Assembly (NCBI GenBank): GCA_965215885.1
Contig: CBDCEW010000085.1
Location: 1 to 64,000 of the forward strand
Source of the DNA: Candidatus Moanibacter sp.
GTDB taxonomy: Bacteria; Verrucomicrobiota; Verrucomicrobiia; Opitutales; UBA2987
DNA: 64,000 nucleotides
Direction: 5' to 3'
The notes under the pieces: model-generated
The model's input: the letters and a program-made list of their open reading frames with translations, nothing else
Databases searched by the model: none
What the model was told of the DNA's origin: nothing
Translations under genes and position numbers: made by a program
Shown here: in pieces, positions 1 through 64,000 of the stretch
How the letters are laid out: every line of letters starts with the position of its first letter
Position numbering within the stretch: position 1 is the first letter of the stretch

Positions 1-558
1 AAGATTCCCGCTCTCGATGTTCTTCTTGAGCTCCTCGTGGCGCAGAGCGGTCCTTTGTCGCTGCCGCTTTAAAGCATTCTGGGCTTCGATTTTACGAATT
101 TCACGGACGGCATGGGTATGTTGCCTTCTTGCTTTATCAGCGAGCTCGCTGTTGGGGAACGCTTCGAGGAAAGCTTTCAAACCTTTAGCTGCCTCTTCCC
201 ACTTTTTCTCCTGAAGGAGACGACCCAAACTGGCGTATTCCGTCCTGTCGGCGTTTTTAAGATCGCTGTAAAGGGCCTGAAGTTTCTGCAAGTGCTCTTC
301 TTTGACCTTAAGTTCGGCTTGATGGTCGGCTTTAATAGCCGAATCGGTCGCCTGTTTCAGCCGAAGCTTCTCTTCAAGTTCATCGATTTCTCCCTGGTAT
401 TTGCTCTCTTTTTCTCTTGCGCCGGCAAGTTCCCTTCGCTGTTTGGCATACTCGACCTGCAGCGACTCCAGTTCACTATTGAGCCGGTCGATCTCCGGCT
501 GATAGCAACCGGCCAAGAGGATTACGACAGACAAAAGACTCAATTGGGAACGCCCCAT
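1..558 (-). CDS. Lipoprotein with coiled-coil and TPR-like (BamD/CpoB-like) segment, 3' end runs off window
   Basis: Manual translation from ATG at 558: MGRSQLSLLSVVILLAG|C lipobox, heptad-rich middle, 'LKAFLEAFPNSELADKA' TPR-like motif; open to position 1 (not in ORF track because it has no stop). Confidence 0.7.
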   Translation of the reverse strand, partial: MGRSQLSLLSVVILLAGCYQPEIDRLNSELESLQVEYAKQRRELAGAREKESKYQGEIDELEEKLRLKQATDSAIKADHQAELKVKEEHLQKLQALYSDLKNADRTEYASLGRLLQEKKWEEAAKGLKAFLEAFPNSELADKARRQHTHAVREIRKIEAQNALKRQRQRTALRHEELKKNIESGNL

Positions 559-781
559 TACGATCAATCGTTTAGGTATTGCCAACTTGTTATTCGGAAT
601 TGCTTACCGCCAATTACCGTTATTGTGGATGAGTGCGGGCTCGTGCAAAACCGCCTAAAGAAGATAAACGAAAGTAGGGAGTGGGCAACTCAAAAGAGGC
701 CAAAAAAAGACTTATCCCGAATAATCTTCAAATCCAGTAGAAAGCTCCTGAAGGAAAAAAGGTGACTCAAACTGGCCAATA

Positions 782-1210
782 ATGTATTCGCAATCCCAAA
801 GGTCAGCGCCCAATCTAGGAGCCAATGTGAGAGAGAAACCGCAGCTCTTGACGTGGATGATGTGCGACGGTGTGCACATAGATCCCTCTTCGGGGAAGCA
901 CTACCTGCTGGGAACATTCTCGAACATTCGCGTACAGCAGTTTCCGGCAGTTCACGCGCGGATGGTCTGGTTTCTAACGCTGTCTGACGTTCCGGTGGGG
1001 AGCCACAAGTTAAAGATAATGATGGGCATTCCGACTGAAGGCGAAACCATAATCGTTGACCGCACCTTCGAATCGAAGAACCCTACACACAGGATTAATC
1101 TTATAAACGATATTCAAAACCTCACCTTCGAAAAAGCGGGCGATTACAGCATCGTAATTGAGATTGACGACGAGACACTGTTGGTTACATCTTTGGCTGT
1201 TTCGAATTAA
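782..1210 (+). CDS. DUF6941-like hypothetical protein
   Basis: 'CDGVHIDPSSGKHYLLGTF...FPA...FEKAGDYSIVI' pattern. Confidence 0.65.
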   Translation: MYSQSQRSAPNLGANVREKPQLLTWMMCDGVHIDPSSGKHYLLGTFSNIRVQQFPAVHARMVWFLTLSDVPVGSHKLKIMMGIPTEGETIIVDRTFESKNPTHRINLINDIQNLTFEKAGDYSIVIEIDDETLLVTSLAVSN

Positions 1211-1468
1211 CCCACGCGGGACCGAGTTAGAAACGATGTTAGCCGGGGGAGAGCACCTATCCAAACTGAATTTCGCGCCAGGTTTAGATGCAAAGCGAGG
1301 CACGAAAGGGACCGATTCGTCTCTGCGGGAACTCGGTTCCTGGAAGGTAACTTCGCTTCGCCCACGCGAGTAAAAATCAGGGCCGACGGAGGGAAGACCG
1401 CTCTTGCCCCTTCTATGCGCGCCGATTCATGAAGGAAGAAGAGGCACAATCACGTACTGCTTAAAGAG

Positions 1469-2410
1469 ATGGAAAACGACAGAATTTCGGTATCATCCGT
1501 AAATTCCAGTGCCACCCTGGTCGTCGGTTCGGTCGCATTTGACAGGATCAAAACACCGACAAGCAGCTGCGAGCGCTCGCTGGGAGGGTCCGCGTCCTAT
1601 GCCAGTCTGGCAGCCAGCTACTTTAGCCCTGTGCGTCTGGTAGGCGTAGTGGGATATGATTTCGACTCGAACCACATCGAACGTTTGAAAAGACGTCAGA
1701 TCGATATCGAGGGTTTGCAGAAGGATTCTACGGGACCGACATTTTTCTGGGCCGGGAAGTATCACGACCACTTCAGGCAGCGCGACACTATCGAGACACA
1801 CTTGAACGTCTTCGAGAATTTCAGGCCGGATCTTCCTGATGGTTATCGGAATTCATCCTACATTGTGTTGGGAAACATTGGCCCGGACCTCCAACTTCAC
1901 GTGTTGGAGCAATTAGATGGAGAGTTCTTTGTCCTCGCGGACAGTATGGACCTTTGGATAAACACCAAGCACGATGAGCTCTTGACCCTGATCAAGAAGA
2001 TCGACTGCCTCTCCATTAATGACAGTGAAGCGATTCTCCTGACGGGCGAAGACAATCTCATCCTGGCAGGAGAGAGACTGATCGAACTCGGAACGAGGAT
2101 GGCTATAGTCAAGAAAGGAGAGCACGGCGCACTGCTTTTTCATCCCGATGGTCTATTCTCTATACCGGCCTATCCTGTAACTGGTCTGCAGGATCCTACA
2201 GGGGCAGGCGATGCGTTTGCGGGCGCCTTTGTCGCATACCTGGCAGCCGTGAATGAGACCGATTTCAGTGCGCTCAAACAGGCTATGATTTACGCCACTG
2301 CCACTGCCAGTCTTACGATCGAAGCATTCAGTTGTGACCGCCTTGAATCCGCGGGGGCTGGTGCAATTGAAGAGCGTTACAAAAAACTGCTGGAAATCAT
2401 ATCGCCTTGA
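1469..2410 (+). CDS. PfkB family carbohydrate kinase
   Basis: VGSVAFD, GGSASY and DPTGAGDAFAG PfkB signatures. Confidence 0.9.
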   Translation: MENDRISVSSVNSSATLVVGSVAFDRIKTPTSSCERSLGGSASYASLAASYFSPVRLVGVVGYDFDSNHIERLKRRQIDIEGLQKDSTGPTFFWAGKYHDHFRQRDTIETHLNVFENFRPDLPDGYRNSSYIVLGNIGPDLQLHVLEQLDGEFFVLADSMDLWINTKHDELLTLIKKIDCLSINDSEAILLTGEDNLILAGERLIELGTRMAIVKKGEHGALLFHPDGLFSIPAYPVTGLQDPTGAGDAFAGAFVAYLAAVNETDFSALKQAMIYATATASLTIEAFSCDRLESAGAGAIEERYKKLLEIISP

Positions 2411-2437
2411 TCTCAGAGGAAGGAGTATCTTGATAGA

Positions 2438-3751
2438 ATGGAAATTCTCGAAGAATCAATCAGCCAATCCACTCAGAGTGGTGAAGCCACCGATCTGCTC
2501 GTCAGATCGATGTGCGCCAAGGCCCGAAAGGCAGCCCTCGCGCTCACTGCAATAAGTACGGACAAGAAGAATGCCGTTCTACAGACTCTTGCAGTACTAC
2601 TTTCGGGGAATACCGAGTTGCTTTCGGCCGAAAACTCAAGGGATATAGCCGCCGGTGAGGCAGTTGGCCTTTCCCAGCCTCTCCTCGAACGGCTAAAGCT
2701 CACACCGGAAAGAATAGTCGCCATGGCCGAAGGTGCGCGGCAAGTGGCGGACCTTCCCGATCCCGTAGGAGAAGAAATTGAGAGAACGATTCGACCCAAT
2801 GGACTGGACATCCGCAAAATAAGAGTGCCGATAGGAGTAATCGGAATAATATACGAATCGCGTCCCAACGTAACGGTAGATTGCGCTATCCTCTGCTTCA
2901 AGAGCGGGAACTCCTGCATACTTCGCGGAGGGAAGGAAGCCTTTCATACCAACTGCGCGTTAGCCTCGCTTATCCAGCAGGCTCTGCGCGAAAATGGAGT
3001 CGAAGAATCGTCCGTGCAATTCATCTCGACGAGAGATCGCCAGGCCCTCCACGCCCTCTTGAAATGTGAAGAGACGGTCGACTGCATTATTCCCAGGGGC
3101 GGCGAAGGGTTAATTCGATTTGTGGCCGAAAACTCCCGCATACCGGTTATCAAGCATTATAAAGGTGTCTGCTGTGTATACATAGACAAAGAAGCGGATC
3201 CCGATCTGGCGGAAAGTATAACAGTGAACGCAAAGGTACAACGCCCGAGTGTCTGCAATGCGGCCGAGAATCTCTTTATTCATCAGGATGCGGCGCCAAA
3301 ACTCCTGCCTCGACTGGCGCGCGCCCTGGTGGACAGAGGCGTTGAGCTGCGCGTCGATCAAGGCGCCGAAGGCATTCTCTCCAGGGAAGAGGGAATCCCC
3401 ATGGTATCCGCACGGGAAGAGGATTTTTATGAAGAGTACCTCGACCTTGTCCTCTCGATCAAAATCGTATCATCCCTGGAAGAGGGTATCGCGGACGTCA
3501 ACAAATACGGCAGCAGCCACAGCGATGCCATTGTAACGGGCGACAAGGAGGCGGCCGAACAATTCCTCACTTGCGTCGATTCGGCCACCGTATACTGGAA
3601 CGCGAGCACCCGTTTTACAGATGGCTTTGAATTTGGTCTGGGTGCTGAGATTGGTATCTCGACAGACAAGATTCATGCCCGAGGTCCGATGGGGTTACGT
3701 GAACTTACCACATATAAGTTTCTAATATATGGCGAAGGCCAAACAAAGTAG
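2438..3751 (+). CDS. proA: Glutamate-5-semialdehyde dehydrogenase
   Basis: [54 protein letters not shown]. Confidence 0.97.
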
Positions 3752-3870
3752 GTGTGAATAATGAAAATAATCAGTCTCATAGCGTGGTCGCTTACTGCCA
3801 TAATGACATTAGGCTACACAAGCACTTGCAAGCTTTCGGTCCTTCATCCAATTTAGCCGGGACTGTCTTT

Positions 3871-4812
3871 ATGCGCACGGAACTGCAAAAGAGCGGCAAA
3901 TTCCGCAATCATCTCTTTAGGCTTCTTCGATGGGAGGACCTCGACATTGAGTACATTCGGCAGCTCATTCTCCTCGCCAAGGAGGAGGATCTGGAAGGAT
4001 CCGGCCTGGATGCCATACCTGCTTCGCCCGGAGACGTGACGACGAATATTCTCGGTTCAGAAGAGGTGAGTAAGGCGAAACTTACTGCTCGTATGCCGCT
4101 CGTGACCTGTGGTCTTCCGCTTATGCCACTCGTTCTCGATGCTTACGGCGAAGGTTGCTCTTTTCGCGCCCATGTCGAAGAGGGTGTACCTGTGGAAAAG
4201 GGCGAAGTGATGGGCGAGGTCGAGGGACCGGCATCCGTTCTTCTTAAATCCGAGCGAGTGATGCTTAACTTTCTGCAACACCTCTCCGGTATCGCCACCC
4301 AAACGACTCGCTACGTCGAGTTGCTCGACTGGAGTAACACGAAGCTGCTCGATACTCGTAAGACCACACCCGGATTGAGAGTGCTGGAAAAGTATGCTGT
4401 GGCACAGGGAGGCGCCTGGAACCACCGTATGGGTCTTTTCGATCGCGTCCTAATCAAAGACAATCACCTCGCCGGCAGGCGATCGGACAGCGGGGAAGCG
4501 CTTTCCGAGGCAGTGCGGATGGCACGTTTACGCAATTCGGAATTGGCTATCGAAGTGGAGGTCGACCGGCTCGACCAGATACCACCCGCTCTGGATGCTG
4601 AAGCCGATGTTATCTTACTGGACAATTTCTCTGTTTCCGACCTGGCCGAAGCTGTCGCATTGATTGGGGATCGTGCCTACACGGAAGCGAGTGGAGGGAT
4701 CACCCACGATACTCTCCCCCAACTCTCCTCTATCGGGTTGGATTTCATATCTTGCGGCGCCCTCATTCACCAAAGTGTTTGGATGGATATCGGTCTCGAT
4801 TGGGATGAGTAA
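3871..4812 (+). CDS. nadC: Nicotinate-nucleotide diphosphorylase (carboxylating)
   Basis: ERVMLNFLQHLSGIAT, DTRKTTPGLR, NHRMGLFD..LIKDNH, EASGGIT; ATG 3871 chosen as the likely start. Confidence 0.95.
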   Translation: MRTELQKSGKFRNHLFRLLRWEDLDIEYIRQLILLAKEEDLEGSGLDAIPASPGDVTTNILGSEEVSKAKLTARMPLVTCGLPLMPLVLDAYGEGCSFRAHVEEGVPVEKGEVMGEVEGPASVLLKSERVMLNFLQHLSGIATQTTRYVELLDWSNTKLLDTRKTTPGLRVLEKYAVAQGGAWNHRMGLFDRVLIKDNHLAGRRSDSGEALSEAVRMARLRNSELAIEVEVDRLDQIPPALDAEADVILLDNFSVSDLAEAVALIGDRAYTEASGGITHDTLPQLSSIGLDFISCGALIHQSVWMDIGLDWDE

Positions 4813-4834
4813 GGAGAGGCTGGAGAAGTCGGAA

Positions 4835-5836
4835 ATGCCTGATACCGAGACCATTGTCCTCACACATCTTTTGCGATCAAGGCCGGAATTCCTCTCCGGA
4901 AACGTTCTTGCGAAGAGACTTGGCATCTCCCGCGTTGGGATCTGGAACAAGCTTGAAAAGCTCCGCGAACAAAACTTCGCTTTCGAAGCAGTGCGGCATC
5001 GCGGCTACAGGCTCAGCAGGGAACCAGATGAGCTCAATGGAACACTTCTGCGCGCTTATCTCGCTCTCTCCTGCAGCGAGGCGAACATTCTCTACCTACC
5101 TGAAATCGACAGCACGAACTCGGAAGCAGAACGGCAGTTGGCTGCCGGTCGCGAGTCTCCATTCGTTATCCTTTCTTCAAAGCAAACGCGCGGTCGCGGC
5201 AGGATGGGACGAGAGTGGTACAGCCCTGAAGACAAGAACTGTTATATGAGTTTTGTGTTTCGTCCCAGCCTCCCGCCAGACCGCCTGCAAAAGTTCACCC
5301 TCTGGATGGGGCTGGCGATGTGCCATCTGCTCAATGAGAAGCATGATTTGCCAACACGCGTGAAATGGCCGAATGATCTAACGATCGGAAACAAGAAAGT
5401 AGGGGGCATGCTGACAGAGGCAAGGGTCGACGCAGACCAAACGAGAGATTTGATATTCGGTTTGGGGATTAACGTAAACAGCTGCTGTGAACACTGGCCA
5501 GAGGAGATTGCCGTTTCCGCGACTTCATTGAAAATGGCGGCTGGGGAACCAGTGCCCATCAACGCGCTCGCGGCGGAACTAATCTCCGAGGGGATGAAAG
5601 CGTACTATCGGTTCTGCGAGGAAGATTACGAAGAGGATTTCAGCGATCTTTGGAAACGCTATGACGCTCTCAAAGGGGCACGAGTAATCGCGAACCCAAC
5701 AACCGAATCCATATCCGGAATAGCCAATGGAATCGATCTCGAAGGCGCTCTTATTCTACGCACGGAAGATGATTGCGAGATTTCGCTGCGGGCGGGAGAA
5801 GTCACTTTGGACTCGCGAGTGGCGGCGACCGGTTGA
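4835..5836 (+). CDS. birA: Bifunctional biotin-[acetyl-CoA-carboxylase] ligase / repressor
   Basis: N-terminal HTH (LSGNVLAKRLGISRVGIW), DSTNSEA, QTRGRGRMGREW, KWPND, KVGGML; start approximate. Confidence 0.95.
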   Translation: MPDTETIVLTHLLRSRPEFLSGNVLAKRLGISRVGIWNKLEKLREQNFAFEAVRHRGYRLSREPDELNGTLLRAYLALSCSEANILYLPEIDSTNSEAERQLAAGRESPFVILSSKQTRGRGRMGREWYSPEDKNCYMSFVFRPSLPPDRLQKFTLWMGLAMCHLLNEKHDLPTRVKWPNDLTIGNKKVGGMLTEARVDADQTRDLIFGLGINVNSCCEHWPEEIAVSATSLKMAAGEPVPINALAAELISEGMKAYYRFCEEDYEEDFSDLWKRYDALKGARVIANPTTESISGIANGIDLEGALILRTEDDCEISLRAGEVTLDSRVAATG

Positions 5837-5882
5837 ACCGGGGAGACTAGTAGAAATTGCGGAATGACTGTCTGTGTTTCTG

Positions 5883-6659
5883 ATGAACGTCTTCTGCGTA
5901 AACATTAACAATACGAACACGCAATACGGGTTTGTGGCGGATAACCGGCTCGTGGAAAGAGGAGCTTTCCCCACCCCTCAGTTGAACGACCCTCGAAATG
6001 GAATTGCCCCGGTCCTCAAGCGAATCGCATCTCGGGAACCGAGGGCGGACGGTCTGTCATTCGGGTCGGTAGTACCAAAGGCGGCAGAAGCCCTCCAGGA
6101 CATTGTGGAAAGCAGTGGATGGAATCTACCGGTGCACCGTTTAACGTGGGAGAACTGCCCGATCGCACTGAATTTTCCCAATCCCGAAGAAATCGGCCAA
6201 GACAGGTTAGCCAACGCTATCGCCGCGCAATTACTGTACGATACTCCCGTGATAGTAATCGATATGGGTACAGCCGTGACATTCGACATCATTTCATGTA
6301 ACGGCTATGAAGGAGGAATCATCGCCCCGGGCCTTGAGATAATGACACGCTATCTTCACGAACAAACCGCGCTGCTTCCAAAACTCGACCCAAACGACCT
6401 CGCGGTTGACGTGGGAATAGGGAAATCGACCCTGGAAGCGATGAAGTTGGGATGTGCGGTCGGTATGCAGGGGATGATTCGCGCTCTCCTTGAACGGATC
6501 GAAATTTCCCTGGAAGAGATCGAAAGCGGTAAAGCGACTGTGATTGCCACCGGTGGCAGCGCCGGAATCCTGCCTCAAACGTGGCTCTCCGACATCGCTT
6601 TCAACGCTGATATCACGCTAATCGGGCTTACTCAGGCATTCATTCATTCGAGACCATGA
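5883..6659 (+). CDS. coaX: Type III pantothenate kinase
   Basis: EIGQDRLANA, VIDMGTAVTFD, GGIIAPG, IATGG; follows birA as is typical. Confidence 0.9.
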   Translation: MNVFCVNINNTNTQYGFVADNRLVERGAFPTPQLNDPRNGIAPVLKRIASREPRADGLSFGSVVPKAAEALQDIVESSGWNLPVHRLTWENCPIALNFPNPEEIGQDRLANAIAAQLLYDTPVIVIDMGTAVTFDIISCNGYEGGIIAPGLEIMTRYLHEQTALLPKLDPNDLAVDVGIGKSTLEAMKLGCAVGMQGMIRALLERIEISLEEIESGKATVIATGGSAGILPQTWLSDIAFNADITLIGLTQAFIHSRP

Positions 6660-6687
6660 TTCGAACCAATCGCCCTCTTCAATTCTG

Positions 6688-7722
6688 ATGGAAAGCGCAA
6701 GACCGAACGTCGAAGTCACAAACCTGACCAAGGTCTACGGTCGAGTGACCGCGATAAAGGATGTCAGCTTTTCAATAGCAAGAGGAGAAATCGTAGGATT
6801 TCTCGGACCCAACGGTGCCGGCAAGAGCACCACTCTGCGGATACTCTGCGGCTTGATACCAGCCACTTCCGGAACGGCGCGTATCTGCGAGATTCCGGTG
6901 GCGAGCCAACCGGGCGAAATTAGACGACGCATAGGCTACCTGGCAGAAAACAACCCTCTACCTGAGGATATGAGGGTGATCGAATACCTCACGTTTCGCG
7001 GGCGTCTCAAAGAAATACCCCGGCGGCGCCTCAAAGCAAGGGTGGAAGAGGTTATGAACGCATGCGATCTCAACCGGAAAGCCCGTCGCAGTGTGATCGG
7101 CACCCTATCAAAAGGTTACCGGCAGAGGGTAGGCGTGGCCGACGCGATTCTAGCAGAACCTGAAGTGATCATCATGGACGAACCCACCATCGGACTCGAT
7201 CCACATCAGCTCCTCGCCATTCGAAGTCTCATCGATAGTTTTCGCGGCAAAATGACAGTGATAATTTCCAGCCACATACTGGCGGAAGTGGAATTATATT
7301 GCGACCGGGTCATTATCATTAACCGAGGAAGGATAGTTGCGATTGGAGACTCAAAGAGACTCCGGCAAGAATTCGTCAACAAGACAACATACACACTGGG
7401 TGTAAAAGGAGATTTATCAGAACTCTCTTCTTCGATCCGAAAAATTGACTCTGCGATGGTGGTCACCGCGACCAACCAAGAAGAGGAGGAGGGATTCATC
7501 AAAGTCGTTTTGGAAACGCCCGGAAACGAGGACCTGGGCGAGAAGCTCCTGGCAAATCTGCACGATCATCCCGACCTCAGAGTCCGATCACTGGTACGGG
7601 TGGAACCAAGCTTGGAGGATATCTTTCTAGCCGCTACGCGAAAAAGTTGGGAGACAATCCACTCTCCTCGACCAGGGGAAGACGAGGGAGAGCCTTGTGC
7701 CAACTCCTCAAAGTCGGAATGA
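6688..7722 (+). CDS. ABC transporter ATP-binding protein (GldA-like)
   Basis: Walker A GPNGAGKST, LSKGYRQRVG, DEPTIGLDP. Confidence 0.93.
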   Translation: MESARPNVEVTNLTKVYGRVTAIKDVSFSIARGEIVGFLGPNGAGKSTTLRILCGLIPATSGTARICEIPVASQPGEIRRRIGYLAENNPLPEDMRVIEYLTFRGRLKEIPRRRLKARVEEVMNACDLNRKARRSVIGTLSKGYRQRVGVADAILAEPEVIIMDEPTIGLDPHQLLAIRSLIDSFRGKMTVIISSHILAEVELYCDRVIIINRGRIVAIGDSKRLRQEFVNKTTYTLGVKGDLSELSSSIRKIDSAMVVTATNQEEEEGFIKVVLETPGNEDLGEKLLANLHDHPDLRVRSLVRVEPSLEDIFLAATRKSWETIHSPRPGEDEGEPCANSSKSE

Positions 7723-8474
7723 AGCACTTTTTCAACCTTCTAAAACACGAACTCGGAGCGCTCTTTATAGCGCCAGCGACCTACACCGCGGCGGTACTGT
7801 TCCTGACCCTGATGGGCTGGATCTACTGGAGGATTATGCTGCAATTCAATGTTGAGCCACAGGACCAACTCCCTTCAGAAGTCTTCTTCCAACTCTTCTG
7901 GCTTCCTGTGTTTTTCATGGTGCCTCTCTTAACGATGAAGAGTATCGCAGAGGAGCGCCGTCAAGGCACGCTCGAAACTCTCATGAGCACTCCCGCAACC
8001 GCGGCGGAAATTGTCCTGAGCAAATTCGTTGCTTCCTATCTATTTTACTGTCTTCTATGGCTCCTGACGCTGGGATATCCCCTCCTCGTCTCCCTCAAAA
8101 TTGACTCGCCCCTCACGGGTGGGCGACTGATCGATACTGCGACGATGACAGGCGGCTTTTCCTTTATCGCGATAAGCGGACTGTTGTTCGTTGCCGTTGG
8201 AATATTCTCAAGCAGTCTAACGCGCAGCCAACTCGTCGCCGGCATGCTCAGTTTCGGTATACTTTTCATGATCATTATCGGAGTTCGGGGACTGCATGAA
8301 GAAGCGGTCACCTGGCTTCCCTGGATCGAGGAAACAATTGAATATGTGCAGATTTTCGAACATCAGGAAGAATTCAGCCGAGGTATGGTCGATACACGAC
8401 CTTTCTTCTTCTACATCAGCGGCAGCGCACTTTTTCTTGGGATATCCGCCTTAATCGTGGAATCCGAAGCCTAG
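7719..8474 (+). CDS. ABC-2 permease (GldF-like)
   Basis: Multiple TM helices, 'PLLTMKSIAEERRQGTLETL'; ATGA overlap with the upstream stop. Confidence 0.9.
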   Translation: MKHFFNLLKHELGALFIAPATYTAAVLFLTLMGWIYWRIMLQFNVEPQDQLPSEVFFQLFWLPVFFMVPLLTMKSIAEERRQGTLETLMSTPATAAEIVLSKFVASYLFYCLLWLLTLGYPLLVSLKIDSPLTGGRLIDTATMTGGFSFIAISGLLFVAVGIFSSSLTRSQLVAGMLSFGILFMIIIGVRGLHEEAVTWLPWIEETIEYVQIFEHQEEFSRGMVDTRPFFFYISGSALFLGISALIVESEA

Positions 8475-8494
8475 AGGTCTGTCCGGCATAAAAC

Positions 8495-9997
8495 TTGAAG
8501 ATCCGTCAATCCTCAGTGGCCGCACTAGAAGATTTCCATACCGCAAACTGGTTCAAGAGAATTAACCGGATTGTGCAAATCCTGCTCAGCGTCACCTTTG
8601 TCGCAGGACTCAACTACTTTGCCACAAGACACTTCGCCCGCTTTGACCTCACTCACCACCACATTTACTCGCTCTCCCCCGAGACTCTCGCCTACATTTC
8701 GCAGATTGAAGAGCCGGTTAAGATCATAGTTACAATACCTCCGGATTCCGAGGAACCGGATCTCAATCTCCTCTTCAAGTATGTCAGCAATCTCCTAAAG
8801 GAGTACGTCCATGCGGGCAGGAACGGGAACGAAAAGAAAATAGAAGTCCAATTCGTCGACATCTATAAGGAAATCAAGAAAGCGGATGCTATCTCACGAG
8901 CATACGGTATCGAGCAACCCTACGAAATTCTGGTAGTGAGTGGAAACCGTAAGCGCTCACTTCTTCCCACCGACATCCTGGAACTGCGAGATGGCCGACC
9001 CGAGGCTTTCCTGGGGGAGCAAGCATTTACTTCCGCCATAATCGAGGTCTCGGATACCAGGCGAGAGAGCATTTATTTTCTCGTCGGACATGGAGAAATG
9101 CGGATCGATGCGGTAGACCCGAGAAGGGGACTTTCGCAGTTAGTCCAGGAATTGCGCAATCGAAACTTTGACCTCAACCTCCTCGACCTCACTCAAGTAG
9201 AGTCGGTACCGGAGGAAACCGACCTCGTCATCCTCGCCTCTCCGCAGGGCCCTCTTTTCCCGCATGAAGTTGAAAAATTGCGCAATTATCTGTCCGACAG
9301 GGCTGGCCGCCTCATTGCCCTGATCGACCCTTGGCGAAAGCACGGACTTGAGGATCTATTTTTCGAGTGGGGTATTCTGTCCGATGACATGCTGATCGTC
9401 GACGACGGCCCGGATTATCAAGAAGCCAGTGGCGATTTGCTTATTCGTCAACTGGCCGAGCATCCCATCACGGATCTTCTCTTAGAAAACCGGATACCGA
9501 TCGTCGTTGGCCTCAGCCGGCCTGTGAGGCGCGACCTTGGGACTCCCCTCGACGAGAGACTGACAACTGTGCCCCTCATAGGGAGCTCTCCTTCGAGCTG
9601 GGCGGAGACAAATTACAAAGAAGTGCGCGACGTGTCTGACCTTAAGTTCAGTCCCAATGTGGATCTCAAAGGGCCCGTGCCGATCGCGGCTGTCTCAGAG
9701 CGAAAGGTCTCTTCGCCTTTTTTAAGCATCGCGGGTGGAAAACTGATCGTATTTGGAACTTCCGATCTGATCTCCAACCAACGTATCAGTGCATTTGGCA
9801 ATTACATGCTGTTTCTAAATTCGATCAACTGGTGCCTTGATCGAGACACGGTGCTCGCCATACCCCCCCGGCCAATCGAGAAATATCAGATAGTGCTGAG
9901 CCGCAAGGAACTCAATGAGCTCGGCCTGATCCTCTTGAGCCTCCCAGGGGCGGTTGCTCTCTTCGGACTTACGGTCTACTGGTTTCGCAGGCGATGA
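8495..9997 (+). CDS. GldG-family ABC auxiliary component
   Basis: RFDLT...YSLSPET, GEQAFTSAI, IYFLVGHGE, C-terminal TM plus RRR. Confidence 0.88.
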   Translation: MKIRQSSVAALEDFHTANWFKRINRIVQILLSVTFVAGLNYFATRHFARFDLTHHHIYSLSPETLAYISQIEEPVKIIVTIPPDSEEPDLNLLFKYVSNLLKEYVHAGRNGNEKKIEVQFVDIYKEIKKADAISRAYGIEQPYEILVVSGNRKRSLLPTDILELRDGRPEAFLGEQAFTSAIIEVSDTRRESIYFLVGHGEMRIDAVDPRRGLSQLVQELRNRNFDLNLLDLTQVESVPEETDLVILASPQGPLFPHEVEKLRNYLSDRAGRLIALIDPWRKHGLEDLFFEWGILSDDMLIVDDGPDYQEASGDLLIRQLAEHPITDLLLENRIPIVVGLSRPVRRDLGTPLDERLTTVPLIGSSPSSWAETNYKEVRDVSDLKFSPNVDLKGPVPIAAVSERKVSSPFLSIAGGKLIVFGTSDLISNQRISAFGNYMLFLNSINWCLDRDTVLAIPPRPIEKYQIVLSRKELNELGLILLSLPGAVALFGLTVYWFRRR

Positions 9998-10021
9998 AAG
10001 TGCCGACTTCAGATTCAATCA

Positions 10022-11968
10022 ATGCGCTTTAAACTTACCATTTTACTAGTGCTGCTGAACGCGGCGCTCTTCTTGCTCATCTATTTTCTCGAGAAGAAAC
10101 CGGTTAATCCGCCCCTCGGTCTTGGGACCATATTACCGGAGGGAGTGGTCGAAGCCACCGATAAACTCCAGATTTCAGGCCGCGACATGAGCGAGGACTG
10201 GATCATCGAAAAGGAAAACGGCGTTTGGCAAATCATCTCACCCGTCAACTGGCAGGCCAACTTGTTCGCTGTTAATCGAATTTTCAACCAGCTTCAATTC
10301 CTGGAGAAGGTGACGAGTTTTCCCGTAAGCGAAATCAACAGGGCGGGGCAATCTCTCGAGGATTACGGACTAGACCCTGAGGGAGCTATCTTGACGCTTT
10401 TTCACAACGGAAATCAGACGAACATAGGCATTGGAAAGACAACGGAGATCGGCAACCGTCTTTACATACTCTCTCCAGATCGAAAGGTTGTACATGTCGT
10501 CAATCGACATTTACTCGACAGCATCACGGTCGATCTAGACACTCTGCGAAGCCAGGAAATCTTCGACATTCCGTTATTCGAAGTCCGCTCCCTCAATCTA
10601 AAAATAGAAGACTTGCCGGTGAGAATAACCCGGGACGGAGAGGGCTGGTCCTTCGAGACACCGATTGAGGTACCTGCAGACACCACTCGGGTGGAAATGG
10701 CCATTAATAATCTTACAGGGATTAGGCTTATTGGATTCTCATCTGAAGAGACGGGCCCTCAAGGTCTGGAGAATCCAACCATGCGTCTGACCCTTGAAGG
10801 CAATAACCGGCGCCAGACGATTCTGGTCGGAAACGCCCTCGAAGGAGAATCGCTCACACCTCAGTATTTTGCCAAACTGGAGAACAAACCCACGACGTTT
10901 ACGCTACCCGCCCAACCCTTTGAAGATTTCTTTGCAGCGCAAGAAAGGCTGCGTGAGCGGAATTTTGTCCAACTCGCACCAGAATCTCTCACTTCGCTTG
11001 AGATTTTCGTAGGGGAGAGCACAACACAGTTACAGAAGCTCGAACAGGGCGCCTGGCAGGTGACCGCAAGAGACACGAACGGTTCCGTCATCACCTGGCC
11101 GGCCGACACGAAACTGACCATGGAAATTATCGATGCTCTTCTAAACCTGAGAGCGGTGCGATTCGTAACGGACTCTCCCTCTGCAACCGATCTTGTAGAT
11201 TTCGGTCTCAACGATCCGCAGCGCCGGATTATCCTCCACGCCGGAGAGGAAGAGAAGACAATCCTCATGGGGGATCCGGATTTGGATCGCAGAAGAATCT
11301 ACGTGAAAATTGCGGAAGCCCCATTTGTCTATCAGATCGAAGAAAACGAGGTCCTCACCCTTCTGCAATCTCGGCCTCTTCACTACAGGCGGCGAGACCT
11401 GGTCGAACAGCCCCATGCCGCCCGTATTCTCTCGATTGAGCTAGTAAATCTCACCGACGATTCTGTTCTTATTTCTGTGAACAATCCAGGCGGCGAGGAG
11501 GAGGGAAGAGAATCTGAAGGTGAGGGCATAAGCGCAGCCATAGAGACGCTACCAGAAGCGGACAGGGAAGCGGCCGAAGAACTCTTCCGTCAGATGCGAA
11601 AATTCACTGTGAAATCGTATCTGAAAGATCAATTTACAGACGGTTATGATCTGGGAGAAAAGACCTTGCCCTGGAAGTACCTTCTAAAATCGACCTTGCA
11701 TCTTCCCGGTGGTGCGGAAGATCAGATTCGACAACTGAACTTTTACTTTACGGAAAGGCTGGGAGGTACTACTCAAATCGGCGGCTCGCCTGAATACTCT
11801 GCAATTTTTGAGTTAGATCAAAAGCTGATCGACGCGATCTTTCATTTCACCTTCGAGAGAGAGCAACCCGAGGTGGACGACACCGATAGGGCACCGGATT
11901 CAGAAATGGAGAACAATTCCGAGCCTGACAACCTTCCGCCTGCGGAATTCTCTCAGGCAAGCGAATAG
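10022..11968 (+). CDS. DUF4340 domain protein
   Basis: Signal anchor, repeated 'W.I..P...AD/AN' and 'YGL..P' units; position after GldG-like gene. Confidence 0.8.
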   Translation: MRFKLTILLVLLNAALFLLIYFLEKKPVNPPLGLGTILPEGVVEATDKLQISGRDMSEDWIIEKENGVWQIISPVNWQANLFAVNRIFNQLQFLEKVTSFPVSEINRAGQSLEDYGLDPEGAILTLFHNGNQTNIGIGKTTEIGNRLYILSPDRKVVHVVNRHLLDSITVDLDTLRSQEIFDIPLFEVRSLNLKIEDLPVRITRDGEGWSFETPIEVPADTTRVEMAINNLTGIRLIGFSSEETGPQGLENPTMRLTLEGNNRRQTILVGNALEGESLTPQYFAKLENKPTTFTLPAQPFEDFFAAQERLRERNFVQLAPESLTSLEIFVGESTTQLQKLEQGAWQVTARDTNGSVITWPADTKLTMEIIDALLNLRAVRFVTDSPSATDLVDFGLNDPQRRIILHAGEEEKTILMGDPDLDRRRIYVKIAEAPFVYQIEENEVLTLLQSRPLHYRRRDLVEQPHAARILSIELVNLTDDSVLISVNNPGGEEEGRESEGEGISAAIETLPEADREAAEELFRQMRKFTVKSYLKDQFTDGYDLGEKTLPWKYLLKSTLHLPGGAEDQIRQLNFYFTERLGGTTQIGGSPEYSAIFELDQKLIDAIFHFTFEREQPEVDDTDRAPDSEMENNSEPDNLPPAEFSQASE

Positions 11969-11970
11969 TC

Positions 11971-14712
11971 GTGCCCGAAAACAGCTCGCAAAGAAACGCC
12001 ATCTGGCGGGTCTGTAGGAGGGCGATAAGCTACTGTCTTCTGCTACTCAACTGCCTCCTCTTTTTTCTTGCGATTGGACAGTCCATCCTTTCGCTCTACA
12101 TAACTCTTCAAGAAGAGATCCCTGTTCCGGACTTTATCCTAAAGAAGCTTGAGGAGAGCCTCAAAAGCAATGGCACCTATTCAGTGGTTGGGAGCTACTC
12201 CCTTGACCTGACCGGCCATATCAATGCGCGCGATCTAAGGCTCTTCACCCTGAAGAGCAGAGAGCTATTAGCTCAAAGTGATTTCGCTACAATCACCCTA
12301 GATGTTCCGAGCCTCTTTATTAGAAGAGTGGTGTGGAACGAATTCGACTTAAGCAACGCTCACTTGAACTGTCCGGCCCTTTACTCTTCCACCGGTGACA
12401 CCGAAACGTTCGCCCGGGAAATCTACGCGAGGTTCGCCCGGAGAGGCAAGTCCTGGACCATACGCCAGCTCAATCTCCGCCTCCATAATCTTCGAATCCA
12501 GGCATCGGGAGAATTCCCGAAGATTGCTTCTCTCGAAAGGATAGAATCGCCATTGGAGCGTTATCTTCAGTTCTGCCGGAGGGCCTCTGTATGGCAGTTG
12601 GTATTGCGAACTCTCAAGAATCCGGTAGCAAGCATAAATCTGGATTCAAAGGAAAAGGGCGCTACGACTTTGGAAGTCGACCTTACTGGCGAGGGGTTCA
12701 GGCTGTCCAGATACTTTAGAACGGGTCCTTTTCGCTTCCAAACTTCGGGCCTGCGATTCCCTCAGCTGGAAATGTCGATTCCCGCTAAGATCGAGGTGAG
12801 CAACGTTTATTTTGGAGAATCCGATCAGACGGGAAAACTCTACGCGGAATACAAGACCGACTTCCTTCTCAAGAACAATCTAAGGGGAGTCGAATACCTG
12901 CGGTTCGCTACGAGAGAGCTCGAATCCTCAGGTCTGTCGGTGGCAAACGTGATCGGTGTCTTGTATCCAAACGAGTTTCCCACGCTCGCGGGAAGGCTTG
13001 CCCTCCAGATGGAGAATGAGCCGCTCGCCCTGCAAGGTCGAATCGATCTCGCCAACGGAAACGGATCCTTTTCTTTCGATTCGAGGATCCCGCTTCTCGA
13101 ACTGATGAACAACCCCCTGCTGGCTAAATACTCGATCGGCAAGCTAATCGAATTCCCCACCCCACCTCACATCAAGGGAGAATTGAAACTGGAGGATGGA
13201 TTCAGTTTTGCTCGCTTCGACTTTGACGTGGAGGCGAGTCCTTTTGTCTTAGGAGGATCGCGCTTTGACAGGCTCAAAGCAAAGGGAACAGTCGACTCTG
13301 AGCGCATGGTAATAGGTAAAGTAATCTTTGAGAACCCCGAATATCGCACAATAGGTTCTATTGAGAGTGACTTCGCCTCCGGCAAATACAGGTTGCTCCT
13401 CTCCGGCAAACTCTTCCCAACCGATCTGGAATCTGCACTTCCTGACTGGTGGGACCGAATCTGGAGCAAGTTCGAGTTTTCCCAAGAGCCATTCGGAGGA
13501 GATTATGACATTCTCATGGATTGGAGGAAGAAGCAGTTGGTGTATTTCTATGGTAGCGCCGAAGGCTCCAATTTCTCATACAACGATTTCCAGCTCACAC
13601 AGATAAGTCTGAAAAGTTCCGGCGTTCACAATCGCGTAGATCTTTTCGACATAAAGGCAAAGAGAGCAGAGGGACAGGGATACGGTTCACTCACCTGGAT
13701 ATACAAAAACAAAAGAAACATTCAGCGCTCGTTGGATTTTGAGACTCATTTTTATGCTGACGAACTCTCGGCATTTCTCGGCGAAGGGGTGAAGAAAATA
13801 GTGGATAATTTCTCTCTCGCGGGCCCGCCTCACCTGAGGCTCTCAGGTACCTTATTCAAGGAAAACGCTCCCCCGGGCCTGAAGCGGGATATCCTCATTA
13901 AAGCGAGTTCAAGCAAACCGCTGCGATATCGCGAAATTCGAATGGACTGGCTCGAGTTCGAAGGCCGCCTCACGGAAGAGCGCTTCTCCATGGATCCTCT
14001 ATCCTTTGGCTTTGCCGGTGGCAAGGCGACGGGAAGTCTGTCATGGGAGAGAGCAAAGCCGGTCGACCTGCTGACTGTCCATTTTAACCTGTCCGGCGCG
14101 GATCAGAAGAGAGCTCTGGAAACGATCGGTTTGGCGGCACCTTCAAATGAGGAAATCGACGCAAGTGCGGATGAATCGAAAAATGTCCAGGAAAGCCCCG
14201 GAATCCTCAACCTGGAGATTGAAGCTTCTGGTAATCCCGAGGACTATCTAAGTTTCGAAGGATCCGGACTGCTTTCAATTGTCAATTCGGAACTTGCAAA
14301 GGTGCACTTATTCGGTGGTTTTTCGCGGCTCTTCCACGGCACATGGATAGACTTCTCCACCCTTAATCTCAAATCCGCGGAGGGGCGTTTCACCCTTCAC
14401 CGTAACCGTTTGAATTTCTCTCCAATCATGTTTGCCGGCGAGCAATCCGTCATCCAGGCTGAAGGAGATATCCTTTTCCCCGTTCAGGATATCGACTTTC
14501 GCGTTCGCGTGTTTTACCTGGAAAATCCAAATAATCCGATAACAGCGGTCTTCAGTCCGCTCTTCAAACCCCTGGGAGACGCGCTTGAACTTAGGCTCTG
14601 GGGCACCTACAATGATCCGAAATGGCGCCTCCTGATCAATCCCAGGAATGTATCCAGCGCCTCTGAGGGGCCTCTTTCTGACTCCTCTGGACCGCGAAAA
14701 AATAGAAACTGA
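11971..14712 (+). CDS. AsmA-like family membrane-anchored protein
   Basis: N-terminal TM, beta-rich body, C-terminal 'ELRLWGTYNDPKW' AsmA-like ending. Confidence 0.7.
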   Translation: MPENSSQRNAIWRVCRRAISYCLLLLNCLLFFLAIGQSILSLYITLQEEIPVPDFILKKLEESLKSNGTYSVVGSYSLDLTGHINARDLRLFTLKSRELLAQSDFATITLDVPSLFIRRVVWNEFDLSNAHLNCPALYSSTGDTETFAREIYARFARRGKSWTIRQLNLRLHNLRIQASGEFPKIASLERIESPLERYLQFCRRASVWQLVLRTLKNPVASINLDSKEKGATTLEVDLTGEGFRLSRYFRTGPFRFQTSGLRFPQLEMSIPAKIEVSNVYFGESDQTGKLYAEYKTDFLLKNNLRGVEYLRFATRELESSGLSVANVIGVLYPNEFPTLAGRLALQMENEPLALQGRIDLANGNGSFSFDSRIPLLELMNNPLLAKYSIGKLIEFPTPPHIKGELKLEDGFSFARFDFDVEASPFVLGGSRFDRLKAKGTVDSERMVIGKVIFENPEYRTIGSIESDFASGKYRLLLSGKLFPTDLESALPDWWDRIWSKFEFSQEPFGGDYDILMDWRKKQLVYFYGSAEGSNFSYNDFQLTQISLKSSGVHNRVDLFDIKAKRAEGQGYGSLTWIYKNKRNIQRSLDFETHFYADELSAFLGEGVKKIVDNFSLAGPPHLRLSGTLFKENAPPGLKRDILIKASSSKPLRYREIRMDWLEFEGRLTEERFSMDPLSFGFAGGKATGSLSWERAKPVDLLTVHFNLSGADQKRALETIGLAAPSNEEIDASADESKNVQESPGILNLEIEASGNPEDYLSFEGSGLLSIVNSELAKVHLFGGFSRLFHGTWIDFSTLNLKSAEGRFTLHRNRLNFSPIMFAGEQSVIQAEGDILFPVQDIDFRVRVFYLENPNNPITAVFSPLFKPLGDALELRLWGTYNDPKWRLLINPRNVSSASEGPLSDSSGPRKNRN

Positions 14713-14725
14713 GCTACTTCGCACT

Positions 14726-15595
14726 GTGAAAGCGAATCCGGGAAAGCACAAAGTAGGCGCACACTGTTCCATCGCGGGCGGGCATGACAAGGCGCTCTTC
14801 CTGGCCAATGATCTCGGCTGCGAGCTGCTACAGATCTTTACAAAAAACAACATGCAATGGTCCGCGAAACCGATCACAAAAGAAGCCCTGCACAGATATC
14901 GAGAGGCCAAAAGGGAGACAGGACTTAAACGTATCTTCGCTCACGCCGGCTACCTCATAAACCTCGCTTCGAATCAACCGGAGGTCCTCCATAAATCACG
15001 CGCGGCCCTGCTCGACGAACTCGAGCGCTGCCGTCTTCTCGGCCTCCCCTTTATCGTCCTTCACCCGGGCGCACACCTCGGCGAAGGCGAAGAGAAAGGG
15101 CTGAACCGGATTATCGATTCCTTGCATTGGGTCCTTCATCGCTTCGAAGGTAAAACGAAAATCGCCCTCGAAGTTACCGCCGGACAAGGCACCGTTCTGG
15201 GAGGTAAAATCGAGCATCTCGCCTGCCTCATTAAGAATTCGAAGCACGGAAATCGACTGGTTGTATGCCTCGACACCTGCCATCTCTTCGCCGCCGGTTA
15301 CGATCTGAGGAATTCGCACGACTTAAATGCCTTCATTCGTCACTTCCGCACGAATCTTTCATGGAAGAAGGTCGTTTGCGTTCACCTGAACGACAGCAAA
15401 GGTTCTCTTGGAAACCGGCTGGATCGCCACGAAATTCTCGGGAAAGGAAAGATAGGCTGGCCCTGCTTTAGGACCATCATGAATCACCCCGCCTTCGCAA
15501 ATGTCGCTCTTTGCCTTGAGACACCGAAAGGTGTGGATAATATCAACGACCGCAAAACACTGAAAAAGTTGAAGCGGTTTCGCGGGAAAGAATGA
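14726..15595 (+). CDS. nfo: Endonuclease IV
   Basis: GAHCSIAGG, HAGYLINLA, VLHPG, LEVTAGQG, CLDTCHLFAAG, HLNDSK, DRHE, LETP; start approximate. Confidence 0.96.
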   Translation: MKANPGKHKVGAHCSIAGGHDKALFLANDLGCELLQIFTKNNMQWSAKPITKEALHRYREAKRETGLKRIFAHAGYLINLASNQPEVLHKSRAALLDELERCRLLGLPFIVLHPGAHLGEGEEKGLNRIIDSLHWVLHRFEGKTKIALEVTAGQGTVLGGKIEHLACLIKNSKHGNRLVVCLDTCHLFAAGYDLRNSHDLNAFIRHFRTNLSWKKVVCVHLNDSKGSLGNRLDRHEILGKGKIGWPCFRTIMNHPAFANVALCLETPKGVDNINDRKTLKKLKRFRGKE

Positions 15596-15654
15596 CATTG
15601 CTTCAATGTGAGTATTCATTGTAGTGTCGAGCAGTTTAAAACCGGGATAACGGA

Positions 15655-16137
15655 TTGGATATCAACGAAATAAAGCGAATCATCGAGCTTATGAAGCTCT
15701 CCGATCTCACGGAATTCGAGATCGAGGAAGAGGGGTTCAAATTGCGCATCTGCCGCGGAAAACCCGAACAGACGACAGTCGTAACGACCGCAACCCCCGC
15801 CCCTTTTCCCGCTTATATCGAAACATCATCGGTTACACCACGGACCGCACCTCCGGAGGCTGAGTCCGCGGAAGAGGAGGGGGAAGAAGATCAATCCGTC
15901 GAGCAGATAAATTCACCCATGGTTGGGACTTTCTACCGTTCCCCTTCACCCGATAGCGCACATTTTGTGGAGGAGGGGAGCGAAGTTAGTGATGACACCA
16001 TAGTTTGTATAATCGAGGCCATGAAAGTGATGAATGAAATTCAGGCTGAGACAACGGGAGTTATCACGGAAATTATGGTAGAAAACGGCCAATCAGTCGA
16101 ATTTGGTCAGCCACTTTTCAAGGTTAAAATGCAGTAG
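15655..16137 (+). CDS. accB: Acetyl-CoA carboxylase biotin carboxyl carrier protein
   Basis: SPMVGTFY, EAMKVMNEI biotinylation motif. Confidence 0.97.
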   Translation: MDINEIKRIIELMKLSDLTEFEIEEEGFKLRICRGKPEQTTVVTTATPAPFPAYIETSSVTPRTAPPEAESAEEEGEEDQSVEQINSPMVGTFYRSPSPDSAHFVEEGSEVSDDTIVCIIEAMKVMNEIQAETTGVITEIMVENGQSVEFGQPLFKVKMQ

Positions 16138-16211
16138 TCAATCGGTCCAGGACCATGCCCGTCACGTAGGCAGAAGAGCGTCCAGCGCAGGCCAATACCG
16201 AACCTCCCTAC

Positions 16212-17591
16212 ATGTTTCAAAAGATCCTCATTGCCAACAGAGGCGAAATCGCCCTTCGCATTATTCGGGCCTGCAAGGAACTGAGCATTAAAACAGTAGC
16301 CGTCTACTCCGAAGCGGATGAGCAATCCCTCCACGTCCAGTTTGCGGATGGCGCCATCTGCATAGGGCCTTCACCGAGCGGCGACAGCTATCTTAAAGCC
16401 GACCGCATTATCAGTGCCGCGGAAATCGCCGACGTCGACGCCATCCATCCCGGCTACGGTTTTCTTGCCGAAAGGGCCGATTTCGCCGAGCAGTGCGAAA
16501 GCTGCAACATCAAATTTATCGGCCCGAAATCGGAATCGATTCAAAAGATGGGTGACAAGGCCCTGGCTCGCGAAACCGTGAGAAAAGCGCGAGTGCCAAT
16601 CATACCGGGAAGTGACGGACCTGTCGAAGATGCCAAGACAGCCGTAGATCTAGCCAAAAAGCTCGGCTTCCCGGTTATCATAAAAGCCGTGGCGGGCGGG
16701 GGTGGCAGAGGTATGCGCACAGCTCACAACGCGGTTACTTTTGCAAAGGAATTCGATATCGCCCGGAGCGAAGCTGAAAAAGCCTTTGGGAACGGCGCTG
16801 TCTACATCGAAAAGTTTATTGAACATCCCCGCCATATTGAATTTCAGATACTCGCCGACAAGCATGGCAAGACGGTCCACCTCTTTGAAAGAGACTGTTC
16901 GGTGCAACGCCGCCACCAGAAACTCATCGAAGAAGCGCCTTCGCCCTTTCTGAGCAACGACCTGCGCAAACGTATGGGACGCTCCGCAATAAGAGCGGCG
17001 CAAGCCTGCGACTACGAAAACGCCGGGACGGTAGAGTTCCTTGTCGATAAAAATGGCGATTACTTTTTCATCGAGATGAACACCAGAATTCAGGTGGAAC
17101 ATGGTGTTACCGAGGAGGTCACAGGTATCGATCTGATTAAGGAGCAAATTCTCATCGCAGCGGGAGAAAAACTTGAGTTTGATCAGAAAGACTTGAAACC
17201 AACCCGACATGCCGTGGAATGCCGCGTCTGCGCGGAAGATCCTGCGAGAAACTTCGCCCCCTGCCCTGGAGAAATCTCCCTCTATTATCCCCCGGGCGGG
17301 CATGGCGTAAGGATTGACTCACATGTCTATGGAGGTTATATCATTCCTCCTCATTACGATAGTATGATCAGCAAAGTAATCACCACCGGGAGGTCCAGGG
17401 AACTCGCACTCGACCGGATGTACCGCGCCCTCGGTGAATATCTAATTCGAGGCGTGAAAACGACCATCCCATTTTCTATGGCCGTTATTCGAGATCCCGT
17501 ATTTCGGCAGGGGAACGCCACTACAAATTTCGTCGATGATTTTCTTAATCGAACACCTAAGAAGCTTTTCAGCAATAAAAATGAGTCATGA
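16212..17591 (+). CDS. accC: Acetyl-CoA carboxylase biotin carboxylase
   Basis: [48 protein letters not shown]. Confidence 0.98.
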
Positions 17592-18067
17592 AAAAAAAGA
17601 TGCAGAAAACTAAGTCAGCTCCAAGCGACATTGCCGACGTGAAGGTTATTCCAACGATAAGCGAGGACTCTTCTGCCCTCGGCGAAATTAAAATAAACCA
17701 CAAGGTAGTCGCCAATATCGTTCAGTTGGCCACCCTGGAGGTGGAAGGCGTTGTCGCGGTAATAGGAAGTAATATTGTCGACAAGATTGAGGGAATGTTC
17801 AGCAAAAAGGACCTGGGCGCCGGTATCCGTGTTGAAGAAAACGAAAACGGACACTATGTGATTGTGATTCAAGTCATCCTTTCTTTCGGCGTAGAGTTGG
17901 CCAAAACCGCATGGGAGATCCAAAAGGAAGTTCGCGATCATGTTCAGAAGATGACCAACAAGCAGGTCGCGAAGGTCGATGTTGTTATTGAGGAAGTCAA
18001 GATGCCGGATACCAGCACGCGGGCCGCGGGGAAAGACGATTGGCAGGAAGAGCCTCATACCGATTAA
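17588..18067 (+). CDS. Asp23/Gls24 family protein (YqhY-like)
   Basis: [13 protein letters not shown]...VEGV...[13 protein letters not shown]...VDVVI. Confidence 0.88.
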
Positions 18068-18076
18068 CGGAAGCTG

Positions 18077-18580
18077 ATGTTTCAAGAATTCACTGACCGC
18101 GCCATAGCCGCCCTCGGGAGCTTTGTCGGGAGTCCCTATTTCTGGCTTTGCCTCGTTGTCGCAGTGCTCCTTCTTCTGTTATGGCTCTACTCCCGAGGCC
18201 GCTCGGGTTCGATCGTAGCTTTCGACAGCGAGACAGGTCACGTACTGGTATCCCGGAAGGCAATCAACGAAATTGCGCAGCGAACCTGTGACACTATGGA
18301 GAGCGTTGGAAAATGCACCACGCGCATAAGATCTCAGCGGGGTGCGATTCATATCCAGGTTCTCATTCGCCTCCGAGCGGGAAGCAACTTGAGTGAAGTC
18401 TACGCTGAACTCCAAGGCCGGCTTTCTCGGACACTCCGTGACAACCTGGGAATCGAGCGGTTGGGAGACATCGACATTGAGGTAACCGGTTTTGAAGGTG
18501 ATCTCTCACTGGACGAATACGATATTCCAAGTGAGTCGAGCGATGCCTATATCCCAATTTCCGACAAAGATGCGGAGTAG
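18077..18580 (+). CDS. AmaP-like membrane anchor / Asp23-related protein
   Basis: N-terminal TM, 'GHVLVSRKAINEI', 'IDIEVTGF'. Confidence 0.6.
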   Translation: MFQEFTDRAIAALGSFVGSPYFWLCLVVAVLLLLLWLYSRGRSGSIVAFDSETGHVLVSRKAINEIAQRTCDTMESVGKCTTRIRSQRGAIHIQVLIRLRAGSNLSEVYAELQGRLSRTLRDNLGIERLGDIDIEVTGFEGDLSLDEYDIPSESSDAYIPISDKDAE

Positions 18581-18583
18581 TCT

Positions 18584-19219
18584 GTGCCGGTTGAACTGAA
18601 CGACGCCCGCTTTTACGGCATTCTCGACACTGCATACGTGTCTCCTGAAAAATGGCAGGAAAAATGCCGTGCCCTACTCAACGGTGGAGCCGATGTCGTT
18701 CAAATGCGCGCAAAACGCGAATCCCACGCCGAGCGCATTGAACTCCTCGAAGCAATTCTGCCGCTATTTGAAAATACCCATGTTCCCTTGATCGTAAACG
18801 ACGATATGGAACTGGCCCTTCGCAATCCGGGAGTGGGACTCCATGTGGGCCAGGAGGATACGGAGGTTCACACCGCGCGAGACCGGCTCGGCCCCGACCG
18901 AATTCTCGGTCTCTCTACGCACTCTATAGAGCAGGCTAAGGAGGCGATTGCATTTGGAGAGGTACTCAGCTATTTTGCTGTTGGGCCCGTATTTGCCACG
19001 GCCACGAAACCGGATTATTCGCCCGTCGGTCTTGAGCTTGTTCGGTCCGTCGCCGCCCTGGCCCCGCCTATTCCTTTCTTTTGCATCGGTGGAATCTCAC
19101 GATCGAACGTTGAGCTTGTACGGCAGGCCGGCGCCGAACGTGTCGTATCCATCTCAGATATTCTCTGCGCACCCGATAGTGCCTCGGCGGTTAAGACATT
19201 TCAATCCGCCCTAACCTGA
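18584..19219 (+). CDS. thiE: Thiamine-phosphate synthase
   Basis: VQMRAK, LIVNDD, LHVGQED, GLSTHS, GPVFATATK, IGGI. Confidence 0.95.
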   Translation: MPVELNDARFYGILDTAYVSPEKWQEKCRALLNGGADVVQMRAKRESHAERIELLEAILPLFENTHVPLIVNDDMELALRNPGVGLHVGQEDTEVHTARDRLGPDRILGLSTHSIEQAKEAIAFGEVLSYFAVGPVFATATKPDYSPVGLELVRSVAALAPPIPFFCIGGISRSNVELVRQAGAERVVSISDILCAPDSASAVKTFQSALT

Positions 19220-19375
19220 GGACCTCACTACCGATCCCGTTCAGACCCCTTAAGGGACTCTTTGTCGTGAGCTTCGTCGCGAGCTTTGTCGAAATCGAAG
19301 GTCGTCGTCATAATCGTAGTCGACCACACTTGCGAGGACGGGAAGGTTCAGAAAAGGCTGACGATGGAAGATATC

Positions 19376-19521
19376 TCCCGTAGCCGGACGACTTCGTCGC
19401 TCGGGTCACCCCGGCCAGGTAGATTACCTGCCCGTAATTTTCGACCCTGACCACAGCTCATTGGTTGCTATCCCTCCCTCTTTCGCGTTTTTTCGCGTGT
19501 TTAGCGGGCAATTTCCTATCC
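19376..19521. repeat. Dispersed repeat R1 (about 145 bp), direct copy at 24281-24426
   Basis: TCCCGTAGCCGGACGACTTCGTCG...GTTTAGCGGGCAATT near-identical at both sites; begins with GTAG plus hairpin (REP-like). Confidence 0.9.
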
Positions 19522-19853
19522 AAAGCAAATATTAGGGGACAGGCTCTTTATACTACCCGGCGAGCCGGGACAAAAAAGTGAGCGTGAAAGAAAAGAGTGA
19601 TGCCCGCCAAACACGCGAAAAAGCGCGAAAGGGGCAGAGAGTGTTCCGTTTTCAGTTTCCGGTCTTTGTCCGAAATCGACTTTCAATCTCGTTTATCATT
19701 AGACGAAAGATCCATCAGCTTCGCCCTCTCTCCGTCTCCGTGTCTGCCCATTTCCCCCTCCCCTATCGTGCTTCTCAAGCGTACCCTCCAGTCGATTTTC
19801 TTTTCTTTCGATTTTAGATTGCGATTATGGCCCGGCCAAAGTTGCAATCCTCA

Positions 19854-20206
19854 TCAAGACAGAAACAGCGTACCGCCCGGAGCTTTCGGTCGAACTTCTG
19901 TAAGCCTACACGCACCGGGCGGCGCCTTCTATTTGTCTCGGCGAGGCCGGGAACGGGACAACAGCCGGGTCAGGCTCCGGCTCTCCGGCGCGTGAGCTGA
20001 CATTCGACGTAGAACGCCCAGTTTGTATCATTTGATTCCGCTGAAAGCCCCCACGTTCTTGCGAACGCGGCTACAAATATCAAAGACTTGCGGGTCACCG
20101 TAGCCGCGTTCGCAAGAGCGTGGTCGCGAATTTCGAAACGGCGTCTTTTTCAGCAAAATGGTCATGTGTATCCTGAGCAAGTTCACGGTTCACGGAGAGT
20201 ACGCGG
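19854..20206. repeat. 353-bp direct duplicate of 21057-21410
   Basis: By-eye alignment gives about 16 differences over about 354 bp. Confidence 0.95.
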
Positions 20207-20544
20207 AGCAATTATTAGGGACAGGCTTTTATACGACCATCTCTTTCGAATTTAGACTACGTTTAGAATCACGTTGGGAAGACTGAACCGGTTCCCACTC
20301 CTACCGTGCCTCTCAATCGTGATCTCCTGTCGATCTTCTCCTCTTTCGATTTCAGATCACTGCCTGCCATGAGCCCGTCGAATGGATTATGATCCACGAC
20401 GGAAAGATCGAAGCGGTTCCCTCTCTGCCATCGTGCTTCCCAATCGTGATCTCTCGTCGATCTGCTCAATCCTTCGATTTTCGACTACGATTATGACTAC
20501 GAATTTCGATTAGGAACTAGCTAAGTAGACCATCTAAGGTGGTA

Positions 20545-20882
20545 GTCATTATCGCAGTCGATGGTCGCAATTCTACGCGAGACGAAGTTTGGGCAACAAT
20601 CCTGCCTTGGAATAGAGTCCGACAAACTGCTCGACAAGGTTCGCACATAGGTGATTCGAACGCCTCCACTGAGTTTCATCTTCCCCTTAATCCGGACCAC
20701 CCGTAAGGGAAACCTTGCCTGCCTCGGCAGAGCGGAGCGACGACGGGTCGCGAACCTCGTCTGCCTCGGCACAGCGGAGCGACGACGAGTCGAATCCATT
20801 TCGATTTCAGATCACGATTATGACTACGATTAAGATTGGGTGGATATCCACTCGAAGTTCGTCGTCGTAATCGTCGTCGACG
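20545..20882. repeat. Dispersed repeat R2 (about 300 bp), direct copy at 24568-24875
   Basis: AATTCTACGCG...GTTTGGGCAACAATCCTGCC...GAATCCATTTCGATTTCAGATCACGATTATGACTACG shared. Confidence 0.9.
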
Positions 20883-21056
20883 GTCGAATAATGTGTTTCG
20901 AATTTAGACTACGATTATGACTACGAATTTCGATTAGGAACTAGCTAAGTAGCCCATCGAACGTCGTCGTCATAATCGTCGTCGATAGTCGGTCGAGAAA
21001 GATTACCAGCACGATTACGATTACGATTACGGCATGGCCAGAGGGACACTTCTGGG

Positions 21057-21202
21057 TCAAGACAAAAACAGCGCACCGCCCGGAGCTTTCGGTCGAACTT
21101 CTGTAAGCCTACACGCACCGGGCGGCGCCTTCTTTTTGTCCCGGCCAGGCCGGGAACGGGACAACAGCCGGGTCAGGCGCCGGTTCTCCGACGCCTGAGC
21201 TG
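21057..21202 (-). other. Structured spacer resembling the segment 3' of TR in HRDC-class DGRs
   Basis: Minus strand CAGCTCA-hairpin-TGACCCGGCTGTTGTCCCGTTCCCGG..CCGGGACAAAAAG..CCGCCCGGTGCGTGTAG..CGAAAGCTCCGGGCGG; resemblance recalled from memory, not searched. Confidence 0.5.
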
Positions 21203-21254
21203 ACATTCGACGTAGAACGCCCAGTTTGTGTCATTTGATTCCGCTGAAAAGCCC

Positions 21255-21327
21255 CCACGTTCTTGCGAACGCGGCTACAAATATCAAAGGCTTGCGGGGC
21301 ACCGTAGCCGCGTTCGCAAGAACGTGG
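21255..21327. repeat. REP doublet (REPIN-like), perfect 24-bp inverted repeat
   Basis: CCACGTTCTTGCGAACGCGGCTAC (21255-21278) / GTAGCCGCGTTCGCAAGAACGTGG (21304-21327); GTAG end typical of RAYT-associated REPs. Confidence 0.85.
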
Positions 21328-21490
21328 TCGCGAATTTCGAAACGGCGTCTTTTTCAGCAAAATGTTCATGTGTATCCTGAGCAGGTTCACGGTTCACGGA
21401 GAGTACGCGGTGGCCTCGCAGAAAACGGTTCAACTTCTCCTGTCCTTCCTCAGCCGCCGTTGTAGGAATCATAAGTAAAGCAAATTGCAT
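21284..21490 (-). pseudogene. Truncated N-terminus of an HRDC-type DGR accessory protein
   Basis: MQFALLMIP...EKLNRFLRGHRVLSVNRE matches the N-terminal motif of HRDC proteins found in DGR cassettes; after about 39 codons it runs into repeat DNA. Confidence 0.65.
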
Positions 21491-21506
21491 GTCTTAAACC
21501 GGTGCC

Positions 21507-21562
21507 GAAGGGCGACTTGGCGGGGGCGGCTTCGCCTCCTCACCCCCGCCACGACGCCCTTC
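21507..21562. other. GC-rich hairpin downstream of the putative DGR target gene
   Basis: GAAGGGCG..TGGCGGGGG / CCCCCGCCA..CGCCCTTC stems. Confidence 0.65.
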
Positions 21563-21710
21563 TCCCCGTACTGTACCTATTACTCACTTGACCTGCATGC
21601 CAGGGCGCAGCCATTCATGGCGTAGACCGGAGGGCAAGGCGGACCTGTCTTGGCACCGCCCCTCGATTGGGTGGATTCGGCCGCACTACTGGGAAGACTA
21701 CGCGAAGTTG

Positions 21711-24095
21711 TCAGTTCTGGACCTTGCGCAGGCAGAGCCGGAAGCCCAGGAATTCGTAGCGGTAGACGGCCGGGCCCCTGCCGCGGCTGGCCGACCGGCA
21801 GAACTGCGCGTCGTTTTCCCAGCCGCCGCCGCGGCGCACGCGGTACCAACCCGATTCGGGTCCCTTCGGATCCACCCTTCGGCCCGTCGGATACTCACCG
21901 TACCAGTCCGAACACCATTCCCATAGGTTACCATGCATATCATACAATCTCCATTGGTTCGGCTCGTAGCTGCCCACTTCGACCGTCTTTTTCAAGTACG
22001 GCCCCTTCCCTCCTCCACCGTAAGGATAGTTTCCATCGAAATTCGCCTGTCTCGAGGACAGACTGTCGCCATAGCGAAAAGCCGTCCTCGTCCCCGCCCG
22101 TGCCGCATATTCCCACTGCGCCTCGGTCGGAAGGCCGTACATATACCCATCCGGCAGCCGCCCCGCGGCGCGCTCGCGCTCAGTCAATTTCATTGCAAAA
22201 TTCGTGGCATCCTCCCAGGATACATTCTCCACCGGCGCCCGATCTCCCGCCTCCTTGAATTTACTCGGATTACTGCCCGTGATACGCTTGTACTCCCCCT
22301 GTGTCACCTCATACTGCCCCAGCCAGAAGCCTTTCGTCAATACTACCTCGTACAGAGGGTCTCATCACTACCCCGCCCCGACTCTCTCGCCGGGCTCCCC
22401 ATCATGAACGTCCCCGGGTTAATCCAGACCATCTTCAGCCCAAGGTCAGGGACCGTCCATGGCTCCCCTTCCACCGGGCCCGAAACTTCCTCCGCCGCCG
22501 TATCCCTTATTCTCAGGCTCCCCGCCGCCTTTTCCAGCGTGACGCTGAGCCGTTTATCCTCTCGGGCTTTAAGCTCAAAAGCTTCAACGTAATCACGGTA
22601 GCCCGAGGCCGAGAGCACAACCCGATATTTCTTCAAGGGCTCCTGTTCTCCCGCCGTATAGGGCGTCACTCCAGCCCGCACTCCGTCGATCTCCACCTCC
22701 GCTCCGCTCGGAGAAGAGAGGATGACAAGCGATCCAGGCAAGGGTTGCAGCCCAACCTCGACGACAACCAGCCGATTCTCTTCAATCACTATTTCGGCAA
22801 TCCCGGAATCACGGAAATCCTTTTTGCGGACTAGAATCATCCGGTTTCCGACAGCCATTCCATCCTTTAATTCGAAGAGCCCGTTGACATCACTCTTGCC
22901 GAGCAATGTGCCGGGTTCCGCTATGCGGCCATCAGGCGACCGGTCAACCAGGAAAATCTCAGAATCCGGAAGCGTGTTTACCAGAAGGCTTCCGAAGGCC
23001 GGCACTCCCTCTCCCTGCTCTTCTCCACCCCTTTCTTCGCGCACGATTCGTATCGCCTCAGGTCGCTTTTCTTCCCCCTCCTTCCCGGGCAGATACACGC
23101 CCCAGTAATAGCCCGCCGCCAGCCCCGCAACGAGGATGAGCGATAACGTGGCCCATACCGGCGCCCTGGATTTTCCCTTCTTCTCGGGACCGATCTCAAT
23201 TCGCCTCAAATCGCCCAGAACCTCTTCGGCGCTCCCATACCGCTCGGAACGCTCCAGCTCCATGCAGCGGTCAATTACGGCGTCCCACGTTTCGCTCGCC
23301 TCAGGAACCAGATCCGCGATCGCCTTTGCCCGCCCCAGCGGCTTCCTCCCAGTCAGCAAGTAGTAGCCCATGACTCCCACCGCGTAGAGGTCGCTGCGCT
23401 CGTCAGCCGGGCGGCCTTCCCGCACCTCCGGGCTCATATAATCAATCGTTCCTACATATGATTCGCTACCCGAAGAGCCCGCCACCTGGGTCTCCTGATC
23501 CCCCAATTGCGAGAGGGCAATGCTCTTCCGGATCATCGTCTGCAGGAATTCCTCGCCCACCACCCGGACCAGCCCGAAGTCCGAAATCTTGATCCTCCCT
23601 GCTGCTGTGCGCAGGATATTCGCCGGTTTGAGATCGCGGTGAATAATCCCCTCTCCATGGGCATAGCGCAGTCCCTCCAGCATCTGCGTGAGAATGTCCA
23701 CAACCTCCTCGGGCCTTATCCGACCGCCCTGATTCCTGAGGTAGTCTTCAAGGCTGCCCCCCTCGACATACTCCATCGCAAGGTAGAATCGGCCACGGTC
23801 CTCCCCGGCGTAGAGAACCTGCACAATCTGGTTATGCTTCAGCTTTGCCAGCGTCTTCGCTTCGCGTCGGAACCGTTCCCTGAAGTTTCCCCTCTTCGAA
23901 AGCCCGCGCGGCAGCACCTTCAGCGCATATTTCTGCTCGAGGTGCACCTGCTCCGCAAGATACACCTCGCCCATCGCCCCGCGGCCCAGTTCCTCAATGA
24001 TGCGGTAATCGCCCAGGCGCTCTCCCGGCCTCAGGACACCGGGACCGGTCCGGGCCTTCGCCCGCCAGCCGCGTCTCGTCGGAATCAAAAGGCAT
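21711..24095 (-). pseudogene. Ser/Thr kinase-TM-PEGA-FGE/sulfatase (SUMF1, CLec-fold) protein, frameshifted; putative DGR target
   Basis: Kinase motifs LGRGAMGEVY, ALK, HRDLKPAN, DFG, GTIDYMSPE; TM segment; PEGA 'SSPSGAEVEIDG..GVTP'; FGE motifs PGTFMMGS, YEVTQ, LPTEAQWEYAARAG, DMHGNLWEW, RGGGW, GFRL; split over ORFs 22343-24202 and 21711-22340. Confidence 0.9.
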
Positions 24096-25022
24096 GATGA
24101 GGGAAGTGGAAGCGTGAGAGTGAAAGGCGCCATCGTAACCGCGTCCTTTCCAGCGTCAAGGCTGTGGGACGGCTCCCATTTGCTCTCGGCACCGGACCCC
24201 ACTTCGCTCCCCCCTGAGCGGGACTACGAGCGTCAAGAGCGGTACAGCTACCCGGGCTTCAAGTGTGCACAAGGGCCCCATCCCGTAGCCGGACGACTTC
24301 GTCGTTCGGGTAATCCCGGCCAGGTAGATTACCTGTCCCTGATTTTCGACCCTGCCCACAGCTCATCGGTTGCTATCCCTCCCCCTTTCGCGATTTTTCG
24401 CGTGTTTAGCGGGCAATTCCCCATCCCGTAGCCGGACGACTTCGTCGTTCGGGTAATCCCGATGTCCAGCCGAGTACGGATCGAGGCATAAAGCCTCTCC
24501 TACAACCTGACGGTCGTCGATGCGGCCGACTGTCTTCGATGAGGATTGCGTGGATATCCGTTCGAAGGTCGTAATCGTAGTCGAAAGTCGTAATTCTACG
24601 CGCGACGAAGTTTGGGCAACAATCCTGCCCTGGAATAGAGTCCGACAAACTGCTCGACAACGTTCGAACAAAGGCGATTCGAACTCCTCCACTGAGTTTC
24701 GTCTTCCTTTTAGTCCGGACCACCGGTAAGGGAAACCTTGCCTGCCTCGGCAAAGCGAAGCGGCGACGGGTCCCGAACCTTGTCGAATCCATTTCGATTT
24801 CAGATCACGATTATGACTACGATTACGAATGGATGGAAATCTGTCCGAACCTCGTCGTCGTAATCGTAGTCGACGTTCGACTTTACCCTCATCCGTTGCC
24901 GTCCCTTTCCCGGCCTGCCGGGACTGCCAAACTCTCCCGGCTCATCCCAATGAATCCGGCCTGAATGATTCTAACAACTCCTGCTACTGCCGAGGGCTGC
25001 CTCCACAACGGAAAACCCGACC

Positions 25023-25532
25023 TCACGAATCCGATGATCGAATCCGGGCGATCAGATCGGTCGTGCTATATCCCTTCAGATAGGGAAGGAACTGAATCTG
25101 ACAGCCGGCTTCCTCCAGGGCTTCGCGTTCCCCTCGGTCAATCGTTTCTAAGGAATAATCACCCGCTTTCACATATATGTCGGGCCGGAGCGCGCTGATT
25201 TCCCGCACCAGCCTCTTCGTTTGAAAAGTCACGACACCGTCGACAAAACCCAGTGAGGCAAGGGCATAGGCGCGCTCCCACTCCGATTGAAAAGGCCTTC
25301 CCGTTCCCTTGCCGAGGCGGCGGACGCTCTCGTCTCCGTTCAGCAGAACCCACAATTGGTCGCCCAACCTCGAGGCCTTATCAAGATAGTAGAGATGGCC
25401 TGTATGGAGGAGATCGAAACACCCATTTGTCACAACCAGCTTATGCTCTCTCGAAGGCAGACTCTCCCGCCGCTTGACAGCTTCATCGAGCGACCACAAT
25501 TTCGGATTTGATAGATCTTCAGCGCCTGGCAT
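25023..25532 (-). CDS. RfaE/HldE domain II-like nucleotidyltransferase
   Basis: TNGCFDLLHTGH, LNGDESVRRL, RP, YVKAGDY, STT. Confidence 0.9.
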   Translation of the reverse strand: MPGAEDLSNPKLWSLDEAVKRRESLPSREHKLVVTNGCFDLLHTGHLYYLDKASRLGDQLWVLLNGDESVRRLGKGTGRPFQSEWERAYALASLGFVDGVVTFQTKRLVREISALRPDIYVKAGDYSLETIDRGEREALEEAGCQIQFLPYLKGYSTTDLIARIRSSDS

Positions 25533-25536
25533 GCCT

Positions 25537-26676
25537 TCATTCGAAGAAACGTTTCGCCTTCTTAAAAAAACTCTCGCTTACTGGGTTGTCGGCATCGCCA
25601 CAGGCCACGGCAAAGTCCTCCAGTATCTTGCGCTGATCGGAGGAGAGTTTTGTCGGGACCTCGATCTGCACCCGTATCAACTGATCCCCTCCGTAAGAAT
25701 TTCGCAAACTCGGCATACCATGGCCACGCAGACGGAATGTCGTGCCGCTCTGTGTTCCTGAAGGAATCTTCAGGGAGGCCTTTCCGTTTAGAGTCGGTAC
25801 ATCGATTTTACCCCCTAACGAAGCGAGCGTGAATTTTATAGGGATTTCACAAAATAAGTCTTCCCCGTGCCTCTCAAATATCTCGTGTTCCCGCACGTGT
25901 ATTACGACGTAGAGGTTTCCCGATTCCCCTCCCATAACACCGGCTTCACCATTCCCGGCCGATCTCAACTTGGAACCCGTATCGACACCTGGAGGAATGC
26001 GCAGCTTGATCTTGCTGTTCTTCATAATACGACTGTCACCACCACATTTCTTACACGGGTTCGCTACTTCGAACCCACTCCCTTGACAGTTAGGGCAGAC
26101 CTGGCGAACGCTGAAAAACCCCCTTTGCGAGGTTACCTGGCCATGACCGCCGCAGGTCGAACAGGTCGATTTGCTCGAGCCCGGTTCGGCGCCACTTCCT
26201 CCACAACGATCGCATGGAGCAGCACGTCGATAAGATATCTCCCTTTCAATCCCTTTGGCTGCCTCGGCAAGATTAATCTCCAAATCGTAGCGAAGATCTG
26301 AACCGCGTTGTGCTCCACCGCGCGCAGCGGATCCGCCGCCACCGAAGAAATCATCGAATATGCTACCTCCACCGCCAAATACCTCCCGGAATATGTCAAA
26401 GGGGTCATGAAACCCTCCAAACCCCCCTTGACCGCGCCCTACTCCGCCCTGCTGAAACGCTGCATGCCCGTAACGATCATAAGCGGCACGTTTCTCCTCA
26501 TCCTTCAGGATTTCATAAGCTTCCGAAACTTTCTTGAACATTTCTTCGGCCTTCGGATCACCCTGATTCTTGTCGGGATGATACTTTACGGCTTTCTTGC
26601 GGTAGGCCTTTTTGATCTCTTCAGGGGAAGCCGAATTCGACACCCCGAGGAGTTCATAGTAATCCTCTTTAGCCAT
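25537..26676 (-). CDS. dnaJ: Chaperone DnaJ
   Basis: J domain with HPD, G/F region, four CxxCxGxG-type repeats; start MAKEDYY. Confidence 0.98.
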
Positions 26677-26701
26677 TTGCGTAGAAGTTAGAGTCGAAAG
26701 A

Positions 26702-27367
26702 CTACGTCTTCTCTTCGTCCTGGCACGGCCCGCTCGAGACAACCACCGACGCCGGCCTCAATAATCGTTCATGCATCTTATATCCAACGCGGGTCACAGC
26801 CAAAACGATCCCTTCATCCACCGTTTCACTCGGCATGTGCGAGACACCTTCGTGCAGATTAGGATCGAATGGGTCACTCCCGGGATCAATCTCTGTCACC
26901 CCATATTGCCTCAGGACATTTCTCACTTGCTCCACGGCCAAGGCAAATCCCTCGGTCACGTCTTTAGCCTCGAGGTGGCCGACTGCCGCATCAAGGCCAA
27001 TCTTAAAACTGTCGAGTATGGGCAGGAGCTCTTCAATAAAACCAGCTGCGCCATATTTTCGCAGCTCTTCTTTTTCACGCAAGGTGCGTTTGCGGTAATT
27101 CTCGAGATCGGCAACCGCGCGCAGGAACCGATCATGATTTTTCTTAGCTTGACCGAGTGTTTCTTCGAGTTTCCTCAGCAAATCCCCATGAGGTTCCTCC
27201 TCAGCGGGCCCCTCTACTTCCACTACCTCTTCCGCGGCGGATTGCGCTTCATTCAAGGATTCCACCTCCTCAACCTTTTCTTCAATATCGGATGCTTCCG
27301 CACTCGTCTCCGGAGGGTCGCCTTTTTCTTCACGTATGTCAGTCGAAGTCTTACTGCTACCGCTCAT
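26702..27367 (-). CDS. grpE: Nucleotide exchange factor GrpE
   Basis: [18 protein letters not shown]...[12 protein letters not shown]. Confidence 0.96.
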
Positions 27368-27381
27368 AGCTTTATCTCAAT

Positions 27382-28194
27382 TTATTCTTTCTTCAGAGAA
27401 TCAAATACACCCTTTATCACTTTGCCGGTACCCTCAGCGCCTTCCTTTATCTTCCTGGCTCCTCCTTCGAGGGTGACTGAGGGCATCTTTAGAATACCTT
27501 CGGCGAGGCCCTGGTAGGTTTCAATTTCAACCAGGGATTTCATAAAGCTGTTTACCAGAATCGCGAGACCCAATTGGGACAACTCGCGCGAAAGCGGCCC
27601 AACGATCTCCTTTACATCAGTAACCTCCTCAAGCTCGATCACTATTTCCGGTTTGAATCTCCGCACTCGTGGATTGCGCCGAGAATAATCCGCATACTCT
27701 ACCCTCTTCAGGCGAAGCTCAAAGTGTTCGATGAGGAACTGCCTCTCCTCAACAGCTTCCTCTTCCTCTTCAAGGTCCCCTACACTTCCCCGCAACGCAT
27801 TTATGAAGCGAATCGCGTTATTCTCCTTCTCCGCGGTAGTGATATAGCCGAACTCTTCAACGTCGATAACAAGCTCCTCCAGAATTACCTTTTCCCTTAA
27901 AAGGCTCATCGGCTTAATATCCACCTTAAGCTGCCCGATTCTGATGAAAGTCGGTACGGGAAATGTCTCCGGATTCTCGATCACGGCTCCCGTCAACTCG
28001 ACTGCTCCCCTGAAGACATTCACGTCCAGGTCTTCAAATTCGGCTTTGAAACCGGTGTGGTCCTCAATCTTGTCCTCCAAGAGCGTGGGCAGGTAGATCA
28101 GAGTCGCCCATACCACACCGATAAGAAGGAACGAGGCCATCACGAAAAGGGAAAATAGGCATCCAATTGTCTTCCTGGCGATTTTGAACAGCAT
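27382..28194 (-). CDS. AsmA/DUF748-like membrane-anchored protein
   Basis: N-terminal TM, 'IENPETF', beta-rich. Confidence 0.55.
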   Translation of the reverse strand: MLFKIARKTIGCLFSLFVMASFLLIGVVWATLIYLPTLLEDKIEDHTGFKAEFEDLDVNVFRGAVELTGAVIENPETFPVPTFIRIGQLKVDIKPMSLLREKVILEELVIDVEEFGYITTAEKENNAIRFINALRGSVGDLEEEEEAVEERQFLIEHFELRLKRVEYADYSRRNPRVRRFKPEIVIELEEVTDVKEIVGPLSRELSQLGLAILVNSFMKSLVEIETYQGLAEGILKMPSVTLEGGARKIKEGAEGTGKVIKGVFDSLKKE

Positions 28195-28254
28195 ATACTC
28201 TCTCTATTGCGGAAATTCTGTGTATCTGATTAAGGTGTCGGCCGAAAAATAACC

Positions 28255-29205
28255 TCATGCAAAGTTGTCCGTAATCAAAACCGTGCTGTCCTGCGATGCT
28301 CGAAATGCGTATTTGCCACAGAATGGCAGGAGTGCGCTTTCTCCCATCTTCAAGCCCACTCTCGTGACCATGTCGTGCAGATCTCCGCTTACGACATGGA
28401 CCAAGCGCGGTTGTTCCCAAGCGCCGAATTCCAAGCTCGGCTCCCCTGTTTTCAAGAAATATCGGGTCACCCGAAATTCAGAGCAGTTGGCAAGTTCCGT
28501 AACCCTACCAAGGTCTTTCTTAGGCGCAGGTGCGACATCGTCAAAATCAATACTGGACATTGCCTCCTCGAAATGAAGTGGGCGCGTTTTTCCATTCAGA
28601 CCCACTCTATTCCAATCGTAGACACGATAGGTCGTATCCGAATTTTGCTGAATCTCGAGAATAAGGCATCCCGCATCGATCGCATGAAGCCTGCCGGCCG
28701 GCACAAACATGGAATCGTCGGGCCTCACTTCGCACCGGTGTAGCAGTCTCTCGAGCGTGTTATCCTGCAACGATTGCTCAATCTGTTCGCGGCTCACGCG
28801 CCTTCGAAACCCAATCATTACGGCCGCCTCTTCAGAAGTGTCGGTAACATACCACAGTTCGGTCTTCGGTTCTCCGCCCAGTTGAGAAGCAACCTCTCTC
28901 GGAGGATGTACTTGAAGACTGAGCCGCTCCTGACAGTCGAGCCACTTCACAAGCACGGGAAACGGACACTCGGCAGAGTATTCCGGCCCCATCAGTTCCC
29001 TCGAAGCGGACTCGAGTGCAGCCCGTAGCGTCCTCCCGGCCCATTCCCCTCCCGTGACTAACGATTGCGCTTCCGGACGGTCTACAACCTCCCAACTTTC
29101 CCCGATTCTACCACTCGCTGGAAGCTGCCGTCCCAGCTTACTTTCCAACTTCCTCCCACCCCAAACACGTTCTTGATAAATGGGTTGAAAAGTCATAAAA
29201 TCCAT
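28255..29205 (-). CDS. manA: Type I phosphomannose isomerase
   Basis: P.YQERVWGG, GESWE, LSLQVHP, KTELWY, GRLHAI, EIQQNSDTTYRVYDW. Confidence 0.92.
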   Translation of the reverse strand: MDFMTFQPIYQERVWGGRKLESKLGRQLPASGRIGESWEVVDRPEAQSLVTGGEWAGRTLRAALESASRELMGPEYSAECPFPVLVKWLDCQERLSLQVHPPREVASQLGGEPKTELWYVTDTSEEAAVMIGFRRRVSREQIEQSLQDNTLERLLHRCEVRPDDSMFVPAGRLHAIDAGCLILEIQQNSDTTYRVYDWNRVGLNGKTRPLHFEEAMSSIDFDDVAPAPKKDLGRVTELANCSEFRVTRYFLKTGEPSLEFGAWEQPRLVHVVSGDLHDMVTRVGLKMGESALLPFCGKYAFRASQDSTVLITDNFA

Positions 29206-29309
29206 CGAATGCGCGAAATTAGTGGGACTTTTTTGCACCGTCAACCAGCAATAGAAGAGTCCTGCCGAGAGGATTGACCTGAAGCAGGACGTCCGATTGT
29301 ATTGATCTG

Positions 29310-31859
29310 ATGGCGAAGCCAAAACGAAAAGCTTCGAAAAAGAAGCCGACCTTTAACCCAAAGGACGCGCGCCCCAAACTGTTGCCGGGGATCATATTTC
29401 TGGGGCTTTCCATATTGACGTTCGTCTCGATATGGGACTATCAGCCCGAGCAGAGCCCATTTATTACAACTTCGGCGGAGGACATTAGGGAAGGGGCGGC
29501 GGAGAAAACCGTAGCGGATTCGACCGGAGCAAAGAATAAAGTGGGTACCTTTGGCGCATTTGTGGGCTTTTGGGCCCTGCGCATGGTGGGCTTCGCCGCC
29601 TGGCTGATTCCAATCTACCTCCTTTGGTTCAGCTATATGTATTTCTTCTCAAACTCACACAAAGTGAGAGTGCCAAAATACATCGCAATACTGGCCTCGT
29701 TGGCAAGTGCTGCCGCGATTGCCAATATGCTTGAATCGGAGTCGCTCAAAAAGGCCATCGATAATGATATGTATACAGCGGGCTTCGGCGGGATACTGGG
29801 CGATCTGATCTTCGCGAACCTCCTGGCTAAAATGCTCGGCACTTTTGGAGGCGTTCTTGTTCTGGCTGCGATTTTCTTCGGAGGCACCTTCATCCTCCTC
29901 CACGACAATCTCGCGAGGGCCGGTTGGAAGGAAAAGCTGGAGAAATGGAAAGACGCGCGACGGGAACGCGTTGAGCAGAAAAGGGCTCAAGAAGAATCAG
30001 AAGAAAAGGCCAAAGCGACACCGACCAAGGCTAAACCTCTTCCGAAGCGACCCGGGCGGGAGATCCCAGCACTGCGAGACTCGGCCGGAGAAGATGAATC
30101 AGAGGCAGCCGCCGGTGCGGCCGAATCTCAAAGCGAGAGCAAACCCCCCATCGAGGAGCAGGAAAAAGCCGTCCTGGAAATTGGTGGCATTCCCGCCGCT
30201 CGCCCCAAGTCCTCGCAAGGTTCCGGGTTGAGAATCAAATCGGAAGCGCAGAGAAGCGGCGGTAGATCGCGCGGGGCCCTCAAAATTGTCGCCGGGGAGA
30301 CCACGGAGAAGGCCAGCGTTCCTCTTCCTGAGAAAAAGGGTGACTACCTCTTCCCTTCCCTCTCACTTCTCCAGCAAGAAGCTCCGCGGGACATGGGACA
30401 ATCGGCGGAAGATCATCAAGCTGTTGCCGAGGCACTGGTGCGAACGCTCACTGAGTTTGGAGTCAAAGTTTCCATGGGAGAGGTGCACACGGGCCCCGTC
30501 ATTACACGTTATGAAGTACTGCCGGCAGCGGGAGTACGGGTCGAGAAGATCATAAATCTCGATAAAAACATCGCTCTAGGCCTTAAAGCGGCTTCTGTGC
30601 GGATCCTCGCTCCCGTCCCCGGGAAGGGAAGCGTGGGTATCGAAGTGCCGAATTCAAGCCCCTCGCCAGTTTCCATCCGTGAAATCCTGGAGTCGACCGC
30701 CTGGGCAGAAAGTGGCGCTGAAATTCCCGTCGCACTGGGAAGGGAAGTTACTGGTAAACCGTTGGTGGCCGACCTGGCGAAAATGCCCCATCTCCTCATT
30801 GCCGGCGCCACCGGGTCCGGAAAGACGGTCTGCATATCTGCGATAATCACCTCTCTTCTCTATCACGCCGGTCCGGATGAACTCCGTTTCGTCATGATCG
30901 ATCCAAAAATTGTGGAGTTGCAGATCTACAACGATCTACCTCATATGCTCATTCCGGTAGTAACGGATCCGAAAAAAGTTCCCTTTGCTTTGAAATATCT
31001 GATTTCGGAAATGGAGCATCGCTACAAAGTCTTTGCCAAGATCGGTGTGCGCAATATCGCATCCTTCAATGCCAAGAGAGCCGAAGATGTTAAAGGATCG
31101 GTCGCAGACAAGGAACTTGAGGCCGATCTCACCCCGGAAGAGCGCGTGGCAGCGGGCAACATTGAAGTGCCTCGCGACGAAGATATCGATATTCCGGAAA
31201 AGTTACCCTATATCGTCTGCATCGTCGATGAATTGGCGGATCTCATGATGGTAGCTCCAGCCGATATCGAGACTTGCATCGCCCGCCTCTCGCAACTTGC
31301 TCGCGCTACCGGGATCCACCTCATCATCGCCACCCAACGCCCCTCTGTAAACGTGATTACGGGAGTGATAAAAGCCAACCTCCCCAGCCGTATCGCCTTT
31401 AAAGTCGCCTCCAAGGTGGACAGTCGGACTATCCTCGACGCAATGGGCGCGGATCACCTCATTGGCAGGGGAGATATGCTGTTCCTTCCCCCTGGTTCTT
31501 CGGATCTCATTCGCTCGCAGGGTGTTTTTGTATCGGATAATGAGATTAAGAAGATAGTCAACTTCCTCAAACAGAAGGGGCCGCCCGAATTTGACGACGA
31601 GTTTCAACAGACTGTAGAATCCGGAGAACTCGCTGGCGAGAGCGTGATAGCCGAGGAGAGTGACGATAAACTGGTGCCCGACGCCATAGAAGTAATAAGA
31701 GCGACCAAACGTGCCTCGACTTCCATGCTGCAGCGGCGTCTGAGAATCGGCTACAACAGGGCTGCCCGGATCATGGAAATGTTAGAAGAAAAGGGTATCG
31801 TCGGACCCGAAAACGGCGCCCAGCCAAGAGAAATTCTCAAAGATCTCGATGCTCTCTGA
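29310..31859 (+). CDS. ftsK: DNA translocase FtsK
   Basis: 4TM N-terminus, PHLLIAGATGSGKT, VDELADLMM, ATQRPS, gamma domain LQRRLRIGYNRAARI. Confidence 0.97.
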   Translation: MAKPKRKASKKKPTFNPKDARPKLLPGIIFLGLSILTFVSIWDYQPEQSPFITTSAEDIREGAAEKTVADSTGAKNKVGTFGAFVGFWALRMVGFAAWLIPIYLLWFSYMYFFSNSHKVRVPKYIAILASLASAAAIANMLESESLKKAIDNDMYTAGFGGILGDLIFANLLAKMLGTFGGVLVLAAIFFGGTFILLHDNLARAGWKEKLEKWKDARRERVEQKRAQEESEEKAKATPTKAKPLPKRPGREIPALRDSAGEDESEAAAGAAESQSESKPPIEEQEKAVLEIGGIPAARPKSSQGSGLRIKSEAQRSGGRSRGALKIVAGETTEKASVPLPEKKGDYLFPSLSLLQQEAPRDMGQSAEDHQAVAEALVRTLTEFGVKVSMGEVHTGPVITRYEVLPAAGVRVEKIINLDKNIALGLKAASVRILAPVPGKGSVGIEVPNSSPSPVSIREILESTAWAESGAEIPVALGREVTGKPLVADLAKMPHLLIAGATGSGKTVCISAIITSLLYHAGPDELRFVMIDPKIVELQIYNDLPHMLIPVVTDPKKVPFALKYLISEMEHRYKVFAKIGVRNIASFNAKRAEDVKGSVADKELEADLTPEERVAAGNIEVPRDEDIDIPEKLPYIVCIVDELADLMMVAPADIETCIARLSQLARATGIHLIIATQRPSVNVITGVIKANLPSRIAFKVASKVDSRTILDAMGADHLIGRGDMLFLPPGSSDLIRSQGVFVSDNEIKKIVNFLKQKGPPEFDDEFQQTVESGELAGESVIAEESDDKLVPDAIEVIRATKRASTSMLQRRLRIGYNRAARIMEMLEEKGIVGPENGAQPREILKDLDAL

Positions 31860-31875
31860 TTCCGGACAATGATCC

Positions 31876-32664
31876 ATGCAGAATATCGGTGAGAAACTCG
31901 AAGAGGCGCGCAAGCGGCACGGTATCTCCATCAGAGAAGCGGCTGAGGCGACGAAGATTCGCGGCGACTTCATTGTCGCATTTGAGAACAACTCCATGGA
32001 TATCCCGCTCCCTGAAGTCTACATACGCGGGTTTCTCACAAATTACGCAAGGTTTCTCAAGCTGGATCCAGATAAGATAATTACAGATTACGACGCCATG
32101 CAATTGGGGCAGGGAAAGGTTGCAAAAAAGGACACTCACGACTTCCTCGGCCGCATGGATCTGCCCGAATCGGAACTCCCTTCCGAGCCATCGGATTTGG
32201 CCGAGGCCGAAACTGCCCCACCCGAACACCCATTTCAGTCGGACAAAGCCCTATATATTAAAGTGGGGCTGATTTTCGGCGGCACATTCCTCCTTGTTTT
32301 CCTTATTGTCATCCTTGTAAACCTCGTCGTTTCACGAAAAGGCCCCGAGCTGAATCCTGAACTGGGAGAATTTTCATCTCAACCCGGTAGCTCGGGAACC
32401 GGCTCCTCGCCTTCCTCCGCCAGCCCTCTCGGTGAAGAGGAGATCATCCTTATCGCCCTCGATGATGTAAACGTTGTGGTGCGACAGAAAATCGACAATA
32501 AACAGATTTTTAACGGCATGTTGGCCAAAGGGGATTCCGTTCCCGTTAGAAAAATGGGACCAGTCCGAATCAGCTTTCTGGAGGGAGACAATCTGATCGT
32601 GGAAAAAGCCGGGCAGAAATTTAAAATGGGAAAATCCGGACCCGGTACGCGCAGTTTGGAATAG
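31876..32664 (+). CDS. rodZ: RodZ-like HTH_25 membrane protein
   Basis: IGEKLEEARK...YIRGFLTNYARFLKLD, single TM; located after ftsK. Confidence 0.75.
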   Translation: MQNIGEKLEEARKRHGISIREAAEATKIRGDFIVAFENNSMDIPLPEVYIRGFLTNYARFLKLDPDKIITDYDAMQLGQGKVAKKDTHDFLGRMDLPESELPSEPSDLAEAETAPPEHPFQSDKALYIKVGLIFGGTFLLVFLIVILVNLVVSRKGPELNPELGEFSSQPGSSGTGSSPSSASPLGEEEIILIALDDVNVVVRQKIDNKQIFNGMLAKGDSVPVRKMGPVRISFLEGDNLIVEKAGQKFKMGKSGPGTRSLE

Positions 32665-32688
32665 GCCCTGGCTATCCTGGTTCCCTTG

Positions 32689-33300
32689 CTACTCTTCCCA
32701 GAACTGCATGAAGCCGCTGCGTCGGCGTAGGCTCAAGGGGATGCCCAACACCTCAGCATAAACAAAAGCTCTTTTGAGACTGTCAGGGTCTTTCACGGCG
32801 TTTCGCAGGGCTTGCCTTTCCATAAGTCCGTCATGTACGATCACTTCACTGATTTGTTGTCGCTGCCTTACGCGCTCCTTGTTTTCCATTGCTGTATGCA
32901 GCGAAGCGAGTTGGCCCTGCCGCAGTTGATCCATTTGCGCCTGTAGCCCGGCCGACGACGGCTGCTGCATAGCTGGATGTGGCGTCTCTACCACCACAAA
33001 AGGAGAATCGCCTCTGTGATGATCCGGCCCGCGCATCTCTTTGACAGCCGTCTCCAGTTGACGGACCGGCGGCGCGGGCGGCGCTCTCCCAGCAGAGGGG
33101 GGAGCTGGCGACTCAACTGTCCCCCGGTCCTGCTGTCTTTCTGCAATGCGTCGGCGTATCTCCTCCTGAATCTCCTGCTTTCGCCGCTCCGCCTCTTGAC
33201 CTGGAGCGGCTTCGGAATCATCCTCTTCTTTCCCGAAGAACTTGCGCGCTAACCAAATGACCACAAAAATGATCGGTACCAGCCATTCCAGTATGTCCAT
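32689..33300 (-). CDS. Membrane-anchored hypothetical protein (YqfB-like position)
   Basis: N-terminal TM; C-terminal 'LKRAFVYAEVLG.PLSLR' typical of genes downstream of floA. Confidence 0.6.
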   Translation of the reverse strand: MDILEWLVPIIFVVIWLARKFFGKEEDDSEAAPGQEAERRKQEIQEEIRRRIAERQQDRGTVESPAPPSAGRAPPAPPVRQLETAVKEMRGPDHHRGDSPFVVVETPHPAMQQPSSAGLQAQMDQLRQGQLASLHTAMENKERVRQRQQISEVIVHDGLMERQALRNAVKDPDSLKRAFVYAEVLGIPLSLRRRSGFMQFWEE

Positions 33301-33394
33301 CGTCCTGTTCGCCGAATTCGGGTTATTTTTGAGTTTCGTCTTCTAAGAGCCTGTCGGCAAAGTCCGACGGAAAACTGAGGTCCTTCGACTCGCT

Positions 33395-34423
33395 CTACTC
33401 CGGTTCCTTCTCGCCCGGCCCCGCGATGGACTGCCGCATCTCAGTATCGGATTGAATGTTCATCATGCGATAGTAATCCATAACACCGAGTTTTCCGGAC
33501 CTGAGGGCGTCCGCCATAGCCATCGGCACCTGTGCCTGAGCCTCCACCAGCTTGGCCTGCATCTCCTGCACTTTCGCGACGTTTTCCTGCTCCAAGGCAA
33601 CGGCCGCCGCTCGCCTGATCTCAGCCTGCGCCTGGGCCATGTTCTTGTTTGCCTCCGCCTGCGCTTCCTGCAGCTTCGCCCCAACATTTTCACCCACATC
33701 GACGTCCGCGATGTCGATAGAGAGTATCTCAAAGGCCGTCCCCGTATCGAGGCCGCGATCGAGGACGTTTGTAGAAATGGAATCGGGATTTTCCAATACC
33801 CACTTATAGCTTTCCGCTGAACCGATCGTTGTCACGATACCTTCACCGACCCGGGCGATTATTGTCTCTTCCTGCGCGCTACCAACATAACGATCGAGGT
33901 TGCTCCGCACCGTTACGCGCGCCTTTGCCTTTACCTGTATCCCGTCCTTGGCCACGCCGTCGATCGTAGCGCGGCCTCCCATATTTGGATCCGGGCAGTC
34001 AATCACTTTCGGACTTATTGACGTGCGCACCGCCTCAGTAATGGATTTGGATGTTCCTTTGGTCGCGAGATCAATAGCGCAGGCCCGGTCCCAATCCAGG
34101 GGAATTCCCGCTTTCATTGCGTTGATCACACCCTGGGTTGTCTGGATGACATCTCCGCCCGCCATGTAGTGTTGCTCGAACTGGTCCGAGGGTATCTCAA
34201 TTCCTGCTTTAACGGCAGTAATTCGTGCATCCACGATGAGCGAATAGGGATTCCCGCGTAGCCGCATTGCGACCAACGTGCCAAACCCAACATAGGCTCC
34301 CGACAACCACGCTTTCAACCAGACGTTGAAAAACGAAATGATGATAAATGAGAGCACCAGAACAACGACGAGGCCGATGATCGACCCGATCTGCATGACG
34401 CTAATTGCTAACGGATTGGACAT
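33395..34423 (-). CDS. floA: Flotillin-like protein FloA (YqfA)
   Basis: [61 protein letters not shown]. Confidence 0.95.
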
Positions 34424-34624
34424 GATATTAGACTGAGTTTAATTTCGCGAAGTAATGATGTTTTAACGGGGAGGAAATCCATTGCGGGAACGCCCCGTAG
34501 TTTCGCGGTTGCCGGAACTGCGCGCCAGATCAATTTCCCCCCATCAACTTCAAGTTGTTGTCTGTCGGTTGCAATGTCAAGTACTCACCACTCGCACGGC
34601 CACCAGTACTCAAACCAGGCCAGT

Positions 34625-35089
34625 TCAGACTTTATCCACAATGAGTCGAAAACTATCCTGGTTCACCACCTTTATGGGAGTGCCCTTGTCGAGTAATCCG
34701 CTCTGTGAAAAGGCCTCATACTGGACCCCCTCAACGACAATTTTGCCGGTAGGATTGAGGCGGGTGCGTGTTTCCCCTTTCTTTCCAATAATCTCATTGC
34801 CGGCCTGTTCTTTTAGACTCGTTTCCTGCAGGGAAGACTTGTGAAAAAGTCGCTGCCCGAATCGTGTCTTTGGAATTATCTTCAGTTCCAGAATGAACAT
34901 CGCGAGAGCGAGAATCATGGAAAGAAGAAAAGTAATCATTGCCGCCATTACGCCCATTTCGGTGTAGGCCACAACACAGGCGCCAAACATCAGCAAAACG
35001 CCTAAGATCGCAAGCAGCCCCCCAGGAATGAGAATCTCAAAAAAGAAGAGCACGAGGGCGATGCCTATTAAAGTAAGGATGAGGCTCAT
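34625..35089 (-). CDS. Short NfeD family protein
   Basis: FEILIPGG TMs plus OB fold 'G.T.TRLNPTGK.....YEA'. Confidence 0.88.
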   Translation of the reverse strand: MSLILTLIGIALVLFFFEILIPGGLLAILGVLLMFGACVVAYTEMGVMAAMITFLLSMILALAMFILELKIIPKTRFGQRLFHKSSLQETSLKEQAGNEIIGKKGETRTRLNPTGKIVVEGVQYEAFSQSGLLDKGTPIKVVNQDSFRLIVDKV

Positions 35090-36723
35090 GATTCTAAACT
35101 ATCTACCAGGAGCGCGAAATTCTTATAGCCCACTACCTTTATCATAGCGCCTCTCCTTACCGTTCCAAGGCTCAGCATTGCCTGGTAGCGTCTACCTCCG
35201 ATATCGACTTCACCCATTGGATGGAGATCACTGGCAGCAATGCCCTCACTCCCGACATCAGGTAAACTCGATTCGTTACTTAGGCTGCTCGCACCTCCCG
35301 CGGTCAGCGGATCGGCGGCGGCGACACTGCCGGCTAATACAAGCTTATCGTAGATCCACGACCTCGGTAAGAACCGCCAGATCGCTACCCCTCCAAATAT
35401 TGATATCAGAATTCCCAAGGCCAGATTGTAAATCGGTTGCCAGAGCACTTCAGGATCAAATTCAATACCATTTCCTCCATCCGGCCAAATATCCGCCATG
35501 GACCAAATGAGAGACCCCAATATCAGAACGATTCCCAAAAATGCCGGGAAGACAGTACCGGGAAGCAAAAACAGTTCGATGCCGATAAGGATGATTCCGA
35601 GAAGGAAGAAAAGGATAGCCTCATACCCGGCCAGGCCCGCCACATAATTGCTGGCGAAGACCGTTAAAAGAAACGCAATTCCAATTCCGCCAATGAAACC
35701 GAATCCAGGAGTCTTGAATTCTATCATCATACACAGGAAACCTATGCCCAGGAGAATGGGCGCAATAGCGTCCATATACTGGGCAAGTGTTTCAGACCAG
35801 GTAAGATTGAATTCCTTGATGACGTAATTTCCATCGCCGTATTTCTGATCGAGTAGCTCCTCGAGCGTCTCCGCGATACCGGCCCCTAAAAGCGGCCGCG
35901 GAGGATCGCCATACTCTTTCATCGCCTCCGCCGCCGTCAGGGTCAACAGTTCCCCCTCTGGTTTGATGACTTCTCCCTCGATTTCAAGAACGTAGTCCGC
36001 ATCCATCATGGCCTTAATCACCTTGGCCCGGTAGGGATCGGTCTCAGAGTAGTTGCGCACTTTTGCCCCCATATAGCTCTCGATTTTCTGCTTCGCTGTT
36101 TCAGGCACATCGTCCCCGGTTCCAAAGATTACCGCGGCGGCCCCGATCTGGCTCTTTGGCGCAAAGTATATCTCATCTGTCGCTGAGGCGATAAAAGCTC
36201 CCGCGGAGATCGCATCGACATTCACGAAAGTGACCGTCTCCCCTTGGAAACGATCCAGTATCTCCATGATTTCCAAGGTCACATCGACGCGGCCTCCTGG
36301 CGTATCCATATCCAGGACAATCACATCAACATCATTGTTAATTGCCTCCTTGAGCCCACGACGCACGATATAAAGAGTCGGTTTCGAGATCGTATCCTGC
36401 ACGGGAACGACGTAGACGGAGTGTTTCTTACCATCAGGGAGGGATCGAGGCGCTCGCTCTTTCTCGGTGGGCTTCTTGGGCTGTTCCTCTTCCACATTAT
36501 CATCCGCCAATGTTTCCGTCGCTTCTACTTCCTTTGAGGGCCGGGAATCTTCCGTAAGACTCGATTCTTCCGTTTCCGACTGAGGCGCCTCCTCATTGGC
36601 CGTTTCTGTTTCGACATCCTGTCCGGGACCGGCTGCTTCCTCGATCTCAACTCTCAAGGTTCTGGCACTGTGCTTCGAAAAGGAATACGAGTACACAGAA
36701 ACGATTCCGACCAAGACGATCAT
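35086..36723 (-). CDS. Long NfeD (NfeD1b/YqeZ-like) with ClpP-like domain
   Basis: DMDTPGG, AISAGAFIA, EFKTPGFG, C-terminal OB fold; start uncertain. Confidence 0.9.
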   Translation of the reverse strand: MIVLVGIVSVYSYSFSKHSARTLRVEIEEAAGPGQDVETETANEEAPQSETEESSLTEDSRPSKEVEATETLADDNVEEEQPKKPTEKERAPRSLPDGKKHSVYVVPVQDTISKPTLYIVRRGLKEAINNDVDVIVLDMDTPGGRVDVTLEIMEILDRFQGETVTFVNVDAISAGAFIASATDEIYFAPKSQIGAAAVIFGTGDDVPETAKQKIESYMGAKVRNYSETDPYRAKVIKAMMDADYVLEIEGEVIKPEGELLTLTAAEAMKEYGDPPRPLLGAGIAETLEELLDQKYGDGNYVIKEFNLTWSETLAQYMDAIAPILLGIGFLCMMIEFKTPGFGFIGGIGIAFLLTVFASNYVAGLAGYEAILFFLLGIILIGIELFLLPGTVFPAFLGIVLILGSLIWSMADIWPDGGNGIEFDPEVLWQPIYNLALGILISIFGGVAIWRFLPRSWIYDKLVLAGSVAAADPLTAGGASSLSNESSLPDVGSEGIAASDLHPMGEVDIGGRRYQAMLSLGTVRRGAMIKVVGYKNFALLVDSLES

Positions 36724-36830
36724 ACTTAGTCTAACGGATGCGGCATCCCTTGAAGATCGTGTCAACATTAGCAAAGTACTATTCTGAAAAGCGCAGATAA
36801 CAAATGCAAGCCCACGCAAGGTAGGCTTTT

Positions 36831-36995
36831 GCTAGGAATCTGTCGGACTTAGAATTCCTAACATTCCCTTGGTGCAGATTTCATGGTTACAGATCGACAT
36901 TCCGACCCAGATAAGACCGACAGATTCCTAGCAGCCTGTCGGAATGAAACCGAGTAACTCTTTCGAAAGATGCACAAAGTCCGACAGGCCGCTAG
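36831..36995. repeat. Two tandem inverted-repeat doublets (BIME/REP-like)
   Basis: GCTAGGAATCTGTCGGACTTA / TAAGACCGACAGATTCCTAGC and CTAGCAGCCTGTCGGA / TCCGACAGGCCGCTAG; related motif at about 33349-33370. Confidence 0.8.
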
Positions 36996-37190
36996 TTGGA
37001 AGACAGCGACCCACCCAAAATGTTGCCAGGCTGCGCTCAGGCCTTGCAATTTTCACCTTCGTCTAATCTGCTAACTTCGAATTTTCACAAGATATTCCGG
37101 TCAATTGACTCCAACGATCCGGCTCCTCCCACAATCCCTCATCGGCCGCCGCGGACTCGATGCGATCCGGCTCCTCCCACAAGGTCCCTC

Positions 37191-38267
37191 ATGGCCTCCT
37201 ACGAACATCAACTGAAGAACGCTCTCTTGAACGAGGCCAGGTTGCTCGACTTCGAAGTCTGCGGAGTCGCGTCAGTCAGGCCGAACCTTCGACGAGAGTA
37301 TTATCTCAAATGGATAGCGGATGGCCAACAGGGAGATATGGCGTGGATGGAGAAGAACAGCGAACGGAGACTCAACCCCGACCGGATCCTTCCCGAAGCA
37401 AAGAGCATCATCTGCCTGGGTCTCAATTACTATCAGCCGGAACCCCGCCGCCGTGGCCGCATCGCAAAATACGCCCTTGGTTTCGACTACCACGATATCA
37501 TGATGAAGAAGCTGAAACAGCTCTGCCATTGGCTCAGGGACCAGGGGGGGGAGAACAAACCCTATGTAGACACGGGCCCGGTCTTGGAGAAACCGATCGC
37601 GGTAGAAGCCGGTCTCGGGTGGCAGGCCAAGAGCACGATGCTTATCCACACTCGGCTCGGAACCTGGCTCTTTCTCGGGGAGATTTTCACAACTCTGAAA
37701 TTTCCCCCGGATGAACCTGTTAACGATCACTGCGGTAAGTGCACCGCCTGTATCGATATCTGCCCGACACGTGCTATCACAGCACCCTATACCCTCGACG
37801 CACGTAAATGCATAGCCTATTTGACAATCGAACACAAGGGGCCCATCCCGGAAGAGTTTCGAGAGGCGATCGGCGATAGGGTGTTCGGCTGCGACGAGTG
37901 CCTCGACGTCTGCCCCTGGAACCGTTGGGCAAAAGAATCACGTGAATCAAAATTCCATGCACGCACCTATCCCGACCTTAGGGAGATGCTCGAATGGAGT
38001 GACGCCGATTTTCGCGCCTACTTCGGAAAGACGCCGATCTATCGGCTGAAACGCCCACGTTGGCTCCGAAACGTCGCGGTCGCCCTCGGCAACATCGGAA
38101 TCGCGGAAGATCTTCCCGCCCTCCAGACGGCGGCGGAAGATCCCGATCCCCTCATCGCCGAACACGCCGCCTGGGCAGTTGTGCAGATCAGGAAAAGGTT
38201 GCATGCAAAGGCGAACCTTCCCACCGCGACTTCAGGACTGTCGGACCGCGCTTGTCGAAGACCCTGA
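37191..38267 (+). CDS. queG: tRNA epoxyqueuosine(34) reductase
   Basis: G.MAWM, IAKYA.G.DYH, VDTGPVLEK, CGKCTACIDICPT, CIAYLTIE, FGCDECLDVCPWN; start moved to ATG 37191. Confidence 0.96.
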   Translation: MASYEHQLKNALLNEARLLDFEVCGVASVRPNLRREYYLKWIADGQQGDMAWMEKNSERRLNPDRILPEAKSIICLGLNYYQPEPRRRGRIAKYALGFDYHDIMMKKLKQLCHWLRDQGGENKPYVDTGPVLEKPIAVEAGLGWQAKSTMLIHTRLGTWLFLGEIFTTLKFPPDEPVNDHCGKCTACIDICPTRAITAPYTLDARKCIAYLTIEHKGPIPEEFREAIGDRVFGCDECLDVCPWNRWAKESRESKFHARTYPDLREMLEWSDADFRAYFGKTPIYRLKRPRWLRNVAVALGNIGIAEDLPALQTAAEDPDPLIAEHAAWAVVQIRKRLHAKANLPTATSGLSDRACRRP

Positions 38268-38394
38268 GCCTGCTTGCCCCGTCCCGCTCAGCGCATTGGC
38301 GTCAACTTTAGACGCCAGACATTGAACCACAGGCACTAAACCAATTGACAGAACGTCTAATGTGGCGAGTCCGAATTCGGGTTTCTCGCATTCG

Positions 38395-38637
38395 GAAATC
38401 CCCCGGCCTCGCGCCGGGGATTCTTAGGTTCCCGGCTACAATGCCTGGGCCCTCCTTTGGAAGATCCTCCGGGCTTGACCCGGAGAGCCTCAGGTTTCCC
38501 GCTCGTTCGCTTCCTGTTTCCCATAGGCTTTGCCATCGGGTGAAGTTCCTAAGCAGCTTATGCTCAATAAGATGTGCTTGACTCGATGGTAGTAGCGAAG
38601 AAACCTAACAATCCCCGGCGCGAGGCCGGGGGATTCC
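38395..38637. mobile_element. MITE-like element with 36-bp terminal inverted repeats
   Basis: GAAATCCCCCGGCCTCGCGCCGGGGATTCTTAGGTT (38395-38430) versus its reverse complement at 38602-38637, 2 mismatches. Confidence 0.75.
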
Positions 38638-38895
38638 TTGATGTACTCTGTTAAATGCTCTAGCCCGAATCCTCAACTGACCCCACGGCAAGCGTGGGGA
38701 ATGGAAAACAACCACAATGGTGAACCGATGAGAACGGCCCTGCCAGGATTTCAGGCTGTTGCATTTGAGGCGCATAGTAAGACAGAAGACCGATTCGCCG
38801 GTGGCATTAATTATCATTCAACTAACTGATTATTAGCATATTATGAAAGTTAGGTTGACGCGTATGCGCTCCGCGGGAGTAGCGACGAAGGGTCG

Positions 38896-41418
38896 AACTT
38901 CAGACCTCACTATATTGCCCCTCTAAAGGCACTATGCAATCGCAAGTTTAAATCCCGATTTTTTGCCCAGTCGGAAGATGATTCTTCGGCCTGAACCGTC
39001 GGGCATCAGTAAGGGCTTCTCATTGAGAGTTTGCAGATACTCAAGCACCACCGCCTGCACCCGAGGGGGATAAGTTGCGGTGGGGAATAAATGCGCTTCG
39101 ACCGCACAGCCCCTCTCTATAAGAACGCCGTCACTGTGAGTCAAATTGCGAAACAGATCGTGGTCGTCACGATAGTTGTTGTAGCGAGCTTTAAAGGGTT
39201 CGAGCTGCTTGTAGAAGCTGTTACGGGCGAAGATTTTCAAGGCATCCATGAGGGACTTGTTAGCGGTGTCCAGGCGGACATAGTTTTCATCAATGAGGCG
39301 CTGCAGCCTCGAGCATTCGGTGTCGATTTGCTCCAGTTCGAGTTGGAGGGCTTTGAGGGCCTGATCGAGTCGACGGATCTTTTCGCCCCTTGAGGCGCTT
39401 TTGCCCGGGTGGGCATGCTCGGCCAGGAGCAGTCTTTTCAATTCTTCGGTGCATTGCTGTTTTTGCTTCAGGAGGGCTTTGGCGGCACCGCTTTTCTCCT
39501 GCTTGTCCTCAAGGTGTTGGGCTAATCGCTTGTAGTGGACGGTGCGATAAGAGGTGATCTGATTAATCCCAAAGTGCTTATCGAGGTATTTGAAGTCATT
39601 CTCCTGAATCCAGCGACTGAACATCCCTTTGATTACCTCTTCATTTCGGGCCTGCTGATCGGTCGCCAGGATGCTCACGGTAATGGTTCGATTTTTTGGA
39701 TTGGTCGCCTCCACGATCCACTGCACCAGTTGAGGATTTTTCTTCCAGGGGCCCCGCTGATAGCGAAGATGATACTCCTGGAGATCTTCGGCATGGTTGC
39801 GCGCGCGCTGCAGGCGCAACTGCCCGTCGATCCGTTGGAGGGGCTGGGCGCTGGCCTTGTAACCTTTTTCCCAGGTAATGATTTCGAGTTGAGGATGCTC
39901 CACGATGGCTTCGTAAAACCACTCCGCGGCGATCGCCCGGTCCACGTAAATGCTCACCTTCTTATCAGCCGGCAACTGCACCAGCTCGAGCATCGCTTCG
40001 CAGTTGGGGATAAACCGTTCCCTTATATCCTCATAGTTGTCGGTACTCGCAAAATAGATCGGATAGCCCTTGAGGGTATGAATAAAATCGCTGTGGAGCG
40101 CTTTGTCGGCCAGACGGATACCCGGACACCATCCCGCCAGCACCTTGCTCATTCCGGTGTAATGTTTGGTGTGCGGATCATAATAAAAGCTCTCTTCATC
40201 CGAAGCATTCAGGCCCCTCGCGTTCACTCTGAGGATCTCTCTTAAAAGCCCTTCATCGGCCAGGGCGCTAAGGCTTTGGCGTTGCAGATAGGGGGTATAC
40301 AGGACTCGCCCGATGAGTTTTTGCAGGTCTTCGAGATCGAGCAGTTTGCTCTGCTCGATATTGACCGCGGCCAACAACCCGCAAGCCACCCATTGTTTCA
40401 AAAGCCAGCCCTCTTCGCGATCAATCTGAGCGACTTCTCTGAGCGCGGCACTGAACAGAAGTACTCCCAGGTGCCGATACCATTGCACCGCTTCGGAGCT
40501 CTCCCTCGAAAAATCGGGAGACCCCTTGCGATTGTCCCCTTCGCTTTCGGGGCTATTTTCTGCTTCTTGCTCCTGTTCGTCCCTCCCCGAGTCCTCCGGG
40601 CAATCCCAGGGAGTCTCCCGATTTTGCGCCCTCTCGGCTTCGGCCTCCTTTGCCCGGGCCTCTTTAAGCTCCTTAAAGACAGGGCGCAAAGTTTCCCCAC
40701 TGAGGTTAACTCCGAACACCTCCTCGATCTCCCCCCGTATCTTCTTGCTGTAGCCATACCGACTCTCCCCATAGATCTGCCCGAAGCGCACCCGCACAAA
40801 ACTCCGGATTTCCCTCGTCAATTTGCGATGAGCGCTGCGTCCCGCCAGCACTCGCGCTAAGGTCTCGGCATCTCCGCTTTGAAGCGCCTCCCCCCACCGC
40901 TTCATCGTTTTGGGGTCAACCTCAAATTGCTTCTCTAAGCGCCCTTTCTTCAACCCCGCATTGTAGAGGCGCCCCACCAATAGCTTGAATTCAACTTGCT
41001 CCCGATCGTCCTCTACGACTTCAAAAAGCTCATGCCCGTAATAGACGTGCAGTTTGCCTTCGCTCAGATCCCGATAGACCGTGATCGAGGGATTACCCTT
41101 GTCCACTCCAAGGATGCACTGTAAGAAGGTCTCTTCTTTGACGGTAGGTTTCTCCATTTTTCTTCGAATTTGATGGTTCGAAGATGAAGCCTACCGTCAC
41201 ATTCTGTTTTCTTTAGCTCTTAAAGATCCTCGGGGCAAGCCCCGAGGCATTTGATATTAGACTTTATGAATTAGAAACGAAGCAAGCTTCGGGGAATTAA
41301 ACCCGCTCACCCGGTAATAGCGATGCCGATCCGCCTTCACCGCAGCGATTAAAAGCCGGGAATTGTATCTGCGATTGCCCCCTGCCCGCCAACCCGCATG
41401 ATAGCGAGTTCTGAAATT
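38896..41418 (-). mobile_element. Putative IS element with imperfect 18-bp TIRs
   Basis: AACTTCAGACCTCACTAT (38896-38913) versus ATAGCGAGTTCTGAAATT (41401-41418), 15/18 inverted match, flanking the transposase. Confidence 0.6.
38932..41157 (-). CDS. Putative large DDE-type transposase (741 aa)
   Basis: N-terminal HTH-like region, YYDPH..HYTG, VDRA, ITW, MFSRWIQENDFKY (D-D-E like), then coiled coil. Confidence 0.8.
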   Translation of the reverse strand: MEKPTVKEETFLQCILGVDKGNPSITVYRDLSEGKLHVYYGHELFEVVEDDREQVEFKLLVGRLYNAGLKKGRLEKQFEVDPKTMKRWGEALQSGDAETLARVLAGRSAHRKLTREIRSFVRVRFGQIYGESRYGYSKKIRGEIEEVFGVNLSGETLRPVFKELKEARAKEAEAERAQNRETPWDCPEDSGRDEQEQEAENSPESEGDNRKGSPDFSRESSEAVQWYRHLGVLLFSAALREVAQIDREEGWLLKQWVACGLLAAVNIEQSKLLDLEDLQKLIGRVLYTPYLQRQSLSALADEGLLREILRVNARGLNASDEESFYYDPHTKHYTGMSKVLAGWCPGIRLADKALHSDFIHTLKGYPIYFASTDNYEDIRERFIPNCEAMLELVQLPADKKVSIYVDRAIAAEWFYEAIVEHPQLEIITWEKGYKASAQPLQRIDGQLRLQRARNHAEDLQEYHLRYQRGPWKKNPQLVQWIVEATNPKNRTITVSILATDQQARNEEVIKGMFSRWIQENDFKYLDKHFGINQITSYRTVHYKRLAQHLEDKQEKSGAAKALLKQKQQCTEELKRLLLAEHAHPGKSASRGEKIRRLDQALKALQLELEQIDTECSRLQRLIDENYVRLDTANKSLMDALKIFARNSFYKQLEPFKARYNNYRDDHDLFRNLTHSDGVLIERGCAVEAHLFPTATYPPRVQAVVLEYLQTLNEKPLLMPDGSGRRIIFRLGKKSGFKLAIA

Positions 41419-41567
41419 CACTGCCGTACGTCAGGAAAGTTTCACATTAGTCGCGCCCCCGGCCACGCTGGCGCTTGCCGGATCAAACGGGTGTGAAACT
41501 TTCGGCCGTGTCTCCCGCCACTCGAGACCTCCTCCTCGTTCTCGATTCCTCGCTCCTCTCAGATGCT

Positions 41568-41703
41568 CAAAATACAAAGTTGACGCTCGATCAAAGTGAA
41601 TCGGAGAGTGGTACGAGTGATTTCTCGGATAGATCGTTCGATAAAGATCGCTGCGCTCCGAGGACGAGGACGATATCTAATCCGCCAACTGGCAATTTTC
41701 CCA
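41568..41703. repeat. Dispersed repeat of about 135 bp, copy at 52498-52633
   Basis: CAAAGTTGA..CTCGATCAAAGTGAATCGGAGAGTGG..GATCGTTCGATAAAGATCGCT..GAGGACGAGGACGA..TCCGCCAACT. Confidence 0.9.
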
Positions 41704-41759
41704 CTCGAAAACACCTAGAATTATGGCCCGAAAACCCCCATCTACATTGAAGTCTCGAG

Positions 41760-42878
41760 TCAGCGGGACTCTACGACCGGTGCTGGGACCACTCCCTCCT
41801 CGACTCTTGTCCGTCGAATTAGAATCCGCGAAACCAAAACCGTTAATAACAATCCAACTGCGAGAACACCCACTGGCTCCAAGCTGCTGTGAGACCAAAT
41901 ATAACCCGGAGTCGCCTTAACCACAATCCCCCAATCGTGACCTGCGTGGGCGACCTTCTCTTTAATACTCAACCCTTTCAGGGCAGCAGCCGCTTCCCCA
42001 AATGAAGCAAATGATACCCGCGGCTCCCATTCTATAACCTCGACAAAGAGAAACGGCTGTTTATTCCTGTCCATCAAGTCGTAAAACCATAACTGAATAT
42101 CATCCAGGGCGACAAACTCCAGCGCCGACAGAACCATGTCTCCAGATCGATACGCACCTTCCAGATAGCCCAACAGTTGCTCTTGGCGCTGTTCTTTCGT
42201 ATGGGGTGTAGAGCCGCCCGAATAGATGGGAGTGAGCAGTGTGTAGGAATTCTGCAAGCCCGCCTCCTGTTTGAGACGGAATGGCAGGGAGATAACTACC
42301 TCCCCGGAATCGCGAGCTCTCTCCAAAGCGTTGTGCTGCCTCTCATTCGAGCTGATATCCAATCCGAGGGCGGATCTGTTTCCTTCGATCGGTTCGGTAA
42401 AGAGAATGGGAAAATACTCTTTGCGAAGGGCCGCCCGGCTGTGGGTTCGTATACGTCCCTCATCGAGGAACTGAAAATCTGGAGAGTACTCTCTTCGCCC
42501 GAATGCTTCCCAACTTTCGCGCTCTTCGTGGCTAATCCGTGGCACCCAATTCATAGCTGCCAATCCCGTATTGGCTTTTACGATCGGACCTGCAACTTCC
42601 TTGAACACCTCACGACCAAAAGGAAGGCTCTGCCCCAAAAGTACAGCTGCCGTTTCAAGTTCCCTTACATTATTTCTAGCGGCCTCTCCAAGCGCCACCA
42701 CTACCACTGCCGCTGTGCCTTCGAACTCATCACGGATCTTCAAATACTCTCTGCCCCACAAGACTGCGAAGGCGACTATAGACAGGCCTAACCCTACACA
42801 TCCGCACGAGCAGATGCAAAAGATACACTTCTTGCTTCGCCCCTTCTTCGGTCCCGTCTCTTCAGTTTCACTACTCAT
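41760..42878 (-). CDS. CHASE-domain membrane protein without output domain
   Basis: TM-[W.PRI...ER, YFPILFTEP...N.SALGLD...ALERARDSG....S.PFRL.QE]-TM with a short tail. Confidence 0.85.
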   Translation of the reverse strand: MSSETEETGPKKGRSKKCIFCICSCGCVGLGLSIVAFAVLWGREYLKIRDEFEGTAAVVVVALGEAARNNVRELETAAVLLGQSLPFGREVFKEVAGPIVKANTGLAAMNWVPRISHEERESWEAFGRREYSPDFQFLDEGRIRTHSRAALRKEYFPILFTEPIEGNRSALGLDISSNERQHNALERARDSGEVVISLPFRLKQEAGLQNSYTLLTPIYSGGSTPHTKEQRQEQLLGYLEGAYRSGDMVLSALEFVALDDIQLWFYDLMDRNKQPFLFVEVIEWEPRVSFASFGEAAAALKGLSIKEKVAHAGHDWGIVVKATPGYIWSHSSLEPVGVLAVGLLLTVLVSRILIRRTRVEEGVVPAPVVESR

Positions 42879-42943
42879 TAGTCCGCTTTCCCCACGAATA
42901 TTCGAAGCTCTTTGAACAACAGAACGGTTCTACCTTCGCCATA

Positions 42944-44968
42944 TTAACGAAACCGTTTCAGAAAAGCATCCATCATGGTATAGAGCTCTATCTGGTTTTC
43001 AACCTTGCGAAAACCATGTCCTTCGTCTTTTTTCACCAACCAGACAAAATCCTTTCCCCTCTTTCTCAGCTCCCGGCGGAGCACCTTCGCATGATCGATG
43101 GGGACTCGCGGATCTTGACTGCCGTGTACGATGAATATCGGTGCTTGGATCCTCTCGATGTAATTAATGGGAGAGAAGCGCGCCAGGAGATCCCTGTCAT
43201 TTTCGGGATGTCCAATCGTTCGGCAATAAAAACCGTAGACCATCTCCTGTTTCCATTTTCTCCTCCAGTTGATCAGCTCTATGAGATCGACTGGGCCAAA
43301 TGCGCTGATACCAAACTTATAGATCTCCGGGAATTTCGTAAGCTGCGCTAATGCGGCATACCCGCCGTAGCTGGATCCATAGATCCCAATAGAATTTGGG
43401 TCGGCGATTCCTCGTTCCGTTGCCCATTTCACTCCATCGACAAGATCAGTCTGCATATTCGAGCCCCATAGTTTGTCACCGGCATGGAGGAAAGCCCACC
43501 CATATCCCAACGATGAACGGAAATCTATCTGAAGGACGGCAAATCCCCGATTGGCGAGAAACTGCACCACGGGATTATATCCCCATGAATCACGCACCCA
43601 CGGGCCTCCATGCGGGTGAACAATAAGCGGTAGGTTGCGGGGTTCCTGATCTGTTGGAAGGGTTAGATAGCCATGCAAGGGTGTTCCATCTCGAGCTTCA
43701 AAGCGGATCGGCCTCATCTCTCCCAGCATGGAGGTCTCGATGACCCGGTTGTCGGCGAGAATCTCCAGATTCAACTCACCCTTATCGATACTGAGTAATG
43801 AATAAACCACGGGGTGGCGATCGGAGTAGCTCGCTACCACCATTTTTGTATGATCATCACTCGTGTTTACGACTCGACTGTGGAACCCTGGAAACTTCCT
43901 CTCCAGATACGCCTGAATAATCCGCTTCTCCTCATCAAACCAGAAGACTTCGGGCTTTTCGGTTTCGTAATATACACCAAGTGGTCTCTCCAAAAAGTCC
44001 GATAGTTGGAGGTCGACGACATCATGTGAGGGAGTCTGGAAAAGCATTCGCCCCATCTCTTTCGCTTGCGGGTCAAATTCGAAAATTGCCGATACCGTTC
44101 GCCCGATTTCGCTCGCCACATACAGTTTCAAGTGATCATAGCTGAACGGTTGGGGAGGAGGGACCAGGATCGGCATCTGGTCAAATTCGGGAGGTCCAAC
44201 CGGGCGCCACTTCGCCTTTCCAAAAGGGAAATAGGCAATTTCACCCCAATCCTTCTTCCCTTTCTCGCGAAAATAATACGTCACTCCACCATCATGATCC
44301 CTCGCCTCGCCCAAACGAACTTCGCCATCCTGATCTGTGCGCCACCCCGTAAAATTGCCCGGATTTCTAACCGCTAAACGTCTCACGCCATTGTTGATAT
44401 TCATCCGATACACATCGGGATAATCGACCCGCCTCTCGTTATTCAGAATTAAGATCTCATCGGGATGGTCTCTGAGCAGATCCAGCGGTCGCGAGTAGCG
44501 AAATACAAAGCTACCGGTGCTTCCCAGAGGTGGAACGAGTGTTCGAAGATTCGAGCCATCACGATTAACGGCGAAAAGTCCCCATGACTCATTGCCATTC
44601 TGATCCATGGTAAACAATATCCGTTCTTTGCTCGCCCACAGATAGTGGTTTATGGTCTGGTCGGTTGTCGCCGTTATCCGGGTGGAAGTGCCCAACTTCA
44701 GGTCGATGACGTAGAGATTCATTCCGTCCTTCCAACTCCCGAGGGCCGAAAGATATTCTCCACTCGGGGAAATCCGAAACCGGGTAAACCCAGGACTGCG
44801 GAAAAAAGACTCCACCGGTATCTCTTCCGCCTGTGCCACAAGAGCGGCGACCAAACCAATCAGAAAAAAGAGAGCTCGGAGGATTCTTATTACTCCAATT
44901 TGCAAATACGATGAGGTGTGTGGGAGCGAGTCGTGCACGGTCGACCGCAGGTCACGATTGAGAGTCAC
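42944..44968 (-). CDS. Secreted S9 family (prolyl oligopeptidase/DAP-like) peptidase
   Basis: PHGGPW, GSSYGG, QDPRV, EGHGF triad; signal peptide; true start probably downstream. Confidence 0.93.
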   Translation of the reverse strand: MTLNRDLRSTVHDSLPHTSSYLQIGVIRILRALFFLIGLVAALVAQAEEIPVESFFRSPGFTRFRISPSGEYLSALGSWKDGMNLYVIDLKLGTSTRITATTDQTINHYLWASKERILFTMDQNGNESWGLFAVNRDGSNLRTLVPPLGSTGSFVFRYSRPLDLLRDHPDEILILNNERRVDYPDVYRMNINNGVRRLAVRNPGNFTGWRTDQDGEVRLGEARDHDGGVTYYFREKGKKDWGEIAYFPFGKAKWRPVGPPEFDQMPILVPPPQPFSYDHLKLYVASEIGRTVSAIFEFDPQAKEMGRMLFQTPSHDVVDLQLSDFLERPLGVYYETEKPEVFWFDEEKRIIQAYLERKFPGFHSRVVNTSDDHTKMVVASYSDRHPVVYSLLSIDKGELNLEILADNRVIETSMLGEMRPIRFEARDGTPLHGYLTLPTDQEPRNLPLIVHPHGGPWVRDSWGYNPVVQFLANRGFAVLQIDFRSSLGYGWAFLHAGDKLWGSNMQTDLVDGVKWATERGIADPNSIGIYGSSYGGYAALAQLTKFPEIYKFGISAFGPVDLIELINWRRKWKQEMVYGFYCRTIGHPENDRDLLARFSPINYIERIQAPIFIVHGSQDPRVPIDHAKVLRRELRKRGKDFVWLVKKDEGHGFRKVENQIELYTMMDAFLKRFR

Positions 44969-45057
44969 GATTAAAAGAGAGTAACCCCATGAAAACTTCC
45001 CGTCGTGATCATAATCGTAATCTGAATTCGAAAGAGGTGCATCTACATGCTGGCGGG

Positions 45058-47877
45058 CTAAAACGTCCTCTTCAGTGAAACCGTAACCGTTCTTCCGTAC
45101 GGATTATAGGCGCCGAGATTAGTATCGTAGCCTTCCTCCTCCGTCACATTGGCGGGAGGATCGCGGTCGGTCAGATTCTTGATGCCGAATATTACCTCGG
45201 TATCAAAAAGGCCAGCATAGGTCAGCTGCAGGTCGAAAACGGTATGACTGTTCACCCTGGGCACCCCGACAAATTCAGTCTTATACCCGGAGGTATAACG
45301 CGACACCAGGGCAAGGCGAAGATTACGGTTGCTGCTGGACCATCGAAACGTGCTGTAGGCTTGATATCGAGGGAGACCGATAAACCCGACGAGATTGAAA
45401 CCCCCCGTAACGTAACGATCGACGTATACGGAATAATGTCGAATCCAGAAATCCCCAAACGTCTCCGTCTTGAAGCGGTAAAATATCTCGAAATCCAGCC
45501 CCTCCAGTGTGACCCCTTCAAAATTCCTGAATTCACTCACAACATAATCGATCTTTCCGGGAATAATAAATGTGATCTGCGGTGTTTCCGGACGCACCCA
45601 GGGCCCATTCGGGTCGCGAAACACACCCGTCATCGCTCCCCGGGTCTCACGGTCCAAGAGGAAAAGGTAGTTGACTGGATCCTCAAAGTAGAAGTCCTCT
45701 TCCGCTGACAATAGTGAAGGGATAGACCGCGTCGCGATCACATTGTCGATTTCCAGCCGCCAGACGTCGAACCCGATTGCCAGATCCTCCAGGAACTTGG
45801 GACTGTAGACTATTCCCGCGTTGAAATACCTGGAGCCTTCCGGCCTGAGGTCCGGATTTCCCTGACGGCGTACTTCGCGGGATCGAAAATCGTCAAAGGG
45901 CCAGGGCGTCCCCTCATCGAAGACACCGAATGTAAAGTTTGTGCGGAGAAAATCTCGCTCCTGCACGAAGCCGCGGGTGATGCCGCCGAAGGCCTGTTCG
46001 AGAGACGGTGCTCGAAACGCTTCGGAGTAGGACGCGCGCAGCAGCACACTGGGAAACGGGCGCATTTTTATTCCTACCTTGGGATTTACGGTGTCGCCAA
46101 AATCGCTGTATTCCTCCCAGCGCGCCGCGAAATGGCCTTCGAGGAACTTGTGAAGGGGAATAATCATCTCTCCATAAAGGCCATATACGTTGCGGCTGCC
46201 TTCCGCCGACGTCCCTCCCGATCCGAATAATAGGAAATTCCCAGCCAATTCCGACTGCAATCGATTCATTGATTCATCGCGAAACTCTACACCGAAATGA
46301 CCGATCGCAGGGCCGGCCGGCAGACTGAACAACTCCTTGCTCATCCCGGCATTGATCTGAAAGAATTCACGATTGCCCGAACGCACATCGTCGGTCGTGA
46401 TCCGGTTGTAAATGGCGGCGTTATTGTCCTCACCGGGAGCCGAGGCGAAGGGATTCAAGGCATCCGCTCCAGTGGCATTGAGAGCTTCTTGAAAGAGATC
46501 GACCCGGATGAGGTTTTTCGTGACCTCCTTTACCACACTTTTTCCGTAGAGTAAAGATAGCTCCCATTGGGCTCCACCCCATTCCCCCTTCAGTCCCGCC
46601 ACTAGTCGAATCAGCTCCGAATCGGTCTCATTCTTTCGTGGGCCCGGATCGAGCGGCCGCAACAGGGAGTCCGTAATGTCCAGTCCACCGGGGGGGACAA
46701 GCGGGCCACTGAAGAAGTTGTCGAATGAAGGGGTAGGATTGAACGGATTGGACGCGGGGATAATGTAACCGCGGTTCAGTGGAGCAGAGGCCAGCTGGTA
46801 GTTCGCGGCGTTGTCCTGGTAACTGAATTCCCCGAAAAATTCCAGTGAGTTGTTGATTTCGTAGCTTCCTAAAAAGCTAATCCCGTAGCGTTCCGCTCCA
46901 CTCACCAGGGTGGCCTCGGTGTTATAGTTGAACCGCTCAAAACCTTCCATATCTTCCGTAGAACCGTCCCCAAAAAAAACGAATAAGTGATTCTCAAGCC
47001 GGGTGAAATCAGCCGGATTTCGTCGCAACCCGAGAAACTCAAAAAACCCGGGATAGCTGTCCCACCCCAGAAGGTTAAACCCGCCTTTATCCGACTGATC
47101 CGGACTGGCCGAGAAGGACCGGTCGCGCCGCATCAAAGGATCTCTCTGATAGTAGTTCACGTGTATTATGATGCTCGACCGCTCAGTTGTCTTGCCCCAG
47201 GTAACGTCTGTTCCCCAGATTGCGACATCATCTTCCCGTGTCGTACCTTCATAATAGACCCTTATCTCCCCTTCTTCGTAATCCTTTCGTAAGATGAAGT
47301 TAATCACCCCGGAGAGCGCATCGGACCCGTATATGGCCGACCCTCCATCTTTCAGAATCTCGATCCTTTCAATCGCGCCCACCGGGATTGCGTTCAAATC
47401 GACGAAGTTTTCTCCTCGCGCCGTCGAAAAAGCGTAGGGCACCATACGGCGACCGTTCAACAGCACCAAAGTCCCTGCTACCCCGGTTCCCCTCAGATTC
47501 GCCTGCGCCCCATCTCCCGCAAAGGAACCGATCTGCCCTGATTCCGACGCTCCTGAAGTAATCGGCAACTGCCCGATCAACTCCGAGAGCTGAGTGACTC
47601 CACTCTCTTCGATCTGCCGCCGATCCAGGGCGATTATCGGCACCTCGTTTTCGAGATCGATCTCCTTGATTCGCGTCCCCGTCACAACAAATCGCTCAAA
47701 TTCTTCGAGCTCATCCTCCTTGTCCTCCACCTCGACCTTCTCTTCGGCCGTCGGGGCCTGCTTCTCCCTCTCCTCATCCGCCCCGGCAATCGGGATGGCC
47801 AATGCCCACACCCAAAAAGACAGGGGCATCCATCGGTGCGGCAGCAGGGCGATTCTTCGATACACGCGTCGGGACAT
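45058..47877 (-). CDS. TonB-dependent receptor
   Basis: VVTGTRI TonB box, NLRG...TLVLLNGRR, IERIEILKDGGSAIYGSDA.SGVINFI, C-terminal Phe. Confidence 0.95.
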   Translation of the reverse strand: MSRRVYRRIALLPHRWMPLSFWVWALAIPIAGADEEREKQAPTAEEKVEVEDKEDELEEFERFVVTGTRIKEIDLENEVPIIALDRRQIEESGVTQLSELIGQLPITSGASESGQIGSFAGDGAQANLRGTGVAGTLVLLNGRRMVPYAFSTARGENFVDLNAIPVGAIERIEILKDGGSAIYGSDALSGVINFILRKDYEEGEIRVYYEGTTREDDVAIWGTDVTWGKTTERSSIIIHVNYYQRDPLMRRDRSFSASPDQSDKGGFNLLGWDSYPGFFEFLGLRRNPADFTRLENHLFVFFGDGSTEDMEGFERFNYNTEATLVSGAERYGISFLGSYEINNSLEFFGEFSYQDNAANYQLASAPLNRGYIIPASNPFNPTPSFDNFFSGPLVPPGGLDITDSLLRPLDPGPRKNETDSELIRLVAGLKGEWGGAQWELSLLYGKSVVKEVTKNLIRVDLFQEALNATGADALNPFASAPGEDNNAAIYNRITTDDVRSGNREFFQINAGMSKELFSLPAGPAIGHFGVEFRDESMNRLQSELAGNFLLFGSGGTSAEGSRNVYGLYGEMIIPLHKFLEGHFAARWEEYSDFGDTVNPKVGIKMRPFPSVLLRASYSEAFRAPSLEQAFGGITRGFVQERDFLRTNFTFGVFDEGTPWPFDDFRSREVRRQGNPDLRPEGSRYFNAGIVYSPKFLEDLAIGFDVWRLEIDNVIATRSIPSLLSAEEDFYFEDPVNYLFLLDRETRGAMTGVFRDPNGPWVRPETPQITFIIPGKIDYVVSEFRNFEGVTLEGLDFEIFYRFKTETFGDFWIRHYSVYVDRYVTGGFNLVGFIGLPRYQAYSTFRWSSSNRNLRLALVSRYTSGYKTEFVGVPRVNSHTVFDLQLTYAGLFDTEVIFGIKNLTDRDPPANVTEEEGYDTNLGAYNPYGRTVTVSLKRTF

Positions 47878-48463
47878 CGGAGTTCGGTATCTTATCCACT
47901 CACGCTACAACACCCTTGCCGGCATGACCACTCTAAAATGTCCCCTAGAAAATTCCGGTGCCTGCGACATTGTCGATTCTCCGATCTCTTATCCGCCCCT
48001 GTCACGGCCCATTTCCACCCTTGCCGAACGCTTATGAACCCAACCGCCCATTTATTAGGGACAGGTAATTTATCTGATTCCGCTCCGGCGGATCTCAAAT
48101 GCGGAAATTCTCGGCAGATCCCTATTCTATCGCACATTTGCCAGCTTCACAGTCCCGAATTCTCCACAATCAGCCCCCAGGAATTCCAATGGTAGTCTGC
48201 GTTTATGCCCTCTTATTCTTATAAACTACTTATTCATATCTCCCATCTCAAACTTCTACCATCTGCTAGGTATAAATAGCCTGTCCCTTATTCTGACCCC
48301 AGAACATCCAGTGATACACTGCATCAACACCCCTTAAATTCATAGATTGCTTATTCATAGCTCCTAATTCGATTTTTCGCCTGCGAATCGGTATAGATTG
48401 CCTGTCCCTTATTCTGATCTCCGCACTTGCGCTGAGGGCGGTGAAGTTTACCTTTACTCGGCG

Positions 48464-50653
48464 ATGGAGCTGCACAAGGCGTTAAAACAATACTTCCATT
48501 TCGATAGGTTTCGGCCTGGGCAGGAGGAAGTAGCGGCCGCCATTCTGAGTGGGACTGATGCCATGGTAGTTATGCCGACGGGCGGAGGAAAGTCGCTCTG
48601 CTACCAGCTGCCGGCTCTGATGATGGAGGGAGTCGCAGTGATTGTCTCTCCACTGATCGCTCTAATGAAAGATCAGGTCGACTCGTTGAGAGAGCAGAAA
48701 ATAGAGGCCACGTTTATAAACAGTAGCCTAAGCGGGAGAGAACAGCGCGAGAGGATCGATGCGGTGAGGCAAGGGCGAATCCGGCTGGTCTATATCGCAC
48801 CGGAACGTTTTCGGCAGGCCCGCTTTGTAGAGGCACTGAAGAAGGTAACAATTTCATTTTTCGCTGTCGACGAAGCTCATTGCGTCTCGATGTGGGGACA
48901 CGATTTCCGTCCCGACTATCTTCGGCTCGGTGGCACGTTTGAAGCGCTGGGTCGCCCCCCGGTGGCAGCCTTTACGGCTACCGCTACTCCGGAAGTGCGG
49001 CAGGACATAAGGGACCTCCTCCGCCTCCACGACCCGCGAGAGTGCGTTACCGGTTTCGCACGCCCGAACCTCGAGTTTCGAGTGACCCAGGTTAGCTCGA
49101 CCGCTGAGAAATACCTGAGGCTGAGCGAGTTAATCGACGGAAATCGAACCGGCATAATCTATTGCGCGACCCGAAAGCGCGTCGAGGAGGTCGCGGAGCG
49201 TCTGAAAAGCTGGGACATCGCCCATATCGCCTATCACGCCGGGTTGGATGATGCGGAACGGAAACGTGCCCAGGAGAGATTTCTGCAAAGAAAATCCGAC
49301 GTGGCCGTGGCCACAAACGCATTCGGGATGGGAATCGACCGGGCCGACATTCGGTTTCTGGCGCACTTCGAGATGCCGGGCAGTGTTGAAGCCTATTACC
49401 AGGAAGGGGGTCGCGCGGGCCGCGATGGAAAACCGGCAGTCTGCGAACTGCTGTTCAATTACGCGGATAAGCGCGTGCAGGAATTCTTCATCGAAGGCAA
49501 CAATCCGAGCAAGGCTGTGATCGTGGATGTTTACACTCATTTGCGTCGATTGGCTGATAGCCATAGCGAAGTACGGCGGTCGATAAGGGACCTCACGTCA
49601 GAGATGAGCTACGGCAATAATTCTCTGCAGGTGAACGCTTCCCTCACCATCCTGAACCGCATGGGCGTGATCGAGCGCTTCGATATTCCCGGAGAACGAA
49701 TCCGGGGCACGCGTCTTCGGCAACCCGACTTACAACCCCATGCGCTCAATCTCGATGCGGCTGCTCTGGCTGAAAAGGACCAGCGCGATCGCGGCAAACT
49801 TCAAGCTATGATCCAATACGGCTACGCCGAACGATGCCGACAGGCCTGGATATTGCATTATTTTGGCGAAAGAGACGCACAGCCCTGTGGTTGCTGCGAC
49901 CGTTGTAACGAGGCGCCTCCGAAAGACTTGCGTGAACCGACTAACGATGAAGCGGTTATTTTGCAGAAAGCGCTGAGCGGTGTCGCCCGCGCCTCGTGGC
50001 GTGGGGGATCTTCATCAAGATGGCAGGCCCGCTACGGTCTTAATCGCATTGTCCAGATGTTAGTCGGCAGCCGCAGCCGGAATGTGCTCGATGCCCGTCT
50101 CGATACACTCTCCACCTACGGTCTCTTAAAGGAAGAGGGTCTCCCCTATGTTAAATCCCTCTTTGCCGCAATGGAAAGGGCCGGCCTCGTTCAAGCGACC
50201 GACGATCAATACCGCATGATCACCCTTACCTCCCTGGGGGAGCAGGTGATGAAGGGGCAGTCCACCGTCAAACTCGATTGGCCCGAGCGAAAGGCGCGCC
50301 GTCCAAAAAAGCATGCATCACCCGTGGCCGAAACAACCTCATCCGAGACCGAAGTCGGTAAAGAACTCTACGAAGCGCTCAAATCAAAGCGCCTCCAACT
50401 CGCCAAAGCCCGCGGCAATGTTCCGGCATATACAATTTTTTCCAACCGCTCCCTGCTCGGATTAGCCTCGATGAAACCGTTGACGGTGGAAGAAGCCATG
50501 GCTATCCCAGGAATCGGCAAAGTAAGAGCGCGTACCGTCCTCCCGGCTTTCCTCAAAATCATCGCCCAACATCGGGTGGATTCCGAGACCAAAGGAGGAC
50601 GAAATGCTTCCGTCCCGGCGCGCCGGGACTACGCTTGTGATCGGGAAATGTAG
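48464..50653 (+). CDS. recQ: RecQ family ATP-dependent DNA helicase
   Basis: PTGGGKSLCYQLP, VDEAHC.S.WGHDFRP, QEGGRAGRDG, Zn-binding CR..CGCCDRC, RQC and HRDC regions. Confidence 0.95.
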   Translation: MELHKALKQYFHFDRFRPGQEEVAAAILSGTDAMVVMPTGGGKSLCYQLPALMMEGVAVIVSPLIALMKDQVDSLREQKIEATFINSSLSGREQRERIDAVRQGRIRLVYIAPERFRQARFVEALKKVTISFFAVDEAHCVSMWGHDFRPDYLRLGGTFEALGRPPVAAFTATATPEVRQDIRDLLRLHDPRECVTGFARPNLEFRVTQVSSTAEKYLRLSELIDGNRTGIIYCATRKRVEEVAERLKSWDIAHIAYHAGLDDAERKRAQERFLQRKSDVAVATNAFGMGIDRADIRFLAHFEMPGSVEAYYQEGGRAGRDGKPAVCELLFNYADKRVQEFFIEGNNPSKAVIVDVYTHLRRLADSHSEVRRSIRDLTSEMSYGNNSLQVNASLTILNRMGVIERFDIPGERIRGTRLRQPDLQPHALNLDAAALAEKDQRDRGKLQAMIQYGYAERCRQAWILHYFGERDAQPCGCCDRCNEAPPKDLREPTNDEAVILQKALSGVARASWRGGSSSRWQARYGLNRIVQMLVGSRSRNVLDARLDTLSTYGLLKEEGLPYVKSLFAAMERAGLVQATDDQYRMITLTSLGEQVMKGQSTVKLDWPERKARRPKKHASPVAETTSSETEVGKELYEALKSKRLQLAKARGNVPAYTIFSNRSLLGLASMKPLTVEEAMAIPGIGKVRARTVLPAFLKIIAQHRVDSETKGGRNASVPARRDYACDREM

Positions 50654-50870
50654 CGGAAAGCGGGAGCTTTTCGGCGCCGTTGGATTGAATCCAGAAGATA
50701 GTTCCGAAATCCCTGGTAACCTTGTCGCGAACCTCGTCCCGAACCTTGTCGAGCTACACAAAAGATGGTAGACAAAGGGTAAGATAAACTCGCACCTACG
50801 GGCGTGGTTTTCGGTTCTAAGAAGTGTCTGCGAACCGCCCGGAGACCCTCACCGGCAGTAAAGTCTCAGA

Positions 50871-51083
50871 TCAGGCCCTTTCAGGCAAAGGCTGTCCGAC
50901 GGCATGGGCAATATCTCTTACGTCCTGTTCGAGCAGTTTCGTAATTACCGCAACGCGCATGCCGAGATTCTTAAGAGCAATGGCCGTATAATAGGCCGTG
51001 CCCCCGGGCATCTCGAATTCACCCTCTGCGGTGCGCACGAGGTCCTTCGTTACGTGGCCAACCACACAGACATCGAACATCAT
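50871..51083 (-). pseudogene. N-terminal fragment of a PfkB-family kinase
   Basis: VVGHVTKD...PGGTAYY; only about 60 aa. Confidence 0.7.
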
Positions 51084-51224
51084 CGGTTTCCCACCACATC
51101 CTGATCAAGTAGATCACCGCTGACGACAACAATGTTCATCCCGCGCACCTGTCCTCCGAAGTCCCGGCCCGCTGGGACGAAAGATGGAAGCGCGGTCCTA
51201 CATGCCTCGCCTTCGCCGTCATAC

Positions 51225-52323
51225 TTACGCTTCGAATATTGGCTGCTTCGGCGCGAATTTGCGATTCAGTTTCAGATCCCGGGTTTCCAGGGGGAGGGCG
51301 ACGCGGGCGCCTCCAAGACGGTGGGATTCGATGAAGGCAAAGATAATCTCGAGGTTGATGCAGGCCACGCGAATCCCCCCCCGGGTAGGACGGCCGCTAT
51401 CAAGGGCCCGCACGATATCCTCAATCAGCGTCAAGGTCGAACTGCGCCTTTCGAATTCGGGAAACGATCCGGGTCGGTAGATGGGATACGGGGCACCTGC
51501 GACGCTGTGGCGCTCGTAGACTTCCCATTTCTGACCGTTATTGCGGGCCGTGACCGTCCCGGATTCGCAAATGGCCTCAAAATCGACTCGGCGGGCGGTA
51601 TGGAGAGCGTACCCGCGAACCCCGCCGGGAAATTGAACGATGCCTTCCCCGACCGGATCGATCGCGAGATCACCGTCACGATAGAGCTTGTTATCGCCTT
51701 CTCTGAGGGTGGCCTGCACCCATTCGGGAGCGACATCGCCGGCCATCGTGAGCATGAGGTCGAGAGTGTGGCTGGCGGTGTTGAAGAGCGTCCCGTTACC
51801 GTAGATGATGAATGATTCGAGAGCGCCGTATTTTCCGCTCTCGATGAGGGCTTTCAACTCCAAATAACCCACCTCCCAACGCCGGTTGGTTCCCATATTA
51901 AAAACTGTTCCATTCCCTTCGATGGCATTGCGCATGGCGTCGGCTTCTTCCAGGGAAGCCGCCAGCGCCTTCTCAGCGTAGATCGCTTTGACGCCATAGT
52001 TCGCGGCGTGGATAACGATTTCGGCCCGTTGTTCGGGCTGGGTCGCGACGCTAACGATGTCCGGAGACTCTCTTTTTATCATGTCGCGATAGTCGGAATA
52101 CCGTTTCTCTCCGGGAACATCATATTCCTCACCGAAACGCACCATAACCTCTTCACGGACATCGGAACAGGCCACGATCCGGGTGCGCGGGCAGGCCCGG
52201 TAACCGGCCGCGTGAGAAAACGGGCGCATAACGGCTGCGAGGTCTCGGTAGGTGATCTACCTCATTATCGATAAAGGCGCCCATCCGGCTGCAGCCGATG
52301 ATTGCTGTGCGGTAGGTGATCAT
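51225..52323 (-). pseudogene. Gfo/Idh/MocA oxidoreductase with N-terminal frameshift
   Basis: MITYRTAIIGCSRMG in one frame; SHAAGY...PDIVSVAT...YAEKA in another. Confidence 0.8.
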
Positions 52324-52750
52324 GCCAGAGTATCTAATTACCGTACCGCACGAAAAGGCGAGCGTTTCCATGATGCGGTGCCTGGATTTACCGTCTCGAA
52401 ATCGTTCCGGTTCAAACGGGAGTGAGCCGCAGCACTCGAGTGCTCAGGGTTACGAGCCCTCCTCTATAACGTCCTCGTCCTCGTGCTCGAAACAAGCCAA
52501 AACACAAAGTTGATCCTCGATCAAAGTGAATCGGAGAGTGGCAGGAGTGATTTGTCGGATGGATCGTTCGATAAAGATCGCTCCGAGGACGAGGACGAGA
52601 ACGATACCTAGTCCGCCAACTTGCAATTTCCCCGGTTGAATGGTGCGAAAATCATCACCCTCGAACCCGCTCTGCCGTACGGCAGAGAAGTTTCAGGTTA
52701 CGACAAAGGGAACGATTGAATTCATTGCTTCAGGTAGCTAGAAACACTTC

Positions 52751-53752
52751 ATGAAATACACCACTCTGGGTCGAAATACACCACTCTGGGTCGGCCTTCG
52801 TGTCTCCCGTCTCTGTCTAGGTACGGTCAATTTCGGGCCCTACACTACGGAGCAGGACAGCCATGCCATCATGGACAGGGCTCTCGATGCGGGCATTAAT
52901 TTCTTCGATACCGCGGATGTCTATGGGCATGTCCCCGGCGAAGGCCTTACTGAAACCATCCTCGGCAGCTGGTTCGCCCAGGGCGGAGGCCGCCGCGAAA
53001 AGGTCATCCTCGCAACCAAAGTCTACAATCCCATGAACCGCGAGGGAGAGGCCGACCCGAATCAGGAGCGCCTCCTCAACGCCCGCAAAATTATCCGGAA
53101 CTGCGAGGCCAGCCTGCGACGCCTCAAAACCGATACCATCGATCTCTATCAAATGCACCACGTCGACCGCAACTGCCCGTGGGACGAGATCTGGCAGGCC
53201 ATGGAACTGCTCGTCCAGCAGGGCAAGGTCATTTATGTCGGATCGAGCAACTTCGCCGGGTGGGATATCGCCACCGCCTGTCAGACCGCAGCTCGACGTG
53301 GATTCCTCGGCCTCGTCAGTGAACAAAGCGTCTACAACCTCGCCCGGCGGACCGTTGAGCTGGAGGTCGTCCCCGCCTGCCGTCACTACGGCCTCGGTCT
53401 CATTCCCTGGAGCCCCCTTGACAACGGCCTCCTCGCAGGAGCCTCTTTGCAGGAAAAGGGTGGAAGACGCGAAGGTGATGCACAGCAGAAAAAGAGAGAG
53501 CGCCACCACGACCAACTGGAGTGTTACGTAACCCTCTGTCAGGAACTCGGACACTCTCCCGCCAGCGTCGCCCTGGCCTGGCTCCTGCATAACCCCGTAT
53601 TGACCGCCCCCATCATCGGTCCGCGTTCCATAGACCAACTCAACGACGTTCTTGATGTACCTGATATCGTCCTCGAGGAGGAGACGCTAAAGAGGCTCGA
53701 CGAGATCTGGCCCGGCCCCGGAGGCGAGGCCCCCAAAGCCTACGCATGGTGA
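52751..53752 (+). CDS. Aldo/keto reductase
   Basis: SRLCLGT, FFDTADVYG, LATK, SLRRLKTDTIDLYQMH, IPWSPL. Confidence 0.95.
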   Translation: MKYTTLGRNTPLWVGLRVSRLCLGTVNFGPYTTEQDSHAIMDRALDAGINFFDTADVYGHVPGEGLTETILGSWFAQGGGRREKVILATKVYNPMNREGEADPNQERLLNARKIIRNCEASLRRLKTDTIDLYQMHHVDRNCPWDEIWQAMELLVQQGKVIYVGSSNFAGWDIATACQTAARRGFLGLVSEQSVYNLARRTVELEVVPACRHYGLGLIPWSPLDNGLLAGASLQEKGGRREGDAQQKKRERHHDQLECYVTLCQELGHSPASVALAWLLHNPVLTAPIIGPRSIDQLNDVLDVPDIVLEEETLKRLDEIWPGPGGEAPKAYAW

Positions 53753-54203
53753 CGTGGTCTTAGGGTCAGGCCTTCGAATTTGATTCCGGTGAAAACCCAG
53801 GTTCTTGTCCCGCTGAGCCAATACGCGTTAACTTGGAAGCGAAGTTAACGCTTCAGGACTTTCTTTTAAGATTTTTCCCACGGTGGGCTTCGCCCCATAC
53901 CACTGTGCTTGTCAGTGACCCTCGCTACCCTGATCGAATAAAGACTGGGTTGAGCTTTCGTCCTTCATCTGTCGATCACCGCAAGGAACAGTGGTATGGC
54001 TACTGCATCAGTGGGCCAACTCTCTGCGAATCCTCTTCCTCCCGGGGGCTTCCCCATCGTGTTCCGGTTCAGCTCTTTTGACACAGGCTGGCAAGAACCT
54101 CGGGATATTTCACCAGAATCCGGATATACACCTTCTTTTTGCGACAAAGCAAACTCGGCAAGTGGTAGATTCAGCAACAGCCTTTTTGTTGATTATCCGT
54201 TTC

Positions 54204-54746
54204 TCAAGGAAAAGTCTGATTCTTGCTATCAAGCATAGGCAAATCATCAATCGGTTGAGGCGCTCGCACAACAATATCATCAGCCACTTCGATCACCATA
54301 CGGTCTTCCCCCACCGTCAAGGGGCCATCATATCCTGCCGCACGCGTGCGAGCCACAATCTCCTCCGGGATCATCTTAACGGGAAGATCCTTTGCCACGA
54401 TGTGTGTATAAACGACCATTCTCGGGGCTGTTCGACGGAAGATTTCCGCTGCTTGCTCCGGGGTGGTAAGTTTTGCCAACACGCCCTTCATTTCAAATCC
54501 GTGGTCACGTCCAAGCAGAAACCAGGGAGTAATCCAGAGCTCGGGAAGGCCTTCGATGTGGTCGTTATGCAAATGGCTTATGAAGAGCTTATCGATCTCC
54601 TTCGGATTTATCCTGCTGAGATAGAGATTCTGAGCCGTCCCCCTTCCAACGTCGAATAGCAAGTGCTGGCCGTTTGCTTCAACGAGCGTTGAAATTCCAA
54701 GCCGGTCGGGAAAGAATTCCGGACCGCCCGTTCCAACCAAGGTAAC
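54204..54746 (-). pseudogene. RNase Z-like MBL-fold hydrolase remnant
   Basis: VTLVGTGGP, LFDVGRG, SHLHNDH; no clear start and an apparent internal deletion at 'GFE|MKG'. Confidence 0.7.
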
Positions 54747-54748
54747 CT

Positions 54749-55834
54749 TTATGGTGTCATCTCTTTTAGTTTGGCTTGGAGTTTCTTCGCTTCTTGATAA
54801 TTGGGCGCTTTTTCGAGCACCTCGGCAAGTTCTGCCTCCGCTTCCTCAATCCGGTTTAAGGCAGCGAGTATTTGCGCGCGCCCGAGTTGATGCAGCAAGG
54901 TGAAACGACGCTTCGTTCTCTTCCAATCATCGCATTTTTTCAGAGTTTTTTCGCGTATGGCCTGAGCTTGATCCATATCACCTTTTGCAGAAAAGATCTC
55001 CGCTTGGAGTAATCTCCATTTGATGTCAAAGGAATCGTCCTTCAAAAATGGCTCAATCCAAGAAAGAGCTTTGTCGTATTTGCCTTGCTGCAAAAAACCC
55101 CGAACTCCCGATTCTCGCAATGCCAGGCTTTTTGTTGATGCCAGACCTTGAACATAGTTTTCTACGGCTTCATCCAGATGGCCCGTTTCTTCCAGCAAGT
55201 TCCCTCGCTCCAAAAAAAATCAGCGGTTTGACGCAATTTAGATGCCTCTCGCTAATCCCTTCTTGCTTCCTCGAGTTTGCCCAAGTCTCGATAGAGAGCC
55301 CCTCTCTGAACGTAGACTTCCGATAGTCTTACCCCGAGTTCTACTGTTTTCGAAAAACTTGCCAGAGCATCTTCATCCCTGCTCATCACTCTCATCGTGA
55401 GGCCTTTTTCGAAATGATAAGTTCCATTTTTTGGATTCTTGACGATGAGTCGGTCTATTTCCTCCAAAGACAATTCCCGGTATCTCTCGCCGTCTGGATG
55501 GGATCTACCGATGTGGCGGTAGACGATAGCTCTACGCAGAAGATACGCTTGATTTTCGGGGTCTTCCTCAAGCCTCTTGTTGATTTGCTCAAGTTGTGCC
55601 TCATGACTCAGATCAGCTAGAACGGACTGAGACCACAGAAAACCGAGCGCAGCAAAGCCGCAACCAAAAGAGCGGAGGGGGAGAAACGGAGACGGGGAGA
55701 CACGGAGAGAAAGACCTAACGGATTCGATCGGCTCACTGAAAATAGTGTACTTAGTAAACCTCGTCGCGAACCTTGCCTGCCTCGGCAAAGCGAAGCGAC
55801 GACGGGTCGACCCCACGACTTTGAGTACCAACAT
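54749..55834 (-). pseudogene. Secreted TPR protein, disrupted
   Basis: Two TPR ORFs separated by a TAG (55252-55254) and a T8 tract frameshift; signal peptide interrupted by repeat DNA. Confidence 0.75.
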
Positions 55835-56046
55835 GTTACACTCCAAACCGTGTTCAAAAAACTAAGTTCTGACAGATAGTAATACAAAAAAAGCGTCAAG
55901 TATCTCATTGCAATTGTCTCCTCTTCGTGGAGGTAGGATCAAAAGCCTCTTCTTTTAGCCCTATTGTGTTTTTTTTGAGAGCTAATCGATTGTGAGCTTT
56001 ATGAAGATCAGGTATTAGCTAAAGCCGATTCTCAACAACAACCTAA

Positions 56047-58512
56047 ATGTCGAAAAAGATATTATTCGTACTTGGACTATCGAGCCTGTTGCCCCTTGAG
56101 TATGCTACCGGACAAGGCGGTGGAAATTTAACCGCCCAATTAGAGATGAATGATGCTCCTTGGACGGGAGTTCCTGGTGAGGTAATCGACTCCTCCGGAA
56201 ATGGAAATAATGGAACTGCTCAGAACGGGGCCACCACCATTGCCGATCCTTTCAGAGGACAGATTGGTTCCTTTGACGGGGTGGATGACTATGTGGAAAT
56301 CGATAATCTGATCGATTTTAGCACAAGCGATTTCTCAGTGACAGTCTGGGTCAATATCGCCGCTTTTACCGATAAAGCTGGTATCTTTGCGAACCGATCC
56401 AACACGGGAGACGATCCAGGCTTCCTGATAAGAACTGACACTTCTTCCACTGGGAGAAAAGAAATCGAAATCCTCACCGATTTCGGAGAGAGCTCAACGC
56501 AATCCTATGCGCGTCATTTAGCAACCGATAGATGGTATCACGTAGCTGCAACCGTAGATCGAGACGGTAGCCAAAAAATCTACATTGATGGTGCGCTGCA
56601 GGATACGGACGATATCAGCTCCTTCGCTGCAATCGCGATTACCAGCAGCCAAAATCCCCGGATTGGAAGAAACGAAGGATCTACCGAGTTCCAAGGAGAA
56701 ATGGAAGACCTTCGTCTCTATAGCAAAGTATTAACCACTCTGGAAATCCAGGACATTTTTAACACAACCAACGTTGGGCCGGTGGAATTGGTTCGTGGTC
56801 CCTATTTGCAAAGAGCTTCCAACGATGAAATTACTCTGCGGTGGCTGACAAGCTTTAATACCAACGATAGCCGAGTGCGCTATGGAAGCAGCCCGGGATC
56901 ACTCACCCAGACCGCAACAGTTGCTGGAGCGAAAACTGACCACACCGTGCAGATTACCAGCCTCAATCCCAATACGCGTTATTATTACGCTGTGGGTTCA
57001 AATGCGGGAGATTTAGTCGGGGATGATTTTGACCATTACTTTGAGACTCATCCTGACGTGGCATCCACCCAACCCCAACGGTTTTGGGTATTAGGAGACT
57101 CAGGAACAGGGAACAATGAAACCATTGCAGTGCGCGACGCCTATTTGGAATTAGCCGCCAGTGAACAAGACGCAGATATGGTGATGATGCTTGGGGATAA
57201 TGCATATAATGACGGCACCCAGCTGCAGCATCAGGGCGCGGTATTTGATATGTATTCAAGCATCCTCCGCAACAAAGTGCTATGGCCGACATTGGGCAAC
57301 CATGGTGCCCGGGATTTTGATCCGGTTACCGGAGAACTGCTCGGCTCTGATGGCGGTCCCAACATGGGCTTTCACTACTTGAAGATCTTTACCCTGCCGG
57401 CAAACGGAGAATCCGGAGGTATGCCATCGGGTAGTGAGAATTACTATTCCTATGATCGAGGCAACGTACACTTTATTTGCCTGGATTCGAATTTTCGGGA
57501 TGGCTTTGGAAGCGATCCGGACCCCAGTGCGCCGATGGCCCAATGGCTGCAGCAGGATCTCACAGCGACCAATCAGGATTGGGTAATTGTATTCTGGCAT
57601 CATCCACCTTACAGCAAGGGCTCTCACAACGGTGATAGTGCCATGAGAGATAACATTGTTCCGATTATTGAAGCAGGAGGGGTGGATTTGGTGCTAACAG
57701 GTCATAGCCACTCCTATGAGCGTTCGTATCTGATAGATAGTCTCACCTCCGATCCTGGATTGAACGAGCCGGTTCCTCCCTCAGCGATTGTTGACAGCGG
57801 GGATGGTCAAGAAGGCGGAGATGGGGTCTATGAAAAACCTCCCGGAATTGTTCCGAATACTGGGACCGTATACATCGTGGCGGGAAGTTCGGGTAAGACG
57901 AGTGGCGTGCAGCCTGACGACCCTGGTGGTTGGCCTTCGCCGATCATGATTCACGCGGCGCAAGAACTAGGTTCCTTAGTCATCGATGTGAATGATCAAC
58001 GAATGGACGTTCGGTTTTTGCGAGAGCTTACCAACCCTACTCAAGTTGATGACTTCTTTGCTATTGAAAAGACTCCGAGTGCCGGCATTCCGGGGTATAT
58101 AGCCTGGAGAGATGGCTTCTTTGCGCCCGGAGAAAGCGGTAGTGAACCCGATGACGATCCCGAGAAGGATAAGCTTACCAATTTCCTGGAGTTTGCCTTT
58201 AACCTCGATCCCAAAGCAAACAGCCCCGATCAGTTGCCTTCTGCTACGGTAGAACTCAATCCAGTCGACCAAGAGAATTATCTCACCTTCCGCTACCGAA
58301 GAAGAATCGTGTTTACCGGCATTACCTACACTGTCGAGGCATGTGAAGATCTTCAAACCTGGGATTCAAGCCCCAGCACGTTGGAGGAACTCCCGGATCC
58401 TACTCCGAATCCGGATGGTGTGACCGAGACGGTTACTGTAAGAGTCAAACCCTCTCTAGCGACTGCAGTCATAACTAAGAAATTTGTCAGACTGCGGGTT
58501 ACTGCTCCTTGA
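56047..58512 (+). CDS. Secreted LamG + FN3 + purple acid phosphatase-type metallophosphoesterase
   Basis: Signal peptide; FDGVDDYV/WYHVAAT LamG; RGPYLQ; GDSG, GDNAY, GNH, HHPPYS, GHSHSYERS. Confidence 0.92.
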   Translation: MSKKILFVLGLSSLLPLEYATGQGGGNLTAQLEMNDAPWTGVPGEVIDSSGNGNNGTAQNGATTIADPFRGQIGSFDGVDDYVEIDNLIDFSTSDFSVTVWVNIAAFTDKAGIFANRSNTGDDPGFLIRTDTSSTGRKEIEILTDFGESSTQSYARHLATDRWYHVAATVDRDGSQKIYIDGALQDTDDISSFAAIAITSSQNPRIGRNEGSTEFQGEMEDLRLYSKVLTTLEIQDIFNTTNVGPVELVRGPYLQRASNDEITLRWLTSFNTNDSRVRYGSSPGSLTQTATVAGAKTDHTVQITSLNPNTRYYYAVGSNAGDLVGDDFDHYFETHPDVASTQPQRFWVLGDSGTGNNETIAVRDAYLELAASEQDADMVMMLGDNAYNDGTQLQHQGAVFDMYSSILRNKVLWPTLGNHGARDFDPVTGELLGSDGGPNMGFHYLKIFTLPANGESGGMPSGSENYYSYDRGNVHFICLDSNFRDGFGSDPDPSAPMAQWLQQDLTATNQDWVIVFWHHPPYSKGSHNGDSAMRDNIVPIIEAGGVDLVLTGHSHSYERSYLIDSLTSDPGLNEPVPPSAIVDSGDGQEGGDGVYEKPPGIVPNTGTVYIVAGSSGKTSGVQPDDPGGWPSPIMIHAAQELGSLVIDVNDQRMDVRFLRELTNPTQVDDFFAIEKTPSAGIPGYIAWRDGFFAPGESGSEPDDDPEKDKLTNFLEFAFNLDPKANSPDQLPSATVELNPVDQENYLTFRYRRRIVFTGITYTVEACEDLQTWDSSPSTLEELPDPTPNPDGVTETVTVRVKPSLATAVITKKFVRLRVTAP

Positions 58513-58651
58513 GGATTCAGTAATCAGATACCAGTTGAACCCCTCCAACCCCGCTCATCCTTTGTTCCGATGCGTCGGGACTACGGAGAATGGACCGATC
58601 TGGCAGCTCCATCACGTTCACCCGTCCCCCCGGCAGCGTCAGCTGCCGCAT

Positions 58652-58923
58652 ATAAATTTGGCCTCGTACGTGTTTAGCGTGATGCTTATGGTCTTAAAGT
58701 TCTTGCAAGTCTATTCGATCTTCGGGGTCATGACCTTAAGAAGTGGTTGTTTTTCCGCTTCGCTGAGGGGGTCAGGCCTTGCAAACCGCCCTTCGCAGGC
58801 TTCGGGCATTTTGCTAAGGCGGCTGACCCCGAAAAACAACCACTTCTAAGGCTTGACCCCTTCCTGAGAACATCGCACTGAAGCAGTAACCATCACGCTA
58901 AACACGTACGAGGCAAAATTTAT
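58652..58923. mobile_element. Palindromic MITE-like element abutting the tRNA 3' end
   Basis: 37-bp inverted repeats 58652-58688 / 58887-58923 (2 mismatches), plus inner IR AGAAGTGGTTGTTTTTC / GAAAAACAACCACTTCT. Confidence 0.75.
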
Positions 58924-58995
58924 GGGCCCTGAGGGATTCGAACCCCCGACCAAAGGATTATGAGTCCTCTGCTCTAACCACTGAGCTAAGGGCCC
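58923..58995 (-). tRNA. tRNA-Ile2 (CAT anticodon, lysidine type); CCA not encoded
   Basis: GGGCCCTTAGCTCAGTGGTTAGAGCAGAGGACTCATAATCCTTTGGTCGGGGGTTCGAATCCCTCAGGGCCCA; body resembles ileX-type rather than Met tRNAs. Confidence 0.9.
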
Positions 58996-59055
58996 GGGAT
59001 GGGAAACGGAAAGTGCAGGATGGGGAAAGGAGGAAAAGGTGGCAAGAAAATCCAG

Positions 59056-59133
59056 AGTCTGGAAATTCGTTCCGAATTTCCAGACTAACTATCGGGAATT
59101 CAGCTGAAGCCGAGCTTCCGCTGAATTCCCGAT
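59056..59133. terminator. Two strong hairpins downstream of atpC
   Basis: AGTCTGGAAATTCG/CGAATTTCCAGACT and ATCGGGAATTCAGC..GCTGAATTCCCGAT; no clear U tract, so these may be REP-like instead. Confidence 0.45.
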
Positions 59134-59547
59134 CTAGAGCCGCTTATTTTTGGCCAGTTTCTGGGCGAGGGAGAATCGCACGATGGTCTCGAGTTTCTCG
59201 AGTTCGACGGGATCGATCGTGCTGGTCTCAGCCTCTTTGAGGGCTTCTTCGGCCCGGGCCTGAGCCTCCTCGACGGTGTCGAGATCGATCTCTTCGATAT
59301 TAATTGCCCCCTCTGTGAGAACGGAAACCTTGTCGCCGATGACTTGGGCGAAGCCCTTATCGACGGCGAGATGTTCGGTTTTCCCTGCCGAGCTGACCAC
59401 GAGCTCTCCCGGATTGATCATCGTGAGAATGGGTATGTGTCCCGGGAGAATGCCCATCTCTCCTTCCACGGTGGGCAGGACGACAGAGTCGGCCTCATCG
59501 CTGTAGACCTTACTCTCCGGCGTGACTATTTCCAAAAGCAGAGACAT
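59134..59547 (-). CDS. atpC: ATP synthase F1 epsilon
   Basis: LEIVTPE, GEMGILPGHIP. Confidence 0.96.
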   Translation of the reverse strand: MSLLLEIVTPESKVYSDEADSVVLPTVEGEMGILPGHIPILTMINPGELVVSSAGKTEHLAVDKGFAQVIGDKVSVLTEGAINIEEIDLDTVEEAQARAEEALKEAETSTIDPVELEKLETIVRFSLAQKLAKNKRL

Positions 59548-59654
59548 ATTCTATAAGAGCCAGTCGGAATTTGAACGTGTTCAGCGTGATGGTTACTGCT
59601 TAAATTCGATGTTTCCATTTTCTCTAAACTCCTGTCGACGAAGTCGACAGGAGT

Positions 59655-61085
<1,431 letters not shown>

Positions 61086-61119
61086 TCAAAACATTGAGTT
61101 AAAAATTGAGTAATCCAAT

Positions 61120-61995
61120 TTAAGTGCCGACGAAGCTGGCGGCGGCGATTTCAAGAATCTCCTGAGTAATGGAAGCCTGTCTAACCTTATTGTACTGGAG
61201 AGTGAGGTCATCGACCAAAGAATTCGCATTGTCGGTTGCGGTCTTCATCGCGACCATGCGCGCGCTGTGTTCGGAAGCTTTTGCTTCCAGCACCATCTGA
61301 TAGACCTCCTGCTTAATATAGAGATTGAGCAACTCGTCGAGAATAGCCTCGGGTTCGGGCTCGTAGTGAATCTCCCGATCATCCGCGGACGGAGGAATCC
61401 TGCCGACGCCCTCCAGCTGTTTCTCGATAACGGATTTAAGATCCTCGAGGGGAAGGAGCGGTATCCTGGTAGGTTCCTGCACGAGAGTATTGACAAACCG
61501 CGAATAGATAATCTCCACGCTGTCCACTCTCTCTTCTACATAGGCGTCTATCATCATTTCGACAGCCGGGCGGACCTCCGCAAACCGCACGCTGTCGCTG
61601 ACCGAGAAGTCGGCCATGAGGTCGCGGCGAGCTCGGCTGAGAAACTGGGTGCCCTTGCGCCCCAGCGAAACGAACCGCGCATCCACCGAAGTTTCCGTCA
61701 CGAGGCGGAAGAGATTCGAGTTAAGGGGTCCGCACAGACCCTTGTCGGAGGCTATTAGAAGGACACCGGGATGGCGGTTTTCCCGCTTCTCGAGAAAGGG
61801 ATGCCTGAAATCGCTGGCCCGGTCTCCCAAAGCGCTCAGAATCTCTGCCAGAAGCGTAGCATAGGGGCGTCCCTGCAGCGCGCTATCCTGGGCGCGTTTC
61901 ATCTTTGAAGCCGCCACCAGCTGCATCGCCCGGGTGATTTGAGCCGTATTCTTGACGCTCCGGATGCGCCGGCGAATATCCTGTGTGCTAGGCAT
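61120..61995 (-). CDS. atpG: ATP synthase F1 gamma
   Basis: ITRAMQLVAASK, DKGLCG, SEHSARMVAM, RQASITQEI. Confidence 0.98.
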   Translation of the reverse strand: MPSTQDIRRRIRSVKNTAQITRAMQLVAASKMKRAQDSALQGRPYATLLAEILSALGDRASDFRHPFLEKRENRHPGVLLIASDKGLCGPLNSNLFRLVTETSVDARFVSLGRKGTQFLSRARRDLMADFSVSDSVRFAEVRPAVEMMIDAYVEERVDSVEIIYSRFVNTLVQEPTRIPLLPLEDLKSVIEKQLEGVGRIPPSADDREIHYEPEPEAILDELLNLYIKQEVYQMVLEAKASEHSARMVAMKTATDNANSLVDDLTLQYNKVRQASITQEILEIAAASFVGT

Positions 61996-62072
61996 ATTAT
62001 CTATGAAGAATGCCGAATGAGACTGCTGCTAAATACCCATTTCCCATGCTCCCTCATCCCCTACTCTCCTCC

Positions 62073-63605
62073 CTACTCGAAAACCTTCTTCCAATCCTCC
62101 ACCGCGCCCCTCAATCCCTCCGCAACTTCATCATTAATCTCCTTATCCGTGCGAATCTGCGCAAGAAGCTCCCCTTTTCGCGAGGCCAGAAACTCATCGA
62201 AGCTGCCACTCGCCTCCACCATTCTCTTAACATCGATGTCGTCGAAGTAGCCGTTCTGGGCCGCCCAGAGCAACCCGACCTGGATTTCCACCGGCTTGGG
62301 GGAAAAGGCGGGTTGTTTGAAGAGTTCCACCAGCCGTGAACCGCGGTCGAGCTGGGCCTTTGTGCGCGCGTCGAGATCAGATCCAAACTGAGCGAATGCG
62401 GCCAGCTCGCGATACTGTGCCAGTTCCAGTTTCACTTTTCCGGCAACCTGTTTGCAGGCTTTGATCTGGGCGGCTGAACCGACCCGTGAAACGGAGAGCC
62501 CAACGGAAATCGCCGGTCGAATGCCCTGATTGAAGAGGTCCGTCTCGAGAAAGATCTGCCCATCCGTGATCGAGATTACGTTGGTGGGGATATAGGCCGC
62601 GACATCACCGGCCTGGGTCTCAATGATCGGCAACGCGGTCAGTGACCCGTTTCCACTCTCCTCCCTCAACCGAGCCGAACGCTCGAGCAGTCGGCTGTGC
62701 AGATAAAATACATCGCCTGGAAACGCCTCCCGTCCCGATGGCCGTTTCAACACCAGTGAAATCTGCCGGTAGGCTACGGCATGCTTTGAGAGATCGTCAT
62801 AGACAATGAGCGCATCCATCCCGTTCTCCATAAACCATTCCCCCATGGCCGCTCCGGCGTAGGGTGCGAGGTATTGATTGGCTGGATTGTCCGCCGCTGG
62901 AGCTGACACGATTATGGCGTATTCCAAGGCGCCATTTTCCTCCAACACGTTTATGGTTCGCGCGACATTGGCGTTCTTCTGACCAACCGCCACATAGATG
63001 GAGTAAAGTGGCCGAAAATCCGGATCCTCGCTCTCCTTTCCCTGTTTGTTGATCTTCGCCTGATTGATAATCGTATCGATCGCGATCGTCGTCTTTCCCG
63101 TAGAACGGTCGCCAATAATCAGTTCCCGCTGGCCGCGACCGATCGGGATCATGGAATCGACCGACATGATTCCGGTTTGCACGGGTTGATCGACCGACTT
63201 TCGCGGAATTATGCCGGGCGCGATCTTTTCTACTGGATAGTAGAGGTCGAAATCGATGGGTCCCTTTCCGTCGACGGGTTGCCCCAGGGCGTCGACCACC
63301 CGCCCCAATAGCCCTTTCCCCACGGGGACGGAGAGAAGGCGGCCCGTGGTCTTGACTTCGTCTCCCTCCTTTAAACGGCTCGTGTCACCAAGAATCACAC
63401 AGCCCACCTCGTCCTCTTCCAGATTGAGAGCGATTCCCATGACTTCGCCCGGAAATTCGAGCATCTCGTTGAACATGACCTCTGAGAGGCCGTCGATCTT
63501 GGCAACGCCATCGGCCACATGCGTTATGGAGCCGGTATTCTCTTTCACGACCGAAGTTTCCAGTCTCGTTATTTCCTCTTGAATCTGTTCGATGATTGAG
63601 CTCAT
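62073..63605 (-). CDS. atpA: ATP synthase F1 alpha
   Basis: [38 protein letters not shown]. Confidence 0.99.
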
Positions 63606-63626
63606 AGCTAACTTTCCGCTGCTTCC

Positions 63627-64000
63627 CTATTTTACGTTATTAGCAAGTTTCTCCAAATGCCCTGCGACGGACGCGTCATAAACGTCGTCTCCGATGGTGA
63701 CCCTTAAACCGGCAATGAGATCGGGATTCTCACGGGAGACACTGCTAACCGAACGATGATAACGTGAGCTCAGATCCCTCTCGATCGCTTCCACCGCGGC
63801 AGGTTGGATCTCTCCCGCATATTCGAGAACAGCCTCGCTCCGCCGGATCTCCTGTTTTACATAGTATAAGTAAATTTTGAGTATCAGTTTAAGATGTCGT
63901 GGTGACTTCTCTTTCAGAACCTGCAGAATGGCGCTTACCCTCTCATCCGATATTCGCCCGGACCCGTCGAGACTCAACGAGACCAGCTTCCTGGCATAAT
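63627..64000 (-). CDS. atpH: ATP synthase F1 delta (5' end outside window)
   Basis: LIAGLRVTIGDDVYDASV; frame open to the window edge; position upstream of atpA. Confidence 0.9.
   Translation of the reverse strand, partial: YARKLVSLSLDGSGRISDERVSAILQVLKEKSPRHLKLILKIYLYYVKQEIRRSEAVLEYAGEIQPAAVEAIERDLSSRYHRSVSSVSRENPDLIAGLRVTIGDDVYDASVAGHLEKLANNVK

Follow-up and report, generated by a model that had tools for sequence, protein, structure and literature searches.

The locus described here lies in the window, the whole 64,000-nucleotide stretch of DNA analysed. It is very probably an inactive remnant of an Architecture-C (HRDC) diversity-generating retroelement (DGR), laid out target-HRDC-RT-TR-spacer (Table 1). 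Both the DGR machine and its target gene are now broken. Apparently complete counterparts occur in related bacteria. A first-pass annotation had already proposed a remnant of the HRDC class, with a stub from the N-terminus of a DGR HRDC protein, a spacer corresponding to a DGR RNA and a target C-terminus that was formerly a variable repeat (VR). These identities hold, as does the order given for the minus-strand features.

Table 1. Features of the DGR remnant and its target gene.
Feature	Position	Strand	Comment
Local duplicate (~96%) of stub end, REP, TR tail and spacer	19854..20206	-	354 bp
ATG CCG (21035) and GATTAC-type repeats	21001..21035	-	Outside the DGR
Post-TR spacer RNA of HRDC-class DGRs	21064..21195	-	Two covarying helices
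CAGCTCA, final bases of the lost TR	21196..21202	-	
Genome-wide palindromic repeat, REP-doublet/MITE-like, two inverted GTAG-led arms	21232..21362	.	Deletion scar
5' stub of DGR HRDC accessory gene	21374..21490	-	ATG at 21490
GC-rich inverted repeat, 20-nt arms	21507..21562	-	Also behind the C86 paralog
FGE-sulfatase/CLec domain, TvpA-like	21711..22340	-	Severed from the kinase frame
Former VR (RVxRGG...GFR)	21738..21842	-	Adenine-mutagenesis footprint
Second frameshift, +2 nt relative to paralogs	22352..22358	-	At the FGE/CLec domain start (near 22354)
Open frame: kinase, TM and PEGA	22343..24133	-	Ends without the CLec domain
PEGA	~22735-22526	-	Pfam
TM helix	23164-23090	-	Hydrophobic, after KKGKSR; modest score (KD 1.63)
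Kinase	~24007-23240	-	GRGAMG, ALK, HRDLKPAN, DFG and SPE motifs intact
Original start MPFDSDET, as in paralogs	23994..24095	-	Frame ends after 33 codons

Results

The spacer RNA and the HRDC stub

Only the last 7 nt of the TR remain. The structured spacer, described in the annotation as beginning CAGCTCA, does so at 21202 and folds with z=-4.5. We built a profile from 40 post-TR segments, with the window excluded. The profile matches 21202-21064 at E=1.9e-11, in register with the TR end. The local duplicate matches at E=3.6e-10 and the next best match in the genome has a value of 0.24. Thus, the spacer has counterparts next to TR and RT in other genomes. Covariation is seen in 18 of 20 spacer base pairs. 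No Rfam family covers the spacer; Rfam matches on the region were sub-threshold miRNA hairpins and were rejected. The position of the spacer suggests a role in priming. A spacer (Sp) RNA is described for the Bordetella phage DGR in the parts of Handa et al. (10.1101/2023.10.23.563531) drawn on here. Like Sp, the spacer is a structured non-coding RNA of ~140 nt directly 3' of TR; the likeness is one of position, length and structuredness.

The stub had been given as 39 codons. The open frame in fact has 68, of which ~35-41 are HRDC-like. The stub itself is recognised by neither Pfam nor NCBIfam. Matches to it were found in 8 of 400 genomes of the phylum and, in six of these eight, the match opens a full HRDC protein (Pfam HRDC) with the RT next. 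Comparison with DGR HRDC proteins, as the annotation had suggested, shows homology to their N-terminus. A phmmer search of 1.84 billion representatives with the stub returned three matches, of which two are short N-termini of HRDC proteins and the third is a spurious repeat protein. The remnant sits directly after the target, as in Architecture C. None of eight same-family genomes gave an HRDC match (9 candidates scored per genome). Hence, an intact orthologous locus was not seen. An HRDC-like match at C85:50222, restricted to the C-terminal HRDC domain (26%), was not counted as a DGR gene. HRDC stubs recurrently end at codons 37-42. That this marks a minimal, selected remote-target module, not random decay, is rather unlikely.

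Gene order and the deletion scar

Among 152 HRDC loci, 82 were resolvable, and these partly redundant loci comprised 77 with the order HRDC-RT-TR, two with RT-TR-HRDC, three others and none with HRDC-TR-RT. Of 100 HRDC loci with enough flank, again partly redundant, 92 have an FGE gene no more than 700 bp upstream. The annotation had supposed the order target-HRDC-TR-RT, which the survey does not bear out; the string is also absent from the part of the Wu et al. (2018) table drawn on here. It had further read the ATG CCG ahead of the GATTAC repeats as a cut-off RT start. Both elements are present at 21035. However, the RT preceded TR; ATG CCG is therefore not its start, and the GATTAC repeats did not remove it. 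For the opposite view, a cassette ordered target-HRDC-TR-spacer-RT with GATTAC repeats severing the RT after ATG CCG, one can say that the spacer does come after TR and that other orders exist (TR-HRDC-RT in L027, RT-TR-HRDC in L092 and L097). Yet no resolvable locus has that arrangement, RTs of this class begin MKR.. immediately past HRDC, ATG CCG is absent from the local duplicate and the sequence after it has no RT similarity. We consider such a cassette extremely improbable.

The distance from HRDC start to TR end is 288 nt here, compared with a median of 1598 nt in 42 intact loci. Given the order target-HRDC-RT-TR-spacer, one contiguous block of ~1.5 kb is gone, not several parts removed by several insertions. 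The annotation was thus right that the HRDC C-terminus, TR and RT were lost, but not in assigning the loss to multiple repeat insertions; a single REP doublet marks the scar. This is the REP-containing DNA that it had placed between stub and spacer. Its hairpin reaches z=-6.8 on folding. The rest of the genome carries 84 merged copies of the repeat, and the doublet may have brought about the block loss. None of the contigs listed bridges the stub-REP junction, which therefore rests on the assembly and its duplicate. The REP-to-spacer junction is bridged by an X4 contig (21075-21276). The 354-bp duplicate at 19854-20206 had been overlooked by the annotation.

The GC hairpin reported behind the target is present as a 20-bp inverted repeat (21507-21562), ~150-200 nt past the target stop; taken as a whole, the 220 nt between the genes show no unusual folding stability (z=-1.3). 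In the parts of Wu et al. (2018, PMC5758913) consulted, inverted repeats just after the IMH are given for only 34% of DGRs. An exact 42-nt intergenic pattern was found at 0 metagenome loci, in a search that may omit very near genomes. A DNA search of 40 relatives gave FGE or REP matches only and not the orthologous locus.

The target gene

Pfam finds Pkinase, PEGA and FGE-sulfatase domains in the target on the minus strand. Hence, the domains, order and strand of the kinase-TM-PEGA-FGE gene were borne out. The single reading frame was not, as the gene carries two frameshifts. A +1 nt change near 24048, spanned by ungapped contigs in runs X1, X3 and X4, limits the frame from ATG 24095 to 33 codons. 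The longer open frame is translatable only from an upstream ATG at 24133 that the paralogs do not use. The second frameshift parts kinase-TM-PEGA from the CLec domain. It is seen in X1, X3 and X4 contigs and is missing from a 98%-identical X5 contig. Since the two changes (+1 and +2) sum to 3 nt, start and stop look in frame. In view of the contigs of three runs, assembly error was rejected as the source of the frameshifts, although the best-holding run may be the source sample. An unbroken paralog of 959 aa is encoded on contig C86.

These data support a kinase-TM-PEGA-CLec architecture for the target. The layout is that of a single-pass receptor kinase, with intact catalytic motifs, one TM helix and an ectodomain, although the kinase and the predicted ligand-binding domain are not joined in a single ORF here. 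The CLec domain would face the periplasm, the host being probably diderm. Its best PDB match is Treponema denticola TvpA (2Y3C), both by sequence (E=1.8e-23) and by fold (E=4.4e-8, TM 0.59, with the VR modelled at pLDDT<50). No kinase, TM or PEGA part is included in the TvpA match. TvpA is a surface lipoprotein. Elsewhere in this genome and family there are kinase-PEGA-FGE genes without HRDC (C105, G003).

The variable repeat

The VR-like segment noticed at the end of the target was located at 21842-21738. In the VR, C occupies 24 and T none of 36 third codon positions, compared with 13 and 12 of 62 upstream (p=1e-5 for the rise in C, p=0.003 for the fall in T). The same rise in C is found in 11 of 12 bona fide VRs. 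It also occurs (23 of 36) in L209, a family relative without a detected DGR RT, so the rise may persist after activity has ceased or be a less specific sign than supposed. Across three paralogous VRs, 23 of 30 TR-adenine columns are variable compared with 14 of 78 others, and the variable columns of the CLec scaffold coincide with TR-adenine columns for protein reasons too. As the cognate TR is not in hand, adenine-specific mutation can be tested only against foreign TRs; relative to their consensus, 12 of 76 non-A positions also differ. We infer that the element was once active at exactly this locus. Contigs spanning the VR differ from the window by 0, 1 and 1 letters in X1, X3 and X5, though contigs drop rare variants. 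Hence, ongoing diversification was not seen in contigs of these three runs from three studies. The lone diverged VR contig among those listed corresponds to the C86 paralog, both showing 34 substitutions and 5 gap letters.

RT and TR in the genome

The assembly (6.36 Mb, completeness 90.3%, contamination 5.5%) contains neither a DGR RT nor a TR, in agreement with the loss of both proposed by the annotation. Its only two RTs are of group II intron type, both scoring above the TIGR04416 cut-off, and a 12-sequence DGR RT profile found no further RT in this 90.3% complete genome. A TR profile matched just five A-poor gene ends; BLASTN and a motif scan likewise gave A-poor gene ends only. Thus, the genome-wide BLASTN that the annotation proposed, for a TR differing only at adenines, yielded no TR in the assembly. 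RT matches occur in three of eight same-family genomes, all 25-34% identical to DGR RT. The annotation had named three signs that would count against it. A stub unlike DGR HRDC proteins and a spacer never beside TR/RT are not what we found. The last, absence of any TR-like homologue, applies to this assembly and not to relatives, in which TRs are present.

Is the cassette gutted and yet live? It might keep its cis signals and have its VR rewritten in trans by a complete DGR that sits in sister strains or in genome sequence missing from the assembly. There is a precedent in G729, where L116, a target with an HRDC stub to codon ~41 fused to the 3' half of the spacer, coexists with the complete DGR L084; the L116 VR and L084 TR have 17 differences, 16 at adenines (counted by eye). 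Degenerate loci also stand beside complete ones in the parts of the Thiohalocapsa report (10.1101/2023.09.22.558884) drawn on here, the completeness of the present genome is 90% and the second frameshift is missing from one X5 contig. However, 6.36 Mb hold no RT or TR, the target is frameshifted twice and, of 10 stub-bearing genomes searched, only one had a DGR-type RT. Three runs of three studies give nearly the same VR, where low-level activity is possible because contigs drop rare variants, and the one listed diverged contig matches the C86 paralog. Rewriting in trans is therefore improbable. A further alternative is that the receptor gene, an ordinary kinase-PEGA-FGE gene, was never a target and had an unrelated DGR fragment land behind it. 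The missing cognate TR and the HRDC-less kinase-PEGA-FGE genes mentioned above would fit. Conversely, the HRDC start lies ~220 nt past the target stop and next to an FGE gene, as in intact cassettes, and a second paralog, on C86, has the same hairpin at its end and a decayed HRDC start. Differences between the C86 and window VRs fall 12/13/5 by codon position, mainly at positions 1 and 2, compared with 7/7/13 upstream (p=0.02), while ~50 nt just upstream of the VR are identical in the two genes. A chance landing is thus very improbable, and we retain the reading of an inactive Architecture-C remnant.

Receptor kinase targets in other PVC bacteria

In other PVC bacteria, kinase-TM-CLec targets adjoin HRDC-RT(-TR) cassettes at L081, L093 and L096, two of them with PEGA. 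L093 combines a kinase-TM-PEGA..CLec target, which has one frame break in its assembly, with full HRDC-RT-TR, and 21 of 22 TR/VR mismatches are at A. For the kinase-TM..CLec target of L081 the figure is 20 of 21. L096 encodes an unbroken 832-aa kinase-TM-PEGA-CLec protein, HRDC and the RT start before the contig ends ahead of TR; its single-sequence fold (pLDDT 34.8) was not used. The candidate members of a living family are L081, L093, L096, L104, L111 and L126. We see an even chance that single-pass Ser/Thr receptor kinases of such a PVC family (kinase-TM-[PEGA]-CLec) have a periplasmic CLec tip hypermutated by an HRDC-class DGR.

Discussion

According to the proposed mechanism, the DGR RT would have copied an RNA spanning TR and spacer into cDNA, making errors at adenines, and this product would have replaced the last ~105 nt of the kinase-TM-PEGA-CLec gene. 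In this way a single-pass Ser/Thr receptor kinase would have had its ligand-binding surface rewritten, with the kinase inside, and the PEGA stalk and CLec domain outside, the inner membrane. A single block of ~1.5 kb (HRDC C-terminus, RT and TR body) would later have been lost, leaving the REP doublet at the junction. The scar would then have been duplicated locally and the target would have acquired its two frameshifts. The annotation had proposed a hypermutated ectodomain of a transmembrane receptor kinase; the target architecture and former VR are consistent with this, and binding may have been coupled to phosphosignalling.

Each ingredient has been published on its own, be it the order of the HRDC cassette, kinase-CLec targets or DGRs gutted by repeats. 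The combination of kinase-TM-PEGA-CLec with an HRDC-DGR was not found in the literature searched and may stand in bioRxiv supplements (Roux, Dore, Handa) or further rows of other supplements. In the parts of Wu et al. (2018, PMC5758913) used, the order TG-HRDC-RT-TR (Architecture C) is given for Pelodictyon phaeoclathratiforme, Desulfobacter postgatei and Thiorhodococcus drewsii. The accessory gene, order and CLec1/FGE C-terminal VR class are shared with our locus, whereas our locus retains only a stub of HRDC and has lost RT and TR. A kinase target appears in none of the 10 HRDC rows listed there, and the three kinase-FGE (b12) rows among those listed are cyanobacterial Avd-type DGRs.

Degenerate DGRs of Thiohalocapsa PB-PSB1, as presented in the portions of Dore et al. 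(10.1101/2023.09.22.558884) drawn on, resemble the remnant in that MITE-like repeats replace RT or TR and target loci are duplicated. Their targets are likewise TM-anchored with a periplasmic CLec, and Pkinase is among the target domains. In contrast, every class there retains one complete locus, and none was found here; the term HRDC does not occur in those portions of the text. Cyanobacterial Ser/Thr kinase-CLec variable proteins (Vallota-Eastman et al., 2020, PMC7517822, in the sections used) similarly fuse a Hanks-type kinase to a hypervariable CLec, and tuning of signalling was proposed. Unlike our target, they are mostly predicted to be cytosolic, though one row has remote targets with kinase, TPR and transmembrane regions; PEGA is absent from those sections and from the supplements searched. 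Elsewhere, CLec targets are annotated Pkn1/PknD (PMC11661182, in part), and PEGA is among the DGR target domains, without the kinase-TM-PEGA-CLec architecture, in the parts of Roux et al. (10.1101/2020.04.01.020958) drawn on.

The Avd-less HRDC class thus has a conserved, covarying spacer RNA that is missing from Rfam and that detects DGR remnants invisible to RT- or TR-based tools. The dead locus is also valuable as a pointer to intact-looking targets of HRDC-class DGRs. Coupling to phosphosignalling has so far been proposed mostly for cytosolic cyanobacterial kinases. The intact-looking kinase-TM-(PEGA)-CLec targets allow a direct test of whether DGR-diversified binding leads to phosphorylation across the membrane. 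If so, these bacteria would possess a receptor kinase that signals recognition across the membrane through an ectodomain diversified by a retroelement.

The HRDC stub and cassette order

The locus is an Architecture-C remnant of a diversity-generating retroelement (DGR) and not a functional DGR. All parts described in the first-pass annotation are present, in the order described; the main positions are listed below. The short open reading frame had been taken for the N-terminus of a DGR-associated HRDC protein. This was confirmed. Matches were found in 8 of 400 phylum genomes. Six of them open a complete protein in which Pfam finds an HRDC domain, with a reverse transcriptase (RT) next in line; the remaining two are truncated too. 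In eight same-family genomes, with few candidates scored in each, there was no HRDC match.

Positions of features at the locus and of related segments
Feature	Position	Strand
Kinase-TM-PEGA segment	22343..24133	minus
CLec/FGE domain	21711..22340	minus
Variable repeat (VR)	21738..21842	minus
HRDC stub	21374..21490	minus
Palindromic repeat (REP)	21232..21362	
Spacer	21064..21195	minus
Spacer profile match	21202-21064	minus
Conserved spacer region, window	21058-21204	minus
Conserved spacer region, L061	L061:8620-8770	
Duplicated scar	19854-20206	
Partial spacer, contig C84	G000:C84:29313-29426	
Paralog cluster, contig C86	L003:1767-12400	
HRDC-stub target, genome G729	L116:5681-6222	
Complete DGR, genome G729	L084:6001-7760	
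Extra ORF, L024 (same as L061)	L024:1943-2707	
Near-identical 10.8-kb segment	~41577-52336	
Its counterpart, contig C102	G000:C102:177010-187758	

Alignments of full HRDC proteins gathered 152 HRDC loci, a partly redundant set. An FGE gene lies directly upstream of HRDC at 92 of the 100 loci with enough flank. The gene order, unreadable in 70 loci, was HRDC-RT-TR (TR, template repeat) in 77 of the other 82, RT-TR-HRDC in two and different again in three. The order proposed earlier, target-HRDC-TR-RT, occurred in none. In the accessible part of Wu et al. (2018; PMC5758913), TG-HRDC-RT-TR cassettes are already described and the string 'HRDC-TR-RT' is absent from the table. One locus outside the set, L027, reads TR-HRDC-RT. 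The ATG CCG interpreted as a cut-off RT start sits past the spacer and is not such a start.

Among 13 truncated HRDC genes with flank (including L025, L113-L118 and the stub here), eight end at model positions 37-42, across about six lineages (145 full-length HRDC hits served for comparison); this clustering can be partly explained by search bias. An intact DGR, L024, has an extra ORF between HRDC and RT, flanked by many short repeats. By its motifs it presumably resembles a REP-associated tyrosine transposase; Pfam gave no match.

A conserved spacer RNA and a deletion scar

A DNA profile was built from 40 segments immediately 3' of the TR in intact loci, leaving the window out. Searched against the genome, it matched the locus (E=1.9e-11) and a duplicate (3.6e-10); the next-best match was at 0.24. 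The match begins at CAGCTCA, the conserved final bases of the TR, and upholds the earlier assignment of the spacer to a DGR. The post-TR spacer of HRDC-class DGRs (the window, L061 and 20 others) is conserved, ~140 nt long and forms two covarying helices. Aligning 22 segments revealed double-sided changes in 18 of 20 predicted pairs, and the motifs GTAG and CGAA are invariant. This level of covariation was reached by 0 of 500 shuffles, and slid controls dropped to 37-49% paired; these controls overstate certainty because the predicted structure came from that very alignment, whose sequences are related. No Rfam family matches. The position is that of the Bordetella DGR priming spacer in the available text of Handa (10.1101/2023.10.23.563531), and by analogy we infer that the spacer here may have a priming role.

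From HRDC start to TR end, intact loci measure about 1.6 kb (median of 42), compared with 288 nt here. Thus, one block of ~1.5 kb was lost. The annotation had ascribed the loss to repeat insertions; the loss itself stands and a repeat does sit at the scar, but a single block was removed. The repeat is a palindrome of ~130 bp, of which the rest of the genome contains 84 merged copies. A second copy of the scar, with stub end, REP, TR tail and spacer, lies 1.2 kb downstream, and a segment of the spacer is found again on contig C84. Spacer alleles found in sequencing runs X1, X3 and X4 are the duplicate's only.

The target gene and its relatives

The annotated single kinase-TM-PEGA-FGE gene is not one reading frame; two frameshifts interrupt it. 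A single additional base near 24048 brings the frame that opens at the paralog-type start at 24095 (MPFDSDET) to a stop 33 codons on. Near 22354, two additional bases part the FGE/CLec domain from kinase-TM-PEGA. Both changes occur, ungapped, in contigs of three runs from three studies; in a fourth run, a contig with 98% identity lacks the second. One of the runs may be the source sample. Translation from the upstream ATG at 24133 could give a predicted kinase-TM-PEGA product without CLec. TvpA is the best PDB match to the CLec domain both by sequence and by fold. The topology of Hanks-type receptor kinases is established; on this basis, and because a basic patch (KKGKSR) precedes a modestly hydrophobic helix, the membrane topology was predicted.

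A tandem cluster of kinase-TM-PEGA-FGE paralogs lies on contig C86. One is unbroken (959 aa), another is split by a DDE transposase, and a third is rearranged with two FGE ends; behind it come the hairpin also present at the locus described here, a decayed HRDC start and then a Fic gene. In relatives, FGE genes with VR-like ends are also present at L209 (G005:C16), L210 (G003:C15), L211 (G013:C101) and L212 (G000:C105), some with kinase and PEGA upstream. No HRDC, spacer or DGR RT was detected with these four, which are possibly older orphan targets.

A same-strand kinase lies upstream of FGE at 10 of the 55 loci with an FGE gene and 3 kb upstream; that of L070 is probably a separate gene. L096 (Opitutaceae) has an unbroken kinase-TM-PEGA-CLec gene (832 aa), then HRDC, then an RT start at the contig end. 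In L093 (Verrucomicrobiae), the assembled kinase-TM-PEGA..CLec target is interrupted by one frame break; the HRDC-RT-TR part is complete, and 21 of its 22 TR/VR mismatches are at adenine. The same applies to 20 of 21 mismatches at L081 (kinase-TM..CLec, 1884 aa) and 15 of 20 at L111, which has an HRDC-RT deletion. At L104 and L126 the targets are also of the kinase..CLec type, and a hydrophobic segment separates the two domains (L126 by eye).

The window (G000:C85:1-64000) belongs to an assembly of 6.36 Mb in 105 contigs (completeness 90.3%, contamination 5.5%). Genomes of the same phylum suggest a placement in Verrucomicrobiota. Genes that we take, by ORF reading, to be thiamine-phosphate synthase-like and rfaE/dnaJ-like flank the locus on either side, and short dispersed repeats are abundant around it. 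The 10.8-kb segment shared with contig C102 (99.7% identity) is either a recent duplication or an assembly or binning artefact.

Past diversification or a live remote target

Third codon positions of the VR are C in 24 of 36 cases and never T; upstream, 13 and 12 of 62 are C and T. Third-position C also rises in 11 of 12 bona fide VRs. A caveat is that it does so too in L209, a family relative with no detected DGR RT. Compared with the consensus of 30 foreign TRs (no cognate TR was found in the assembly), the VR differs at 22 of the 32 adenine positions and at 12 of the remaining 76. When the genome's three paralogous VRs are compared with each other, 23 of the 30 TR-adenine columns are variable, compared with 14 of the other 78; a similar column pattern is also produced by protein constraint.

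The VR might still be rewritten in trans, as a remote target. Genome G729 has such an arrangement: an HRDC-stub target is accompanied by a complete DGR, and of the 17 changes that set the target apart from the TR of that DGR, 16 are at adenines. However, this is one case among 10 stub-bearing genomes searched. In the present assembly both RTs are group II intron types, and DGR RT and TR profiles found no DGR machinery; the genome-wide TR search suggested earlier returned no TR. Moreover, VR-spanning contigs differ from the window by 0 (X1), 1 (X3) and 1 (X5) letters, and the only diverged VR contig listed (X4) is the C86 paralog. Continued rewriting in trans is therefore improbable. The G729 stub is fused to the 3' half of a spacer.

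Very probably, the locus is instead what is left of a cassette that would have diversified, by mutagenic retrohoming, the CLec tip that a single-pass Ser/Thr kinase would present to the outside, and would then have lost HRDC-RT-TR as one block, with decay of the target coming afterwards. Ligand binding at CLec may have been coupled to kinase output.

As far as the available parts of these sources extend, HRDC architecture as well as kinase-FGE targets (Wu 2018, PMC5758913), kinase-CLec variable proteins, some remote with transmembrane regions (Vallota-Eastman 2020, PMC7517822), replacement of RT/TR by MITEs and periplasmic CLec targets (Dore 2023, 10.1101/2023.09.22.558884) and PEGA as a DGR target domain (Roux 2020, 10.1101/2020.04.01.020958) have been reported. 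The exact combination of kinase-TM-PEGA-CLec with an HRDC-class DGR was not found in the portions of the literature searched; supplements may list it. The locus is of value mostly because it opens the way to relatives that are intact and to the spacer RNA, and the latter is usable as a probe for DGR remnants.
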